From: a virus
Taxonomy: Duplodnaviria; Caudoviricetes
DNA: 64,000 nt
Direction: 5' to 3' (one strand)
Virus record (IMG/VR): IMGVR_UViG_2920580016_000003
Span: 1 to 64,000 of that record
In this document: one piece after another, positions 1 through 64,000 of the stretch
Numbering within the stretch: the stretch's first letter is position 1
Layout of the letters: each line of letters opens with the position of its first letter
Notes under the pieces: model-generated
Seen by the model: the letters and a program-made list of their open reading frames with translations, nothing else
What the model was told of the DNA's origin: nothing
Database searches by the model: none
Program-made: the position numbers and the translations under genes

Positions 1-510
1 TCACGAGGGGCGGCGGAGTTGCCGCACCTCTGCGGACGGACGTTCCTCTGGCGCGTTCTCCTCGGCGCGGATGGTGCGGAGGAGCCGAAGGAACATCCTC
101 TTGTCTTCGTCGCTCATCCCGGGGATCGCCCAGATGTGACGCTCTTGCGGATCCGTGTACGGGTTGTCCGACGTTGCCTGCAGCTCGTCGGGAGGCCGGG
201 GCGGCAGCTCGTCGCGCTCAGCCATCCCTGCGTGGAGAAGCATCTCCCCCAGGTTGTAGCCGAGCGCTTTGCCGATCCGGCGTAGAACGTCCACCTCTGC
301 ACCGCGGTCCTCGGACAGGATCCGGTTGATCATTGAGGCGTGAACGTCCGCTTCGCGCGCAAACTTCGACTGGCCACCTCTTTCGAGGTTGTAGCCGCGT
401 TTGGTGAGCTCTGCGTTCAACCACACGCCGAGCCGACCAGGAGTTTTGCCCACGGGCACAGATGATACCCCGTTGATCACGCGCCGCAATATGGGCAGTT
501 GGGGCACCAC
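1..510 (-). CDS. XRE-family HTH immunity repressor (start uncertain)
   Basis: HTH pattern GQSKFAREADVHASMINRILSEDRGAEVDVLRRIGKALG; divergent from the early operon. Confidence 0.85.
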   Translation of the reverse strand: MVPQLPILRRVINGVSSVPVGKTPGRLGVWLNAELTKRGYNLERGGQSKFAREADVHASMINRILSEDRGAEVDVLRRIGKALGYNLGEMLLHAGMAERDELPPRPPDELQATSDNPYTDPQERHIWAIPGMSDEDKRMFLRLLRTIRAEENAPEERPSAEVRQLRRPS

Positions 511-580
511 ATCCTGACCGGCCGGGTTTACCCACGTGAAGCCCGAGGTCTTGACTCCAAAAAATCATGACGCGCGGGTA

Positions 581-610
581 TTGCTATGCCGTTCGGCACA
601 GCGCTACATT
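581..610 (+). promoter_or_regulatory. Putative rightward early promoter
   Basis: TTGCTA (581-586), 18 bp spacer, TACATT (605-610; TANNNT -10); an operator repeat lies in the spacer. Confidence 0.5.
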
Positions 611-674
611 GAGGGCGCTTCGGTGTGCCGAACGGCACAGAACTCGCTCCCGAACCACGCCGAATGGCACAGAA
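587..674. promoter_or_regulatory. Three putative repressor operators
   Basis: TGCCGTTCGGCACA (587-600) is the exact reverse complement of TGTGCCGAACGGCA (624-637); GCCGAATGGCACAGAA (659-674) repeats 627-642 with 1 mismatch. Confidence 0.65.
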
Positions 675-702
675 ATTGATTCTGGATCACCTGGAGGACC
701 GC

Positions 703-1008
703 ATGGCGCAGCACCGCGTGAGACTGCGCGCCGACGCCGTCAGAACCCGCATGAACGCCCTCGGCTACGACTCCGAGAGCGCCCAAGCCCGCGCCATCGG
801 CGTCGTCCCATCCATCCACCACCGCGCGCTCAAGGGCGACCGCGAACCCAGCGCCTTCTACGCGCTGCGACTGCTCGGCCTGCTCGCCCCCAACCTCCGC
901 GAAGAGATCGAAACCTTCCTCGACCTCGACCTCGACTTTGTCCTCGACCTCGGCACGGTCGAGGTTGAGGTCACCCAACTCAGCGAACCCGAAGCGGTGG
1001 CGTCATGA
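703..1008 (+). CDS. Cro-like HTH regulator
   Basis: GGAGG SD at 693-697 before ATG 703; SESAQARAIGVVPSIHHRALKGDREPS HTH; first gene divergent from the repressor. Confidence 0.75.
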   Translation: MAQHRVRLRADAVRTRMNALGYDSESAQARAIGVVPSIHHRALKGDREPSAFYALRLLGLLAPNLREEIETFLDLDLDFVLDLGTVEVEVTQLSEPEAVAS

Positions 1009-1241
1009 CCGCCAAGAACGGCCGCCAGCCGGCCACCGAGCGCAAGACGCTCCTGCTCACCATCCCCGAAACCGCAGAAGAACTCCGCGTGCACCGCGAC
1101 ACCGTCTACACCTACATCGCCGACGGCCTGCTCAACCCGGTCGACCTGGCCCGCCCCGGCAGCAAGGTCACCTGCCTCCGTGTGCCGCTGGACGAACTCA
1201 AGGCGTTCATCGCCAGCCGCCCCCGCGTGCACGCCCCTTAG
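1005..1241 (+). CDS. Excisionase-like HTH DNA-binding protein
   Basis: LLTIPETAEELRVHRDTVYTYIADGLL is the typical Xis/HTH_17 pattern. Confidence 0.8.
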   Translation: MTAKNGRQPATERKTLLLTIPETAEELRVHRDTVYTYIADGLLNPVDLARPGSKVTCLRVPLDELKAFIASRPRVHAP

Positions 1242-1323
1242 ACAGCCGCAAGGCCCGGCCGAGCCACCGACCGAGCCTCACGAACCGACCCGCCATCCCT
1301 ACTGCAGCAAGGGACCACAAGCC

Positions 1324-2475
1324 ATGACAACCACTACCACACATGCCCCCGACAGGCAGCAGCACACGGTCACGACGGCAGGCTTACTGACCGCGTGTGA
1401 CGTGCTCGCCATCGAAAAGGCGATCGTCAACGTCGCCTACTACGGCATCACCCCGGACGCCGCCGACCGGCAGGCCCTCGCGGTCGCCACCTACTGGCCC
1501 GGCTGCAAGATGCTCGCCCGGCTGGTTATCCGGCGCATCTTCGATGGTTACCCGCTGCCCCTCAACCAGCGCTGCACGCAGGTGCTGCTCGACCTCATCC
1601 ACCGACTGCCCGCCGTATCCGAGGCCGACGAGGACGCGTTCTTCGCCACCCACACCGTCGCCGGCGTCACCAAGCCCGCAGACCCCGAGTCGACGCCGGA
1701 GAGCATGCTCACCCCGCACGACGTGCTCGACATCACCGCCGCGCTGCGAAACGTCACCGCCGCCGACTGCACCAGCCTCACCCCGCAGGACCGGCAGGCT
1801 CTCGCGCTCCTCACCTACTGGGACAAGACGCCGCCCGCCACCCGGATCTTCATCTCGTGGCTGGCCGACCCGACCCGGGTCGACGTCACCCTGCCGCTGC
1901 CCCGCGACACGGCCGCCCACCTGCTCACCCTGACCGATCTCCTGCCGGAAGTGTCCGAGGAGGACGTCGACGCCTGGCTGGCCGACCGCGACACCGAGAC
2001 GCCGTGCGTCATCGACCAGATCATCACCGCCCTCGCCTCCATGATCGCCATGCACGTCGGCGAGCCGGGCGCGCACCTGCTCAACGGCGCGATACAGACG
2101 GTCATCCGCATCGGCAAGCCGGACGTGCCGTTGTCCGAGGTGCCGGACGTCGCCTCTGCGGAGATCGTGACCGCGATCGCCGATCTGGATGCTGATGGAC
2201 TCCTGCCGGAGCCGCAGCCGGACCCGGCCCTATGGGCGCTCGCCGCCCACAACGCCGACTACGGCAACTCAGGATCCCAACGGACCATGCTGATCGCCGC
2301 CATCCTCGCCGCGAACGGGCACGCGACCGGCGACGACGCCGTCGAGCTGGCACGCACCAACAGCTTCGACGAGCGGGTCCGCGAGGCCGGGCGGATCGCC
2401 GACGACATGGTGAAGCAGATCCGCCGCAACAAGCTGACCGCCATCGACGACGCCCCCACGGCGGTGGCGCTGTGA
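1324..2475 (+). CDS. Hypothetical protein with internal ~90-aa domain duplication
   Basis: Long ORF with phage-like codon use; two copies of LT..DV..I..A..NV.....DRQALA..TYW....LP.VSE.D.DA. Confidence 0.8.
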   Translation: MTTTTTHAPDRQQHTVTTAGLLTACDVLAIEKAIVNVAYYGITPDAADRQALAVATYWPGCKMLARLVIRRIFDGYPLPLNQRCTQVLLDLIHRLPAVSEADEDAFFATHTVAGVTKPADPESTPESMLTPHDVLDITAALRNVTAADCTSLTPQDRQALALLTYWDKTPPATRIFISWLADPTRVDVTLPLPRDTAAHLLTLTDLLPEVSEEDVDAWLADRDTETPCVIDQIITALASMIAMHVGEPGAHLLNGAIQTVIRIGKPDVPLSEVPDVASAEIVTAIADLDADGLLPEPQPDPALWALAAHNADYGNSGSQRTMLIAAILAANGHATGDDAVELARTNSFDERVREAGRIADDMVKQIRRNKLTAIDDAPTAVAL

Positions 2476-2762
2476 CGACACTTAGCGAGCCACGAGAAGT
2501 CCGCTACCTCGGCGCTGACTGGGACGCAGAGGCGCACATCGAGGACGTCGTGAACCCCGAGCGGATCTACACCGGACTCTGTGGGCTGGGGCTGAATCAG
2601 AGGAACCGCCTGGTCGCGCCGCGCGGACGATCCCTGTGCAGACTGTGCGGCGAGATCGCCGACGATGAGTTCTACGACCGAGCCGAGATCAGAAGGTTCT
2701 ACCCCTCGTACAACGGCATCGGGTGGACGGGTAACGAGCAGCCTGCGGCGGTGGCGCTGTGA
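2472..2762 (+). CDS. Hypothetical protein (CxxC)
   Basis: GTGA overlap with the previous stop; LCRLCG motif. Confidence 0.65.
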   Translation: MTTLSEPREVRYLGADWDAEAHIEDVVNPERIYTGLCGLGLNQRNRLVAPRGRSLCRLCGEIADDEFYDRAEIRRFYPSYNGIGWTGNEQPAAVAL

Positions 2763-3160
2763 CAACCTACCGCCTCGACCCGGATGGGCCGCACGACGAC
2801 GACAGCATCCGACACGCCGCCCAAGCCTTCGCCGAAGCCGTCCGCGTCCTCAACCACGCCACCCGCAACCCGGACGCGCTCAAACACCCGGCCACCGTGC
2901 ACGACGTGCTCGGCAGCCTCCGCGACGGCATGCAGCGCGCAGACCAGATGTTCGGCCAGCTCAGCAACCGGCTCACCCAGATGGCCTATACCGGCCGGCT
3001 GCGCCACACCCACGAGGACCCGTCCCGCGCCGTCAACGAGGCGCTACGCCAGATCGAACTCCTGCGCACCGACGCCGCCGTGATGGGCGAACGCCTCGAC
3101 CGGGCGTTCAACGCCACCTCCGGCCTCTACCTCAGCTCCGACGACCAGGGCGGTGAGTGA
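2759..3160 (+). CDS. Hypothetical helical protein
   Basis: GTGA-coupled ORF. Confidence 0.7.
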   Translation: MTTYRLDPDGPHDDDSIRHAAQAFAEAVRVLNHATRNPDALKHPATVHDVLGSLRDGMQRADQMFGQLSNRLTQMAYTGRLRHTHEDPSRAVNEALRQIELLRTDAAVMGERLDRAFNATSGLYLSSDDQGGE

Positions 3161-3447
3161 TGGCCAGGACGCCTACTCGGCTCAACCGAGCGCACATCCG
3201 ACGCCACTGCGAGCGTGCCATCGCCCGGCGTCTCGGCTACGCAATGCCCGAGGCTGTGATCAACGTCTACGGGCAGGGCGACCACATCATCGTCCTCGTC
3301 AACAGCGGCGGCAACGCCCTGGAAATCGAGACGTACCTGAAGGAACGCGGCTACACCGCACAGCAGGCTGGCAGCGCACCTGACGGATACGGCTGCGCGG
3401 TCCGCGTCGGCACTCAGCCTGACAGTGCGACAGGCGGTGACCGCTGA
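3157..3447 (+). CDS. Hypothetical protein
   Basis: Coupled ORF in the operon. Confidence 0.65.
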   Translation: MMARTPTRLNRAHIRRHCERAIARRLGYAMPEAVINVYGQGDHIIVLVNSGGNALEIETYLKERGYTAQQAGSAPDGYGCAVRVGTQPDSATGGDR

Positions 3448-3620
3448 TGGCCACCCGCCCCCGCACCACCTGCCCCATCTGCACCCGCGACGTCGTCCAG
3501 CGCAAGGACGGCACCCCGGTCGCGCACTATCCGCCTCCCGGACGGCCCGAACTCACCTGCGGTGGTCGCGGATTCGGCGCTCACTGCCGAGGCAGCCACC
3601 CCGAGGGCGGTGACCGCTGA
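3447..3620 (+). CDS. 57-aa Cys/His mini-protein (not in the ORF track)
   Basis: MATRPRTTCPICTRDVVQRKDGTPVAHYPPPGRPELTCGGRGFGAHCRGSHPEGGDR; TGATG overlaps at both ends fill the gap exactly. Confidence 0.65.
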   Translation: MATRPRTTCPICTRDVVQRKDGTPVAHYPPPGRPELTCGGRGFGAHCRGSHPEGGDR

Positions 3621-4123
3621 TGGAGACCGTCGCCGACGTCCTGCGCACCGCCGCCAGCCTGGTTGAAACCCGGAAGGCCGTCACCGTGCACGGGGCCCTC
3701 TACCTCGCCCTCTGCGGCCCGCAGGACTTCAAGCCCGGCCAGCCGCTCCGCGTGCCGCTGTTCGCCGAGGCGTGCCGGACCTTCGCCGCCAGGGTCGGAT
3801 ACACCGGCCGCCGCCACCCTGGCGGGTTCCTCACCCGCTGGTCCGCCCGCCACAACGCAGACGCGATCGTGTCTGAACTTCGCGCGGCAGCCGACGCGGC
3901 GGCCGAAGCCGAAGCTGACGAGCTGGACTCGGTCAGCGTCCGCGACGCGGTGCGGGTCATCGCCCAGCAACTCGACATCCGCGACGTCGAGGCTGTCGCC
4001 CTGCTGATCGTCAGCGGCATCCCCGCCTTCCGGACAGACGGGCGGGCGCGGCTGCACCGCGGCGACGTCATCGCCTACGCCCACCACCTCGCCGCCACAG
4101 CCAGCAAGGACGGTGCCCGATGA
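3620..4123 (+). CDS. DUF6197-like N-terminus fused to an HTH-like C-terminus
   Basis: VADVLRTAASLV...W...H.A..IVSELRAAA; C-terminal IPAFRTDGRARLHRGDVIAY. Confidence 0.6.
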   Translation: METVADVLRTAASLVETRKAVTVHGALYLALCGPQDFKPGQPLRVPLFAEACRTFAARVGYTGRRHPGGFLTRWSARHNADAIVSELRAAADAAAEAEADELDSVSVRDAVRVIAQQLDIRDVEAVALLIVSGIPAFRTDGRARLHRGDVIAYAHHLAATASKDGAR

Positions 4124-4671
4124 CCGAGATCAACCCCGGCGACACCGTAGACGTCGTCATCAGAGGCGTCCAGTTCGCCTACGAGCGCACCATCGACCAT
4201 CGCGCAGGACTCACCTCTATCCGCGCCGACGACGGCCGCCGCTACACCATGCCCGCCCAGGCCGCCATCACGCCTCACAAGCAGCCGGAGCCGGACGCCA
4301 CCGCCCCTGCTCTCGACTCCACCGAGCCCATCGCCAAGGCGCTCGCATTGCTCGACGCATGGGAGCTGGAGGGCTACATCGAGCCGTACGTCGCCGCCGG
4401 CGTGCGCAAGGCCCTCGGTCTGCCGCCCCGTCACTGGCCGCCGCAGCCCGGCGACGTGTGGGACGACGGCATGCCGTGGGACTCGCTGTGGTTCGCCCGC
4501 GCGTACCCCGAAGAGGGGGAGAACGACGCTTGGCCCACCCGCACCTACGTGGTCATGACCAACGTGAGGGGCGGCGGCAACACGAAATCGCCGCAGGAAC
4601 TGCTCGAGTCAGTCCGTAGCTCCCGCGACGACCTCACGCTGCTCTACCGCCGCAAGGACGGCGCCCAGTGA
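4120..4671 (+). CDS. Hypothetical protein
   Basis: Coupled ORF; WPPQPGDVW motif common in actinophage early proteins. Confidence 0.7.
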   Translation: MTEINPGDTVDVVIRGVQFAYERTIDHRAGLTSIRADDGRRYTMPAQAAITPHKQPEPDATAPALDSTEPIAKALALLDAWELEGYIEPYVAAGVRKALGLPPRHWPPQPGDVWDDGMPWDSLWFARAYPEEGENDAWPTRTYVVMTNVRGGGNTKSPQELLESVRSSRDDLTLLYRRKDGAQ

Positions 4672-5537
4672 CCGCCATCTCAGAGACCGCCGCCATCATC
4701 GACGGGCCCGGCGTCTACGACATCCCCGAAGACGCCTACCACGCCGACCCCGTCCCCGGATGCAGCCTCTCCTCCTCCGGCGCCAGGCTGATCATGCAGC
4801 CCGGCGGGCCCGCCCGCTACCACTGGCAGCAAACCCACCCCCAGCCGCCGAAGAAAGCGTTCGACCTCGGCCACGCCGCACACAAGCTCGTGCTCGGCGC
4901 CGGCCCCGAACTCGTGCGGATCCCCGCCGACGAATGGCGCACCAAAGAGATCAAAGAGCAGGTGGCCAGGGCCCGCGAACGCGGCGCAGTGCCGCTCAAA
5001 CCCGCCGACTACCAGACCGTCCACGACATGGCCGACGCCATCCGCCGACACCCCATCGCCTCCGCCCTCTTCGACCCCGCGCTCGGCGAACCCGAGAAGA
5101 CACTCATCTGGCAGGACGAGCAGGCCGGGATCTGGCGGCGCGCACGCCTCGACTGGCTCCCCCGCCCCGACGACGGCCGGCTCATCGTCGGCGACTACAA
5201 GACCACGACCGACGCCTCCCGGGCGGCAATCGCCAAATCGGTCGCCAACTACGGCTACCACTGCCAGCAGCCCTGGTACCTCGACGGCGTCACCGCGGTC
5301 GGCATCGACGACGACCCCGTCATGGTCTTCGTCTTCCAAGAGAAAACCGCCCCCTACCTGATCCAAATCGTCGAACTCGACCCCGACGACGTCCAGGCAG
5401 GCCGCGAAGCCAACCAGCGCGCCATCGACATCTACGCCCACTGCCAGGCCACCGGCATCTGGCCCGGATACAGCACCGAAATCGCCACCATCGCCCTGCC
5501 CCGCTGGGCCAACACCACCTTCGAGGAGATCCTGTGA
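4668..5537 (+). CDS. RecE/exonuclease VIII-like PD-(D/E)XK nuclease
   Basis: LSSSG, FDLGHAAH, RARLDWL, IVGDYKTT, YGYHCQQPWY motifs. Confidence 0.9.
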   Translation: MTAISETAAIIDGPGVYDIPEDAYHADPVPGCSLSSSGARLIMQPGGPARYHWQQTHPQPPKKAFDLGHAAHKLVLGAGPELVRIPADEWRTKEIKEQVARARERGAVPLKPADYQTVHDMADAIRRHPIASALFDPALGEPEKTLIWQDEQAGIWRRARLDWLPRPDDGRLIVGDYKTTTDASRAAIAKSVANYGYHCQQPWYLDGVTAVGIDDDPVMVFVFQEKTAPYLIQIVELDPDDVQAGREANQRAIDIYAHCQATGIWPGYSTEIATIALPRWANTTFEEIL

Positions 5538-6439
5538 CCGAGCTCGCCATCCCCAACCGGCCCGCCACCTCCTCGCTGGTAGCAGTGGACCCGCAGCCGT
5601 CCCCGCTCATGGTGTGGGCCATGGAGGTCCAGCAGGCCAGCCAGATCGCCGAAGCGCTGGCCCAGACCTCGTTCGTCCCGGCCGCCATGCGTGGCAAACC
5701 GCACGAGATCACCGCAGCGATTCTCGCCGGCGCCGAACTGGGGCTGCCGCCCGTCGCGTCGCTCCGGTCCATGGACGTCATTCAGGGCACACCGGCGCTG
5801 CGCGCGCACGCCATGCGCGGCCTCGTCCAGTCGCACGGCCACACCGTGCAGCTCGTGGAGTCCACGAAGGACCGATGCGTGATGCGCGGCCGGCGTAAGG
5901 GCGAAACCGAGTGGCAGCAGGTGGAGTGGGACATTCCCCGTGCCGAACAGCTGGGCCTGACCGGCAAGTCGGAGTGGAAGAAGCAGCCGAAGACAATGCT
6001 GGTCGCCCGGGCCACCGGCGAAATCTGCCGTCTGATCGCGGCCGACGTGCTGTACGCGATGCCCTACGCGGCCGAAGAACTCGGCGACCCCGACCTCGCG
6101 CCGCCGCCCGCCAGCGACAGCCGGGTCACAGCCGAGGAGATCCTGCGCCGCCAGCAGCCGGCCCCACCCAACAGCGCCACCACCGAGCGGATGATCTCGG
6201 AGCCGCAGCAGAAGAAGATGGCCGCGCTCATGCGCACGGTCGGCCTCACCGACCGCGACTCGGCGCTGGCGTTCGTCAACGAGGTCCTCCAGCGCGGCGA
6301 CGACAACCAGGTCACGTCCCGCAACGAGCTCACCCTCGACGAAGCGTCCAAGGTAATCGACGCGCTCGACCGAGAGGCCGGCAAGAACAACGAGACGGCC
6401 GACGGAGACGCTGGCCAGCAGGGTGAGGCGTCGTCATGA
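5534..6439 (+). CDS. RecT-like single-strand annealing protein
   Basis: Follows RecE; FVPAAMRGKPHEITAAILAGAELGL, QPKTMLVARA motifs of actinophage RecT-like proteins. Confidence 0.8.
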   Translation: MTELAIPNRPATSSLVAVDPQPSPLMVWAMEVQQASQIAEALAQTSFVPAAMRGKPHEITAAILAGAELGLPPVASLRSMDVIQGTPALRAHAMRGLVQSHGHTVQLVESTKDRCVMRGRRKGETEWQQVEWDIPRAEQLGLTGKSEWKKQPKTMLVARATGEICRLIAADVLYAMPYAAEELGDPDLAPPPASDSRVTAEEILRRQQPAPPNSATTERMISEPQQKKMAALMRTVGLTDRDSALAFVNEVLQRGDDNQVTSRNELTLDEASKVIDALDREAGKNNETADGDAGQQGEASS

Positions 6440-6737
6440 GCCGCGCCTACTACGACCGCACCGCGGCCGAATGGCGGACCGCCACCGAAGCCGCACGGGC
6501 CGCCTCGAGCGACTACATCACGCTGCCCGTCCGCCACCTCGCCCTGATCTTCCACGGTTACGAGCAGCACCAGCAGGAACGCGCCAACGCCCTCGCCTGG
6601 ATCGCGCGCGCGCGCAGCAGGCCGGGCACCTCGACGAGGCGTGTGCCGCTTACGGCAGGCACGCCCTCGGCGACCTCACCGACGACCAACTCGCCGACCA
6701 CCTCCGCGCCACCTCCCAGCACCAGGAGAGGTCATGA
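6436..6737 (+). pseudogene. Hypothetical gene frameshifted in a (CG)6C tract
   Basis: 302 nt between two ATGA junctions; removing one CG from 6603-6615 gives a 99-aa ORF ending at the next ATGA overlap. Confidence 0.6.
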
Positions 6738-7300
6738 ACGACACCGTCGATATGCAGCGGCAAGCCCGCGCCTGGTTCAGGCATCTCCACCAGGACACCA
6801 CGTGGATTCCGAAGGTCGGCGGGCCGATCCTCATTCGCGACATGGACTCCACCTGGCGGTATAACGCCGCCAACTGGCTCCTCCGCCGCGCCTGCGAGCT
6901 CTCGATCATGTACAGCTTCGGCGAATTCGCCGCCCTGACCTCGCCGATCAGCGGCCCCGCCCTGCGTCAAGATTCCGACGGCACAGCCGAAGACGAACGC
7001 CCGCTCTACCTCGAGATGCCGCCCGAGGTCCTTGCTGACCTCCTCCAGCAGGATGCCCAGCGCGCCGAGAATCCTGAGTCGTGGCTGAAGACGACGCCGC
7101 TCTACCGGGCGCTCGTCAAGGACCTGCCCGGCGACGTCGCCGCCCTCGCGAAGCACTGGTCCACCTGCGATCTACGCACCGGCCAGGGGACGGTCTGCTC
7201 GTGCTGGATGCGGCACCTGTCTGAGTGCCCCGTCAACATGCTTCGCGACATCACCGCGAACTGCCAGTGCCGCGACAACTCGCCGGAGTGGACGATATGA
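6734..7300 (+). CDS. Hypothetical phage protein
   Basis: GGAGAGG SD, ATGA overlaps, W...I.DMD...RYNAANWL motif. Confidence 0.7.
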   Translation: MNDTVDMQRQARAWFRHLHQDTTWIPKVGGPILIRDMDSTWRYNAANWLLRRACELSIMYSFGEFAALTSPISGPALRQDSDGTAEDERPLYLEMPPEVLADLLQQDAQRAENPESWLKTTPLYRALVKDLPGDVAALAKHWSTCDLRTGQGTVCSCWMRHLSECPVNMLRDITANCQCRDNSPEWTI

Positions 7301-8148
7301 CGTTCTGGACCGGCCGGCTCGCCGCCCTAGATTTCGAGTCAACGGGCGTTGACCCGAACGAGGCGCGGATCGTCGAGGCGTACATCGGCCTCGTCGGAGG
7401 CGGCGAGAAGCCAGTCGACCGGCCGCCCCTCTATATCGACCCGGGCGTGCCTATGCCGGCTGAGGCGGCCGCCATCCACGGCTACGACGACGCTTTCCTC
7501 GCGGTCAACGGCGTTGAACCGGCGGAGGGGATCGGTCAGATCGTCGCCGCGGTCAAGTCGGTGTGGCAGCAGGGCATTCCGCTGGTCGGCCACAACATCG
7601 GCAACTATGACCTGACCCTTCTCGACAGAGAGATGGTGCGGCACGGGTTCGGCCCGCTCATCAACCTGATGGGCGGCTCGTACGGACCTGTCATCGACAC
7701 CAAGACCTTGTCGAAGCACATCGACAAGTGGCGCCGCAAGGTCAGCGAGGAGCAGAAGGCCCACGCGCTCAAAACCTGCGCCCAGGTGTTCGGCATCCGG
7801 TGGGTGGATGAGGAGGCGCACGGCGCCCGCTACGACGCCATCATCTCCGCCCGGATCGCCTGGCGGATGGGCACCATCGCGGCACTCCCGCGCGAGCAAC
7901 GCCCGTTCATCCAAGCCGGGCGCGGGGACGACCGGCACCTGTTCGACGACCTCAACGTGCCGCTCGACGAACTATTCGCCCGCCAGCAGCGCTGGGCGCG
8001 AGAGCAGGCCGCCTCCTACCAGGAATACCTGCGCTCCCCGAAAGCCGGAGACAAGCGCGACGAGAAGGCCGTCATCGACGGGAGCTGGCCAGTCCAGGCC
8101 GCCCCCACCACGGAAACCCAACCCGCCACGGAGGCGATCGCGTCATGA
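7297..8148 (+). CDS. DnaQ-like DEDDh 3'-5' exonuclease
   Basis: ExoI LDFESTG, ExoII VGHNIGNYD, ExoIII AHGARYDA. Confidence 0.92.
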   Translation: MTFWTGRLAALDFESTGVDPNEARIVEAYIGLVGGGEKPVDRPPLYIDPGVPMPAEAAAIHGYDDAFLAVNGVEPAEGIGQIVAAVKSVWQQGIPLVGHNIGNYDLTLLDREMVRHGFGPLINLMGGSYGPVIDTKTLSKHIDKWRRKVSEEQKAHALKTCAQVFGIRWVDEEAHGARYDAIISARIAWRMGTIAALPREQRPFIQAGRGDDRHLFDDLNVPLDELFARQQRWAREQAASYQEYLRSPKAGDKRDEKAVIDGSWPVQAAPTTETQPATEAIAS

Positions 8149-8663
8149 CAATCGAGCACGTCCACGACACCGAACAGGCCGACGTCGCCGAGGTCGTCGA
8201 AGAAACCGACCTGATCGTGGCCATTCTCCGCGGCTACATGGTCCGCGAACGCAAGCACGCCGACCAGTACGCCAGCGAAGCATCCCGCGCCCGGGCCCGC
8301 GCCACCGACCTGGAGAAAAAGGCGATGGAGTGCCGCGACCGGCAGCGCCGCTGGGAGAGGCTCCTCAAATTGGACGCGGCCGGCGACGACCTGTTGGGCG
8401 AACTCGTCAACGACCGAGGCGACGCCCAGACGATGCTCGTGCCGCGGCCTCGCCAGAGATTCCCGCTGGCGCACTCCCGCGAGTGGGGCAACATCCCGCA
8501 CCTGGCCTGCATCTTCTGCGGCGGCGACCTCGGCGAGGCCACCGCCGCCGACGTGGAGGCGGTGCTGGCCGGCGACGACGTGCAGCCGAAGTGTGACGAC
8601 TGCAAGGCCGCCGCCGAGCGGGGCGGCAACCCGTACCCGGCGCCGCCGAAAGACGCCGCCTAA
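8145..8663 (+). CDS. Hypothetical coiled-coil protein with two CxxC motifs
   Basis: CIFCG and CDDC. Confidence 0.7.
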   Translation: MTIEHVHDTEQADVAEVVEETDLIVAILRGYMVRERKHADQYASEASRARARATDLEKKAMECRDRQRRWERLLKLDAAGDDLLGELVNDRGDAQTMLVPRPRQRFPLAHSREWGNIPHLACIFCGGDLGEATAADVEAVLAGDDVQPKCDDCKAAAERGGNPYPAPPKDAA

Positions 8664-8729
8664 CCCTTCCGTTCCTTGACCGCGCGCCCGCCACGGGGGC
8701 TGGGCGCGCCATCCGCAAAAGGAGCATCC

Positions 8730-9005
8730 ATGTACGACATCACCATCGAGGTGAGCCAGCTCAACCTCGATCCCATTCGGGCCCGCGCGTTCGACATGCG
8801 CTGGCTCACCGCCGACGGCAGCACAGCCGTCAACAGCCGCCCGATGGAACCGGCCACCGTGGACGGATCCGCACGCGCTGTCCTCGCGCACCTGATCGGT
8901 GTCGACGTGCCTGACCTCGTCAACGAGGTGCTGCGCCTCCGCGCCGCCCTGGCCGCCTACCACGACGCCATCGCCGACCGCGCTCCCACCGGAGGCACCC
9001 GATGA
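8730..9005 (+). CDS. Hypothetical protein
   Basis: AAGGAG SD before ATG 8730. Confidence 0.65.
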   Translation: MYDITIEVSQLNLDPIRARAFDMRWLTADGSTAVNSRPMEPATVDGSARAVLAHLIGVDVPDLVNEVLRLRAALAAYHDAIADRAPTGGTR

Positions 9006-9391
9006 GCATCGAAACCCTCGACCTGTCCTACGCCGCCATCCTCAACCGGGCCGCCGACCGCATCGAGAAGTTCGGGCTCGCCGTCGAGGACTACACCGTC
9101 CCCGTCGACGGCGTCGACGAAAGCGAGTGGCCGGTCGACGTGCAGGGCAGCCTCGCCGCCGCAGCCGGATTCCCGCCTCACATCTGGGAGACCGAGGCTG
9201 TCGACTCGGCCGCGTTCCGACCCGTCCGCGACGTCGCCGACCTCCTCGTCGACCGGCTCGGCCTCGACCCGATCCCCGCCTGGGACGAGTCGATCGGCGG
9301 CTGGTCCGACGAACACACCGCCGAACACGTCGTCGGCAAGCTGCGTGAGATCGCCGCCAAGGTGGCGCAGAACGGCGGTGAAGCAGCATGA
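9002..9391 (+). CDS. DUF6197-like hypothetical protein
   Basis: AAILNRAADRIEKFG...WSDEHTAEHVVGKLREIA; resembles the 3620 N-terminal domain. Confidence 0.65.
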   Translation: MSIETLDLSYAAILNRAADRIEKFGLAVEDYTVPVDGVDESEWPVDVQGSLAAAAGFPPHIWETEAVDSAAFRPVRDVADLLVDRLGLDPIPAWDESIGGWSDEHTAEHVVGKLREIAAKVAQNGGEAA

Positions 9392-9927
9392 GCGACCGCG
9401 ACCTGACCGTCTACCGCAGCACGCACCCCGACGCGCTCACCGCCTGGCACACCGCCGCCGACGCCCGCCAAGAGTGGACCAAGCAGATGCAGGCGTTCCT
9501 CGACGAGCACGGCTTCGGCAAACGCACTGTCTACGTCGGCCACTCGGGGCGGGTCCTCGGCATCGAGCACGTCGACGGCGAGGACGCCCCCGACGGCTGG
9601 CGTGTCGATCAGCGCACTGGCTACCTCATGCCCCGACTGAAGACCCGGGCGGGCAAGCAGATCGACGCCCGCCTCGCCGAACTGGTGCAGCCGGACCCGC
9701 GCAACAAGATGCCGGGAATGCCCATGCAGTGCTTCGTCAGCCTCGCCCTGCTCACCTGCGGGATGCGGATCATCCGCGACACCCTGTACGCCGAGTGGAG
9801 CCGCCCGATCCCCCAAGACCAGGTGGACTCGGCGATCTGGCAGAGGATCAAGCTGTCGGAGTACTACGCCGCCCGCGAAGCCGACGAGGCGGTCGCTGAA
9901 CCGCAGAACGGCGGAGAAGCAGCATGA
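9388..9927 (+). CDS. Hypothetical protein
   Basis: ATGA-coupled ORF. Confidence 0.75.
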   Translation: MSDRDLTVYRSTHPDALTAWHTAADARQEWTKQMQAFLDEHGFGKRTVYVGHSGRVLGIEHVDGEDAPDGWRVDQRTGYLMPRLKTRAGKQIDARLAELVQPDPRNKMPGMPMQCFVSLALLTCGMRIIRDTLYAEWSRPIPQDQVDSAIWQRIKLSEYYAAREADEAVAEPQNGGEAA

Positions 9928-10541
9928 GCCTCGACATCGCCAAGCAGTTCGCCCGCGACACCGCCAACCACCGCCTCGAAACCCTGCACGACGACGGCCT
10001 GTACCGGCACATCCGGTTCTCAGCCCCGCCCAGCCTCGACTGGTTCGACCTGATCACGTGGCCGTACAACCTGATCGTCAACGGCTCCCACGGCTCCTAC
10101 CACTTCTGCCGCTTCGGCGACGACACCGAGGACATGTTCGCCCTGTTCCGCGACGGCTCGGCCGGTCGCCGCATCAACCCGCACTACTGGGCAGAGAAAG
10201 TCCGCGCTGGCGAGGTGATGACCTGGTCCGAGGCTGCGTTCCGGCAATGGGTGCTGCAGGAGGCGGCCGAACTGGCGCCTGAGCACCCGGGCATGATGCG
10301 CGCGGTCAAGCTCCAGATCCTCGACAGCGACGAGCACAACCTCGAATACGAGGAGACTGCCCGCTACGCCATCGCGTCCTTCCGGCACAAGGGTCTGCGG
10401 CTCGCCTTCCCGGAGTCGTGGGAGCGGACGTTCCAGGACTTCCACTGGCAGTACCTCTGGCAGTGCCACGCCGTCGTGTGGGGCATCGCCAAGTACGACG
10501 CCACGAAGGCGACCGCCCGGGAGGCGGTGCCGACGTCATGA
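9924..10541 (+). CDS. Conserved hypothetical phage protein
   Basis: HDDGLYRHIRF, WFDLITWP, INPHYWAEKV motifs seen in many phage proteins. Confidence 0.75.
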   Translation: MSLDIAKQFARDTANHRLETLHDDGLYRHIRFSAPPSLDWFDLITWPYNLIVNGSHGSYHFCRFGDDTEDMFALFRDGSAGRRINPHYWAEKVRAGEVMTWSEAAFRQWVLQEAAELAPEHPGMMRAVKLQILDSDEHNLEYEETARYAIASFRHKGLRLAFPESWERTFQDFHWQYLWQCHAVVWGIAKYDATKATAREAVPTS

Positions 10542-10810
10542 CCCCCACCGCGCTCACCATCGCCGCCACCCTCGCCGCCGTCAGCGCGGCCACGCTCGGC
10601 CACTATCTCCGCCCCACCGCGCGCGCGAAGCGGCAGCACGCCCGCTATCAGCGACTGGTGCGCCGCCTGTGGGCCGCCGAATTCGAGAAGGTCCGGCTCA
10701 CCGTCGAAGGCCGCATCGCCATCCACAGCCTCGAAACCCTGTGGCTCCGCCTCCTGGCCGACCACCCCGAACTGTACCGAACCCAGGACGTGCAGAGCGG
10801 AGGCGCCTGA
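10538..10810 (+). CDS. Hypothetical membrane-anchored protein
   Basis: N-terminal hydrophobic stretch; coupled start. Confidence 0.6.
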   Translation: MTPTALTIAATLAAVSAATLGHYLRPTARAKRQHARYQRLVRRLWAAEFEKVRLTVEGRIAIHSLETLWLRLLADHPELYRTQDVQSGGA

Positions 10811-11067
10811 TGCGAGACCTCACCCACGCCACCGCCGAGCGGATCCTCGCCCGCGCACTCCACAACGAGGTCAACCACCTCGAACCGCGCGACCGCCTGC
10901 CCGCCATCCTCAACACCGCGCACGCCTCGCGCCGCTTCCGGCGGTGGACCCTCGCCGCCGCCGCCGTCCTACTCATCCTCGCCGGACTCCTCTACACCGC
11001 CGCCAACACCAGCGAGCCGGAGCCCGAGCGTCTTCCCGCCCACGTGACCCGCCTGCTGGAGGCATAA
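10810..11067 (+). CDS. Hypothetical membrane protein
   Basis: TLAAAAVLLILAGLLY transmembrane segment. Confidence 0.6.
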   Translation: MRDLTHATAERILARALHNEVNHLEPRDRLPAILNTAHASRRFRRWTLAAAAVLLILAGLLYTAANTSEPEPERLPAHVTRLLEA

Positions 11068-11526
11068 ATGTCCACCACCGGCGCATCCGCCAACACCAAG
11101 CTCGAACCCTGCCAGGAACTCCGGCAGGCCGCCACCACCCTCCGCGAGACCGCGGCCAACGCCACCCGAGGTCCGTGGCGGCGAGTCGCCGACGCCGACC
11201 CCGACTTCATCACCAGATACAGCCCGAACCACATCGCCAACTGGGAAGGCGACTACCTCGACTCCGTCGCCAACGCGGGCGACGGCGAGCAGGCAAACCG
11301 GGACGCATCCTGGATCTGCCTTGTCAGCCCGCTGCTCGCCGAACCGCTTGCCGCGCTGCTCGACCACTTCGCGGCGAAGTACGAGCGGCTGCATGAGATA
11401 TTCGGCGCTCCTATCTCAGGGCCTGACGACCGGCTGGCCAAGGGCGAGCCGGAGTTGCACGTCGACTTCGCCCTGGCTGTGGCTCGGGTCATCAACGGCA
11501 CCGCCCCCACGGCAGGTGCCCGATGA
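11068..11526 (+). CDS. Hypothetical actinophage protein (Ead/Ea22-like)
   Basis: ELRQAATTLRE..A.AT.GPW...DASWI.L.SP..AEPLAALL. Confidence 0.6.
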   Translation: MSTTGASANTKLEPCQELRQAATTLRETAANATRGPWRRVADADPDFITRYSPNHIANWEGDYLDSVANAGDGEQANRDASWICLVSPLLAEPLAALLDHFAAKYERLHEIFGAPISGPDDRLAKGEPELHVDFALAVARVINGTAPTAGAR

Positions 11527-11861
11527 GCCACCTCGCCAACGCTCTGAGCGCCGAGATCGACGACTTCACCGCGTGCGACTGCCTCGACAAGATCCTCGCC
11601 CGCGCCCGCCGGACCCGCCCGGCCGCGACTTCCCCCACGGCCGGGCCCGCACGGTGCGTCTACCGCACCGCCTGGCGCTACTGGGCCGCAGGCGTCCTCG
11701 CCTCGTTCCTGGCGATCGAGCTGCCCGGCCTGCGCACCCACGACGGCCACGGCACCCTCACCGCCCAACTCCGGCGCCGCCGGACACTCGCCGCCGCCGC
11801 AATCGCGGCCTTCGGAGCCTGGGCGACCGTTCACATCGGACTCCAGGGACGTGACACATGA
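11523..11861 (+). CDS. Hypothetical membrane protein
   Basis: Two hydrophobic segments; coupled. Confidence 0.6.
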   Translation: MSHLANALSAEIDDFTACDCLDKILARARRTRPAATSPTAGPARCVYRTAWRYWAAGVLASFLAIELPGLRTHDGHGTLTAQLRRRRTLAAAAIAAFGAWATVHIGLQGRDT

Positions 11862-12328
11862 ACCGGCCCAAAGCGCGTGGTACTGCGGCGGAATCCGCCG
11901 TGGTCAAGACACTGCGCATTCACGGTTTCCCGCACGCAGAAAGACGAGCCCTGGCCGGCTGCCAGGACCTCGGAGACATCACCGGCTGCCCCGGCATCGT
12001 CTTCGAAGTGAAGGGCGGCGACGCGGCCCGCAACGCCTCCGACGCCCAGATCGCCGCATGGATGGTCGAAACCGAGGTCGAGCGCGTGAACGCCCGCGCC
12101 GAAGTCGGCGTGCTCGTCGTCCAACGCCGCGGCGTCGGAGCACAGAACGCGCACCGCTGGTGGGCGCACATCACCAGCCGCACCCTCACCGCCCTCATGG
12201 AACCGTCGATCGCCCTGTTCGACGAGGCGCCCGACGTGCCCGTCCGGCTCCTACTCGGCGACGTGACCCAGCTGCTGCGCTGGGCCGGCTACGGGACACC
12301 GCTCGAGGCCGAAGCGGTGGCGTCATGA
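11858..12328 (+). CDS. Holliday junction resolvase-like PD-(D/E)XK nuclease
   Basis: KARGTAAE...DLGDI...IVFEVKG actinophage HJR signature. Confidence 0.8.
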   Translation: MNRPKARGTAAESAVVKTLRIHGFPHAERRALAGCQDLGDITGCPGIVFEVKGGDAARNASDAQIAAWMVETEVERVNARAEVGVLVVQRRGVGAQNAHRWWAHITSRTLTALMEPSIALFDEAPDVPVRLLLGDVTQLLRWAGYGTPLEAEAVAS

Positions 12329-12774
12329 ACGCCACCGCGGTCAAGCCGCTGACGGTGCTGGAGCAGCTCCGCAACGTCCGCTGCGACCAGCAGATCCAGC
12401 AACGACACCTCGCCGGAATGATCGGCGTCGCCCCCAACAGCGTCGGCCACTGGGAACGCGGCATCTCCGCCCCCAACATCCGCCACGTCATCGCCTATGC
12501 CCGCGTCGTCGGCCGACGCCTCGTAGTCGCCCGCAACAACCAGGTCGTCGCCGACCTCGCCACGGTGCTACCCCGGCTGGCCGACCTGCGCGGCCGCCAG
12601 CGGCTGACGCGGTGCGACGTCGCCGAACGGCTGAACGCCGACTACGGATACGTGTCCGCGATCGAACGGCAGACCAGGACGGGGGTCGGAGTCCGGCTGT
12701 CGACGCTCGAGCGGTATCTCGCCGCACTCGGCTACCAGATCAACGTCGCGCCTCTCCCGGAGGGTGCCTCATGA
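12325..12774 (+). CDS. Tandem XRE-HTH regulator
   Basis: Two HTH_3 repeats (QRHLAGMIGVAPNSVGHWERG; RCDVAERLNADYGYVSAIERQ). Confidence 0.8.
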   Translation: MNATAVKPLTVLEQLRNVRCDQQIQQRHLAGMIGVAPNSVGHWERGISAPNIRHVIAYARVVGRRLVVARNNQVVADLATVLPRLADLRGRQRLTRCDVAERLNADYGYVSAIERQTRTGVGVRLSTLERYLAALGYQINVAPLPEGAS

Positions 12775-13097
12775 GCAAGCACCGCCGCATCATCACCTGC
12801 ATCTGCTGCGGACAGGACGGCCCCAGCCGCGCCCGCCGCCTCATCCAACCCTGCTACGACCGCCACAAAAAACGCGGCACCCTCACCCAATACCCGCGCG
12901 TCACCAACCCCGACACCTGGCACCCCACCGGCAGCCACGGCCAACGGATGCTCGCCCGCTACCAGCAGCTCACCAGCCTCCGGCCGCCGCTCAGCATCGC
13001 CCGCATCGCGTTCGAACTCGGCGTGTCCGAACGGCAAGTCCAACGCTACGCATCCGCGACACGAGCCACCGGCGCCATCTCGGAGGTGGCGGCTTGA
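12771..13097 (+). CDS. Cys-motif plus C-terminal HTH protein
   Basis: CICCG N-terminus; SIARIAFELGVSERQVQRY HTH. Confidence 0.7.
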   Translation: MSKHRRIITCICCGQDGPSRARRLIQPCYDRHKKRGTLTQYPRVTNPDTWHPTGSHGQRMLARYQQLTSLRPPLSIARIAFELGVSERQVQRYASATRATGAISEVAA

Positions 13098-13561
13098 GCG
13101 GACGACCCCGGCCCATCATCTGCCTCGACTGCGAACAGCGCGGCTTCCACGGCGGCCGCGGCCTATGCAACGCCTGCTACAGCCACCACACCCGGATGGG
13201 CACGCTGCACAAGTGGCCGACCGTGCGCGGCAACACCGCCTGGCAAAACAGCCACCTCCTCGAACCACTACCGCCGCCCCACCCAGAAGAGCCGGAGCCG
13301 GCTCACCACAGCGGCGACACCACCTGGGAGGCGCGCAGCGCATGCCGAGGCGCCGACGGCGAAATCTGGTTCCCCATTTCCGAGACCGGCGACAATCCGC
13401 AGGTCAAAGTCGCCAGACGCATCTGCCGCGGCTGCCCCGTCCGCGAAGCCTGCCTCAACTACGCGCTCACCACCCGGCAGGCGCACGGCATCTGGGGCGG
13501 CCTCACCTCGCCAGAGCGGCGCCAACTCGAACTCCGCCAAGCCGAAAGGGCAACGGCATGA
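13094..13561 (+). CDS. whiB: WhiB-family Fe-S transcription factor with N-terminal Cys module
   Basis: C-x14+-C-x2-C-x5-C (ACRG...RICRGCPVREACL) and GIWGGLT turn; TTG start overlapping the previous stop. Confidence 0.9.
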   Translation: MSGRPRPIICLDCEQRGFHGGRGLCNACYSHHTRMGTLHKWPTVRGNTAWQNSHLLEPLPPPHPEEPEPAHHSGDTTWEARSACRGADGEIWFPISETGDNPQVKVARRICRGCPVREACLNYALTTRQAHGIWGGLTSPERRQLELRQAERATA

Positions 13562-13914
13562 CCACCACCACGACCTACGACCTGTGGCAGCACGTCACCA
13601 CCGCACTCGACTGGCTGGACGCCGCCAACGGCCGCAGCGAGCACGCGACCACCATGCAAATCCTGAAGATCACAGAGGAGGCTGGTGAGGTGGCCGCCGC
13701 CTACATCGGCATGACCGGCCAGAACCCGCGCAAGGGCGTCACCCACACCCGCGAGGACGTCGCGGGGGAGTTGTGCGACGTCGTCATCACCGCACTCGTC
13801 GCACTCGCCGCCATCACCGGCAGCACCGCCGACGCCCAGGCGGCACTCGACCGGCACCTCGCCCGCCGCAGACCCCGATTGGCCGCCCTCCTCGCCGAAG
13901 GAGTCACCGCGTGA
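13558..13914 (+). CDS. MazG-like nucleotide pyrophosphohydrolase
   Basis: LKITEEAGEVAAA...ELCDV. Confidence 0.85.
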   Translation: MTTTTTYDLWQHVTTALDWLDAANGRSEHATTMQILKITEEAGEVAAAYIGMTGQNPRKGVTHTREDVAGELCDVVITALVALAAITGSTADAQAALDRHLARRRPRLAALLAEGVTA

Positions 13915-14162
13915 ACACCGCGACCACCGATATCGCCGCGACCCGCACCGGGTGGCGGGCATGGATGAGCTGGATCCGCCCCTGGTACATCGGCGCCGTC
14001 ATCGGCGGCGACATCGAGGGCCACATCTACCCCGACTGCGAACGCCTCCTGCGCATCGAATCCGAGCCGCGGGAAGGCGCCGGCTGGCTCGACCCCGCAC
14101 AGGGCCCTGTCTGCGACCCGTGCAAGGCGCGCCACAACGTCGGAGAGGAGCGGCCCGCATGA
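13911..14162 (+). CDS. Hypothetical protein
   Basis: H.YPDC..L and CDPC motifs; coupled. Confidence 0.6.
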   Translation: MNTATTDIAATRTGWRAWMSWIRPWYIGAVIGGDIEGHIYPDCERLLRIESEPREGAGWLDPAQGPVCDPCKARHNVGEERPA

Positions 14163-15256
14163 AAATCTCTGTGGAACCCAGCCTGTTCGCCGACCTCGTA
14201 GCCCGCGCCGGGCACCACACATCCGGCCCCATCGAACCCGTTCTCGCCGGGCTGCTCCTCGAAGCCGACGGCGCCACCATGACGGTGTCGGCGTTCAACC
14301 GCGAATCCTCGTTCCGCGCCACCATGCCGGCCGAAGTCGCCGAACCTGGGAAGACACTGCTGCCCGGCCGCCTCCTAGCCGACGCCGCCAAAGGGTTGGC
14401 GAAGCGCCACGACTTCCTGCAGATGGCGTCCACCACAGCCGAGACGACGATCACCTGCGGCAGCGCGGTGATGACGATCCGGGCGCTACCCGCCGACGAC
14501 TTCCCAGCACTGCCCCAGCCAGCCGCCGCCGTCGGCACGGTGGACGCCGCGGATCTGCGCGACGCCGTTTCCCAGGTGGCGCCCGCCTGCAAACCGGAAA
14601 AACCGGTGAAGCCGGAGCACGCCGTCGTGCGGATGGACATCGACGGCGACGAGATCACGTGGGTGGGTGCAGACAACTATCGGATGGCCACCCGTATCAC
14701 GCCGTGGAACCCCGGCACCCCGGACGCCCGGCTGGCGGCGCATGTGCCAGTGCGCGCCTTCCGCGACATGGTGAAGGACTTCGGCAAAGGCTCGGTGACG
14801 CTCGGCGTGAGCGACACCCTCGTCTCTCTCGCCAGCGCTGAGCAGACGGTGACGATCGGCCAGTATCAGATCGACGAATACACCGACTACAAGCCGCGCC
14901 TCGCCAAACCCCTCCCCACCACCGTCACAGTGGAGACGGAGGCGCTGCTCGAGGCCGTGAAACGCGTCGTGCTGTTCGCGGAAAACCAGGACGTCACCCT
15001 CGACATCGGGCCAGACGAAATCAGCGTCCACGCCGGCGACATCGCAGGCGTCGGCCGCGGCGCCGACACCGTGCCATGCGAAGTGGGCGGCGACACGATG
15101 ACGCTCCGCTTCCAGCCGCCATTCCTCATCGACGGACTCGAAGGCGTCCACACGGAAAAGACCGTGATCGGCATGACGGCGCCCGGCCGCTACATCCTCA
15201 TCTCATCCACCGACCAAGCGTTCAAGTATCTAGCCGTGCCGTTGAGAGCGCGATGA
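14159..15256 (+). CDS. dnaN: DNA polymerase III beta sliding clamp homolog
   Basis: 365 aa; PVLAGLLLEA, LLPGRLLADAAK, LPADDFPALP, DNYRMA, RFQPPFLIDGL, YKYL-like C-terminus. Confidence 0.9.
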   Translation: MKISVEPSLFADLVARAGHHTSGPIEPVLAGLLLEADGATMTVSAFNRESSFRATMPAEVAEPGKTLLPGRLLADAAKGLAKRHDFLQMASTTAETTITCGSAVMTIRALPADDFPALPQPAAAVGTVDAADLRDAVSQVAPACKPEKPVKPEHAVVRMDIDGDEITWVGADNYRMATRITPWNPGTPDARLAAHVPVRAFRDMVKDFGKGSVTLGVSDTLVSLASAEQTVTIGQYQIDEYTDYKPRLAKPLPTTVTVETEALLEAVKRVVLFAENQDVTLDIGPDEISVHAGDIAGVGRGADTVPCEVGGDTMTLRFQPPFLIDGLEGVHTEKTVIGMTAPGRYILISSTDQAFKYLAVPLRAR

Positions 15257-15750
15257 ACAGGATCACCCTCGAAGAACTCGAGCGACCGTGCACCCGGTGT
15301 GGACACCTGCGGGCCGTCCACACCGGCGGCGCCAACGCGTGGGGTCGACTCGATCGACAAGTTGCTGCCAACCCCGACGACGCGCAATGGAGCGGGCAAC
15401 AAGGTGAACAACCACGGGGACCTGCTCCTGCCAGGAGTGGCGGAGGCCATATCGACTGGGGCCCTTACGGGCTCGCGATCCGCCGCTGGGAAGCGGCGTC
15501 CGGCCGGCGAGCACCCCGACCAACCCAGCCTGGACGATCTGGACGCGATCAGCTAGCGCCCGCCTTCTCCGAATGGATGATGGGCCTCCCTGAAGGCCAT
15601 GTCACCGGCATCCCCCGTCCTGACGGGATGAGCCTGGCCGGCTACCGCAACGCCCAACTGAAGGTGATCGGCGGAGGCGTGGTGCCGGCCCAGGCGGCGT
15701 ACGCGCTGCGTATCCTCCTCGCCCGCGCAAGCCTGGAGGTGACGGAGTGA
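15253..15750 (+). CDS. C5-methyltransferase C-terminal (beta-subunit-like) fragment
   Basis: IDWGPY..AIRRWE...LAPAFSEWMMGLPEGHVT...RNAQLKVIGGGVVPAQA (motifs IX-X region); no motifs I-VIII. Confidence 0.7.
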   Translation: MNRITLEELERPCTRCGHLRAVHTGGANAWGRLDRQVAANPDDAQWSGQQGEQPRGPAPARSGGGHIDWGPYGLAIRRWEAASGRRAPRPTQPGRSGRDQLAPAFSEWMMGLPEGHVTGIPRPDGMSLAGYRNAQLKVIGGGVVPAQAAYALRILLARASLEVTE

Positions 15751-16799
15751 TCATTGACCTGTTCGCGGGCCCTGGCGGCTGGGACATCGGGGCGACCCGG
15801 CTCGGATTCGAAGTGACCGGCATCGAACGCGACCACTCAGCATGCGAGACCCGCCGAGCCGTCGGCCTGGCAACCGTCGAAGGCGACGTCCGCCACTACG
15901 GGCCGGCCGACTTCCCCGAAGCGTCCGACCTCATCGGCTCCCCGCCATGCCAGCCGTACTCGGTCGGCGGCAAGGGGCGAGGCCGGGCCGCCCTCGACAC
16001 CGTCCTCGCCCTAGCCGCCCATCTCGCCTCCCGGCAGAACATCACCCAGGCCCTCGCCGGCTTCGACGACGATCGGACCGGCCTGGTACTCGAACCGCTG
16101 CGATGGGCCCTGGAGGCGATCGACGCCGGGCGCCCCTACAAGACGGTGCTGCTGGAGCAGGTATCAACCGTGCTCCCCGTATGGGAAGCATTCGCCCGCA
16201 TCCTGCGGGCGGAAGGCTACAGCGTCGCAACCGGGCGGCTGTCCGCCGAAGAGTACGGCGTACCGCAGACCCGCGTCCGGGCGTTCCTAGCCGCATCCCT
16301 GTCCGGGAAGGCGCGACTGCCGGAGCCGACCCACCACCGCTACCGCAAGGACGCCGTCCAAGGCCAAGAAGCTCTCTGGCTCCGCCCGTGGATATCCATG
16401 GCCGACGCGATCGGCTGGGGCATGACCGCCCGCCCCGCGTTGACCATCGCCGTCGGCACCGCCGCAGGAGGACCCGACCCGTCATGCGTCGGCGGATCCG
16501 GCGCCCGCGCCACCCTCTACGGCGAGCGCGACGCAGGCCGCTGGATCGACTGCACCCGCATCGTCGACGCCGACGATCTGCCCGCCTACCGGGGCGGGCG
16601 CCGCGACACCATCCGCCTCTCCGTCCAGGACGCCGCGATCCTCCAAACCTTTCCCGCCGACCACCCCTGGCAGGGGAGCCGGACCAAGCAGCTCGAACAG
16701 ATCGGCAACGCGGTTCCGCCGCTGCTGGCCATGCATGTCGTCGCCGCGGCGACAGGACTCGATCTGCCCGCCCACATGCGTCAGGAGGCTGCGGCATGA
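15747..16799 (+). CDS. DNA (cytosine-5) methyltransferase
   Basis: DLFAGPGG (I), SPPCQ (IV), LEQV (VI), PQTRVR (VIII), QIGNAVPP (X). Confidence 0.93.
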   Translation: MIIDLFAGPGGWDIGATRLGFEVTGIERDHSACETRRAVGLATVEGDVRHYGPADFPEASDLIGSPPCQPYSVGGKGRGRAALDTVLALAAHLASRQNITQALAGFDDDRTGLVLEPLRWALEAIDAGRPYKTVLLEQVSTVLPVWEAFARILRAEGYSVATGRLSAEEYGVPQTRVRAFLAASLSGKARLPEPTHHRYRKDAVQGQEALWLRPWISMADAIGWGMTARPALTIAVGTAAGGPDPSCVGGSGARATLYGERDAGRWIDCTRIVDADDLPAYRGGRRDTIRLSVQDAAILQTFPADHPWQGSRTKQLEQIGNAVPPLLAMHVVAAATGLDLPAHMRQEAAA

Positions 16800-17092
16800 G
16801 CAAGAACCTCACCTTGCAGGACCTGCTCGACCGCGGTGTTTCTTACCGCCGAATAGATCACTGGACGCGTAAGGGCTGGTTGCAGCCCGCCCATCAGGGC
16901 GGCACCGGTCACAACCGCGAATGGCCCCAGCACGAGTTGCAGGTCGCCGACCTGATGGGCCGCCTCGTCGACGCCGGCATCGCCGTCGACGTCGCCGCGC
17001 TCGCCGCCCGCGCCCACATCAACGGACGAAAGCGGATCCGACTCGCGTACGGGATCACCCTCACCATCGACACCGCGGAGGCATCGAGGTGA
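16796..17092 (+). CDS. MerR-like HTH protein
   Basis: VSYRRIDHWTRKGWLQP...GTGHNREW. Confidence 0.7.
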   Translation: MSKNLTLQDLLDRGVSYRRIDHWTRKGWLQPAHQGGTGHNREWPQHELQVADLMGRLVDAGIAVDVAALAARAHINGRKRIRLAYGITLTIDTAEASR

Positions 17093-18327
17093 CCGTCACC
17101 ATCATCCGCGGCGACGCCCGCGCGCTCCCGCTCCCCGACAACTCCGTGGATTTGATCTGCACGTCGCCGCCGTACTGGGGGCTACGGGACTACCGCGACG
17201 GCGACCAGTCCCTGCCTGGCCAGATTGGCAACGAGCCCACTCCGTGGGAGTACCTCGAAGCACTGTGGGAGTGCACCCGCGAGTGGATGCGGGTCCTCAA
17301 GCCGGAGGGCAGCCTCTTTGTGGTGCTCGGCGACAAGTACGCCACCCGCTGGTCCTCCCGCTCCGAAGGCGCAGGACTGCACCACAGCCGAGGCCGCGAC
17401 GCCCGCGGCGGCCGAAACACCACCGGCGTCCCCGGCAAGAGCCTCATCGGGCTGCCTTGGCGATACGCGCTCGGCTGTGTCGACCAGCTCGAGCTGATCC
17501 TGCGCGCCGAAATCGTGTGGGAGAAAGTCTCTGCGTTGCCGGAGAGCGTGACCGACCGAGTACGACGCGCCCACGAGCAGATCTTCCACTTCACCTCGAG
17601 GCCTCGCTACTACTCCGCCGTGGACGAAATCCGAGAGCCGCATCGTATGAAGCCGCAGCGACGACCGAACGGCCACAAGCAGCGCCAGCAGCTCGGCGTA
17701 CTGCCCGCGCAGACATACTCCACCAGCCAGCGCGACGAGGTCGGCGTCGATGGGCACCCGCTCGGCGCACTTCCCGGCAGCGTGTGGAATGTCGCCGCCC
17801 AACCCCTCAAGGTGCCCGAACACCTCGGCGTCGACCACTACGCGGCGTTCCCGATGGAGTTCCCGCGGCGCATCATCCGCGGCTGGTCCCCGCCCGGCAT
17901 CTGCACCGCCTGCGGCGAAGGGCGACGCCCTGTTGCCGATCGCAAGCCGATGATCTGGCGCGAATCGCCCACCATCGCCGGCCGCACCAACGGCAGGTCA
18001 TATAAGCCTGCGTCCGGCACCATGCTCGCGCCCGCGGAAACCCGGATCACCGGCTACGCCTGCGCATGCCCCACACCCGACGCACCCACCCGACCCGCGG
18101 TCATCGTTGATCCGTTTGGCGGGACCGGCACCACAGCTTTGATCGCCGACCTGTACGGCCGGCACGGCATCAGCGTCGACCGCTCGCTCGACTACTGCCG
18201 CATCGCCCAATGGCGCACCCAGGATCCGGGCGAACGTGCTCGAGGCCTCAAGCAGCCCAAGCCGAAGCCCGATCCCAGACAGCACGAGGATCAGCCAGCG
18301 CTGTGGGATGACGAGGCGATCGCATGA
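17089..18327 (+). CDS. Amino (N4C/N6A) DNA methyltransferase, beta class, with Cys insert
   Basis: TSPPYW (IV) N-terminal and DPFGGTGT (I) C-terminal; CTACG...CAC insertion. Confidence 0.92.
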   Translation: MTVTIIRGDARALPLPDNSVDLICTSPPYWGLRDYRDGDQSLPGQIGNEPTPWEYLEALWECTREWMRVLKPEGSLFVVLGDKYATRWSSRSEGAGLHHSRGRDARGGRNTTGVPGKSLIGLPWRYALGCVDQLELILRAEIVWEKVSALPESVTDRVRRAHEQIFHFTSRPRYYSAVDEIREPHRMKPQRRPNGHKQRQQLGVLPAQTYSTSQRDEVGVDGHPLGALPGSVWNVAAQPLKVPEHLGVDHYAAFPMEFPRRIIRGWSPPGICTACGEGRRPVADRKPMIWRESPTIAGRTNGRSYKPASGTMLAPAETRITGYACACPTPDAPTRPAVIVDPFGGTGTTALIADLYGRHGISVDRSLDYCRIAQWRTQDPGERARGLKQPKPKPDPRQHEDQPALWDDEAIA

Positions 18328-18339
18328 GCGGGGACACCG

Positions 18340-18534
18340 ATGCCCTGGATCAGCCGCTGCTCGACCTGCCGGCGGCCCGCCACCCGCACCATCACCGGCC
18401 GAGTCCGCGGCAAAAGCCTCTACAGCGCTCTCTCCTGCGACGACTGCGCACCCAAACACCGCGCCCTCGCACAGAAAGCAGGGCCCGTCGTAGAGGAGCC
18501 GCTCAAGGGGCGAGCCCAAGACCCCCTGTTCTGA
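18340..18534 (+). CDS. Small zinc-finger-like protein
   Basis: CSTC...CDDC. Confidence 0.55.
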   Translation: MPWISRCSTCRRPATRTITGRVRGKSLYSALSCDDCAPKHRALAQKAGPVVEEPLKGRAQDPLF

Positions 18535-18696
18535 GGCGCTGAACCCTCGCGCACCACCCAAGACCTCCCGCCCGCAGCTCCACCCGAGAACGATCCAGGG
18601 GGACCGGTTGAACGCCTCCCAGCAGGACCCAGAACCACCAGCGGCACGCCGCCGCGCCGCCGGGGCCCCACACGCCACCAAACCGCCGGAGGCGCC

Positions 18697-21246
18697 GTGA
18701 GCGCCCTCCGCGAATCCGCGCGCGCAGCCCTCACCGCAGGGCTGTGCATCATCCCCGCCGCGGCCAACGGCACCAAACAGCCCTGGCCCGACGGTCCCCG
18801 CTGGAAGACCTACGAAACCCAGCAGCCCACCAGCGAACAGATCGAGCGCTGGTTCGCCAACGGCCGCTACGACGGGTTCGGCATCGTCTGCGGACGCATC
18901 TCCGGCAACCTCGAAATGCTCGAATTCGAAGGGCGCGCCGTCACCGAAGGGCTCGTCGCCGAAGCCGCCGAAATCGCCGAAGCATCAGGGCTCGGCGACC
19001 TCTGGCGGACCGTGTTCAACGGCTACCGCGAAACCACACCGTCCGGCGGCATCCACCTGCTCTACCGGGTCGCCGGACCGGTCGCCGGCAACGTCAAACT
19101 CGCCGAACGCCCCTCCACACCCGACGAATTCACCGCCTACAAGCAGCGCGAACAAGCCAAAATCGACGCCATCAAGGACCCTGCCGCCCGGGCGCGGCGG
19201 CAGCGCGGCCTCGACAACATCACCCGCTGCGAGCAGGTGCCGCAAACACTCATCGAAACCCGCGGCGAAGGCGGATTCGTCATCATCGCCCCCTCCGCGG
19301 GCCGCACCCACCCCAGCGGGCGAGGCTGGACGCTCGAGGCCGGCGGGTACATGAGCATCCCGCTCATCTCCCCTGAAGACCGCGACGCCCTCCACCACCT
19401 GACCGGCGCACTCAACCAGATGCCGCCCGAAGAGGAGGAGATCAGCCAGCAGGTTGCGCCCCGCCGCCCCGCAACCGACCGGGTCAACGGATCAGATGGG
19501 CTACGGCCCGGCGACGACTACAACCAGCGCGCCACCTGGGATGACACCCTTATCGACCGGCTCGGCTGGACGAAGGTCTACTGGCGGGGCGGCACCACCT
19601 ACTGGCGGCGGGCCGGCAAAGACCGCGGCGTCTCCGCGACCACCGGCCGCACCGGCGCCGACAACTTGTACGTTTTCTCCACGAGCACGATCTTCGAGCC
19701 GCGCAAGCCGTACAGCAAGTTCGCCGCGTACACGCTCGTCACCGAAGGCGCTACCAGCCAGGCCAGCTTCAGCGCCGCGGCGAAATCGCTACGCGCCGAA
19801 GGCTACGGCAGCCCTCTCACCGACCGGGCACCCCGGCCCGCCCCCGCCGCCGTCGAGATGAGCGTCGACGACCTGCCGCCGCATCCCGCCGACGACCCCG
19901 CAACCGAGCCCCACGACGATGGATGGGAGGCGCCGCCAGCGCGCCGCCGCGGACTCCTCCCCGACGACTTCTGGGACGCACGCCCCACCCTCCGCCACAT
20001 CCGGCAAGCAGCCCACGCCCGCGCCCGCTCCGGCGACATCGTCCTCGGCGGCATGCTCGCCCGCCTCTCCAGCCTCCTGCCGCCCGAACTCCGCGCAGAC
20101 ACCGGCGTCGGCTCACCCGCCAGCATGAACATGTTCGTCATCCTGCTCGGCGCCTCCGGCTCCGGAAAGAGCTCCGCTGCGTGGATCCCCCGCAAACTCC
20201 TGCCCTGCCCGCCCCGCATCGACTTCCTCGACGAACTCCCGCTCGGATCCGGCGAAGGCATCGCCGAGGCATACATGGGCGAGCAGCAGGTCGAAACCGA
20301 CGAGGTGTACCGGAGCGGCCCCCGCAAAGGCGAACGCAAAACCGAGACCGTGCGTATGCAGGTGCGGCACAACGCCCTCTTCTACGCCGACGAAGGCGAA
20401 TCCCTCACCAAGCAGCTGTTCGGCAGGCTGGGCGCCACCGTCGGCGAATCACTGCGCCGCGCGTGGACCGGCGGCACCATCGGCCAGTTCAACGGTCACA
20501 AGGTCAACACCCGGGTCATCGAATCCGGCACCTACTCGCTGGGCATGGTCGTCGGTTTTCAGCCCGAGACCGCGCTGCCCCTCCTCGAGGACGCGCCCGC
20601 CGGTACGCCGCAACGGTTTCTGTGGTGTTCCTCCACCGACCCGTCCATACCCGAGGACGTCGTCGAAGAGCCCGGCCCACTCGACCTCGAGCTGATCCGG
20701 CGCGGCTTCGGCATCGACCCCAAGATTTCGTTCGCGACGCCGCTGCTGCGGCAGATCAGGGCCGAGGACCGCGCCCGGGCGACCGGCGAACTCACGCTGC
20801 CGCCGCTCGACTCGCACAAGCCGCTCATGCTCGTCAAGCTCAGCGTGCTGCTCGCCATCCTCGACAACCGGCTCGACGTCACAGCCGAGGACTGGCAGCT
20901 CGCCGAGCAAATGTGGGCGACGTCGTGCGAACTGCGGGACGCGCTGCTCGAGCATGCCGCGCGGCAGGCGGCCGAGGAGCACGAGAAGCGCACCAAGCTG
21001 CACATCGACCGGGAGCTTCGGGCGCACACGGCGAAGGCGAACTCTGACCGCAACGTCGAGCGGGTCGCCCGGCGTGCCGCCAAGAGGGTACACGAGGCCG
21101 AAGGCATGACGCGGGGCGCGCTCGCGAAGGCGATCGCCTACCGCGACCGTGATCTGTTGCCTGCGGCGCTGAATCTTGCTGAGGCGCTGGGGTGGATTTC
21201 CTGCGACGGCGACCAGGTGTCGCCGGGAGATGCGAGGCCGTCATGA
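18697..21246 (+). CDS. Bifunctional primase-polymerase fused to a P-loop helicase-like domain
   Basis: PrimPol motifs GFGIVCG..LEMLEFE, TPSGGIHL, IETRGEGGFVIIAPS; Walker A GASGSGKS; DEGE; GTPQRFLW. Confidence 0.9.
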   Translation: MSALRESARAALTAGLCIIPAAANGTKQPWPDGPRWKTYETQQPTSEQIERWFANGRYDGFGIVCGRISGNLEMLEFEGRAVTEGLVAEAAEIAEASGLGDLWRTVFNGYRETTPSGGIHLLYRVAGPVAGNVKLAERPSTPDEFTAYKQREQAKIDAIKDPAARARRQRGLDNITRCEQVPQTLIETRGEGGFVIIAPSAGRTHPSGRGWTLEAGGYMSIPLISPEDRDALHHLTGALNQMPPEEEEISQQVAPRRPATDRVNGSDGLRPGDDYNQRATWDDTLIDRLGWTKVYWRGGTTYWRRAGKDRGVSATTGRTGADNLYVFSTSTIFEPRKPYSKFAAYTLVTEGATSQASFSAAAKSLRAEGYGSPLTDRAPRPAPAAVEMSVDDLPPHPADDPATEPHDDGWEAPPARRRGLLPDDFWDARPTLRHIRQAAHARARSGDIVLGGMLARLSSLLPPELRADTGVGSPASMNMFVILLGASGSGKSSAAWIPRKLLPCPPRIDFLDELPLGSGEGIAEAYMGEQQVETDEVYRSGPRKGERKTETVRMQVRHNALFYADEGESLTKQLFGRLGATVGESLRRAWTGGTIGQFNGHKVNTRVIESGTYSLGMVVGFQPETALPLLEDAPAGTPQRFLWCSSTDPSIPEDVVEEPGPLDLELIRRGFGIDPKISFATPLLRQIRAEDRARATGELTLPPLDSHKPLMLVKLSVLLAILDNRLDVTAEDWQLAEQMWATSCELRDALLEHAARQAAEEHEKRTKLHIDRELRAHTAKANSDRNVERVARRAAKRVHEAEGMTRGALAKAIAYRDRDLLPAALNLAEALGWISCDGDQVSPGDARPS

Positions 21247-21260
21247 TGTCCGTTTTGTCG

Positions 21261-21445
21261 GTGTACACGGGGCGGCGTACACCCCCGAAATCGGGTGTAC
21301 ACGTGTACATGTACACGGGGTCTGGCATACCCCAAACGCGCGAAGCACATTTTGAAACTCATAATTGCAGGTCAGGGGTTTTAGTAGGTTTGCAGCGAGT
21401 CTTTTTTTCGCGCCGAACCCGATGTACACCTACACCTTGTACACC
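21261..21445. repeat. Cluster of seven (T/G)GTACA(C) elements; candidate replication origin
   Basis: GTGTACAC 21261 and 21295, GTACAC 21277 and 21311, GTGTACAT 21303, TGTACAC 21423 and 21438; AT-richer spacer directly after PrimPol. Confidence 0.55.
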
Positions 21446-21466
21446 TTCGCGTAGGCGGCCCGTCTG

Positions 21467-21916
21467 ATGGGCCGCCGACGCACCGCACTCCTCGACGCGC
21501 AGCCGTCCCTCTGGGGTGACGAGCCGACACCGTTCGCGGACGTGGCACCTCCCTCAAAGCCGGCCGCAAAGTCGGCACCACGACGGCGCCGCAACCACAT
21601 GCTCGGCCTGCCCCGACCATGGCCCCAGCACATCCCCTGCGCCATGACCTGCCTCACCTGCGGTCAGATCGAAGGCGCCGGCATCTGCCCCGACGGATGC
21701 GCCATCGTCTGCGGCCGCCCACCCCGCACCGGCCCCGTCGAAGTCTGCCTGCTCACCCTCGTGCTGCCAGCCCGGGTCATCGGCGGCCGCGCCGTCGTTC
21801 TGTGTCCGCACTGCGACGGCACGCACTGGCACCAACCGTCGCCTGGCCGCCGGTATCGGGTCGGCCAGTGCCGCCAGCCCTACATCGTCCACCTCAACGA
21901 AGAGAGCACCCCGTGA
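21467..21916 (+). CDS. Cys-rich hypothetical protein
   Basis: CLTCG, CPDGC, CPHC..H. Confidence 0.55.
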   Translation: MGRRRTALLDAQPSLWGDEPTPFADVAPPSKPAAKSAPRRRRNHMLGLPRPWPQHIPCAMTCLTCGQIEGAGICPDGCAIVCGRPPRTGPVEVCLLTLVLPARVIGGRAVVLCPHCDGTHWHQPSPGRRYRVGQCRQPYIVHLNEESTP

Positions 21917-22305
21917 TCCGAGACAACCGCTTCCTCGTCTCGCGGCGGCCGTACGCCGTCGACCTGTCCAGCCTGCGAGGCACGCTGGAGCCCCGCCACG
22001 ACGGAACCACCTACTACCGCGGCCGGATCGACGCCGTCTGGTACCGCCGACGCCGCGGCGTCACCGTCGCCTGCATCGGCACCCTGTGGGACTCCCAAGA
22101 CGAGCAACCCGCCGACGCCGTGCAGTTCCTCGAACGGCACACCGACGGCCGGTACGGCGGCGACTGCGACGGACGCTGGGACGGCACCTCCTACTGGGGC
22201 AACAGCACACTCGAGCAGCAACACCAGCACCTCGCCGTCCTGCGGCCGATGCTCGCCAACTACCCGGAACTCCCGCCCGGCTGGGACGGGTGGTGGCGGT
22301 TCTGA
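21913..22305 (+). CDS. Hypothetical protein
   Basis: GTGA-coupled ORF, Trp/Gly-rich. Confidence 0.65.
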   Translation: MIRDNRFLVSRRPYAVDLSSLRGTLEPRHDGTTYYRGRIDAVWYRRRRGVTVACIGTLWDSQDEQPADAVQFLERHTDGRYGGDCDGRWDGTSYWGNSTLEQQHQHLAVLRPMLANYPELPPGWDGWWRF

Positions 22306-22475
22306 TGCTCCGCATCTTCTGGCCGCGGCTACTCCGCCTCCTCACCCGCAACCGCCACGTCCCCCTCGACGCCGAACTCCGCGCCCGCTACGGCACCTGG
22401 GGCTGGCTCACAGGCGAAGGCATGTGGAAGCCCACCACCCCGAAAGGACAGTTCGATGACGACTCCCACCGATGA
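22305..22475 (+). CDS. Small hypothetical protein
   Basis: TGATG-coupled 56-aa ORF. Confidence 0.45.
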   Translation: MLRIFWPRLLRLLTRNRHVPLDAELRARYGTWGWLTGEGMWKPTTPKGQFDDDSHR

Positions 22476-22662
22476 CCCGTTCTGGACCATCGCCGAAATC
22501 GCCACCAAGCTGCGCGTGTCGAAAATGACCGTGTACCGGCTCGCCGACGAGGGCGAGTTCCCCGGCACCATCCGCGTCGGACGGTCACTCCGCATCCCCG
22601 ACAGCGGACTCCAGGCGTACCTCACCAACTGCCGCGTCGACGGCGCTGCGAGCGGCTCATGA
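22456..22662 (+). CDS. Excisionase-family HTH DNA-binding protein
   Basis: WTIAEIATKLRVSKMTVYRL...IRVGRSLRIP. Confidence 0.85.
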   Translation: MTTPTDDPFWTIAEIATKLRVSKMTVYRLADEGEFPGTIRVGRSLRIPDSGLQAYLTNCRVDGAASGS

Positions 22663-23375
22663 CCACGGCTGCGGGCGACCCCACACGCCAGTCGGACCCC
22701 ACGCGCCCGGGCCGCTGGTGCGACCAGCACAAGCAGGTCGAATGCGCCAAGAGCCGTAAGGGCGGCGGCGTGTGCCACGGTGCCGCGATCTCCGGTTTGG
22801 ACGCGTGCCGGATGCACGCCGGCCAACGCGCCGACGTCGCCCGCGCGAAGGGTGAGGCGCTCAGTGCGTGGCGTGCGAACCCCGGACGCCAGGATGTGTC
22901 GCCGAGCGAAGCCGTGATGGCGATGTTGCAGATGTCGTGGGCGCGCGTCCACGTCTACGCCGGGCTGTTGGAGCGGCAGGTGGCGGCTGCGGATCCGCCT
23001 CGGCCGGGCGGTGTCGGTCAGGGCGCTGGCCTGGTCGGTCACACGTTCAGCGCGTCGCCGTCGGTGGGCGTGTACGAGTCGGGCGAGGCCGTTCGGGCGC
23101 TGGCCAAGCTTGAGGCGGAGGAGCGGGACCGGTGTGTCCGGTACGCGAAGGTGGCGCACGACATGGGGATCGCCGACCGGGAGATTCGCTTGGCTGAGGC
23201 TCAGGGTGCTCTGATCGCCGGGGTGATCGGCCGGGTCCTGGACGCGGTGCTGCAGCGGACGCTCGAGGCGGTCGGCCAGAGTGCGGGGGCCCGGTTGAGG
23301 ACGGCGTGGCCGGGCTGGATCACCGAGCTGGTGCCGCGGGAACTGCTGGCCATCGCAGGAGAGGTGGGGACGTGA
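22659..23375 (+). CDS. Terminase small subunit-like protein (HGGxSTG-like Cys/His N-terminus)
   Basis: C...R.GG..C...AISG...CRMHAG followed by [27 protein letters not shown], typical of actinophage TerS-like proteins. Confidence 0.6.
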
Positions 23376-23520
23376 TGCTCGTTCAGGACGCCCTGTTCGC
23401 CGACGATGCGACGTCGGGTGCGGTGATCGACGGTCCGTTCCGGTACACGCTGTGGCGCACGTGGGCATCGAGCCTGCCGCTGTGCGGCTGGGTGATGCTC
23501 AACCCGTCCACGGCTACTGC
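23375..23520 (+). pseudogene. Truncated DUF1643-like gene
   Basis: FRYTLWRTW...[11 protein letters not shown]-terminal signature, after which similarity stops at the HNH insertion. Confidence 0.65.
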
Positions 23521-23550
23521 CTTGTCGGTGGTGGCAATTACGGTGGATGC

Positions 23551-24456
23551 ATGGGCGTCTATAAGGTTGACGATATTCAAGCCGTTCGGCTCTACGAGCA
23601 GGGCCTCAACATGCGGCAAGTCGCACTCCGCCTCGGTGTCAAGGCCGACACTGTGGGCCGAGCCCTTCGCCGCCAAGGCATCGATATTCGAGATGGTCGC
23701 AAGGTGGCAGTTGACGATCAGCAAATCGCGTCCATGTATGTGGCAGGCAAGACCCTCGATGCCATCGCCGACGAACTGCGCCTTAGCCGCTTCGTGGTGC
23801 GAGCAAGCCTGCAGCGCTCGGGGATTGAGCGCCGACAGTCAGCGGACTACCGTCGGATCCCCTTCGACCCAAGCGAAGCGGTGCGCCTGTACAAGGAGAC
23901 CAAGAGTTCAAAAAAGGTCGCACGCGCCCTTCGCGTGCCAGAGGACGCGGTGTTGCGAACACTCCATGAGCAAGGGGTTCGCACACGTCGCAGACGATAT
24001 GTGCTCTCGGCGGACGAGGAGCAACGTGTCGTGGATCTGTATCGGAACGGGAGAACGATCCGCGACATTGGGGTGGAACTTCAGGTTCCACAGCGCGCCG
24101 TGCGTCAAGCGCTCAGGCTTCTCAACATCGATCTATCAGAACGTGGCAGTGCCCTCGGTCCGCGTAAGGTTCGAATTGGCAAGGACGGGGTTTATCTCGG
24201 CGTTCGCGTTGACGACTCAGACCCGATGGCCTGCATGCGTCAGGCGGGTGGACTCGTGCTTGAACACCGCCTCGTCATGGCGCGGCACCTCGGACGTCCC
24301 CTGCTGCCTGGCGAAACTGTCCATCACATCAACAACAACGGGCACGACAACAGGATCGAGAACCTGCAGCTACGAGTCGGTCAGCATGGTCGCGGCTATG
24401 CACTTCAGTGCGCCGACTGCGGATCTCATCGAATTCAGCCTGCGCCGCTTGCCTGA
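23551..24456 (+). CDS. HNH homing endonuclease with four tandem HTH repeats
   Basis: [35 protein letters not shown]; four LY..G.....IA..L.V...V...L repeats; visibly lower GC than the flanks. Confidence 0.9.
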
Positions 24457-24489
24457 CCCTGCGCCCGGACTGGCTGGCGGTGGCGTCTG

Positions 24490-24777
24490 ATGCATTTCCG
24501 TCACCGATGGGTCGAGGTCGAATGTATCGGCCGTCTCGTCACCGAACGGTGCGCGGTCTGCTCGAGGACGCGGACCCGCGTGCGCGGCCCTGTACGCGAT
24601 TCTCCCGGTTCCGGCGTCCAGAGTGTCGCGACCGCCCCCGTAAACGGCTCTACGGCCGCCACAGCGCCGTCTACGGCTATTTCTGTGGACCTCCGCAATG
24701 CTGTGCCGCACAGAACATGCTTGGAGCAGTACCAGCGGCACGTGATCGACCAGCAGTCGCCCGACTACCACGGATAA
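24490..24777 (+). CDS. Hypothetical protein
   Basis: ORF filling the gap; H.H.W...C..C. Confidence 0.45.
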   Translation: MHFRHRWVEVECIGRLVTERCAVCSRTRTRVRGPVRDSPGSGVQSVATAPVNGSTAATAPSTAISVDLRNAVPHRTCLEQYQRHVIDQQSPDYHG

Positions 24778-24789
24778 GAGGAGAGCCGA

Positions 24790-24960
24790 ATGTCGGTTGA
24801 AGTGACGATCGTCTGTGACGGTTGCGCCACGCTCCTGGCGGCGGGGAAGACGGCGCAGACCGCCCGCCGCTCCATCCCCGACCACCTGCCCGTGCGGCTG
24901 TCCCGCCCAGGCGGCAAGGACTACTGCGACATCGAGTGCGAGAGGGCCGACCGTGGCTGA
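24790..24960 (+). CDS. 56-aa CxxC mini-protein
   Basis: GAGGAG SD; MSVEVTIVCDGC...DYCDIEC. Confidence 0.55.
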   Translation: MSVEVTIVCDGCATLLAAGKTAQTARRSIPDHLPVRLSRPGGKDYCDIECERADRG

Positions 24961-25243
24961 CGACACCGCGCACCTCATCACAAGCCTGCAGAAGGGCTAC
25001 CTCGAGGCGACCGCCGAGCTGGCCGTAGCCGAGGCCGAGTTGGAGCGGCTGCGCGTCGTCGAGACAGCGAGCATCGGCGCGCACGCGCTCCTGGCCGACG
25101 CCGAGGCCGCCATCGCCCGCGTCCGCGAGATCCACGGCCGCGACGACAGCAACCCACACGGGCCCTGGTGCGGCACGTGCACGAACGTCTGGCCGTGCGC
25201 CACGTGGCGCGCCCTCGGCGGAGAGGAGCCCGACCGTGGATGA
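24953..25243 (+). CDS. Hypothetical protein
   Basis: AIARVREIH...CGTC..WPCATWRAL actinophage motif. Confidence 0.65.
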   Translation: MADDTAHLITSLQKGYLEATAELAVAEAELERLRVVETASIGAHALLADAEAAIARVREIHGRDDSNPHGPWCGTCTNVWPCATWRALGGEEPDRG

Positions 25244-25616
25244 CGACTACCGCCAGCGCTGCACCGACGCAGCCATGAAAGCCTGGGGCGAGCAGGCTGT
25301 GCTGTGCGACCACAGCCAGATCATCCCCATCGGCAGCATCGTGAACGCCGTCATCGCAGTACGCGACCAGGATGTAGAGACGCTGCGCTCCGAGAACGAG
25401 GACCTCCGCAAGCGCGCCGAGCTGGCTGAAGCGGCGATCGTCCGGGTCATCGCCAACATCAAGACCAGCAACCTCGAAGGCGAATGCCCGCCCGACCCAT
25501 CCGAGTGGCAACGCGGCTACTGGGCCTGCGCCACCAGCGTGATCGGCACTGCCGGTGCGCCTTACGTGGACGCCGCCATCGACGCGATCAAGAGAGCGAG
25601 GGAACGCCGTGGATGA
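25236..25616 (+). CDS. Hypothetical protein
   Basis: Overlapping-start ORF. Confidence 0.6.
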   Translation: MDDDYRQRCTDAAMKAWGEQAVLCDHSQIIPIGSIVNAVIAVRDQDVETLRSENEDLRKRAELAEAAIVRVIANIKTSNLEGECPPDPSEWQRGYWACATSVIGTAGAPYVDAAIDAIKRARERRG

Positions 25617-26322
25617 CCGAGACTACGAGACCGTCGAAGCGGTGGACGAGAACGGCCGCCACATCACCCGGATCATCCACCACGAGCCGCCCGCCTCCGA
25701 CATGACGCTCATCGCGACCGCTGAGCTTGACCATCTGCGGGCCCGGCTCGAAGCCACGGAGGCCGCGTTGGAAACGCTGCGCGCCCAGCTCGGCGATCAC
25801 GGTGGCGGTCCGCGGCACTTCAAGTGCGTGCCGATCACCGCGTTCGCCGAGAAGGTGAGCGAGAAGCGGACTGCGTTCGCTCAGCGTGAGGAGGCGGTGA
25901 ACGAGTGCCGTCGCGCGCTGGCAGAGGTCGCCCGGCTGCGCGCCGGCGAAGCCGACGACCTCCCGACACCCGGCACCAACTACACCCCTGCCCAATGGAT
26001 CCACCGCTGGAACGACGCCACTCCCGAAGAACGGCTCACACGAGCAGAGCACATCCTCGCCGACACCGTCACCGCCAGCCGCTGCATTGCTGCGGACCAC
26101 GACGGGGCGGTCGCCGAGAACGAGCATCTGCGGTGCCTCCACGTCAGGGCGCGCGCGGTCGCCGAGTCGTGGCGGGCTGCGGGTATGCGGCGCGCAGATG
26201 AGGACGGCGATTCGATGTGGGTCGGCCTCGCCCACGCCTGCGCCCAAATCCTGGCCGCTCTGGACGGCGGCACCGTTGAGGACGCCGACGGCAACCCCAT
26301 CGAAGGAGGAACCCGTGGCTAA
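25609..26322 (+). CDS. Hypothetical coiled-coil protein
   Basis: Overlapping-start ORF. Confidence 0.65.
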   Translation: MDDRDYETVEAVDENGRHITRIIHHEPPASDMTLIATAELDHLRARLEATEAALETLRAQLGDHGGGPRHFKCVPITAFAEKVSEKRTAFAQREEAVNECRRALAEVARLRAGEADDLPTPGTNYTPAQWIHRWNDATPEERLTRAEHILADTVTASRCIAADHDGAVAENEHLRCLHVRARAVAESWRAAGMRRADEDGDSMWVGLAHACAQILAALDGGTVEDADGNPIEGGTRG

Positions 26323-26659
26323 CCTTCCAGAAGATGCCGTGAAAGCCGCAGCAGACGCGCTCTCCGGCCATTCCGGCCATTCCGGCCATTCCAGCCATCC
26401 TCCCGAGCACTGGCAGACCGAGGCCCAGGTCGCAGTGCAGGCAGCCGCCCCGATCCTGGCCACCCAGGCGCAGCGTGAACTGCTCGCCGCCGCCCGGGCA
26501 TGCGTGACGTGCGGCGATGCCCATCAGTGCCGGCGGATCAACGACGGCGGCATGGGCCGCGACTCCTGGGCGCACCCGGCCGACGGCCACCCGTACCGGC
26601 AGTCGTCGCGAGCAGCAGCCGAGTGGATCGCCCGCCAGATCGGAGAAGCCCATGCTTGA
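26315..26659 (+). CDS. Hypothetical protein with an (SGH)n repeat
   Basis: AAGGAGG SD; CVTC..H motif. Confidence 0.6.
   Translation: MANLPEDAVKAAADALSGHSGHSGHSSHPPEHWQTEAQVAVQAAAPILATQAQRELLAAARACVTCGDAHQCRRINDGGMGRDSWAHPADGHPYRQSSRAAAEWIARQIGEAHA
26363..26398 (+). repeat. 9-bp tandem repeat (TCCGGCCAT)x3 + TCCAGCCAT
   Basis: Read directly; encodes SGHSGHSGHSSH. Confidence 0.9.
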
Positions 26660-26924
26660 ACAGCAAGGCGCCCGGGCCTGGATCGCCCCGCTCGGCACGC
26701 CGCTCGACGAGCCTGGCTGGGTCGAGATCGGCACCATTCACGACGACGGACTCGTCTTCGAGCCTGAACCTAAGCCGCTGCCGGATTGGAGCGCGCCGAA
26801 ACGGCTCACGATCACCTTGCGGGGCCGTGGCCGGTTCGGCTGGCGGTTCTACCAAACCTTCTGGCAGACGCCGGGCCCGCACGCACGGCGGGTGAAGCGC
26901 GAATACCACCGGCGGCGCCGATGA
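26652..26924 (+). CDS. Small protein resembling the tail-tube N-terminus
   Basis: AWIAPLGTP...GWVEIGTIHDDGLVF versus LYIAVLGTP...NWIQLGYTDEGSTF in 51041-51595. Confidence 0.6.
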   Translation: MLEQQGARAWIAPLGTPLDEPGWVEIGTIHDDGLVFEPEPKPLPDWSAPKRLTITLRGRGRFGWRFYQTFWQTPGPHARRVKREYHRRRR

Positions 26925-27133
26925 CTGCCGCCTGGATCGTCACTGCCGTAATCAGTTGCTTTGCAGGGAACCGGGTGAGTGGACGCATCATCTTCCTGCT
27001 CAACCACCGTTCTCAGGCGTTCAAGACGATCGACTTCGTCATCCTCGGCGGCGTGGCACTGGTTGCTCTGATGTCGGCGTTCACCGTGCCAGCCCTGATC
27101 TTCTATAACCTCGCCACGGAGGTACACCGATGA
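26921..27133 (+). CDS. Small membrane protein
   Basis: Two hydrophobic segments. Confidence 0.55.
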   Translation: MTAAWIVTAVISCFAGNRVSGRIIFLLNHRSQAFKTIDFVILGGVALVALMSAFTVPALIFYNLATEVHR

Positions 27134-27378
27134 CCGGCCTCTGGATCCTCGCCACCCTCGCCCTCTACGCGGCCGGGTTCATGGCGACCGCCCGCGCCGC
27201 CAACATCCTCGACGGACGGTGGGAGTGGCTCCGGCTCGGCGACGACGACGACGTCATGGCCGCCATCATCTGGCCGCTCGTCTGGCTCGTCGTCATAGTT
27301 GCGCTGCCGTTCGCCCTGCTCTACCGCCTGGCCACCCGCGATCTACCCGCAAAGAACAGCACCACCGAGGGGGAGTAA
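27130..27378 (+). CDS. Small membrane protein
   Basis: Two hydrophobic segments; AAIIWPLVWLVV. Confidence 0.65.
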   Translation: MTGLWILATLALYAAGFMATARAANILDGRWEWLRLGDDDDVMAAIIWPLVWLVVIVALPFALLYRLATRDLPAKNSTTEGE

Positions 27379-27382
27379 CACC

Positions 27383-28141
27383 GTGCCTATCGACCCGAAC
27401 TCGTGTCCGGGCGTTTGCAACCGCCGATACCGGGAGGCGGTCAACGCCTACGACCTGGCCGTCGACCAGCACGTCGCCGCCATGCAGGAATGGCTCGCCC
27501 TGCCAGGCGACGACCGCGGACCTCGGCCGGAACCACCTGAGTTGCCGAGCACTCCGTTCACCGTTGGCGCGCCGATCTGGGACCCCGGCTGTTCCCGCCT
27601 CATCCGCGGCGCGCTCGCCGAGCTCGACGACACCGCCGCACTCCTGGCCGCTGCCGTCGACGGGCATCGCGGCGCCGCCCTGGCCGGCCCGAACGGGGCG
27701 ACCGCCCCGGACCACAAGACGATCGTCGACACCTTGGACGAGGTGTTCGGGTTCTTGGTGGAGGTGGAGGATCAGTGGCGGCAGGCTCGCGGGTATCGGC
27801 CGCGCCCGCATCGGGCCCGCGGCGCCCACGCACGGGCGGTGTGCGTGGGCTGGTTGTTGGATCAGCTCGACGACATCCTGCTGCACCAGGGCAGCGTCGA
27901 GTTCGGGCTGGGCGTGCTGCGGTGGCAGCGCCGGTTGCGGGCGATGTCGAAGTCGGATCCGGCCAGCCGCCGGTCGCCGATCCGGTGTCCGCGCTGCCGG
28001 GAACGCCAGGTCTCGCGGCGTGATGACGGGTATTACGAGTGCCTGTGCGGCCGCCTGTTGAACGAGGCGGAGCATGACCGCGAGTATGCGGAGCAGGCCG
28101 ACGAGCACGACCACCAGCAGCAGGAAGTCGGTGCGTCATGA
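27383..28141 (+). CDS. Zinc-ribbon protein, possible late regulator
   Basis: N-terminal CPGVCN; C-terminal CPRC...ECLCG. Confidence 0.65.
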   Translation: MPIDPNSCPGVCNRRYREAVNAYDLAVDQHVAAMQEWLALPGDDRGPRPEPPELPSTPFTVGAPIWDPGCSRLIRGALAELDDTAALLAAAVDGHRGAALAGPNGATAPDHKTIVDTLDEVFGFLVEVEDQWRQARGYRPRPHRARGAHARAVCVGWLLDQLDDILLHQGSVEFGLGVLRWQRRLRAMSKSDPASRRSPIRCPRCRERQVSRRDDGYYECLCGRLLNEAEHDREYAEQADEHDHQQQEVGAS

Positions 28142-28608
28142 GAAAGACCAGACCAGGCCAGGTCCCGAACGTACAGTGGCCCGAGCCCCGCAAGGCGGAT
28201 CCCGCGTCCTCCCAGATCGTCGAACCTGCCCCCGCCGGTGTGAAGGTCTTTCTTGTCACGCAGGGCGAGTACTCGGAGTACTCGGTTGTGGCAGTGTTCG
28301 AGGACGGCCGGACAGCGGAGCGGTTTGCGAGCAAGCTGCCTGACGGCGACGTGCGCGAGATGGAGCTTCTCAGCCGGGATCCACGAACAGTGGTTCGGTA
28401 CGGCGCAGGCATGGAACGGCGATGGAATCAAGGAACTCGCCAATGGGGCCCGTGGGGCAAGATCAAGACCTGGTCGTACGACGTCTGGGACTTCGAGACG
28501 GCCGCCCATACTCCCCAGGTGATCAAGCGGGAGAACTTCATCAGGGCCACTGACTGCGAAAGCCCAGATCAGGCGATTGCCCTGGTCGCTGGAGCGGAGG
28601 GATCGTGA
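28138..28608 (+). CDS. Hypothetical protein
   Basis: KVFLVTQGEYSEYSVVAVF motif common in phage small proteins. Confidence 0.65.
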   Translation: MRKTRPGQVPNVQWPEPRKADPASSQIVEPAPAGVKVFLVTQGEYSEYSVVAVFEDGRTAERFASKLPDGDVREMELLSRDPRTVVRYGAGMERRWNQGTRQWGPWGKIKTWSYDVWDFETAAHTPQVIKRENFIRATDCESPDQAIALVAGAEGS

Positions 28609-28778
28609 TCACAACGAGCGCGAGCGCGAACGCTGAGGATCAGAGGTCCGGCATGACGCTGGATGAGTTGGCGGCGTTCGTGCAGAACGCGCTCCGCCAC
28701 GAGATCCCCGGTGACACCCGGCTATACGTGCGGGTGAACTTGAAGGGCGGCATCAAGCGGATCGAGACGCGGCCATGA
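28605..28778 (+). CDS. 57-aa hypothetical protein
   Basis: GTGA/ATGA-coupled; GMTLDELAAFVQNA...V...GGIKRI. Confidence 0.55.
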   Translation: MITTSASANAEDQRSGMTLDELAAFVQNALRHEIPGDTRLYVRVNLKGGIKRIETRP

Positions 28779-29014
28779 GCAGCGGTCAGCCGGATTGGGA
28801 GGCGTTCGCCCGCACCATGGCCGCCGTCTCGAAAAGCCTCGAACACGCGAACCGGATCCTTGCCGGCCAGGCGGCGATGGGGTGGGCGTACCGAGGCGAC
28901 CTTGCCCAGTTGCGGTTGACGTTGGCGACGATGATGCCGGACCAACTCACGGAGTTGTCGATGGCTGCGACGATGTTGGCGAGCATGGCCGACGAGGAGA
29001 TGAGCAGCCGATGA
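28775..29014 (+). CDS. Hypothetical protein
   Basis: Coupled ORF. Confidence 0.55.
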   Translation: MSSGQPDWEAFARTMAAVSKSLEHANRILAGQAAMGWAYRGDLAQLRLTLATMMPDQLTELSMAATMLASMADEEMSSR

Positions 29015-29211
29015 CCTTTGAGGTGTTCAAGCCCTCACACCGACGACGAGGCACGGGGGTGCCGCCTGGACGTCACGCGGCCCGCGACCGAGAGATCCGA
29101 ACGGCATACGCGCAGGGCGAGAGCAGGACCGACCTCGCCGCCCGGTACGAGCTGAGCCACGCCCGTATCTGCCAGATCATCGCCGAAGATCAGGAGTCGA
29201 GTACCAGATGA
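29011..29211 (+). CDS. Small HTH protein
   Basis: RDREIRTAYAQGESRTDLAARYELSHARICQII. Confidence 0.75.
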   Translation: MTFEVFKPSHRRRGTGVPPGRHAARDREIRTAYAQGESRTDLAARYELSHARICQIIAEDQESSTR

Positions 29212-29444
29212 GAAACTCGATTACCGTGGCAGGCCACGAGGTCAAGGTCGATCAAGGCGATTACGAGACCTTCGACGGCGACGGCAACCCTGTCATCCGG
29301 GCGACCGGGCACAGCACGTGGTGGTGCTCGTGCGGGGAGAAGGGCGCTGGCCCGAACGAGGAGACGGCGCAGGCCGTCCACGATCATCTCGGCGTCGACG
29401 AGGACGGGGAGATGCGGGGCGGCAGTTCGCGCCGTGCGACATAG
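29208..29444 (+). CDS. Hypothetical protein
   Basis: WWCSCG...H motif; coupled. Confidence 0.55.
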   Translation: MRNSITVAGHEVKVDQGDYETFDGDGNPVIRATGHSTWWCSCGEKGAGPNEETAQAVHDHLGVDEDGEMRGGSSRRAT

Positions 29445-29500
29445 GCGCGACACTCCCGTGACTCAATGGGCGTTCAGATCGCCTACCGAAGGAGTCGGCC

Positions 29501-29692
29501 GTGGCCTACCACTTGCCGGAACTTAACGCGGCACAGATCGCCCTCGACGCCCTCGATCCCCTCGACCCAGCCGAGCGCCGCCGCGTGCTCACATGGTTGA
29601 TCGGCCGCTACAAGGTGGATGTGACCGACCTCGACCTCTCTATCGCAGTCGAGGCTGCGGACGCCGCTGGCCTACCTCCGGTCAGGGAGTAG
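29501..29692 (+). CDS. Hypothetical protein
   Basis: AAGGAG SD; ALDPLDPAERRRVLTWL. Confidence 0.6.
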   Translation: MAYHLPELNAAQIALDALDPLDPAERRRVLTWLIGRYKVDVTDLDLSIAVEAADAAGLPPVRE

Positions 29693-29712
29693 AGCCGAAA
29701 CCGACCTCGCTG

Positions 29713-29814
29713 GTCTCAGCGGATAACTGACATTATCCGCTGAGACGGCGTAGGATCTCAGTGGATAATGTCGCCTCCGGGGCACGGAAACCCGTGGCGA
29801 AACTCAGCGGATAA
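29713..29814. promoter_or_regulatory. Tyrosine-recombinase res-like site: 14-6-14 core plus two accessory half-sites
   Basis: GTCTCAGCGGATAA-ctgaca-TTATCCGCTGAGAC (29713-29746, perfect inverted repeat); CTCAGTGGATAA (29757-29768); CTCAGCGGATAA (29803-29814). Confidence 0.8.
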
Positions 29815-29826
29815 TAAGGAGACTCT

Positions 29827-30726
29827 GTGGGCGCCTCCGTCATCCCGCTCCACCCCACCCCCGACACCACGACAGCCAGCCGAGACGCGCTCGCCGCGCT
29901 GCACCGCCACCTCGACCGGTGCAAACTGTCGGCCAACACGGTGAAGGCGTACAAGCGGCAGTCGCGCGCCTACGTCGACTGGCTGGCCGGACCCGAGGCC
30001 GACCACGACGACGCCTTCGCCGATGTGGTCGGCGCCGAGGCCGCCGTCACCACGTGGCGGCGCCACCTCATCGCCTCGAAAGCCTCCGCCGCCTCCATCA
30101 ACCAGGCGCTCGCCGCCGTCACCCTCCTCTACGCCCAGACCGGCATCCGGATCGACGTCAAACGCGTCCGCATCCCGAAACCCGGCGAGCCCCCCGCACT
30201 CACCCGCGCCGAGCAGGGCCGGGTTGAGCGGGCCGCAGCCCGCCGCGGCGCCCGAGACCGGGCCATCATCACGACCATGCTGTACGCCGGCGCCCGCGTC
30301 GAAGAATGCGGACGCCTCGACTACGCCGACCTCACCCTCACCGCTCGGACCGGCAGCCTGCGCCTGCACGGCAAAGGCGACGAGGTCCGCACCGTCCCGC
30401 TGCCGCCGGTCGCCCGTGAGCATCTCGCCGCCTGGCTGGACGAGCGCGGCACCGCAGACGGTCCGTTGTGGACCGGGCAGCGTGGCCGCCTCACCGATTC
30501 CGGCATCACCCAAGTCGTGCTCGCCGTCGGCGAAGACGCCGGCATCCCGGGGCTGCGTCCGCATCGGCTGCGCCACACCTATGCGACCCGGCTGCGGGAG
30601 GGCGGCGCCGACCTCGCCCAGATCCAAGCCCTGATGGGGCACTCTTCGCTGGACACGACTGCCCGGTATTTTCGGGCGGGTGCCGCCGAGCGGGCCGCCG
30701 TCGTCGACCGCATCTTCGAGCAGTGA
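29827..30726 (+). CDS. XerC/D-like tyrosine recombinase (resolvase type)
   Basis: Catalytic R (YAGARVEE), K (HGKG), HxLRH (PHRLRHTYAT), H/Y (MGHSSLDTTARY); AAGGAG SD; 299 aa. Confidence 0.95.
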   Translation: MGASVIPLHPTPDTTTASRDALAALHRHLDRCKLSANTVKAYKRQSRAYVDWLAGPEADHDDAFADVVGAEAAVTTWRRHLIASKASAASINQALAAVTLLYAQTGIRIDVKRVRIPKPGEPPALTRAEQGRVERAAARRGARDRAIITTMLYAGARVEECGRLDYADLTLTARTGSLRLHGKGDEVRTVPLPPVAREHLAAWLDERGTADGPLWTGQRGRLTDSGITQVVLAVGEDAGIPGLRPHRLRHTYATRLREGGADLAQIQALMGHSSLDTTARYFRAGAAERAAVVDRIFEQ

Positions 30727-30739
30727 GGAGACAGTCCCG

Positions 30740-31033
30740 ATGCACCCCATGAACGACGCCCAGCGGATCGACCACCGCGTCAACGACGAGGTCCACGACT
30801 GCATCCGCCCTGGCTGTGGCAAGCGGGCCCAGACCGCGTTCATCGCCCGCGAGCATGGGCGCTTCGCGGGACGGGACATGAAGCCGGGCGACTGGATCGA
30901 TTTGTGTGCCGAGGACGCTGCTGACGTCTACAACGCGCAGAATCAGACCCGCGCCCAACTCCCCGACTGGTTGCGCGTGGACGCCAAGCCGGACCTGGAC
31001 GAGCTGCTGCGCGATCTGCATGAAGGGTTGTGA
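30740..31033 (+). CDS. Hypothetical protein
   Basis: GAGGAG SD; CIRPGC...C. Confidence 0.6.
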   Translation: MHPMNDAQRIDHRVNDEVHDCIRPGCGKRAQTAFIAREHGRFAGRDMKPGDWIDLCAEDAADVYNAQNQTRAQLPDWLRVDAKPDLDELLRDLHEGL

Positions 31034-31040
31034 TCGGCCG

Positions 31041-31400
31041 ATGGGTGACCAGGACATCCTCGACCAGATCGACGACGTCATCCACTGGGACGGGCACAGC
31101 GAAGACGCCATGGAGTGGACATCCGAGCCGCCCAACGCGCTCCAGCTGCCCGCGCCGCCGCGCATCGATTCCGAGGCGACGCAGCAGGCGTTGGAGCAGT
31201 TCGGCCGTCAGATGCAGGCGATCGTTGACGTATTCCGGCCCGTCGCCGAGCAGATGGCGCGCAACTTCGTCGAGATCGGCCGGGTGTTCGCCGTCATCGG
31301 GAACGCGCTGGAGATGAGCGAACCCTCCGAGGAGGAACGGTTACGGCGGCGGGCGATGAAATCGGAGTACGCCAGGCGCAGGAGAGGAAGGCGAGGGTGA
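31041..31400 (+). CDS. Hypothetical protein with Arg-rich C-terminus
   Basis: ORF in operon context. Confidence 0.6.
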   Translation: MGDQDILDQIDDVIHWDGHSEDAMEWTSEPPNALQLPAPPRIDSEATQQALEQFGRQMQAIVDVFRPVAEQMARNFVEIGRVFAVIGNALEMSEPSEEERLRRRAMKSEYARRRRGRRG

Positions 31401-31645
31401 GTAGCGTGAATGACTTGCCAAGTTGGGGCCATGTGATTGCCAGAACGGTCGTCTTTCTCGCGTTGGTGGCTGGAAGTCAGATCGTGGTGGTGTACCTGCT
31501 GACGGGCGAATGGTTCGGCAACCCGGATGATCACCCGTTGTGGGTGGGCCCGGTCTCGGGTGCGCTCGCGGTTGTGAACGCGGTGGGAACAGTCGTCGCC
31601 GGGCTCATGCTCTCCGAGTCGCAAAAGGAGATCGAGCGTGGATGA
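31397..31645 (+). CDS. Small membrane protein
   Basis: Two transmembrane segments; lower GC. Confidence 0.6.
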   Translation: MSSVNDLPSWGHVIARTVVFLALVAGSQIVVVYLLTGEWFGNPDDHPLWVGPVSGALAVVNAVGTVVAGLMLSESQKEIERG

Positions 31646-31672
31646 CCTGGTCGCTTTCCTGCGGGCGCGGCC

Positions 31673-31915
31673 GTGAGCGACTGGCTGACCGACCTCAAGT
31701 TCAGGACCCAGATGAACGGCGGCACACCGCTTGAGGTGGCATGCAACCCGGACGATGCCGACCGGGTCCGCGCGTCCGCCGAGCAGGCTGGTATCGCCGA
31801 TCTCATAGAGGTCGTGCCTACCTACATCGTCCCGCCCGGCTACGCGTACGTGCCGAACGAGCGGAACCTGTCCGAAAACTTCTACGAGGCGCTCCAGATC
31901 GAGCGATGGTTCTGA
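31673..31915 (+). CDS. Hypothetical protein
   Basis: ORF converging on the XRE gene. Confidence 0.55.
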   Translation: MSDWLTDLKFRTQMNGGTPLEVACNPDDADRVRASAEQAGIADLIEVVPTYIVPPGYAYVPNERNLSENFYEALQIERWF

Positions 31916-31918
31916 TCG

Positions 31919-32314
31919 TCAGGGCTGAGCGCCTTCGACATCGGCTCTGCGCAGCGCCTGCAACATGTAGATCAGCGCCAGTCGATGCTGCTCTGCGACG
32001 CCGGGCGTCTGCCAGATGTGCTGCGCAGCCGGATCCTTGAATCGGTGCGGCCCGGTCTCCTGATTGTTGTTGCCAGATGTGGACATGTCGCCCTTGAGGA
32101 GGCCGTCGATGGTGCCTGCCTCCCATTCGAGCGCGCGTTCCAGCTTTGCTTTGATGAGATCGCTCAGCGGGGATTGCTGGGTACGGATACGCCGGAGATG
32201 AGATGTTGAGATGCCTGCACGTGTCGCGACTTTCTCCCACGGGAGATGAAGCGTGGCCCGCCGCTTGTCGATCTCGGAGATGAGTCGGCGTACGAGGTGG
32301 CTGTCGATGCTCAT
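31919..32314 (-). CDS. Second XRE-family regulator, paralog of the immunity repressor
   Basis: WEKVATRAGISTSHLRRIR HTH; C-terminal DPAAQHIWQTPG matches repressor DPQERHIWAIPG. Confidence 0.8.
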   Translation of the reverse strand: MSIDSHLVRRLISEIDKRRATLHLPWEKVATRAGISTSHLRRIRTQQSPLSDLIKAKLERALEWEAGTIDGLLKGDMSTSGNNNQETGPHRFKDPAAQHIWQTPGVAEQHRLALIYMLQALRRADVEGAQP

Positions 32315-32457
32315 GCGGGAAGTCTCGGCGTACTGCTGATTGTCTGCAACTGCTCGCTTATGGGCGACCGCATGAGCGACGAGATGACCGCGACTCCGCT
32401 GATAGCGGCTCTCACAGATTCGCCGCTTTCTGTAGTCGGCTGGTATCTATGTGTGCC

Positions 32458-32601
32458 ATGTCTGAGATCGAGCGTCTGCCGTGCGACCTGTTTCCGGTCG
32501 CCGACGGCGTGCTCGTCGTGCCGTACACCCTCCCGTTCCTGGTGCCCGACAAGGCGCTGCCGTTGACCGTCGCAGAATGGTTGGGCGTGACGCCGGGTTG
32601 A
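32458..32601 (+). CDS. 47-aa ORF divergent from the second XRE gene
   Basis: MSEIERLPCDLFPVADGVLVVPYTLPFLVPDKALPLTVAEWLGVTPG. Confidence 0.4.
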   Translation: MSEIERLPCDLFPVADGVLVVPYTLPFLVPDKALPLTVAEWLGVTPG

Positions 32602-32948
32602 ACGCGGTCAGGACCTTGTGTAACACTTCCTGCAGTCACGACACCTATGCCCTCACGCCCAGGCGCGGGGGCTTCGCGCATTTCCGGGGGTGCACCATCG
32701 ACCCCGAGCCCGTCACCGCCACCACCGCCGCGAAACGCCTCCGCCGGAAGCCGGTCACGATCCGGCAGTGGGCGCGCCGATACGCCGCCCGCCAGCTCGG
32801 CACGATCGACCGGGCCGTCTACTACGACTGGGACGATCTCGCCACGATCGACGGGTGCATGGCGCGCGGCGAGGACGTCCCGGCGACACCGGAGGGACGT
32901 GACCGGCTGCGGGCCGAACTCCGCGCACGCTGGCGGAACGCCGCCTAG
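32598..32948 (+). CDS. MerR-like HTH protein (start uncertain)
   Basis: VTATTAAKRLRRKPVTIRQWARRY...YYDWDDL. Confidence 0.65.
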   Translation: MNAVRTLCNTSCSHDTYALTPRRGGFAHFRGCTIDPEPVTATTAAKRLRRKPVTIRQWARRYAARQLGTIDRAVYYDWDDLATIDGCMARGEDVPATPEGRDRLRAELRARWRNAA

Positions 32949-33247
32949 TTCTCGTCGACCAGCCGGATCGCGGCGGGACTGTACCGGAACCAGCCCATGT
33001 ACCGGCGGTACGGGGTGGCGCTCCACTCGATGTGGCAGTCGAGCCCGGCACGGCCTTGATGCCAGCAGTCGAGGACGCCAGGATGCCACTGGCCGTCATC
33101 GCACAGCACGTCGACGACTTTGCGCGGGTGGACGCTGCTCTGCGGGCCGGCGTCGTCGAGCGTGGCCTGCCGCAGCATGGGGCGCGGGTCTTGATGCCAC
33201 TCCGCGCACGTTCCGGGAACGATCACCATCCCGCCATTCTCGTACAC
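32945..33247 (-). CDS. Hypothetical protein
   Basis: V.VLCDDGQWHPGVLDCW...C.IEW SH3-like pattern; isolated antisense gene. Confidence 0.55.
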   Translation of the reverse strand: MYENGGMVIVPGTCAEWHQDPRPMLRQATLDDAGPQSSVHPRKVVDVLCDDGQWHPGVLDCWHQGRAGLDCHIEWSATPYRRYMGWFRYSPAAIRLVDEN

Positions 33248-33279
33248 CCGTTCGATGCTCGGCTAGGCGGGGGTGGATC

Positions 33280-33789
33280 GTGGCCACCGTCCGCCAATAC
33301 CTCGCACCCGAAGAGGCCGTGTTCGGGCCGTCCGCATTCCCGCAGTACGTCCGCAACTACGGGTCGCAGTTCACCGTGTCGGGGCTCGCCTACGATGCCT
33401 CGGCGAGCGAGGTCGCCTACTGGAAATTCGCCACCTTCGGCTACGGCTCCGGCAACATCACCTGCGACGTGATCTGGTACGCCGACACCTCCACCACGGC
33501 GTCAGACGGGGTGACCTGGCAGGTGGCGATCGCCGCCATCACACCCGGCGTCGACACCCAGAACGTCGAAACAAAGGCGCTCGCCGCCAACCAGCAGGCC
33601 AGCACCGACCTCGGCGGCACCAGCCCACAGAAGCTGATGAAAACCACGGTCACGATCACCAACCTCGACTCGGTCGCCGCCGACGACGAAGTGTGGATCA
33701 AAGTCACCCGGCTCGTCTCCGACGCAGGCGACGATCTGACCGGCGACGCCATCCTCACCTCGGTCCGGCTCTCCTACAGCGACACGTAG
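33280..33789 (+). CDS. Putative virion structural beta-sandwich protein
   Basis: Thr/Ser/Val-rich beta pattern; GTG start after a GGGGGTG SD. Confidence 0.7.
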   Translation: MATVRQYLAPEEAVFGPSAFPQYVRNYGSQFTVSGLAYDASASEVAYWKFATFGYGSGNITCDVIWYADTSTTASDGVTWQVAIAAITPGVDTQNVETKALAANQQASTDLGGTSPQKLMKTTVTITNLDSVAADDEVWIKVTRLVSDAGDDLTGDAILTSVRLSYSDT

Positions 33790-33800
33790 GAGGCTCCCCG

Positions 33801-34856
33801 GTGGCTGTCCGTTTCGACGCCGACGGCGAGTCCTACACCAGGTCAACCGGCCTCGGCACAGTCACAAACTGGAGCGTCGCCTGCTGGGCGAAACTCGCCG
33901 TAGACCGGGCCGCGACCACCGTCGTCTGGCAGATCGACGACGGCGCCGGCGCCACCTATCTCCGCGTCAACGCATGGAACGGCACCGCCCTAACCTTCCA
34001 GACCAGCGGCAACAGCTGGTTCGGGCTCGCCGGCCACACCCTGGTCATCGACGAGTGGACGTTCATCGGCCTGTCATCGACCGCGAACCCCGGCCAAGCC
34101 CGCGTCCGCATCCGCACCGCCAGTTCCTCCACGTTCGTCGGCGGCTCTCCGACCCAGGCCAACGTCACCATCTCCGCCGCCACCCTGCGCATCGGCGACG
34201 GGCAGGGAGCGTCCGAGTGGCTCAACGGCAGCATCGCGGCGGTCAAAGCCTGGGATGCCGCGTTGACCATGGACGAGCTCGAGCTGGAGTCCTGGCAATA
34301 CCTGCCGCAACGCACCGCGAACCTGCGCGCCTGGTATCCGTTCGTCCGGGTCGAAGGCACGGACCTCAGCGGCAACAGCCAGACGCTCAGCGGCGGCACC
34401 GGTGCGGCCCTCGACGACGGGCCGCCGATCTCGTGGTCGACCGGCCGGCACCGCACCGGCGTCCGCGTCCTCGACACGGTGACGGGCAGCCTGGCCGGAA
34501 CCCTCCCGACAGCCACCGCCTCCAGCGCGGGCACGGTAACCGTCTCAGGGACGCTCACCGCCCTCGCCCCGGCCGCGACAGCGGACCTGACCGGAAACCT
34601 CAACACGAACCATCTCGCCGGTGTCCTGCCCGCGGCGACCGCATCCATGGCCGCCACAGTGGAAGTGTCCGGCAGCGCGGCCTCGACCATTCCCGCCGCG
34701 GCGGGAGCGTTCGCGGGCGAGGTGGAGATCCCCGCCAACGACATCACCGTCACCCCCGGACCCCTGGCCCGCGGCTGGCAGTCGACGCCCCCCGACCGCT
34801 CGTGGAAGTCCGGAACGGCTGGCCGCGGCTGGAAGACGGGCACGCCCACCACCTGA
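33801..34856 (+). CDS. LamG/ConA-like lectin domain fibre protein
   Basis: WSVACWAK, DEWTFIGL, LRIG, NGSIAAVKAWDAALT; C-terminal ~20-aa Ala/Thr repeats. Confidence 0.8.
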   Translation: MAVRFDADGESYTRSTGLGTVTNWSVACWAKLAVDRAATTVVWQIDDGAGATYLRVNAWNGTALTFQTSGNSWFGLAGHTLVIDEWTFIGLSSTANPGQARVRIRTASSSTFVGGSPTQANVTISAATLRIGDGQGASEWLNGSIAAVKAWDAALTMDELELESWQYLPQRTANLRAWYPFVRVEGTDLSGNSQTLSGGTGAALDDGPPISWSTGRHRTGVRVLDTVTGSLAGTLPTATASSAGTVTVSGTLTALAPAATADLTGNLNTNHLAGVLPAATASMAATVEVSGSAASTIPAAAGAFAGEVEIPANDITVTPGPLARGWQSTPPDRSWKSGTAGRGWKTGTPTT

Positions 34857-34872
34857 CCGGGAGGTGCCGCGG

Positions 34873-35160
34873 TTGCTCACCATTCCCAGCCTGTCGACCG
34901 AGTACGTGAAGGTCCCGATCGTGGACGGCCCGGCGAATCTGACCTCGTTGACGGTGCAGATGGCGATCGTCGCGCAAGGTCAGGACCCGGTGTCCGGCGA
35001 CTGGAAGTCAGCGTCCTGGGTTGGCACGTCCGCCGCTGTGTTGATCGGCCCGGCGACCGCGCTGCCGCTCGTCAAGGGGACGACGTACGGCGTCTGGGTG
35101 AAAATCACGTCCAGCCCCGAAATCCCGGTGCTCGGCCCGTTCGACCTCCACATCTCCTGA
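34873..35160 (+). CDS. BppU-like small adaptor protein (copy A)
   Basis: STEYVKV...TVQMAIV...P..GDWKSASW...VLIG...L..G.YGVWVKIT..PEIP. Confidence 0.7.
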   Translation: MLTIPSLSTEYVKVPIVDGPANLTSLTVQMAIVAQGQDPVSGDWKSASWVGTSAAVLIGPATALPLVKGTTYGVWVKITSSPEIPVLGPFDLHIS

Positions 35161-35175
35161 AGGGCGAGGTGAACG

Positions 35176-35583
35176 ATGGCCTTCCGGATCCCCACCGCGG
35201 TCCGCAACGCGGCCTGTGACGCGATCGTTGACGCGCTCGACGCCGGCGCGGGCGCGGCCACGATCGAAGTCCGGTCGGGCAGCCAGCCCGCGTCGGCGAA
35301 CGACGCCGCTGGCGGCACCGTGCTCGCCACCTTCACCCTCGCTGACCCTGCCTTCGGCGCAGCGGCCAACGGCGTCGCGAACCTGGCCAGCACGCCCCGC
35401 TCGACCACGGGCAGCGCCGCAGGTACGGCCGGCTGGTTCCGCGCTAAAGACAGCTCGGGCAACACCGTGTTCGACGGCAGCGTCGGCACGTCGGGCGCCG
35501 ACATGAACCTGAACACGCTCACGATCAGCGTCGGCGTGACGGTCGAGTTGACCAGCGGCACCGTCACCATGCCCGCGGGCTGA
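35176..35583 (+). CDS. Fibre/decoration-type structural protein
   Basis: RNAACDAIVDALDAG...GTVLATFTL.DPAFGAA...GTAGWFR...FDGSVG...D. Confidence 0.75.
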   Translation: MAFRIPTAVRNAACDAIVDALDAGAGAATIEVRSGSQPASANDAAGGTVLATFTLADPAFGAAANGVANLASTPRSTTGSAAGTAGWFRAKDSSGNTVFDGSVGTSGADMNLNTLTISVGVTVELTSGTVTMPAG

Positions 35584-35584
35584 C

Positions 35585-35797
35585 GTGGCCGATCAGCACC
35601 AGCAGGCACGCTGGTGGCCGCGCCTCCATCTCGCCCTGACCTTCGTCTGGATCGCGTTGATTCCGCCGACCTTGCTGTGGTGGCGGGACAGCGTCACATG
35701 GGTCGCCCTGATGAGCCTGTGGGCGAACATCGCCTCGCATTTCGCCGCCTGGCAAGCCGCCCGCACCGAGCGCCGGCTTGACCACGACAACCCGTAA
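35585..35797 (+). CDS. Small two-TM membrane protein
   Basis: WWRDSVTWVALMSLWANIASHFAAWQA. Confidence 0.7.
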   Translation: MADQHQQARWWPRLHLALTFVWIALIPPTLLWWRDSVTWVALMSLWANIASHFAAWQAARTERRLDHDNP

Positions 35798-35833
35798 CGC
35801 CCGCTCGCCGAGCTCCGCATCGGAGGAACTGTC

Positions 35834-36487
35834 ATGCCGTTCAACGACCTCGGCAAGAATTCGTCCCTGAAGTCGGGCACGGGCGGCGGCGTCGCCAACA
35901 TCATCACCCATGTCGGCGTTCACACGTTGACAGATCCCGGCACCGGGACGAACGCGAACGCCGGGGAAGCCACCGGCGGCTCACCGGCCTACGCGCGGCA
36001 GGCTGTCACGTTCGGCACCCCGTCCGGCGGCCAAGTCTCCAACACCGGCGCGCTTACGTTCGACGTACCCAGCGGCACCTACGGGTTTCTGACCTTCTGG
36101 AACGCGAGCACGGGCAACACGAACAACTTCCTGGGGTATGCGCCGATCAACGGCACGGTTAAAGGTTTCGGCACCGTCGACACGGCTGGGGTGACGGCGG
36201 ACGCGATCCAGTCCGCAGGGCACGGGCTTGTAGACGGCGACCGGGTGATGGTCTACAACGTGTTCGCCGAGTCGCTCCCGGCCGGGTTGACCGAGGGCAC
36301 GATCTACTTCGTGGTGAGCAGCGCGACGGACACGTTTGAGGTGTCGCTGACCAGCGGCGGCGCGTCGGTGAACATCACCGGCTCGGGAGAGCTGTACTTC
36401 CAGAAGGTGATCCCCGAGACGTTCGGGTCGCAAGGCCAGATCACGGTCGCGGTCGGCGCGCTCACCCTCGACGCCACCGGCATCTAG
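35834..36487 (+). CDS. Fibre-type structural protein with inserted FCCH-like domain
   Basis: YARQAVTFGTPSGGQVSN...FDVP; GHGLVDGDRV...LPAGLTEGTIYFVV...DTFEVS. Confidence 0.75.
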   Translation: MPFNDLGKNSSLKSGTGGGVANIITHVGVHTLTDPGTGTNANAGEATGGSPAYARQAVTFGTPSGGQVSNTGALTFDVPSGTYGFLTFWNASTGNTNNFLGYAPINGTVKGFGTVDTAGVTADAIQSAGHGLVDGDRVMVYNVFAESLPAGLTEGTIYFVVSSATDTFEVSLTSGGASVNITGSGELYFQKVIPETFGSQGQITVAVGALTLDATGI

Positions 36488-36501
36488 CGTCCCGCACGGC
36501 G

Positions 36502-37197
36502 ATGGCCGCTCCAGCGTTCGAAGCGGCGGGCGCCGCCGTGGTCGACATTCTCGCGTCGGCCGACATCGCGGCCCCAGAGGGGACGGCGGCAGGCAAGCTC
36601 GTCTTGGTCACCATGTTTTTGGACGGCGACGCCCTCACCGTCACCCCAGCGGCCGGTTTTACGGCAGCGGAAGGCATCCCGTCCCAGATCACCGGCGTCA
36701 GTGGCTCCCACAGCCTGTACGTGTGGTGGAAGAGGCTCACGGGCGCTGACCTGGGGCCTTACACGTTTTCGTGGGGTACGGACCGCTATGTGGAGACGTT
36801 CTCCACCCTCTACAACAACGTCGTCGCCAGCGGGACACCTTTCGACAGCCCCACCGATACGGCCCAGGACACTGCCAACGACACCGTCACACCCGCCGTG
36901 GATGTCACCTCGCTGGGCCCGGACAGATTGCTCGTTTGGGGTGGCACGAACTGGGCGGGCGGCGCGTGGACGCAACCCACAAGCTTCGCCAGCCGCTACA
37001 ACACTGCCGGGGTCGTCTCGCTGGCTGACCGTTCCTGGCCGACCGCGGGCAACTCCGGCCCGGTCACCGGCACGTGCACCGGCAGCGACAAGAGAACCGC
37101 TTGGCTCGGCGCCATGATCGGCACCACCGGCGGCGCCGCAGCGGCCGCTTCTCCGCCCTCGCGCCGTCCAGGCATGGGCGCGCTACTCCAGCTCTAA
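36502..37197 (+). CDS. Putative structural beta-rich protein
   Basis: P.GTAAG.LVL...TP..GFT...VWWKR...YTFSW pattern. Confidence 0.7.
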   Translation: MAAPAFEAAGAAVVDILASADIAAPEGTAAGKLVLVTMFLDGDALTVTPAAGFTAAEGIPSQITGVSGSHSLYVWWKRLTGADLGPYTFSWGTDRYVETFSTLYNNVVASGTPFDSPTDTAQDTANDTVTPAVDVTSLGPDRLLVWGGTNWAGGAWTQPTSFASRYNTAGVVSLADRSWPTAGNSGPVTGTCTGSDKRTAWLGAMIGTTGGAAAAASPPSRRPGMGALLQL

Positions 37198-37215
37198 CCT
37201 CGGACGGAGGCAGCC

Positions 37216-37695
37216 GTGGCAGCCCAAAGAGGCGTCTACACCGTCGTGTTTCAGGCGCAGACGATCGCCGCCGCGTCCGGCGACTACGACCTGTTCGAGC
37301 TGGACGCCGCCGCAGGGAAACCCGTCGAGATCGTGGCGGTGAAGCTCGGCAACAAGAGCGAGACGGGCGATGCCGGCGAAGAGATGCTCGAGTACGCGAT
37401 TGTCCGCGGCAACACCACGACCGGCAACGGCACCGCCACGACTCCGCGCCCCCTGGACCCTAGCGACGGGGCGGCCAGTTTCACCGCCAAGACGGTGTCG
37501 TCGACCCCGGCGAGCGCCGGGACGGCCGTCACTCTCGTCGCCGACACGTTCAACATTCGCGCAGGCCTGCCGGAGATTTATCCGGAACTGATGAGGCCGA
37601 AGACGGCGGAAGCTGACCTGCTATGCGTCCGACTGATCACCGCGGTCGCCGACGATGTCACGTTGAGCGGCACGCTCTGGGTGCGGGAACTGTGA
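37216..37695 (+). CDS. Putative structural jelly-roll-like protein
   Basis: GGAGG SD; beta-strand pattern. Confidence 0.7.
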   Translation: MAAQRGVYTVVFQAQTIAAASGDYDLFELDAAAGKPVEIVAVKLGNKSETGDAGEEMLEYAIVRGNTTTGNGTATTPRPLDPSDGAASFTAKTVSSTPASAGTAVTLVADTFNIRAGLPEIYPELMRPKTAEADLLCVRLITAVADDVTLSGTLWVREL

Positions 37696-37770
37696 CACAT
37701 GCCGCTGTTCGGGCCCGCGGCCTTGCCGCCGCGCCGGCCACGCCGACTCGTTTTCACGCTGGGGGGTGTC

Positions 37771-38154
37771 GTGGCCGATAGCGCAGTGCCGATCACCCCC
37801 GGCAGCGGTGCGAACATCGACACGTACCAGATCGCGGGCGGCGACCACCAGCAGATCGTCCGCGAAGCGCGCGCCACCGCCATCACCACCAACACCTGGA
37901 CGGTCAGCACGACAGCGTCCGCCTCGCAGATCGCCGCCGACGCAGGCCGCCTCACCGTCGTCATGGTTTCGTTGGCGAGCGCCCGCGTCTACCTGCGGTT
38001 CGACGCGACCGCGCCGACCGCGGCCGCCCACCACTGGTATCTCGATCCGGGCGACCGGTACGAGGTGCCGCCCGAACTCGCCACCCTGGCCATCAGCATG
38101 CTGGGCCAGTCCGCTGGCGGCACCATCCTGACCACGCTGGCGACGGCGAGCTGA
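37771..38154 (+). CDS. Putative structural protein (start could be 37699)
   Basis: GGGGGGTG SD before GTG 37771; VYLRFD.TAPT...WYLDPGD. Confidence 0.65.
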   Translation: MADSAVPITPGSGANIDTYQIAGGDHQQIVREARATAITTNTWTVSTTASASQIAADAGRLTVVMVSLASARVYLRFDATAPTAAAHHWYLDPGDRYEVPPELATLAISMLGQSAGGTILTTLATAS

Positions 38155-38157
38155 ACG

Positions 38158-39894
38158 ATGCCGATCTCCCCGCGCGCCGTCTACTCCAACCCGGACATGT
38201 GGAACACGTTCGGCCACTCCTACCTGCAGTTCACCGGCGGCAGCGTGGATCAGACCGGCCGGTTTGATGCGATCTTCCGGGCGATGTTGGACATCGAATA
38301 CACCAACTGGCGCAACCGGGCCGTGTCCGGCGCCCAGTTGATCCTGGAGGGCCGCAAGCTGGGCGGGTTCGGGCGCGTGTTCCAGGAGTGCGGCAAGAAC
38401 ACCGGACGGGGCGCCCCGTACACGGCGGACGGCGGCGCGCTGCTGATGTGCTACGGCATCAACGACCTCGGCGGCAACGGCACCGGGCCGTCCACGTTTA
38501 CGGCGTTGCGGACCAACTTCATCCACACGATGCGGGCCTGCATCAGCTTGTGGCGGGCCGCCCGCGTCTGGGACAACACGTCAGCGTCCGGCATCGCCTA
38601 CGGTGCCGGGTTCACGCAGGTGAACGGCACCTCCAACTGGTCGTTCGGCAGCAGCACACATGCGGCGACCGCGTTGACGAACGCCAACTTCACGATCACC
38701 CTGCCGAGCGATTACGCCGGCGAACCGGTCGTGATCTGCTTCGACAGTCAGTCCACGAACGGCGGCACCGTCACGTTCGGCGGCACAGCCGGGGTGACCG
38801 GCACTTTCTCCGTGTCGAACATCAACAACGTGCTGTTCAACCACAGCAAAGCGGTCAAGCGGATCACGAACCTGACCGCCGCCAACGCCGGACAGACGAT
38901 CACCGTGACGGTCACCCAGTTGGACTCGGGCGGCACCGTCGCTTTCGACTGCTGGTGGCTGGAAGCCAAAGCCGCGCCTCCGATCATCGTGTGCAACGTC
39001 GCCCGGTTGCCCGCCAACGGGTACGCCATCTACACCAACTGGACCGGCACCGAAGCCGCCAAGGACGCCGAAGTCGTCGCACTCAACGGCGACATCAACG
39101 CGCTGGTCGCCGAGTTCGACGCGATGGTGCAGGTCGCCGACATCGACAGCGCGTTGAACAAGACCTCCGCCTATTTCTGGGATGGGTTGCATCCCAACGA
39201 GCTGGGGTCGGCGAAGTGCGCGGACGCCTGCATGACGGCGTTGCGCCGGATGAGTCCGACGACGGAGCACGGCATCGCCGTCAATTTCAACGTTCCCTCG
39301 CCACGGCAGGGAGCGGTGATCCGCAACCGGATCACCGGTATCTGGTACGCGCCCGAGCACACCTCGCAGGGCACAGCAGGTGTGATGACCGTCCAGACGC
39401 AGTATTGGCTGCCGTGGATCGTGTCCCAGGGCCGGGAACGCTACATCCAGATCGGCATCCCGGTCACCACCGGCGGCACCACCGGCGACACCATCCGGTG
39501 GGGCATCTACGACGACGTCGGCTGGCTCGGCTACCCGCAAAACCTGGTGACCGAGGTCACCAGCGCGGGCGTGTTCACGATCCCGCCAACCGCCGGCGTG
39601 ATCGCCGCGTCACCCACCTCCGGCACCGGCTCGCTGAATATCACGCTGGATCCCGGCCTGTACTGGCTGTCGATCAAGTGCATCACGCATCCCGGAACCC
39701 AGGCCGTCGCCAAACTCAACGGCCCCTCGGCGTTCCAGCTCCCCAACGTCAACCAGACCACAGGTCTCGTGCTGCTGGGCTGCGGCTACCAGCTCGCGTC
39801 CCAAGGCACCGGTGCGCTCGCTGACGTCGCCCCTGCTCTGACTCCTGCGAACGTCGCTAACAACATGCCTGCCCTCATGTTGAAGCTGTTCTAG
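38158..39894 (+). CDS. SGNH/GDSL hydrolase-domain structural protein
   Basis: Block I FGHSY, II NRAVSG, III YGIND, V DGLHPNELG; jelly-roll insert and C-terminal beta domain. Confidence 0.8.
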   Translation: MPISPRAVYSNPDMWNTFGHSYLQFTGGSVDQTGRFDAIFRAMLDIEYTNWRNRAVSGAQLILEGRKLGGFGRVFQECGKNTGRGAPYTADGGALLMCYGINDLGGNGTGPSTFTALRTNFIHTMRACISLWRAARVWDNTSASGIAYGAGFTQVNGTSNWSFGSSTHAATALTNANFTITLPSDYAGEPVVICFDSQSTNGGTVTFGGTAGVTGTFSVSNINNVLFNHSKAVKRITNLTAANAGQTITVTVTQLDSGGTVAFDCWWLEAKAAPPIIVCNVARLPANGYAIYTNWTGTEAAKDAEVVALNGDINALVAEFDAMVQVADIDSALNKTSAYFWDGLHPNELGSAKCADACMTALRRMSPTTEHGIAVNFNVPSPRQGAVIRNRITGIWYAPEHTSQGTAGVMTVQTQYWLPWIVSQGRERYIQIGIPVTTGGTTGDTIRWGIYDDVGWLGYPQNLVTEVTSAGVFTIPPTAGVIAASPTSGTGSLNITLDPGLYWLSIKCITHPGTQAVAKLNGPSAFQLPNVNQTTGLVLLGCGYQLASQGTGALADVAPALTPANVANNMPALMLKLF

Positions 39895-39909
39895 CCGGGG
39901 AGGCCGCCG

Positions 39910-41478
39910 GTGCCGATCCTGCTGCTGCCCCGCTCGAGCGCTACCGGCTCCACAGCGGCCGTCACCGGCGCCGCCTCTCAGGCGTTGGCGGCCCGGGCCG
40001 GCGTGGTGAAGGTGGCGCGCGTATCAGCCACCGCGTCGACCGCGCTGGCCGCCACGGGCGGTGCGCGGAAGACCGCTCCGGCGGTTGGCCGGGCAACGAC
40101 CGCAGAGGCAGCTACCGTCACGGCGCGGAAGGTGGCCACGCCGACCGCCCGCGCGGCCACCGCATCGACATCGTCCGCGGCGGCACGGAAGGTCGGCCTG
40201 ACGGGCGGGCGCAACCTGCTGGCCACCACAGCGACGGCGGCCGCCCGCAAGACGATGCCCGCCGCGCTGCGCGGTGTCCTCGCCTGCGCCGCCGCCGGCA
40301 CGACCGCCAAGACCGCGATCTCGGCGGGCCGGGCAACGGTCGCCGCCGCCGCGTATGGCGTGGCCGTACACCGGGCGTCCGCGGTCGGTCGAGCGGACGC
40401 CGCCGTATCCTCGACCGCTGCGGCACGGAAGGCCGCACCGGGTTCCGCGGCCTCGCACTCGGCCCTGTCCGGGGTCGCGGCCCAAACAGCTCGTAAACCG
40501 GCATCTGCGACCGGCACAGCCGCTTTCGCGTCGCCGCTGACTGCCCGCAAGAGCGCGCCCGCGGCCGGTTCGAGCACCCTTGGGGTGGCGGTTCCTGTCT
40601 CGGCTGCGAAGACGCTACCGGCCAACGCCACCTCGGCGTACGCGACGGCGTCGTCGGCGACCGCCCGTCATCTCGCCGCGGCGGCAGCCCACAGCAGGCT
40701 CGCTCTTGCCCAGCAGGCCGCCGCAGCGAAACTCGCCGCAGCGGGGGGCCGTTCGCCGCTCGCGCTCCGCTCGACGGCCACGGCGGGCGGCGTCGACACG
40801 ATCTCGGTCACCGCCCACGCCGGACTCGCGCTGACCGGCCGCGCCGTCACAGCCAAGACCGTTCAGGCTGCGGCCGCCGGGCTGCTGGCCTCGGCCGCGA
40901 CCTCAATGCCCGTGAAGCGCGCCCCAGCGGTCGGGTCGGCGCCGCTCGCCTTGTCGGCGCGCCGGTCGCAACTCATCGTCCGCGCAGTCACCGCCGCCGG
41001 GTTCCTCTCCGTGGCAGGCCGAGGCGCCGCAGCCAAACGCGCCGTACCGGTCGGCCTGGCCGGGCTGCTGGTCGCCGGCACCGCGACGGCTCGCCGGGGC
41101 GCCGCCGCGCAGGCCGCGGCCACGCTCGCCGTCACCGGCCGGGCGTCCACCGCGCGCTGGGCGAGCAGCAACACCACCTGCTGTGCCGCATTCGTCGGCC
41201 GTGGGACGGTTGCCCGGATCGCGTCCGTGGCGGGCCGAACCCCGGTAGGGCTGGCAGCCGCGGTGGCCAGCACCCGCCGCATCGCCGTCGCAGGCCGCGC
41301 CGACCTGGCGTTGGCGTCGCACCTGGTGCTCGTCGTCGACAGCGGCCCGGTCACGGTTCCGCCCACGTCGGCTCCGCGGCTGGGCTTCTCGCCTGCCACG
41401 GTCCGGGTGACGCGGAGAGGGGTGCGTCCGCCCGCGACCGGTTGGACTGCGGGGCCGCCACGGTTGGGGAGGCATTGA
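39910..41478 (+). CDS. Ala-rich fibre-like protein with ~20-aa periodic repeats
   Basis: ARK recurs at ~20-residue spacing; Pro/Arg-rich C-terminal tail. Confidence 0.7.
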   Translation: MPILLLPRSSATGSTAAVTGAASQALAARAGVVKVARVSATASTALAATGGARKTAPAVGRATTAEAATVTARKVATPTARAATASTSSAAARKVGLTGGRNLLATTATAAARKTMPAALRGVLACAAAGTTAKTAISAGRATVAAAAYGVAVHRASAVGRADAAVSSTAAARKAAPGSAASHSALSGVAAQTARKPASATGTAAFASPLTARKSAPAAGSSTLGVAVPVSAAKTLPANATSAYATASSATARHLAAAAAHSRLALAQQAAAAKLAAAGGRSPLALRSTATAGGVDTISVTAHAGLALTGRAVTAKTVQAAAAGLLASAATSMPVKRAPAVGSAPLALSARRSQLIVRAVTAAGFLSVAGRGAAAKRAVPVGLAGLLVAGTATARRGAAAQAAATLAVTGRASTARWASSNTTCCAAFVGRGTVARIASVAGRTPVGLAAAVASTRRIAVAGRADLALASHLVLVVDSGPVTVPPTSAPRLGFSPATVRVTRRGVRPPATGWTAGPPRLGRH

Positions 41479-41762
41479 TGGCGTACATGCCCGCCACCAG
41501 CAAAGAGGACGTGTACGTGCGGTGGGGTGCGGACGCGGTCGGCCAGCCGGTGCAGATCGCGATCGTCCCGCCGTCGGCCGGGGAGCCTGGCGACGCTGAT
41601 TACCGCAATGCGACGTGGGTGGATGATGAGGCGTCGCTGCTGGTCGGAGCCGGAACGGATGTGCCGCTCGCTCCCGGCGTGTATGTGATCTGGTCGCGGG
41701 TCACGATCGGCAGCCGCCGCCCGGTCCGACGGTCCGGGCTGCTGACGGTCGGCACGCCATGA
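41478..41762 (+). CDS. BppU-like small adaptor protein (copy B)
   Basis: SKEDVYV...VQIAIV...EP.DADYRNATW...LLVG...L.PGVYVIWSRV...RP; paralog of 34873-35160. Confidence 0.7.
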   Translation: MAYMPATSKEDVYVRWGADAVGQPVQIAIVPPSAGEPGDADYRNATWVDDEASLLVGAGTDVPLAPGVYVIWSRVTIGSRRPVRRSGLLTVGTP

Positions 41763-43291
41763 CGGTCCTGTCGCCGTGGGAGGTGGCCGCCCGCCACTTC
41801 CAGCCGAGACCGCGCCGCTGGCCCACGCCCGGGGCGCTCGCCCGCGCACTCGACCCAACCACCGTGCAAACCCCGGCGCTGGACGTCATCGATCGCGAAC
41901 TCGTCGCCCTGGCCGACGGCGCCATCGACCGGCTCATGGTGTTCATGAGCCCACAGGAGGGCAAGTCGGTGCGGGTTTCGCACCGGTTCGTCGAATGGCT
42001 GCTCGTCGAAAACCCGGACCTGCGGGTCGCCATCGTGTCGTACGCGGACGAGATGGCCCGCCGGTGGGGCGCCGACATCAAACTCGACGCCCAATCCTTC
42101 GACGGCGCCGACGGCAGCGTCGACCTCGGCATCCGGTTGCGCGCCGACTCGCGGGCGGCGGGCCGCTGGCAGATCGACGGGCACCGGGGCGGCGTCTACT
42201 GTGTCGGTGTCGCCGGCGCGTTGACCGGCAAACCGGTCGACGTCATGGTCATCGACGACCCGATCAAGGACTTGGAGCAGGCACAGTCGGCGGCGTACAG
42301 GGATCGGGCGTGGCGGTTCTGGCAGGCCGTCGCTGTCCCCAGGTTGGGGCCGGGCTCCAAGGTGGTGCTTATCCAAACCCGCTGGCATGAACAGGACCTT
42401 GCCGGTCGGCTGCTCGCCCAGGACGCGGGCAGGTGGCGGGTCGTATCGATTCCGGCGATCGCCGAATCCGACGACGATCCGCTCGGCCGCCGCCCGGGTC
42501 AGGCTATGGAGTCGGCGCGCGGTCACCGCGACTGGGCGAAGATCCGAGCTGACGTCGGCGAGTACGTGTGGGCCGCGCTGTATCAGCAGCGGCCGGCCCC
42601 CGCGGATGGTGGTCTGTTCAAGCGTCACAGTCTGCGCCACTGGTCGAAGGGTGCGGAGGAGCGGCTGCTGCTCGACGGCCGGGTCGTCGATCTGCGGGAC
42701 TGTTGGCGGTTCCTCACTGTCGACCTCGCCGCCAGCACCAGGACGAGCGCCGACTACACGGTGGCGGCGGTGTGGGCGATCGCTCCGGACGGCGACCTGA
42801 TCATGTTGGACGGGGTCCGCGAGCGCATGGACCCGGCCGGGCATTGGCCCGCGGTGCGGGCGCTGCGTGAGCGGTGGGCCGCCGATGTCGTGTTCGTCGA
42901 GTCGCGCATGTTCGGCACCACCCTCGTGTATGAGGCGGGCACGGCTGGTGTTCCCGTGCAGGAGTTGCACGCCGACACCGACAAGGTGACCAGGGCGCTG
43001 CCGGCCACTGCGCGGGCGGATTCGGGGCGGCTGTGGTTTCCGCCCGAGGACCGGTTCCCGGACTGGGCCGATTGGCGGGACGAGCTCTTGTCCTTCCCGA
43101 ACGGTGCGCACGACGACGTCGTGGACGTGGTCGCGTATGCGGCGCGGGTGGCGGGCGCCCACTGGCTGCCCATGGAGAGGCAGCGGCGCCCGAGCGCAAG
43201 TTCCGGCTACGGCAACGGCGTGATCGAGCAGGCGTACACGGCCGCGACCGGCAGCAGCGCGGGCCTCGATCTGATGGCGATCGACTATTAG
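41759..43291 (+). CDS. terL: Terminase large subunit
   Basis: Walker A SPQEGKS, Walker B VMVIDDP, nuclease TVDLA and FPNGAHDDVVD. Confidence 0.95.
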   Translation: MTVLSPWEVAARHFQPRPRRWPTPGALARALDPTTVQTPALDVIDRELVALADGAIDRLMVFMSPQEGKSVRVSHRFVEWLLVENPDLRVAIVSYADEMARRWGADIKLDAQSFDGADGSVDLGIRLRADSRAAGRWQIDGHRGGVYCVGVAGALTGKPVDVMVIDDPIKDLEQAQSAAYRDRAWRFWQAVAVPRLGPGSKVVLIQTRWHEQDLAGRLLAQDAGRWRVVSIPAIAESDDDPLGRRPGQAMESARGHRDWAKIRADVGEYVWAALYQQRPAPADGGLFKRHSLRHWSKGAEERLLLDGRVVDLRDCWRFLTVDLAASTRTSADYTVAAVWAIAPDGDLIMLDGVRERMDPAGHWPAVRALRERWAADVVFVESRMFGTTLVYEAGTAGVPVQELHADTDKVTRALPATARADSGRLWFPPEDRFPDWADWRDELLSFPNGAHDDVVDVVAYAARVAGAHWLPMERQRRPSASSGYGNGVIEQAYTAATGSSAGLDLMAIDY

Positions 43292-43304
43292 GCGGGGTGA
43301 GTCG

Positions 43305-45362
43305 ATGCCGGTCAACGCCCCCACCCGCGACATTGGCTACCTCGACCAGGTGTACGGCTACTGGCTTGGCGACCTGCTCGAGCAGATCCCCGACCTCATC
43401 TGGCCCCAGTCGGTGCAGACCTACGCCAGGATGCGGCACGACCCGCAACTCAAGGCCGTCCTATCGGCGTACACGCTGCCGATCCGGCGTGCCGCCTGGT
43501 CGGTTGACCCGGCTGGCTGCCGCGACGAGGTTGTCCAGCTCGTCGCCGACGATCTCGGGCTGCCGATCCTCGGCGCCGACAACAGGCCCGGCCCGGCGCG
43601 CCGGCGCGGAGTGCGCTGGGCCGACCACCTGCGACTCGCGTTGCAGTCGCTGGTGTACGGGTTCATGCCGTTCGAACGCCGCTACGAGATCGTCAACGGG
43701 CAGGCGCGTCTCATCAACCTCGGCGAACGGCTTCCCCACACGATCGGCGCCATCAACCTGCGCAAAGACGGCACGATCGACACCGTCCAGCAGGACGTCG
43801 GCACAACGCAGAAGATCCCGGCCGACCGGCTCGTCTGGTACGTCAACGAACGCGAAGGAGCTAACTGGGCAGGCCTCAGCATCTTGCGGCCCGCCTACGG
43901 CCCCTGGCTGATCAAGCATGAGATGTGGAGGGTGAACGCCACATCCATCCGCAGATTCGGGATGGGCGTCCCCTCGGTGGAAGCCCCAACCTCTGCGACT
44001 CCCGCCCAGGTATTGGAGGCGCAGCGGCTGGCGTCCGCGATCCGCGTCGGGGACCAGTCCGGAGTCGGGTTGCCGCCCGGCTTCAAACTGTCCCTCACCG
44101 GGCTCACCGGTTCGGTGCCGGACGTGATGGCGTTCGTCAGCTACTTGGACCAGCAGATGGCCAAGCAAGCCCTCGCCGGTCTCCTCGACCTGGGGCAAAC
44201 CCCGAACGGCTCCCGCGCGCTGGGCGACTCGCTGAAGGACATGTTCCTTCTGTCGTTGCAGGCGGTCGCGGAGGAGATCGCCGAGACCGCCACCTCTGGC
44301 CAGCCGGGCATGGACGGGATCGTCACCCAGCTCGTCGACTACAACTGGGGCGAGGACGAGCCTGCGCCCAGGATCGTTGTCGCCGACGTCGGCTCCCGCC
44401 AAGAGGTCACCGCTGAGGCGTTGGACATGCTGATCCGCGCCGGCGCGATCACCCCGGACGCCGAGTTGGAGGCGTTCGTCCGCAACACGTGGAAACTGCC
44501 GCAGAAGGAGCAGCGTGCGCCGATAGCGGCGCCAACTCCTGCCTCGCCGGTGCACGCCGCGCCGCGCCGCCGCCCCCGCCAAAAGCGCGCCCAGGCCGCA
44601 TCGGAGGGCGGGCAGCGACGCCAACTCACCCTGCTCGAGGCGCAGGCCGGGATCGACCCGGACGCCATCCACGCCGTCTGGGAGAACTCGCTCGACAGGC
44701 TTCTCAGCGACTGGCAGGAGATCAGCGCAGACTGGCGTTCCACGCTCGCTGAGCGGATAGCCGCGCTCGTCAACGCCGGGGATCTGACCGCGCTCGCCGG
44801 GATTGTGCTCGACACGACGGCCGCGGCGGTTCTCCTGGCCGAGGCCATGGTGGATGTCGCCAGGGAAGCGATCCGGCAGCTCGTTGCGGAAGCCGCATCG
44901 CAGGGCGTCGACGTCGACCCGCCGGAGCCGGACGAGGTCGGCCTGACCGCCATCGCGCGAGCCATCGCCGCGCTGCTGGCCGGGTGGTTGTCCGGCGCGG
45001 CCGGGCGCGAAGCGCTCCGCCTGGCGGTGCCGGGCGCGGATGGCGAGCAGGTCGCCGACGGTGTCACCGCCCACCTGGAAAGCCTCAGCGACGTGTTCCT
45101 GCGGGATCAGTTGGGTGCAGCCCTGTCGCAGGCGCAGGCGTCCGGCCGGTTCGCCGTGCTCGACGTCGCACCGGAAGCCCAATATCTGGCGAGCGAAGTT
45201 CTCGACTCCGGCACCTGTCCGAGCTGCCTGGAGATCGACGGGACCGCGTTCGACAGCCTCGACGAGGCCAAGGCCGCGTACGCGAACGGCGGCTACATCA
45301 GCTGCCAGGGACGCCTTCGCTGTCGCGGCATAGTGGCAGCTCTTTGGCCGGAGGGAGTGTAG
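43305..45362 (+). CDS. Portal protein (Mu gp29/DUF935-like) fused to a MuF-like minor head domain
   Basis: NWAGLSILRPAYGPWLIK, RFGMGVP; C-terminal EVLDSGTCPSC..IDG...CQGRLRCRG. Confidence 0.88.
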   Translation: MPVNAPTRDIGYLDQVYGYWLGDLLEQIPDLIWPQSVQTYARMRHDPQLKAVLSAYTLPIRRAAWSVDPAGCRDEVVQLVADDLGLPILGADNRPGPARRRGVRWADHLRLALQSLVYGFMPFERRYEIVNGQARLINLGERLPHTIGAINLRKDGTIDTVQQDVGTTQKIPADRLVWYVNEREGANWAGLSILRPAYGPWLIKHEMWRVNATSIRRFGMGVPSVEAPTSATPAQVLEAQRLASAIRVGDQSGVGLPPGFKLSLTGLTGSVPDVMAFVSYLDQQMAKQALAGLLDLGQTPNGSRALGDSLKDMFLLSLQAVAEEIAETATSGQPGMDGIVTQLVDYNWGEDEPAPRIVVADVGSRQEVTAEALDMLIRAGAITPDAELEAFVRNTWKLPQKEQRAPIAAPTPASPVHAAPRRRPRQKRAQAASEGGQRRQLTLLEAQAGIDPDAIHAVWENSLDRLLSDWQEISADWRSTLAERIAALVNAGDLTALAGIVLDTTAAAVLLAEAMVDVAREAIRQLVAEAASQGVDVDPPEPDEVGLTAIARAIAALLAGWLSGAAGREALRLAVPGADGEQVADGVTAHLESLSDVFLRDQLGAALSQAQASGRFAVLDVAPEAQYLASEVLDSGTCPSCLEIDGTAFDSLDEAKAAYANGGYISCQGRLRCRGIVAALWPEGV

Positions 45363-45365
45363 ATC

Positions 45366-45449
45366 GTGACTCCAGAGCGTGCCCTCGGGATCGTCATCCT
45401 GATCCTGGCGATCGCCATCATGGTGTTCCTACTGCTGAAGGTCATCTGA
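45366..45449 (+). CDS. 27-aa hydrophobic peptide
   Basis: VTPERALGIVILILAIAIMVFLLLKVI fills the portal-protease gap. Confidence 0.4.
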   Translation: MTPERALGIVILILAIAIMVFLLLKVI

Positions 45450-45450
45450 C

Positions 45451-47247
45451 GTGGCCGATCTGGTTGTGCCGCAGGCGCCGCCGCTCGCGTCGCTGCCAGG
45501 CGTCGAACTTGTGCAGGCCGGCCAATGGGATCTGTCGACTGGCCGGGTGACGTTCAGCCGCGACGACCTCGCCTCCGCGGTCGCCGCCGTCGACTGCCCG
45601 GCTGTGCGCCGACCCGTTCTGAAGCTCGGCCATGCGGAGCCGGATCCGGACGAGCACGGCATGCGGTGGGACGGCGAGCCCGCGGTCGGCTGGATCGACA
45701 ACATGATGCTCGCCGACTCCGGTAACACGGTGGTGGGCGACTACGTGGGCATGCCGGGTTGGCTGCGCGACATTCTGCCGTCCGCCTACCCGGACCGGTC
45801 GATTGAGGCCGTGTTCGACCACAAATGCCAGCTGGGCCACACCCACCCGTTTGTGATCACAGCGGTGTCGCTGCTCGGTGTTGTACCGCCCGGCGTCGGC
45901 ACCCTCCGGTCGCTTCAAGACGTCGCCGCCTTGTACGGCGTAACCGCCGCCTCCACCACCGCAGCCGACGACGTGCCGGGCCGCGTCACGGTCACCGTCC
46001 ACGCCAGCAAGGGAGCAGCCTCCATGCCCAATCCGCGACCAGCCGAGGTGGCCGCCGGCATCTCCAGCGAGGACGTGCGGCGCGCCTACTACGAGAAGGC
46101 GCCCTGGCAGGAGTGGATCTGCGAGATGCAACTGTCCCCGCTGCAGTTGATCGTGGTGGATGACACGACCGGCAAGTACCACCGGGTGCCTGTCCAGGTG
46201 GACGGCGAGGATGAGTTCAGCTTCGGCGACAAGGTCGAGGTGAAGATCCGGTACGAGGATGTGCCCGCCGACGTCACTGCGGCGGCGGCGACACAGACGA
46301 TCGTGTACGCGTCCCGCGCCGAATCCCGCCCCGACCCCGCCCAGCAGACGCGGGCGGCCTCGGTTTCCGACACCGCCTGGTCCGACTTCTCGCAGGCCGA
46401 CTACGACGTCGACCAGTGGCATCGCGCCTGCCTTATCCACACCCACGACGGCGACCCCGACGCCAAGTCCGCCTGCAAGCTCCCGGTGCGGGAGCCGGAC
46501 GGCACCCTCAACCGGAACGCCGTGCACGCCGCCGCGGCCCGGATCGGCCAGCTCAAGGGCGTGACCGCAGACCAGAAGCAGGCCGCCGCGCGAAAGCTGG
46601 CCAGCCTCTACCGCAACGAGCTGGACGAGGACCCGCCCGACAGCCTCCTCGATCTCGCCGGCGAAACCGCCAACGCCTCCGCCCCACAGGCGGAGGCATC
46701 TTTGTCTCCCCCGGTCGAGCCGGCCGCGGGGCCCACCCCACCAACCGAAGGAGCGACTATGGCTCTGGACGAGGGCCTGCGTGAGCGGCTCGGCCTCGAG
46801 GCCGAGGCCGGCGACGAGGCCATCCTCGCGGCCATCGACGACCTGCTCGACAAGGCGACCGCGCCGCCGCCCGAGCCCACCCCGCAGCCGGAACCGGTAG
46901 CCGCCGCTGCGGCACTGCCGCCCGGCACCGTCGCCATCGACGAGGCCACCCTCGCCGACCTGCGGGAGAAGGCTGAGCAGGGCGTCGCCGCCCGCGCCCG
47001 CCAGCTCACCGAGGACCGCGACCGTACCATCGACGACGCCATCCGAGCCGGGAAGACGCCGCCCGCCCGCCGCGAACACTGGCAGAAGGCATGGGCCGCC
47101 GACCCCGAAGGCACCCGCGAGCTTCTCGCCTCGCTGGCGCCCGGGCTGGTGCCGCTCGAGGACGTCGGTGAGCCGGGCGGCGAGCCGACCGACCAGGCAG
47201 ACGACGGCTCCCAGTACGACGGCATCTTCTCCCGGAAGGCGGTCTAA
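45451..47247 (+). CDS. Capsid maturation protease / scaffold
   Basis: LKLGH, YPDRSIE, ITAVSLLGVVPP Mu-type protease; coiled-coil C-terminus IDDAIRAGKTPPARREHW. Confidence 0.85.
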   Translation: MADLVVPQAPPLASLPGVELVQAGQWDLSTGRVTFSRDDLASAVAAVDCPAVRRPVLKLGHAEPDPDEHGMRWDGEPAVGWIDNMMLADSGNTVVGDYVGMPGWLRDILPSAYPDRSIEAVFDHKCQLGHTHPFVITAVSLLGVVPPGVGTLRSLQDVAALYGVTAASTTAADDVPGRVTVTVHASKGAASMPNPRPAEVAAGISSEDVRRAYYEKAPWQEWICEMQLSPLQLIVVDDTTGKYHRVPVQVDGEDEFSFGDKVEVKIRYEDVPADVTAAAATQTIVYASRAESRPDPAQQTRAASVSDTAWSDFSQADYDVDQWHRACLIHTHDGDPDAKSACKLPVREPDGTLNRNAVHAAAARIGQLKGVTADQKQAAARKLASLYRNELDEDPPDSLLDLAGETANASAPQAEASLSPPVEPAAGPTPPTEGATMALDEGLRERLGLEAEAGDEAILAAIDDLLDKATAPPPEPTPQPEPVAAAAALPPGTVAIDEATLADLREKAEQGVAARARQLTEDRDRTIDDAIRAGKTPPARREHWQKAWAADPEGTRELLASLAPGLVPLEDVGEPGGEPTDQADDGSQYDGIFSRKAV

Positions 47248-47250
47248 GCC

Positions 47251-47631
47251 ATGGCTGACTACACGCCCGTGTACTACGGCGGCGCCGAGCCGTTCGCCAT
47301 GACCGCCTCTGCCGCGATCACCGGCGGCCAGGTGGTGCACGCCTCCGGCGTCGGCACCGTCGCGCCCACCGCTGGTGCCTCTGGTTCCGTCGTCGGCGTG
47401 GCAGCCTTCGACGCCGCCTCCGGCACCCGGGTCACCGTGTGGCCCATCTCCGGAGTCATGCACGAAACCACCACCCCGGCCGGTGTCACCGCTGGTGCCG
47501 CGCTCGCCTCCGCCGCCTCAGGCGGGGTCGACTCCGGCACGCTCGGCACGCTGGCCGCGGCCGGCCATCTCATCGGCACCGCCGTGTCCACCGCCACCGC
47601 CGGCAACAAGTGCCGCTGGATCGGCCGCTAA
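47251..47631 (+). CDS. Capsid cement / head decoration protein
   Basis: TASAAITGGQVV...VVGVAAFDAASG..VTV (DUF2190-like); located before the MCP. Confidence 0.8.
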   Translation: MADYTPVYYGGAEPFAMTASAAITGGQVVHASGVGTVAPTAGASGSVVGVAAFDAASGTRVTVWPISGVMHETTTPAGVTAGAALASAASGGVDSGTLGTLAAAGHLIGTAVSTATAGNKCRWIGR

Positions 47632-47653
47632 CACCCGGAAGGACAGATAAGGA

Positions 47654-48580
47654 ATGCCTGGGACATACCCTCCGGCGCCGCCCACCCTTTCGGGCGACCT
47701 GCTCACCATCAGCCGCTTCCTGCAGCAGCCGACCGCCATCCGCAGGCGGCTGCGCACCTTCACGGACCTGCGGTTCGTGTCCGACCAGATCCTCACCCAG
47801 CGCTTCCGCTCCAGCGGCGGCGCTGTCATGTACGAGGTCAGCGAACCGATCGTCAACGCCCGCCCGGTCGAATCCGTGCCGCCTGGCAGCACCTATCCGA
47901 AGGACGTGCCCGGCACCGGCACCGCCGCCGTGGCCGCCGTGCAGAAGTGGGGGCAGGCGGTCGACCTGACCGATGAGGAGATCAAGCGGTCGGTGTATGC
48001 GGGCGACGCGGTCGACCGCGCCCTCCGCAAGGTCATCAACAGCATCATCAAGCAGGTCGACTCCGTGACCATCTCCGCGGTCGGGTCGGCGATCACCGCG
48101 TCCGGGGCGGCGACCGCCGCCTGGAACAACGCGACCACGGCGGCGATCCTGCGCGACATCGAACTCGCCAAGGCGGCGATCATCGACCTGAACCAGGGCT
48201 ACATGCCCGACACCATCCTGCTGTCGTCCACCAAGTACGCCTACATGGCGTCCGACCCGAACATCGCCAACCTGCGCAGGCGGGAGTCCACCGACAACCC
48301 CGTCTACACCGGCAAGATCGACGTTATTGACGATCTGGCCGTCGTGGTGGCCCCCCTCTCCGCGCTGCCGTCCGACGACGTGTGGATCCTCGACTCCAAG
48401 CAGCTCGGCGGCATGGCCGACGAAGCCGAGGTCGACCCCGGCTACACGGTCGGAGACATGGCCGTCCAAGTCGGCACCACCCGGCTCGACAGCCGCGACG
48501 CGTGGGAGTTGCGCGGCCGTCGGCTGACCGTCCCGGTCGTGCAGGAGCCAGGCGCCGGACGCAAGATCACCGGCACGTGA
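47654..48580 (+). CDS. Major capsid protein (HK97 fold)
   Basis: Position; KWGQAVDLTDEEIKR...VDRALRKVINSI. Confidence 0.9.
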   Translation: MPGTYPPAPPTLSGDLLTISRFLQQPTAIRRRLRTFTDLRFVSDQILTQRFRSSGGAVMYEVSEPIVNARPVESVPPGSTYPKDVPGTGTAAVAAVQKWGQAVDLTDEEIKRSVYAGDAVDRALRKVINSIIKQVDSVTISAVGSAITASGAATAAWNNATTAAILRDIELAKAAIIDLNQGYMPDTILLSSTKYAYMASDPNIANLRRRESTDNPVYTGKIDVIDDLAVVVAPLSALPSDDVWILDSKQLGGMADEAEVDPGYTVGDMAVQVGTTRLDSRDAWELRGRRLTVPVVQEPGAGRKITGT

Positions 48581-48590
48581 GGTGGGTGAC

Positions 48591-48971
48591 GTGGCGAAAT
48601 ACCAGGTGACGGCGCCGTGCGTCGTCCACATCCCCATCAACACCGTGGCCGGGCCCGCGCTCGGCACCTTCTACAAGGACGCGTTCCTGCCCGACGACGT
48701 CCCCCAAGAGAAGATCGACCATCTCCTCGCCAACAAGATGATCGTCGAGGTGGAGGAGGGCGGCGACAACGAGCCGTCCTCGCAGACCCCCGAAGACGTC
48801 GAGCAGGCCAGCACGGTCCAGATGGCCGAGCCTGCGGCGGTCAACTCGCGCTCCTCGAAGTCCGACCTGGTCGCCTACGGGGTGTCCCGCGGCGCCAGCC
48901 AGGCCGAGCTCGACGACATGACACGGGAGCAGTTGCTGGACCGGTACGTCCGCGGCCAGCAGCCGCAGTAG
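48591..48971 (+). CDS. Head-tail connector region protein
   Basis: C-terminal SSKSDLVAYG...MTREQL LEM/Rho-N-like helix pair. Confidence 0.7.
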   Translation: MAKYQVTAPCVVHIPINTVAGPALGTFYKDAFLPDDVPQEKIDHLLANKMIVEVEEGGDNEPSSQTPEDVEQASTVQMAEPAAVNSRSSKSDLVAYGVSRGASQAELDDMTREQLLDRYVRGQQPQ

Positions 48972-49042
48972 GTCGTGGTCCGGTCGGATGGTTTCCCCCG
49001 TAGCCGCCGGCCGGGCCGCCCGCAACCGTGTGAGGAGGGGTT

Positions 49043-49489
49043 GTGGCTGAGTCGTGGGCTCCACTGCTGGAGCAGGTCGCCGACCACATCCCCACCCGCA
49101 CCCGATCGGCTGACACCCCCAGCGACGACACGCTGCTGGGCACGTTCAACGCGTCCACGACGCCGACTGGCGAGCAGGCGATGCGGCACATTAACCGTGC
49201 TGTGCGTGAGGTGCTTGCCGCGATCGGCGGGACGCTGCCCGCCACGCCGGCGTTCCTGACCGGGATGGCGACGGACACTGCCGCGCTCCTGGCCGCCGCC
49301 TCGATCGAGCTCGCCTACCCGGACCGGCAGGCCGACGTCAGCGTCTACGAACATCTCCGTCAGCAGGCCAACGACGCCCTGCAGCGGCTCATCAACGCGG
49401 TCAACGACGCCGGTTCCGGCACAGACGGATCCTTGCTGCCGGTGTGGGCCATGCCGGACCCGACCTGGCCCGGCGACTACCCCCTCTAA
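49043..49489 (+). CDS. Head-tail adaptor
   Basis: GTFNASTTPT...AAASIELAY; position. Confidence 0.75.
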   Translation: MAESWAPLLEQVADHIPTRTRSADTPSDDTLLGTFNASTTPTGEQAMRHINRAVREVLAAIGGTLPATPAFLTGMATDTAALLAAASIELAYPDRQADVSVYEHLRQQANDALQRLINAVNDAGSGTDGSLLPVWAMPDPTWPGDYPL

Positions 49490-49499
49490 GGAGGTTGAT

Positions 49500-49961
49500 G
49501 TGGCGGTTGGAGCAGGTGGCCGGGGTTTCCGCATCGACTTCAACGAGGCTGAACTCGACCGCATCTTCAAGAGTCCCCAGGGGCCGGTCGGCCGGCAGAT
49601 GGCCCGCTACGGCGAAATCGTCACCCAGGGCGCCAAGCGGCGCTGCCCGGTCTCCCCGCGCGGCTCCGGCGGCCGCCCATCCGGCTATACCCGCTCCAAA
49701 ATCGGTTGGGAACTCCACCGGGACGCGATCGGCCTCTACACCGACATCGCATCACCAGCCAAAACACCACAAGGCGAGCCGCTAGGCCTTTTTCTCGAGG
49801 TAGGCACGCGACCGCATGTGATCAGGCCGAAGAACCCTCGCGGCTGGCTGCGATGGGTCGGCGCCGACGGGCGTGTGCACTTCGCCAAGAAGGTCAACCA
49901 CCCCGGCACCAGCGCTCAGCCGTACCTGCGGCCAGCGCTCGAAGACCTTCGCGGAGCCTGA
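49500..49961 (+). CDS. HK97 gp10-like neck / tail completion protein
   Basis: AKRRCPV...LEVGTRPHVIRPK...VNHPGTSAQPYLRPAL. Confidence 0.85.
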   Translation: MAVGAGGRGFRIDFNEAELDRIFKSPQGPVGRQMARYGEIVTQGAKRRCPVSPRGSGGRPSGYTRSKIGWELHRDAIGLYTDIASPAKTPQGEPLGLFLEVGTRPHVIRPKNPRGWLRWVGADGRVHFAKKVNHPGTSAQPYLRPALEDLRGA

Positions 49962-49963
49962 CC

Positions 49964-50383
49964 GTGCCCGGCTACGTCGCCGCCGTGACCCTCGTCCGCG
50001 CCTGGATCACCGCCCAACCCGACCTCGTCGGCCCTGGTCGGCCGATCGCGTTGGGCGCGTTCCGGCAGCATCCGCGTTCCCCCGGCCAAGGCGCCTACGT
50101 GCTCCTGTCGCGGATCGGCCGCGCCGCCGATCTGGTCGCCGAGGACGTGCTCGACAGCCCCCGCATCTCAGCGTCGATCTATGCCGGTACCGACGAGGCC
50201 GCCGAACTCGCCGCGACCGCTTACGCGAACGCGGTCGCAGCGCTGAAGGGCGCCCCGGCCGCGGTCGACGGCCACGCGTTCCTGGTTGCCGACGACATCG
50301 TCGGCCCGCTGCTCGTGGATAACCACGACTCCGACCGCGAGCAATGGCAGTTCCTCGTCGACGCCTCGTTCTACTGCCTCTGA
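49964..50383 (+). CDS. Tail terminator
   Basis: Position; PRISASIYAG...A..A.AYA. Confidence 0.75.
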   Translation: MPGYVAAVTLVRAWITAQPDLVGPGRPIALGAFRQHPRSPGQGAYVLLSRIGRAADLVAEDVLDSPRISASIYAGTDEAAELAATAYANAVAALKGAPAAVDGHAFLVADDIVGPLLVDNHDSDREQWQFLVDASFYCL

Positions 50384-50439
50384 CCTGCGGTCTCTTCTCC
50401 GCTCGAATGATCCCCGCCTGACCTGACCTGGAGGACGAT

Positions 50440-50763
50440 ATGGCGGCTCTACCCCTGCAGGTGCTGGTCCCCGGCGGATCAGCATCGGTTCTCACCGCGG
50501 CCGCTGGCGGCGGCGACACGTGCGCCGCCGGTGACGGCGTGTTTTTGGAGGTGAACAACGGCGGCGGTTCGTCCGTGACCGTCACTCTCGTCACTCCAGG
50601 CCTGTTCGACGGTCTGACGATCGGCGATCGGGCTGTGGCGATCCCGGCCGGGGAACGGTGGAAGATTCCCGTCCCGCGGGTGTTCGCGAAGGCGGACGGC
50701 CAGTGTGACATCACCTACTCGGGCGTCACGTCGGTGACGGTCGGCTGCTTCAAGGTGTCCTGA
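50440..50763 (+). CDS. Small Ig-like structural protein
   Basis: GGAGG SD; FLEVNNGGGSSVTVT...IPAGE. Confidence 0.7.
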   Translation: MAALPLQVLVPGGSASVLTAAAGGGDTCAAGDGVFLEVNNGGGSSVTVTLVTPGLFDGLTIGDRAVAIPAGERWKIPVPRVFAKADGQCDITYSGVTSVTVGCFKVS

Positions 50764-51041
50764 TGGCTACCTCCCGCCAGTCCAAGCAGGCTGACAAGAA
50801 TGTCGAGCAGGCTCCGGCGACGCCGCCGTACTACATCGCCGAGCAGCCGCTGTTCATCGGCGACCAGTTCTCCCGCGCCTTCAACCCCGGCGACCACGTG
50901 CCGCCCGGCCACGTCGAGCAGTACGGCTGGCACGACCTGGTGCGCGCACCCGACGGCTACGACGCCCCGGAGAAGCCCAGCAATGACGAGCCTGAGACCG
51001 CCGATGGCCAGGCCACCAGCAGCAAGGAAGGTGAGTCCTGA
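50763..51041 (+). CDS. Hypothetical protein
   Basis: TGATG-coupled; RAFNPGDHVP. Confidence 0.65.
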   Translation: MATSRQSKQADKNVEQAPATPPYYIAEQPLFIGDQFSRAFNPGDHVPPGHVEQYGWHDLVRAPDGYDAPEKPSNDEPETADGQATSSKEGES

Positions 51042-51595
51042 TGCCTCGTGGAAACCCGGCCAACCTCGCGCTCGGGCCCGGCACGCTATACATCGCCGTG
51101 CTCGGCACGCCTGAGCCGGCCGACCTGACCACGCCGTGGGCCAGCGTCTCGGCGAACTGGATCCAGCTCGGCTACACGGACGAAGGCTCTACGTTCAATT
51201 ACAGCGTCGACTCGGAAAACGTCGAGGTTGCCGAAGAGCTTGACCCGGTCGCGGTCGCCCTCACCTCGCGTGAGCTGTCGCTGAGCTTCAGCCTGGCCGA
51301 GATGACGGCGGCCAACCTCAAGCGCGCCCTCAACGGCGGCACCATCACATCCGGTACTGGCATCGTCACCTTCGAACCCCCGGATCTGGGCGAAGAAGTC
51401 AGAACCATGCTCGGCTGGGAAAGCGAAGATCACACCGAAAGGTGGGTGTACCGCAAGGCGTTGCAGGTCGGCAACATGGAGGTCTCCCGCGCGAAGGGCG
51501 CCGCCAAGGCCACCATCAGATGCGAATTCAAGCTGGAACGTCCGGCCGCGGCTAAGGCGTTCAAGGCGATTATGGCGACAGCGAGGGCCGCGTGA
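51041..51595 (+). CDS. Major tail (tube) protein
   Basis: GPGTLYIA.LGT...W.QLGYTDEG...L.FSLAEMT..NL. Confidence 0.88.
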   Translation: MPRGNPANLALGPGTLYIAVLGTPEPADLTTPWASVSANWIQLGYTDEGSTFNYSVDSENVEVAEELDPVAVALTSRELSLSFSLAEMTAANLKRALNGGTITSGTGIVTFEPPDLGEEVRTMLGWESEDHTERWVYRKALQVGNMEVSRAKGAAKATIRCEFKLERPAAAKAFKAIMATARAA

Positions 51596-52065
51596 TGGCG
51601 AAGCGTTCCTACACCTCCAAGCCGCCCGCCGCGGCAAGCCAGAACGCGGTACCCGCGGTCTCGTTCGAGCTCGACGGCGTCGAATTCGAAGGCGAGGGTG
51701 CCATCAGCACGATGGACTTCGCCGAGTACGCACGGCTCGCCGCCGCAGGTATCGACTCGCAGGACCCATCCGGGGTGGCGATCATCGCTGATGTGTTCCT
51801 CGGCCTGCTCGGCGAACGCACCTACCAGCGGTTCCGGGCGCACTGCCGCCGCCACCGCACCGACGACGCAACCTTGGTCGAAATCCTCAAAGGGATCATG
51901 CAGGACGCGACAGAGGCGGCCACGAACCGCCCTACACAGAGGCCCTCGAGCTTGCCCGATGGGCCGCCGAACGACCCGGCTACTGCGAAGGTCGTTTCCT
52001 TCTCGCGGGCCACCGTCGAGGAGAAACCGGTCGAGGAGACACCTCCAGTGGTCTCCTACGGCTGA
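51592..52065 (+). CDS. Tail assembly chaperone (G)
   Basis: Between tail tube and tape measure. Confidence 0.8.
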   Translation: MMAKRSYTSKPPAAASQNAVPAVSFELDGVEFEGEGAISTMDFAEYARLAAAGIDSQDPSGVAIIADVFLGLLGERTYQRFRAHCRRHRTDDATLVEILKGIMQDATEAATNRPTQRPSSLPDGPPNDPATAKVVSFSRATVEEKPVEETPPVVSYG

Positions 52066-52292
52066 CCGACCTGCCCCTCGCCGACTACCTCGATGTGATC
52101 CACGCGCTGTGGATCGAGTGGCGGACCGACTTCCTCCAAACCGCCGCACTGCTCGCGTTCGCCGGCGCAAAGGGGATCGAGGCGGACCCGCACGCCGAGT
52201 TCGACGACCTGTACGGCCCGCCTCGCCCTGTCCGCCGCACCCAGCAGGACCGTGAGGAGCGGATGCGGATCGTAGCAGCCCTCGCCAAGTAG
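51927..52292 (+). CDS. Tail assembly chaperone -1 frameshift extension (T)
   Basis: The -1 frame is open from about 51930 (PYTEALELARWAAERPGY...) to the stop at 52292; slip at CGC-CCT-ACA. Confidence 0.7.
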   Translation, partial: PPYTEALELARWAAERPGYCEGRFLLAGHRRGETGRGDTSSGLLRLTDLPLADYLDVIHALWIEWRTDFLQTAALLAFAGAKGIEADPHAEFDDLYGPPRPVRRTQQDREERMRIVAALAK

Positions 52293-52313
52293 ATCGCGGA
52301 AAGTCGGCGGGGG

Positions 52314-55300
52314 GTGTCGATGCCTGGCACCCCTCTCGCCGAAGCGTTCGTGCGGGTCAGAGCCGACACCGACCGCGTCCGCGACGATGTCCGCTCCGAG
52401 TTCGGCCGGGCCGGCTCCGACGCGGGCGACGAGTTCGGCGCCCGCTTCTCCCAGGATGCGCTCGGCCGCTGGCACGACGACCGCGGCCGATTCGTGTCCG
52501 CCGCCGAAGCGCACGGCCGAGCCGCCGGCGACGGCTTCAACGACGAATTCGGTGACCAGCTCGGCGGCTCCGCTGACCGGTTGCGCGGAGAACGCCCACG
52601 CTTCCACGCCGAGGGCCGCCGGCTCGGCGAGGCCGCCGGCGACGGCGCCAACGACGGGTTCGGCGACCGGCTGCGCGGCATCGGCGACACCGCCGCCCGC
52701 GTGTTCGACGCCATCACGCCCCGCGTGTCCGGGCTGGCCGGCGGGTTCGGCAACGCCACGGTCGCCGCTGGCGGCCTCCTCGCCGAACTCGGCAAGCTCG
52801 GTGTGGCCGCGGGTGCCATGGCCACCCTCGCCGCCAGCGCCGCATCCGCCGCGGTCAGCGTCGGCGCGCTCGCTGCGGCGCTCGCCCCCGCTGCCGGGGC
52901 GTTGGCCGCCCTACCGGGGGCCGCGCTGCTCGGCGCGAGCGCCATGGGGACGCTCAAGCTGGCGCTTCACGGTGTCGCAGACGGGTTCGCCGCGGCGATC
53001 AGCGGCAACTACCTGAAGTTCATCGGGGCCACCAAGGACCTCAGCCGGGCGGCGCAGCTCGTCAGCTACGAGCTGTTCCAGATGGCACCGGCGTTCCAAG
53101 ACCTCAAGAGCAGCGTCCAGGATGCCCTGTTCGAGCCGCTGATCGGCCAGATGTGGTCGCTGCTGCCCGCGATCCACGCAGTGGACGACGGCATGACCGG
53201 GGTGGCCCAGGCGTTCGGGCAGGCCGCGCTCGAGGTCGTCGAGTTCATCCGCGAGAGCGCGACCATCCACGCGATCACCGCGATTTTCAACGCCACCAAG
53301 CGGTCGGTAGAGGACCTGACACCGGCGATCCAGCCGCTGCTGGACGGGTTCCGCGCCCTGTCCATATCGGGCGCGTTGTTCGTCGCCGACCTGGCGCCCG
53401 GCATCGCCGCGGTGGCGGCCCGGTTCGGCGAGTTCATGGAGGAGGCCGCCCTGTCAGGGCGGGCCTTCCAGTGGATGCAAGGCGCGGTCGACGTCTTCAA
53501 ACAACTCGGCGCGATCATCGCAGACGTCGGCGGCATCATCCGCGGCGTCTTCTCCGCGCTCGATGACGCTGGCGCTGGTGCGCTCGGTGTGCTCGGCCAA
53601 CTCGTCGACGCCGCCCACGCCTGGGTGGAGTCGGCGCAGGGCCAGCAGGTGCTGGTCAGCATCTTCCGGGCGTTGGCGCAGGTCGGCCAAGCCTTGGTGC
53701 CGGTCATCACGGCTGTCGCGGCCGGGATCGGTCAGCTCGCGCCGCTCGTGGCTGATTTGGCGACGGCGTTCGGGCCGGTGCTGGTCGGCGCGGTGCAGGC
53801 GCTCGTGCCCGCCCTCCAGGCGGTCGCGCCCGGGATCATCGCCGTCATTCACGGGCTCGGCGCCGCTGTCGCCGCGATCGGGCCGGCGTTGACGCCGCTC
53901 GGCACCGCCCTGGCCGGGCTCTTGCAGTTGGCGGCCGGGGTGTTCCTGCAGATCGGCGTCGCCGCCGCGGAACTCCTGCCCGGACTTATTGCGGTGGTCG
54001 ACGGCGTCGGCCAGGCGGTCGCCTCCCTCGGGGCTGCGCTGTCGCCGATCGCCCGGAACCTCTCCACCGCGTTCCAATCGGTCGGCCCAGTGGTGGCCGA
54101 GCTGGGGCAGGTGCTCGGCAGCGTTCTGGCCGCGGTGGCTCCCCTGCTGCCCATCCTCGGGGATCTGGTCGCGGTGGTCGGCGGCACCCTGCTACAGGCT
54201 GTATCGGCGCTCACCCCGCTGCTCGGCCCGCTCATCGCCGCGATCGGCCAAGTGGCGGCGATCGTGTCGCCGCTGATCGTCCAGCTCGGGCAGCTCGCCG
54301 CCGTCCTGCTGTCCCAGTTGCTGGCCACGTTGACGCCGCTGCTGCCGGTCATCGCAGAGATCGCCGCCGCGCTGGGCGGAGCCCTCCTGAATGCGGTCGC
54401 CCAGATCGGTGGCGCGCTGATCCCGCTGCTGCCGGTGCTCGTCCAGGTAGCCGACACCCTGGCGACCGCCCTGGTCGGCGCCATCAACACGCTCGCGCCG
54501 CTCCTCACGCCGATCATCTCGGGGTTCGGCGAGTTGCTGGCCGCGCTGGCGCCGCTCGCCGCCCAGGCCATTCAGCTTGGCGCCGCGCTGCTGGCGAGCC
54601 TGCTGCCCGCTCTCACCCCGCTGATCGACACCGCGACCGCGCTCGTGCCCGTCCTCGGCGGCGCATTGGTGCAGGCATTCACCACCCTGGTCGCCGCTGT
54701 CCAGCCGCTGCTGCCGCTCATCTCCCAGGTCATCAGCCAGTTCGTCGGCCAGCTCATCCCCGCGCTGGCCCCGCTCATCCCGATCGTCGCCCAGATCGCG
54801 GCCGTGCTCGGCGGCGCACTGGTCCAGGCGTGGGCCGCCATCGCGCAGGCGGTCACCCCGCTGCTTCCGGTCCTCGGCCAGGTCCTGCAGGTGCTGGGCG
54901 GCGCGCTGCTGGCCGCGGTGCAGGCGATCGTCCCCTATATCGGCCAGTTCGCGCAGGCAGCCGCATCCCTCGCCCCCGTCCTGGGCAGCCTGGCGACGGC
55001 CGCGCTGCCGATCCTGACCCAGCTGCTGCAGACCGCGGCACCGATCGTCGGCCAGCTCGTCGCTGCGTTCGGCCAACTGCTCGCGGCGGTGGCGCCGCTG
55101 CTGCCGATCGTCGTGCAGATCGCCGGAGTGATCGGCCAAACCCTCCTCACGGTGATCAGCTCGCTGTTGCGGGCGGTGACACCGCTACTTGCCCCGCTCG
55201 GCCAACTGGCTGCCGCGCTTGGCAACGCCCTCGCGCAGGCGGTGCGGGCCGTCGCGCCGGCGCTCGTGCTCATCGCCGACGCGATCGCCGCGCTGCTCCC

Positions 55301-57059
55301 CGCCCTGACCCCGCTGATCGAACTGGTCGCGCAGGTCGCCGCCCAGCTCGGCGGAATCCTCGCCCAGGCGGTCACGATGCTGGTGCAGGCGCTCACGCCG
55401 GTGCTGCCGGTCATCGTCCAGTTGGTGCAGCAGATCGGCGGCGCGCTCATCACCGCCCTGCAGGCCGCGGCGCCGGCGCTGCTGGCGATCGTCCAGGCGG
55501 TCCTCAGCCTCCTACCGGCGATCACCCCGCTGATCGGCTTGGTGGCGCAACTGCTGCAGGCGATCGTCCCACTGGCGGTCCAGTTCCTGCCGCTGTTCTC
55601 CCAGCTGATGGGCGCGCTGACACCGGTCATCACCGCCCTCGCCGGAGTCGTCACCCAACTGCTGGCCGCGTTGATGCCGGTCCTGAAGGTGCTGGTCGAC
55701 GTCGCGATCCAGGCGTTGACGCCGCTCATCGGCCTCGTATTGCAGGTCGTGCAGGCGCTGATGCCGCTGGTGCAGGCCGTGCTGCCCGTGCTCGTCAGCC
55801 TCGTGCAGGCGGTCACCCCGATCCTGGCGCTGGTCGCGAACGTGTTCGGCCAGATCCTGCAAGCGTTGATGCCGCTGCTCGACGCGCTCATGCAGCTGGT
55901 GATGGCGATCCTGCAGCCGCTGCTGCCATTGATCGACGCGCTCGCCCCGCTCCTCACGACGATCATCGGGTTGTTCGCGCAGCTCGTGACCGCCGTGATG
56001 CCGCTCATCGAGGTGCTGCTCAACCTGATCACGTCGGTGTTGACGCCGCTGATCGGCATCATCGCCGACGTCATCTCGTGGCTGGCAGACCGGCTCGCCC
56101 CGGTCTTCGAGTGGCTGGCCGGGATCATCAAGGTCGCGATCGACGCGATCGTGCAGGTCTTCCAATGGCTGTACGACACCCTGATCGGCAATTCGATCAT
56201 CCCCGACCTGATCAACGGATTCCGGGAGTGGTTCCAGCGCGGCGTCGACTGGGTGCGCGGCATCATCGCCTGGTTCGGCGAACTCCCCGGCATGATCGGC
56301 GGCTGGCTCGGCAGCGTCCTCGACCGGGTGTCCGAGGCGTGGAACAACATCCGAGCCGCCATCAGCCAGCGGATCAACGAGATCCGAGACACGATCGCCA
56401 ACATCCTCGGCCAAATCGGCGACCGCTGGCGGCAGGCGTGGGACAGCGTCCGCGAGTTCGTCTCGGGCGCCTGGAACAACATCCGCAACGCGGTATCCGA
56501 CGGCATCAACAACCTGCTCAACTGGTTCCGCGACCTCCCCGGGCAGATCGCCGGGGCGCTCGGAAACTTGGGCGGCACCCTGTTCAACGCCGGTCGCGAC
56601 CTGCTCATAGGGCTGTGGAACGGAATCCAGTCGCTGTGGCAGTGGTTCCGCGACGCCATCTACAACTTCTTCGCCGGAATCATGCCGCAATGGGTCAAGG
56701 ACGCCCTCGGCATCGCCTCCCCGTCGAAGCTGTTCGCCGCGATCGGCCGCGAGTTGCCGCCCGGCCTGGTGATGGGTATCGAGCACAGCCTGCCCATGCT
56801 CGAAGCCGCGTCGCAGACGATGGCGGACACCGTCGCCGGCGCCTTCACCGACGTCGCTTCGCCGGCGCCTACCTTCACCGGCACGTTTGCACCCGCTGTC
56901 GCGGCGGGCGGCGCGGGTGGCGGAGTCGTGATCCACGGCGACCTGGTGATGCCGATCCAGGGCGTCATCGACCCGTCGCGGCCGGACGCGTGGCGGCAGG
57001 TCCTCGTGCAGGTGCGGGACGGGCTGCGCGACATCGAGCGGGAGGCCTACGCAGGATGA
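52314..57059 (+). CDS. Tape measure protein
   Basis: 1581 aa; AEAFVRVRADT N-terminus, long amphipathic Leu/Ala/Pro repeats, LGIASPSKLF motif. Confidence 0.97.
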   Translation: MSMPGTPLAEAFVRVRADTDRVRDDVRSEFGRAGSDAGDEFGARFSQDALGRWHDDRGRFVSAAEAHGRAAGDGFNDEFGDQLGGSADRLRGERPRFHAEGRRLGEAAGDGANDGFGDRLRGIGDTAARVFDAITPRVSGLAGGFGNATVAAGGLLAELGKLGVAAGAMATLAASAASAAVSVGALAAALAPAAGALAALPGAALLGASAMGTLKLALHGVADGFAAAISGNYLKFIGATKDLSRAAQLVSYELFQMAPAFQDLKSSVQDALFEPLIGQMWSLLPAIHAVDDGMTGVAQAFGQAALEVVEFIRESATIHAITAIFNATKRSVEDLTPAIQPLLDGFRALSISGALFVADLAPGIAAVAARFGEFMEEAALSGRAFQWMQGAVDVFKQLGAIIADVGGIIRGVFSALDDAGAGALGVLGQLVDAAHAWVESAQGQQVLVSIFRALAQVGQALVPVITAVAAGIGQLAPLVADLATAFGPVLVGAVQALVPALQAVAPGIIAVIHGLGAAVAAIGPALTPLGTALAGLLQLAAGVFLQIGVAAAELLPGLIAVVDGVGQAVASLGAALSPIARNLSTAFQSVGPVVAELGQVLGSVLAAVAPLLPILGDLVAVVGGTLLQAVSALTPLLGPLIAAIGQVAAIVSPLIVQLGQLAAVLLSQLLATLTPLLPVIAEIAAALGGALLNAVAQIGGALIPLLPVLVQVADTLATALVGAINTLAPLLTPIISGFGELLAALAPLAAQAIQLGAALLASLLPALTPLIDTATALVPVLGGALVQAFTTLVAAVQPLLPLISQVISQFVGQLIPALAPLIPIVAQIAAVLGGALVQAWAAIAQAVTPLLPVLGQVLQVLGGALLAAVQAIVPYIGQFAQAAASLAPVLGSLATAALPILTQLLQTAAPIVGQLVAAFGQLLAAVAPLLPIVVQIAGVIGQTLLTVISSLLRAVTPLLAPLGQLAAALGNALAQAVRAVAPALVLIADAIAALLPALTPLIELVAQVAAQLGGILAQAVTMLVQALTPVLPVIVQLVQQIGGALITALQAAAPALLAIVQAVLSLLPAITPLIGLVAQLLQAIVPLAVQFLPLFSQLMGALTPVITALAGVVTQLLAALMPVLKVLVDVAIQALTPLIGLVLQVVQALMPLVQAVLPVLVSLVQAVTPILALVANVFGQILQALMPLLDALMQLVMAILQPLLPLIDALAPLLTTIIGLFAQLVTAVMPLIEVLLNLITSVLTPLIGIIADVISWLADRLAPVFEWLAGIIKVAIDAIVQVFQWLYDTLIGNSIIPDLINGFREWFQRGVDWVRGIIAWFGELPGMIGGWLGSVLDRVSEAWNNIRAAISQRINEIRDTIANILGQIGDRWRQAWDSVREFVSGAWNNIRNAVSDGINNLLNWFRDLPGQIAGALGNLGGTLFNAGRDLLIGLWNGIQSLWQWFRDAIYNFFAGIMPQWVKDALGIASPSKLFAAIGRELPPGLVMGIEHSLPMLEAASQTMADTVAGAFTDVASPAPTFTGTFAPAVAAGGAGGGVVIHGDLVMPIQGVIDPSRPDAWRQVLVQVRDGLRDIEREAYAG

Positions 57060-58243
57060 GCACCCTCCAGCTCGGCCGCCTCACCCTGCGGGAGACCATG
57101 ACGGTATCCGAGACTGTCCGGGACGCTGGCCGCACCCTCACCGTCCACGGCAAAGAAGTCACCCCGCTGATCAGCCGCACCGAACTGCTCGAGCGGCTGG
57201 AGGGCGTGCTCGGGCTGCGCGGCTCGCTCGTCCCCGCCATCTGGGAGGAGAAGTCCGAGCGGAACGGCTACTACACGATCACGGACGCGTCCGCGGACTA
57301 CACAGACCGGTTCAGGCAGTCCATCGCGTGGGTTACCTGGAAGCTCACACTGGCCAGGCACGGCGGCGACACCGACGTCGACCTGGAGAGCAGACTCAGT
57401 GGCGCTGTGCGCGCCAACGATTTCAGCCTCGCGGGGGAGCGGTGGCATGCGCCGCCGGTCGGCGCCTACGGCTACTACACCGGCTCCACGTCGCCGTCCA
57501 CGATGACGCGGGCGACGACGGACGGCGCCATCACCGTCTACCGGGCGCTCCCGGCCAACACCTCGCCACGGTGGGGGTGCGCGGTGGAGGACTATCTGCG
57601 AGGCCGCGCCCGAATCCTGTCCTCCGGGTTCGAGCGGGTCGGCACCGGGAGCACGCTGGCCACCGACAACTGGGAGCTCTCCAACGGCCTGGTGCGGGTG
57701 CGGCCCCTCACCGTCGGCGGATCGTTGGAGGTGGCCGCGTTCACCGGGTCGGCGTGGCGGCCGAAAACCTGGTGGGCGGACGTGGGCGGCACCCAAATCA
57801 GCCGCTGGGAGTCGGCCACGGTGCTGCGGAACGACCCGGAGCAGGTGATCGTGCGCTTGGTGGAGTCGCGGTCGCCGGTCGGCCGAGCCGTCCTCGACCT
57901 AACCCTGCGGCGCGGCTCGAGATTCGTCGAAGGGTATTTCCAGCGCGGCGACTCCGGGACGCTCAGCGTGTATCTGGCCACTGCTGAGACGATGACCGAC
58001 TCGACCTCGTACGTGGTGCGGTCGACGGACGACGCCAACGGCAACAGGGCGATCGCCGGGTCGGCGAGGAACTTCGACCCGCACGCATCTGGAGGCCTGA
58101 CCCGGACGGCGGCCACGGCGATGGACTTCTTTGTCGGCGTCGTCGCCGGCGGCGGCTCCGCAGTGTCCGGCGACCAAGCCACCAACCTGCGCGACCAGTA
58201 CCTCGCGGCGCTGCCCGAGACGACTGCCGCGATTCGGAGGTGA
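57056..58243 (+). CDS. Minor tail protein (distal tail-like)
   Basis: Directly after the TMP; beta-rich. Confidence 0.8.
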   Translation: MSTLQLGRLTLRETMTVSETVRDAGRTLTVHGKEVTPLISRTELLERLEGVLGLRGSLVPAIWEEKSERNGYYTITDASADYTDRFRQSIAWVTWKLTLARHGGDTDVDLESRLSGAVRANDFSLAGERWHAPPVGAYGYYTGSTSPSTMTRATTDGAITVYRALPANTSPRWGCAVEDYLRGRARILSSGFERVGTGSTLATDNWELSNGLVRVRPLTVGGSLEVAAFTGSAWRPKTWWADVGGTQISRWESATVLRNDPEQVIVRLVESRSPVGRAVLDLTLRRGSRFVEGYFQRGDSGTLSVYLATAETMTDSTSYVVRSTDDANGNRAIAGSARNFDPHASGGLTRTAATAMDFFVGVVAGGGSAVSGDQATNLRDQYLAALPETTAAIRR

Positions 58244-58247
58244 GCAG

Positions 58248-61163
58248 GTGCCGGTCACGGAGACGCTGATGGGGCTCGGCTCCTGGTCCATCACCCTCGT
58301 CGAGGAAACCCCGAAAGACCTCTTGGACCGCCTGGCGTTCTTCGGCCACATCGCCGTACAGGCCGGCCGCCTCGACCCGGCCCAGTACGGCGACAACCTG
58401 CTCACCACCGGCCGGTATGTCGGCGTGCTCACCGGGCGGGACTTTGACACCACGAAGAAGATCAACGGCCAGGGGATGGCGTTGTGGTTGGGCGACTCCG
58501 ACGACAAGGGCGAGATCTTCGAGACGCCGCTCAACATCACCGGCAAGACGTTCCCCAACGCCATCAGGGACATCCTCGGCTCCGGCACCGCGGTCATCGA
58601 GGGCGCCCTGTACAGCGCGGCCGGCACGTATACCGGCACGCACGTGTGGCAGAGCAAACGCAAGGCTGTCGACTACGTGTGCCAGCTGTTCAACTGCGAA
58701 TGGCGGGTCAACGGCAACGCCACCCTCGACGCCGGCCCAGCCGCCAACCTGTTCGCCACCACCCCAAAGTGTGTGATCGTCCGAAACGGCGCCGACGGCC
58801 ACGACCTCGCCCTCACCGGGCTGCCCGGCGACATGTCCCTGGCCCGGGACGTACAGGACTGGACCACCCGCGTCGTCCTCCTCGCCGAAGGCCAGGGGGA
58901 GGCGACCGCCACCGGCTCGGCGAACATCGCGTCGAACCCGTACGTTGATCTGCGCGGCCAGGCGGTCAAGCGGACCCGTCTCGTCTCCGAGTCGGGCACG
59001 TCGACCGGCAACGCCCAAGCGAGGGCGCAACTCCAGCTCAACCGCTTCTCGGGCACCCGCAACGCGCTACGGCTGTCCACCCACGACTACGAGGTGCGCG
59101 GCTCCTTCGCGGTCGGGGATTGGGTGTGGGTGTGGGATCCCGACTCAGGCATCGTCGACCCCAGCGTGGAGGTCACGTTTCGCGGACAGCGGTTCAACCC
59201 CTTGAAGTTGCGGGTGGCGGAGTGTTCGTGGCCGGTCACGGAGGAGATGACGGTCGCCTACCGGCACCAGGACGGCACCTGGCACGATCTCACCCCCTTT
59301 GTGCGGTTCGAGTCGGGTGCGACGAGCATTACGGTGGGCGAGCTCGGCCGCAGCCTCACGAACGCGGGCAGCGAACCTGTCGGGCCCAGGCCGATCCCCG
59401 ACTCGACCATTCCCGGCGTCGTCACCTGGGTGACGCCGTTCCAAACGTCGGTCTACCTGGACGGGCTCGGCAACACCCGCGCCCGGATCATCGCCTTCTG
59501 GCAGCTGCCGCTCAACACTGACGGCTCGACGATCCTCGACGGCCACCACTACGAGATCGGCTACGGCATCTCCCCGGCCACCTCGTGGGAGATCGCCTAT
59601 GCGCCGTGGGGCGACCTGCAGGGCGTCGTCAACGACCTGAGCCCTGGGGTCACGTACGACTTCCGGATCCGCGCCGTCGACCTGGCCGGCAACGCGGGCG
59701 CCTGGTCGGCGACCGTGAGCGCCACAGCCAACCCCGACACGATCCCGCCGTCGACGCCAGCCGCGCCGACCGTCGCCGGCTCCCGGCTCGCCCTCCAAAT
59801 CAGCCACAACCTGGGCAAATCCACGGGCGGCACCTTCAACCTGGAAAAGGATCTCCAACACCTGGAGATCCACGTCGGTGCTACCAGCGGATTCACCGCC
59901 GACTCGACCACGTTGAAGGGCAAAACGCCGGCGACGGCCGCGATGATGCAGGCGCTGATCCCGGCGATCGCGACGGTCGAGGTTGAGGAGACGACGGCGC
60001 GGTGGGTGCGGGTCATCGCGGTGGACGAGGCGGGGAACCGGTCGGCGGCGTCTGCGTCGGCCAGCGCGACGGCGCTGCTGATCGACGACGCCCACATCTC
60101 GGACCTGACCGTGACCAAGGTGACGGCGGGCACGATCTCGTCGAACTGGTTGATCGGCGCCGAGATCCGCACCGCGTCTGCTGGTCAGCGCGTGGTGTTG
60201 AACGCCACCGGGTTGCACGGCTTCGACTCCGGGAACAACGAACTGGTCAGTCTGCTCAACACCGGGTCATTCACGTTGCGCAGCGCACCGTCGGGGTCAC
60301 GTGTGCAGCTCGACACCTCCGGCCTGAAGGTCTTCAGCGGCACCACCGAGGTGGTGTCGCTGCTGGCGTCCGGCAGTTTCACGCTCAGGTCGGCCGCGAG
60401 CGGTGCCCGGGTCGAGTTGGACACGGCCGGGCTGCGGATCATCAATTCGGGCGGCACACAACTCGTCAACTTGGCCAGTTCCGGCTCTTTCACGCTGCGG
60501 TCCGCAGGGTCGGGGAGCAGGGTCGAACTCGACATGAACGGCCTGCGGCTGTACGACGGCGGCGGCAGCCAGACCCTGAACCTGGACGCCACCAACGGCA
60601 ACGTCGACATGGTCGGCCGACTCACAAGCACGGTATCCGGCTCTTCGGCACGGCTTGTGATCAACCCGAACTTCGGCGCTGATCCGGAAATCCGGTTCTA
60701 CGAGAACACGTTTGATTACCACTACATTACGTCTCATGTTGGAGCAGGTGTAGATGCTGTTCAGATGGGGTCGGTGACAGTCGGCGACAGAAAGGGGCTT
60801 CTGCAGCTGGCACCTGGAATAGTTGAGCTGATTCGCACGACCGGAGGGGCCACCTTTACGCATACCGGACTGAGAGTGAACGACACATGGTTTGATATGC
60901 ATGGAATGCTGGGACAGCCGGGCAACAACAGCGTATGGGTCCGGGGCAGTTCTCAAATCGGCGGTTTCGCCACCGGATACACGATCTTCTTCGGTGGAAC
61001 GATGGACTCGGCGATTTACCCAGTGATCTCGTTCTTTGACATCGGAAGTAACGTCTATGCGGCGATCAAGAACGGGGGCGGGGCATCGTCGTTCGGATTC
61101 CTGCAGTCGCAACCTTCTTCTGTTGATCCCCACGAGGTGACATATCTGGGATGGAGGATGTAA
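58248..61163 (+). CDS. Tail tip/spike protein with FN3 domain and internal repeats
   Basis: TYDFRIRAVDLAGN..AWS...D.IPPSTP FN3; DDAHISDLTV.K; four ~36-aa GSFTLRSA.SG.RV.LD..GL repeats. Confidence 0.85.
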   Translation: MPVTETLMGLGSWSITLVEETPKDLLDRLAFFGHIAVQAGRLDPAQYGDNLLTTGRYVGVLTGRDFDTTKKINGQGMALWLGDSDDKGEIFETPLNITGKTFPNAIRDILGSGTAVIEGALYSAAGTYTGTHVWQSKRKAVDYVCQLFNCEWRVNGNATLDAGPAANLFATTPKCVIVRNGADGHDLALTGLPGDMSLARDVQDWTTRVVLLAEGQGEATATGSANIASNPYVDLRGQAVKRTRLVSESGTSTGNAQARAQLQLNRFSGTRNALRLSTHDYEVRGSFAVGDWVWVWDPDSGIVDPSVEVTFRGQRFNPLKLRVAECSWPVTEEMTVAYRHQDGTWHDLTPFVRFESGATSITVGELGRSLTNAGSEPVGPRPIPDSTIPGVVTWVTPFQTSVYLDGLGNTRARIIAFWQLPLNTDGSTILDGHHYEIGYGISPATSWEIAYAPWGDLQGVVNDLSPGVTYDFRIRAVDLAGNAGAWSATVSATANPDTIPPSTPAAPTVAGSRLALQISHNLGKSTGGTFNLEKDLQHLEIHVGATSGFTADSTTLKGKTPATAAMMQALIPAIATVEVEETTARWVRVIAVDEAGNRSAASASASATALLIDDAHISDLTVTKVTAGTISSNWLIGAEIRTASAGQRVVLNATGLHGFDSGNNELVSLLNTGSFTLRSAPSGSRVQLDTSGLKVFSGTTEVVSLLASGSFTLRSAASGARVELDTAGLRIINSGGTQLVNLASSGSFTLRSAGSGSRVELDMNGLRLYDGGGSQTLNLDATNGNVDMVGRLTSTVSGSSARLVINPNFGADPEIRFYENTFDYHYITSHVGAGVDAVQMGSVTVGDRKGLLQLAPGIVELIRTTGGATFTHTGLRVNDTWFDMHGMLGQPGNNSVWVRGSSQIGGFATGYTIFFGGTMDSAIYPVISFFDIGSNVYAAIKNGGGASSFGFLQSQPSSVDPHEVTYLGWRM

Positions 61164-61756
61164 TGGCGGCGATCGTTGATGTCCGTGAACACTATGATCG
61201 TGATGGCGTGGACCGATGGCAGTTTGATGTGCTGCAGGACGACGGCACTCTTCACGGCTATGTGATGCCGATTCACTGGCTGCCCCAGGTTGCTGCCGAG
61301 TACGGCCTGCCGATGGACGACTTCGAGCAGCTGCTCGACGTTGCGATCCACACCGCGCACGTCGACCAGGACCTCACCCGCGGCACCGATCCAGTCGCGC
61401 GCGCCCGCGCCGGGCGTCCGGTCACCCTGCACAATGCGGCCAGCCTGGACGAGGTGCGGGAGGCGCACCTCGCCAGGATCGCCGCCGTCAAGGCATCCGG
61501 GCGGCGGATCGACATGCCGAAGCCGGGTGCCAAGGCGCGGATCCCGGTCGCCGCCGCCGCGGACGGCCGGCTGGAGTACGGCGAGGTCGACGCGCACGCC
61601 AAGCTCGCGGCGCTCAAATCACGGTTCGGGCCGGACATGGAGATCAGGACAGGTCGCGGCACGACGACCGTCGGCGAGTGGCATCGCCAGGCGAACAAGG
61701 ACCTCGACGAGCGGCTCCCCTACCGGAAGAGGACACGTGGAACCGATCAGCGTTGA
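61151..61756 (+). CDS. Hypothetical tail-associated protein
   Basis: Follows the tail tip gene. Confidence 0.65.
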   Translation: MEDVMAAIVDVREHYDRDGVDRWQFDVLQDDGTLHGYVMPIHWLPQVAAEYGLPMDDFEQLLDVAIHTAHVDQDLTRGTDPVARARAGRPVTLHNAASLDEVREAHLARIAAVKASGRRIDMPKPGAKARIPVAAAADGRLEYGEVDAHAKLAALKSRFGPDMEIRTGRGTTTVGEWHRQANKDLDERLPYRKRTRGTDQR

Positions 61757-61940
61757 CATTCATGCCGTATTCGGCGAGGTCGAACGGCAACGTAACGACG
61801 CGCTGACCGAGTCGGCGACACTGCGCGCCCACGTCGCCGCACTGACCGGCGAACGCGACGAACTCCGCGCCGAACTGGAGCGGCTCCGCCGCGGCGAACA
61901 GCCCGACCGGCCGGTGGTGGCAGGCTCTGTTGAAGACTGA
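61737..61940 (+). CDS. Small coiled-coil protein
   Basis: EVERQRNDAL...A..RA.VAAL..E.DELRAEL. Confidence 0.65.
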   Translation: MEPISVDIHAVFGEVERQRNDALTESATLRAHVAALTGERDELRAELERLRRGEQPDRPVVAGSVED

Positions 61941-62105
61941 CTAACGATGCTTGGTGATCGTCGTCCTCTTGCGGCGGCGCGCCCAAATCCACGGATACGC
62001 CATCCCCATCGTGCAGCACATCCACACGATCTCGCCGACCGTCCACGCCGGCTTCGACACCGACCTGCCGACGTTGCGTACTTCGATCGGCTTGTCCTTA
62101 CCCAT
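61941..62105 (-). CDS. 54-aa antisense ORF with hydrophobic/basic segment
   Basis: MGKDKPIEVRNVGRSVSKPAWTVGEIVWMCCTMGMAYPWIWARRRKRTTITKHR; GGAGG SD; abuts the convergent stop codon. Confidence 0.55.
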   Translation of the reverse strand: MGKDKPIEVRNVGRSVSKPAWTVGEIVWMCCTMGMAYPWIWARRRKRTTITKHR

Positions 62106-62291
62106 CCACGCCTCCTGATCCACGGCCGATAAGGGGACGCTCCGATCGTCCCTCACGTTGGCCCGAATCCGCGTGGCCGGATGCGGACACCCCAGAGACG
62201 TGCCGCCCTGCGTTTGAGGGTGCTCCGGCAGGGCGGCACACCTACTTCCATTCACGGCCTTCCGCCGGATCGTCCACGAGGGAGGACGTGA

Positions 62292-62609
62292 GTGCCCGAT
62301 GAGCCGACACCGTGGGAACTCCACCGTTCGATGGAGGCCCTGCGCCGCAGTCTCGAATCCGGGTTCGCGTCCCTCAACTCACGGCTTGATCGCGTTGTGT
62401 CCAGCGAACTCTTCGCCGCATACCAGCAGGCTGTTCAACGCCAGTTCGACGATCACGAACGCAAAATCACGGCGATCGAAGCCGACCGCGAAGCCGACAA
62501 GAAGGAACGGGACAACTACAAGCGGCTGATCGGCCTCGCCGTTTTCACGTCGATCATCGCACCGCTGGTCATCCTGCTCTTCCAGCTCTGGCTGAACAAG
62601 GGGACATGA
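62292..62609 (+). CDS. Membrane protein of the lysis module (holin-like)
   Basis: GGAGG SD; coiled coil plus C-terminal TM LIGLAVFTSIIAPLVILLFQLW. Confidence 0.65.
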   Translation: MPDEPTPWELHRSMEALRRSLESGFASLNSRLDRVVSSELFAAYQQAVQRQFDDHERKITAIEADREADKKERDNYKRLIGLAVFTSIIAPLVILLFQLWLNKGT

Positions 62610-63325
62610 TGGGCCGGCACAACGACGACGGGCTGTTTCGCGACCACGCCGATGACACCACCGTCAACGAGCCAGCCGAGAAGGAAGAGGGATCGCGGCA
62701 GCCGCGCTGGTGGCCGCTGCCGCTCGTCGCCGCTGTCATCTTCGCCGCTGTCATCTTCGCGATCATGCTGCAAATGCACGACTTGCGCGAGCGGGCGGAC
62801 GTAGCGGAACGCAACAGCGAGGTACTCGCCGAGCAGGTGCGGGAGATGGGCGGCAAACCGAAGGTGACCCCGGATCCCGGGCCGCCCGGCGAACGCGGGG
62901 ACCAGGGCGAGCCTGGCCGCCCGCCGACCTCGGCCGAAATCAGCGCAGCCGTCGCCGCCTATCTGCGCCAGAACCCGCCGTCGTCTGGCCGGGCGCCGAG
63001 CAAGGCGGAGATTGCTGCGGCGGTGTCGGCGTATCTACGCGAGAACCCGCCACCTGCTGGCCCGCGCGGCGAAAAAGGCGAGCCCGGAGAGACAGTGACA
63101 GGCCCGCCCGGGCCAGCAGGTGAACCCGGGAAAGACGGCGTGGACGGCAAGGACTCCACCGTCCCTGGCCCAAAGGGCGACCCGGGGCCGCCTCCGTCCG
63201 CCGAGCAGATCTCTGCAGCTGTCGAGGCATGGCTGCAGGCCAACCCGATCTACTGTTATCCGCCCGATCCGCCTGGCCAGGTCACCGGAAAACCATGGCG
63301 ATGCACCGCCACCCCGCCCTCCTGA
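62606..63325 (+). CDS. Membrane-anchored collagen-like protein
   Basis: TM helix followed by G-X-Y repeats (GPPGERGDQGEPG, GPAGEPGKDGVDGKD). Confidence 0.85.
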   Translation: MMGRHNDDGLFRDHADDTTVNEPAEKEEGSRQPRWWPLPLVAAVIFAAVIFAIMLQMHDLRERADVAERNSEVLAEQVREMGGKPKVTPDPGPPGERGDQGEPGRPPTSAEISAAVAAYLRQNPPSSGRAPSKAEIAAAVSAYLRENPPPAGPRGEKGEPGETVTGPPGPAGEPGKDGVDGKDSTVPGPKGDPGPPPSAEQISAAVEAWLQANPIYCYPPDPPGQVTGKPWRCTATPPS

Positions 63326-63367
63326 ACCAACCACCTACGCCTGCAACCCGGAAGGAGCACCCTCACC

Positions 63368-63511
63368 GTGAGGCAGAACGAAGCCGAGCTCACCGCCACC
63401 AAAGTTGATCGGCAGCCGTGGGAAGCCACGGAAGACGACGAAGAGACCGTGCTCAAGGAGCGGTTCGGGCCGCCCGACGATGACGGCATCTACCGCGGCG
63501 AGGGGGCGTGA
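63368..63511 (+). CDS. 47-aa acidic peptide
   Basis: GAAGGAG SD; EDDEETVLKERFGPPDDDGIYRGE. Confidence 0.55.
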   Translation: MRQNEAELTATKVDRQPWEATEDDEETVLKERFGPPDDDGIYRGEGA

Positions 63512-63783
63512 TGCTGACCATCACACGCACCCGGACCCACACTTTTATCGAGTTCGCGAACCCGTTCCTGGTGTGCGAAGGATGCGGCCAGCCAGTCACC
63601 CGGATGCACCGCCACGAGCGGTGCGGCTGCAACGACCCAGAGGTGGATCGCAACCCGTGCTGCGGATCGTACGGCGAGCGCAGCACATGCCCATCGTGGG
63701 GACCTGTGGACGGTTGTACATGCGTGGCATCCCTCGGCTACATCCCCCACGGGCCTGCGGGAACCTCGGCGGTGAAGAAATGA
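63508..63783 (+). CDS. Cys-rich small protein
   Basis: CEGC..H..CGC..CC..C..C.C; coupled on both sides. Confidence 0.6.
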   Translation: MMLTITRTRTHTFIEFANPFLVCEGCGQPVTRMHRHERCGCNDPEVDRNPCCGSYGERSTCPSWGPVDGCTCVASLGYIPHGPAGTSAVKK

Positions 63784-64000
63784 CGGCGGCGAAGATGCTG
63801 GCCGCGGGCCGCGCCGACCTCGGCCTGTCCGGCAGGCCGAACCACATCACCCGCGACTACGCTGCCCGGCACGGCAAAGCGTTTCTTGAGGCGCCGTGGT
63901 GCAACATGGCGATCACGTATTGGGCGCGCAAGTCCGGCAACGCCGCCGCCGTCCTTCCGGCCGGAGACCGGGCGTATACGCCGTGGCACGCCGACGACGG
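63780..64000 (+). CDS. Endolysin, CHAP-type (5' part only)
   Basis: LG.S.RPNHITRDY...APWCNMAITYWA...AYTPWH; CHAP catalytic Cys motif; runs off the window. Confidence 0.8.
   Translation, partial: MTAAKMLAAGRADLGLSGRPNHITRDYAARHGKAFLEAPWCNMAITYWARKSGNAAAVLPAGDRAYTPWHADD

Follow-up and report, generated by a model that had tools for sequence, protein, structure and literature searches.

A mid-prophage tyrosine recombinase and its four-motif site probably form a TnpI/IRS-type resolution cassette

Near the middle of the DNA analyzed here (a stretch of 64,000 nucleotides, referred to below as the window) lies a gene for a tyrosine recombinase that is directly preceded by a palindrome and two further repeats. 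This arrangement raises a question: what use would a temperate phage have for a recombinase that seems to come with a recombination site of its own? To approach it, we consider the repeats themselves. A preliminary description of the window had reported a 14-6-14 inverted repeat and two half-sites upstream of this gene, and the sequence confirms all of them. The arms of the palindrome, GTCTCAGCGGATAA and TTATCCGCTGAGAC, are 100% complementary and enclose the spacer CTGACA; the half-sites follow in direct orientation, the first (CTCAGTGGATAA) with one mismatch and the second (CTCAGCGGATAA) exact. From the end of the second half-site it is 2 nt to AGGAG and 12 nt to the GTG start codon. All three exact copies of the 12-mer in the 12.4-Mb genome that contains the window lie at this locus, and a scan of that genome allowing up to 5 mismatches in the 24 arm bases returned no other core. 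Because the 12-mer and the core are unique in the genome, the arrangement of the repeats is far beyond chance. Within the window, no second site was found beyond chance expectation at up to 2 mismatches.

Table 1. Coordinates of the cassette, its site and the left end of the prophage (window positions).
Feature	Coordinates	Strand	Remarks
Whole cassette (site and recombinase gene)	29715..30728	+	1,014 bp; limits of homology to phage L030, from the first base of IR1 to 2 nt past the stop codon
IR1, left core arm	29713..29726	+	Conserved 12-mer CTCAGCGGATAA at 29715-29726; same position in 30 distinct sites
Central spacer CTGACA, presumed strand-exchange region	29727..29732	+	6 bp; 24 different spacers among 30 sites, arms conserved
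IR2, right core arm	29733..29746	-	TTATCCGCTGAG plus 2 nt
-10-like hexamer TAGGAT between IR2 and DR1	29751..29756	+	Promoter scan and comparison of 30 sites; putative function
DR1, accessory motif CTCAGTGGATAA	29757..29768	+	Starts at IR1 +42 nt in 30 of 30 sites
DR2, accessory motif CTCAGCGGATAA	29803..29814	+	Starts at IR1 +88 nt; abuts the RBS (AGGAG, 29817-29821)
Xer-like tyrosine recombinase, 299 aa	29827..30726	+	R157, H246, R249, H272, Y281; GKGDEVR hairpin at residues 182-188
HTH_3 repressor-like gene, left end of the prophage	1..510	-	Pfam HTH_3, E 2.9e-4

The same geometry was present in 30 distinct full sites, which were drawn from loci in genomes, one plasmid, one viral contig and metagenomes. 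Counted from the start of IR1, the inverted IR2 begins at +16, DR1 at +42 and DR2 at +88 in every one of them. In these sites, DR2 lies just 5′ of the ribosome-binding site (RBS) of the first downstream gene. Comparison of the window copy with the 29 other sites narrows the functional arm to about 12 nt, CTCAGYGGATAA; the two outermost nucleotides of the 14-nt arms, and the perfect symmetry, are peculiar to the window copy. The spacer is hypervariable (Table 1) while the arms are conserved, as would be anticipated for a crossover region that has to match only its own copy. The 6 bp are thus the presumed crossover region, with putative cleavage positions.

The motifs fall into three classes (CAGY, CCCY and CGGC), and within each locus all four are of the same class. 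The class follows the recombinase: CTCAGYGGATAA accompanies recombinases at least 66% identical to the window protein, CTCCCYGGATAA a clade that is 60-65% identical, and a CTCGGCGGATAA-like motif a single relative at 57% identity. Neighboring genes vary between loci; only the recombinase is found with the site in all settings, be they transposons, a plasmid, chromosomes or phages. Since all four motifs switch with the recombinase clade while the neighbors differ, these comparisons argue that the recombinase is the protein that binds them, and it is the predicted ligand of all four. They also bear on a different explanation, in which the repeats would be the operators of another regulator, or would mark one end of a switch that is inverted or excised, and the recombinase would merely be adjacent. 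The site does contain promoter-like elements on both strands (three promoter-like matches, where 0.0 were expected), as such a role would lead one to expect. However, the recombinase is the sole gene that travels with the site, the motif class tracks its clade, and the genome offers no second site for inversion or excision; we consider this explanation very improbable. A tyrosine DNA invertase, which needs two inverted sites, was likewise rejected. The preliminary description had argued against one from the window, and the whole-genome search, which found a single core in 12.4 Mb, bears it out.

The promoter-like elements may instead concern the recombinase itself. By eye, most of the 30 sites have a hexamer of the TA-N-N-A-T type (mostly TAGGAT, TATGAT or TAGCAT) in the interval from IR2 to DR1. 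With this -10-like element enclosed by IR2 and DR1, and with DR2 right against the RBS, the layout suggests that the recombinase represses its own transcription, by analogy with the TnpI protein of Tn5401, which regulates transcription from its own site (PMC7157771).

The window corresponds to C1:1184724-1248723 of the genome (G000; 70% GC, 12.4 Mb) of a soil actinomycete whose named relatives are Nonomuraea and Streptosporangium. It belongs to an intact, integrated, siphovirus-like prophage of about 86.8 kb with lower GC3. Its attachment sites form a 53-bp direct repeat (98%), located at C1:1184484-1184536 and, within a tRNA-Val(CAC) gene, at C1:1271215-1271266; attL lies about 190-240 bp to the left of window position 1. 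Early genes encode a PD-(D/E)XK nuclease, a DnaQ-like exonuclease, a DnaN-like clamp, two methylases and a primase-polymerase, and late genes TerL (41759-43291), a portal, a head protease, the major capsid protein, a 1,581-aa tape-measure protein, minor tail proteins and a CHAP endolysin. The recombination site lies 12 kb upstream of TerL, and the ORFs on either side of the cassette (29208-29692 and 30906-33247) gave no family matches. No near-identical phage was found in GenBank. A weak Mor-like match upstream raised the possibility of a Mu-like transposable phage, which is excluded by the tRNA-Val att repeats, the integrase, and the primase-polymerase and DnaN genes.

This setting bears on two points of the preliminary description. 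It had allowed for an integrase besides the recombinase; the genome search located one, a separate tyrosine integrase of 413 aa that adjoins attR in tRNA-Val. It had also suggested that the phage can persist or replicate as an autonomous circle, and this suggestion is not supported: the element is integrated between its 53-bp att repeats, and all matches in the genome to ParA (PF13614, AAA_31) and ParB (PF02195, ParB_N) lie outside the prophage.

Might the recombinase nevertheless be a second integrase, of the arm-less Brujita type, with the palindrome as attP for a secondary chromosomal site? Simple tyrosine recombinases can be phage integrases (PMC8138268), and the Brujita integrase (PDB 5vfz) is a detectable relative of the window protein (E 6e-13). 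One related locus, L014, has a hybrid core in which IR2 alone is retained, as would be seen after recombination with a foreign site. Against these points, the core sits undivided in the middle of the integrated prophage rather than being split into attL and attR, and its recombinase is internal and additional to the integrase beside the prophage's own att repeats in tRNA-Val. Moreover, the host genome contains no core-like partner, even at 5 mismatches, and in relatives the intact site lies inside transposons. A Brujita-like attP was rejected for these reasons, which also speak against the refuting outcome named in the preliminary description, namely that the site proves to be an attP or attL for chromosomal integration. 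A second integrase of any such kind seems to us a most unlikely identity for the protein.

The recombinase has a catalytic domain matching PF00589 (E 4.9e-26, 92 bits, cut-off 27.1) and an N-terminal SAM-like core-binding domain matching PF02899 (E 1.7e-05, 25.4 bits, cut-off 22.3), and it also matches PHROG integrase families. Alignment with XerA places the R...H-x-x-R...H/W...Y set at R157 (GARVEE), H246 and R249 (HRLRH), and H272 and Y281 (GHSSLDTTARY). The canonical lysine of the beta2-beta3 hairpin (GKGxKxR) is absent, the aligned residue being Glu186 (GKGDEVR). This hairpin position is one that we take, from XerD K172 and Cre K201, to be that of the catalytic lysine; it is occupied by K in XerA, one host Xer and both TnpI proteins. 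The substitution is a property of the family, as 116 of 120 homologues carry the motif GKGD[E/Q]VR, with E or Q at the lysine position in all 116. Lys183, in the GKG portion, is invariant and may substitute for the hairpin lysine. Given the missing residue, standard catalysis should not be assumed, despite the presence of R, H-x-x-R, H and Y.

By sequence, Xer proteins are the nearest of the known recombinases. The best PDB matches are XerA and XerD, and identity to a host Xer is 37% (83.7 bits), compared with 22% (55.8 bits) and 24% (70.9 bits) for the Bacillus TnpI proteins of Tn4430 and Tn5401. A quick maximum-likelihood tree (IQ-TREE, SH-aLRT support only) put TnpI on a separate long branch and the window family nearer Xer. 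The window recombinase is therefore best classed, on sequence comparison, as an analogue of TnpI and not an orthologue. Nor is it XerC or XerD, an identity that we rejected: all NCBIfam Xer models scored far below their equivalog cut-offs (TIGR02224, 125.8 vs. 335.15; TIGR02225, 106.5 vs. 329.6), and the gene is not a conserved, vertically inherited one, being present in 24 of 301 genomes of the order. Within the host genome it is single-copy.

Hundreds of close homologues (65-86% identity) were found in Nonomuraea, Streptosporangium, Actinomadura, Nocardia, Micromonospora, Saccharopolyspora and soil metagenomes, and the family as a whole numbers more than 660 proteins. Their spread is patchy; in addition to the tally for the order, 3 of 44 other genomes of the genus have one (the genome tally counts one unpublished genome, G010, on which nothing else in the analysis depends). 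What do these relatives do? In L001, L002, L004 and L007, a Tn3-family transposase gene (PF01526/DDE_Tnp_Tn3, E down to 1e-126; DUF4158) adjoins the cassette, and in several relatives it sits on the upstream side of the site. L002 is a complete transposon of 6,875 bp, with 45-bp terminal inverted repeats (91%) and a 5-bp target duplication, ATCTA. It contains tnpA, a HEAT-repeat passenger gene, the four-motif site, and a recombinase gene that ends 6 bp before IR-R; it has no recombinase besides that of the cassette. In L001, inverted repeats of the same type (43 bp) enclose the cassette. Seven metagenome contigs have a tnpA match upstream of the site, and in L108, L113, L119 and L125 about 19 bp separate the end of the tnpA match from IR1. 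Transposition of Tn3-family elements is replicative and requires a resolvase. As no other recombinase is present, the cassette enzyme is, by elimination, the cointegrate resolvase of these relatives, a function assigned here from gene content.

Transposons are not the only homes of the cassette, which clearly occupies several contexts. A Tn3 transposase is lacking within about 9.5 kb of most of the chromosomal copies examined, and in the CCCY clade the cassette lies in divergent orientation beside giant Rhs toxin genes. Truncated or rearranged copies of the site are also common (L007, L011, L014, L102-L104 and L115).

How closely does this family resemble systems that have been described? The closest parallel in architecture is the TnpI/IRS system of Tn4430 and Tn5401/TnBth4. 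Both it and the window locus have a tyrosine recombinase of about 300 aa that lacks an arm-binding domain, with the site directly upstream; in both, two direct accessory motifs come after an inverted-repeat core and share its recognition sequence, DR2 abuts the RBS, and the total site measures about 100-116 bp. Both are also associated with Tn3-type elements, in the window's case through its homologues (PMC2847244, PMC7157771). In the Tn4430 IRS of plasmid pBMB126, we observed the order IR1-ATTA-IR2, DR1, DR2, with DR2 abutting the RBS of tnpI. The Tn4430 site spans 116 bp, with 14-bp core motifs and 16-bp accessory motifs, and the accessory motifs impose selectivity for resolution (PMC2847244).

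The two systems differ in several respects, however. The arms are 6 bp apart in the window family and 4 bp apart in Tn4430, and the start-to-start distances IR2-DR1 and DR1-DR2 are 26 and 46 bp, respectively, versus roughly 36 bp in Tn4430. In the window's transposon-borne relatives tnpA is upstream of the site, whereas it is downstream of tnpI in the TnpI systems. The proteins are separated by a deep branch as well as by the hairpin Glu/Gln, and the window copy has no transposon around it. A 2020 survey of 190 Tn3 members found the TnpI class in three Bacillus transposons only (PMC7157771). From Streptomyces fradiae, Tn4556 has been described with a 324-aa PF00589 resolvase (“TnpR”) and a palindrome with 11-bp stems about 80-110 bp upstream (PMC6403206). 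Compared by description only, it resembles the relatives of the window copy in being an actinomycete Tn3-family transposon with a tyrosine resolvase and an upstream palindrome; it differs from the window in that accessory repeats are not described and in being transposon-borne rather than phage-borne.

Cre/loxP of phage P1 offers a functional parallel. Like the window locus, it pairs a simple tyrosine recombinase of a phage with a single palindromic site beside the gene, and it acts on duplicated genomes only, in dimer resolution and cyclization. The loxP site has a 13-8-13 structure with no accessory motifs and no topological filter. The P1 prophage is a plasmid and has a par system, in contrast to the integrated prophage of the window, and we saw no specific sequence relationship between the window recombinase and Cre. 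XerC/XerD-dif shares with the window locus a 6-bp central region, but the window recombinase has a four-motif site of its own, is not paired with a second recombinase and is patchily distributed. Of the alternative labels given in the preliminary description, “Cre/lox- or TnpI/IRS-like”, the second therefore holds by architecture, and the first does not hold beyond analogy. That a TnpI/IRS-like site, rather than an invertase, stands here with its own recombinase is strongly supported by the relatives in Tn3 transposons, by the constant geometry and joint switching of the motifs in the 30 sites, and by the single core in the genome.

How the cassette came to be in a phage can be addressed with a second phage copy. 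A search of IMG/VR (2.9 million viral contigs) for the core pattern returned one other contig only, that of L030 (UViG_2936106464_000004). This related phage has 13 genes in common with the prophage and carries the same cassette at 9888-10899. The two cassettes are 84% identical at the nucleotide level and are the only stretch of the two phages at this identity; homology stops at 29715 on one side and at 30728, 2 nt past the stop codon, on the other. The window has the cassette after the homologues of the genes at 28856-29416, L030 has it before them, and the flanking arrangement differs. The sharp limits and the different positions indicate that the cassette is a discrete unit of 1,014 bp. 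In the quick tree, the two phage copies form a clade (SH-aLRT 99) that sits among Tn3-borne copies, with L001 in the sister clade and L002, L108 and L007 further out. Between the window and L030, the recombinase gene has a dN/dS of 0.17 and a dS of 0.49; neighboring phage genes have values of 0.16-0.33 and 0.61-0.97, respectively. The phage copies are under purifying selection. Taken together, the data are consistent with this lineage of temperate siphoviruses having acquired the cassette once, from a transposon-type source, and kept it for a long time.

The same mechanism could be at work in a cassette that does nothing for the phage, namely a stranded Tn3 remnant or selfish passenger that is harmless and autoregulated. 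Its rarity in viruses, its different positions in two related phages, the flanking genes of no recognized function, and the frequency of damaged sites elsewhere (listed above) are what one would expect of a passenger. Traces of a transposon are missing, though: neither the window nor its contig contains a Tn3 transposase gene, of which the genome holds fragments on other contigs only; a search across 26-35 kb gave no convincing inverted repeats flanking the cassette; and the inverted repeats of L001, L002 and L004 have no match near it. A mere remnant is also hard to reconcile with an intact ORF and four exactly spaced motifs in both phages despite a dS of about 0.5, with the low dN/dS, or with the long residence that monophyly implies. 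We regard a functionless passenger as unlikely.

From these considerations, the locus is probably a self-contained resolution cassette of the TnpI/IRS type, which would reduce phage multimers to monomers. By analogy with TnpI, we infer that four recombinase protomers bind the four CTCAGYGGATAA copies, with IR1 and IR2 around the 6-bp spacer as the catalytic core in which strands would be exchanged. DR1 and DR2, which lie toward the gene at constant distances from the core, would be accessory sites that favor synapsis of directly repeated copies, such that recombination would lead to deletion or resolution rather than to inversion or fusion. As there is one site per genome, the site has no recombination partner while the prophage is integrated; in that state the recombinase would act solely as its own repressor. 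The only substrate would be a circular dimer, a multimer or a concatemer of the phage genome. Once the phage has excised or infected a cell, theta replication and the phage recombination nuclease could jointly generate circular dimers and higher forms with directly repeated sites, and the synapse built on the accessory motifs would favor intramolecular deletion, yielding monomers, with a possible benefit to the phage. A P1-like cyclization of terminally redundant DNA is no more than conceivable; the site stands 12 kb upstream of TerL.

We tentatively propose a broader reading, which may possibly hold: that a temperate actinophage lineage domesticated the cointegrate-resolution cassette of a transposon as a Cre/lox-like system of multimer resolution or cyclization, and that this cassette belongs to a large, undescribed family of TnpI-like recombinases in actinomycetes, with a four-motif site of rigid geometry, three or more naturally orthogonal recognition classes (among them CAGY, CCCY and CGGC) and no canonical hairpin lysine. 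If this is true, the family would supply ready-made, orthogonal and direction-selective recombinases for high-GC bacteria.

On the preferred reading, a resolution cassette, what appears to be the private Cre/lox of a phage would be a module from a transposon-borne lineage, and thus an example of resolution modules moving among transposons, plasmids, chromosomes and phages. The TnpI class would be extended from three Bacillus transposons to a widespread actinomycete family. The fixed geometry and the co-varying classes make the relation between motif class and recombinase clade directly testable, and the family-wide loss of the hairpin lysine raises the question of how strand cleavage is catalyzed. 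Recombinase/site pairs that are selective for resolution and native to high-GC actinomycetes could also serve genome engineering.

The 64,000-nt window is a stretch of an 86.8-kb prophage in the actinomycete genome G000. Its bounding att repeats both lie outside the window: one lies about 190–240 bp to the left of position 1, the other at about 86.5 kb. The final 22 kb of the prophage (window-equivalent 64–86 kb) carries minus-strand genes without assigned function together with a 413-aa integrase; HTH regulators (HTH_31 plus DUF5753) are encoded there too. Upstream of the cassette (the four-motif site and its Xer-like tyrosine recombinase gene), where the prophage's early genes meet its late ones, a small ORF gives a Mor-like Pfam match too weak to reach the cut-off (E 1.1e-3) and matches PHROG 836 (E 4e-5).

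Coordinates of the boundary repeats, the upstream ORF and the reference transposon
Feature	Coordinates	Remarks
att repeat, 53 bp	G000:C1:1184484-1184536 and 1271215-1271266	from tRNA-Val(CAC); bounds 86.8-kb prophage
Small ORF	window 28795-29211	upstream of cassette; weak Mor/late-transcriptional-activator-like C-terminal HTH
Tn3-family transposon, complete, 6,875 bp	L002:3810-10684	45-bp IRs; 5-bp duplication ATCTA

The recombinase itself carries a distinctive hairpin, GKGDEVR (residues 182–188, window 30370-30390): Glu or Gln is found family-wide where XerA, one host Xer and TnpI show the hairpin Lys (GKGxKxR). A second host Xer paralogue (C16) has Arg at this position.

Cassette homologues occupy diverse settings. 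A solo copy with 68% identity and the full four-motif site resides on a 77-kb mobilizable Micromonospora plasmid (L043; NZ_CP108881.1, 1572-2590), where no tnpA match was found in the ~8 kb examined; it is probably the plasmid's multimer-resolution system. In the CTCCCYGGATAA subclade, the site and recombinase are divergent to the 5' end of an Rhs/YD-repeat toxin gene (L087:960-8936, minus strand), an arrangement repeated in L089, L090, L092, L094, L095 and L097. The adjoining toxins are 2,500–3,000 aa long (RHS_repeat E 2e-107, PT-HINT, LamG). Because the source genomes are related, these loci do not constitute independent cases.

The site is interrupted in two of these loci: an insertion of ~3.9–4.8 kb encoding a serine resolvase (PF00239, E 8e-35) separates DR1 from DR2 (L094:4458-9294; L097:5354-9297), and it may be a res-hunting element that landed in a tyrosine-recombinase site. 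Elsewhere the site is broken. Only the spacer and IR2 are retained in L014 (~200–330), with foreign DNA replacing IR1; this looks like a recombination junction. DR1 and DR2 alone persist in L007 and L011, DR2 alone in L102–L104, and in L115 the gene begins immediately after IR1 and the spacer. Such sites appear to be rearrangement hotspots.

In many copies, of which at least some lie in transposons, an extra ORF of 166–250 aa intervenes between DR2 and the recombinase gene, to which it is translationally coupled (L003, L005, L006, L007, L015, L016). This ORF has no Pfam match and is missing from the phage copies, the plasmid copy and the Tn3-borne copies L001 and L002; in L004, a deletion joins tnpA to its C-terminus, and the site is lost. 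In the complete L002 transposon, the four-motif site and its recombinase are accompanied by tnpA and by a passenger gene for an 826-aa HEAT-repeat protein; this element would serve well as a reference for the family.
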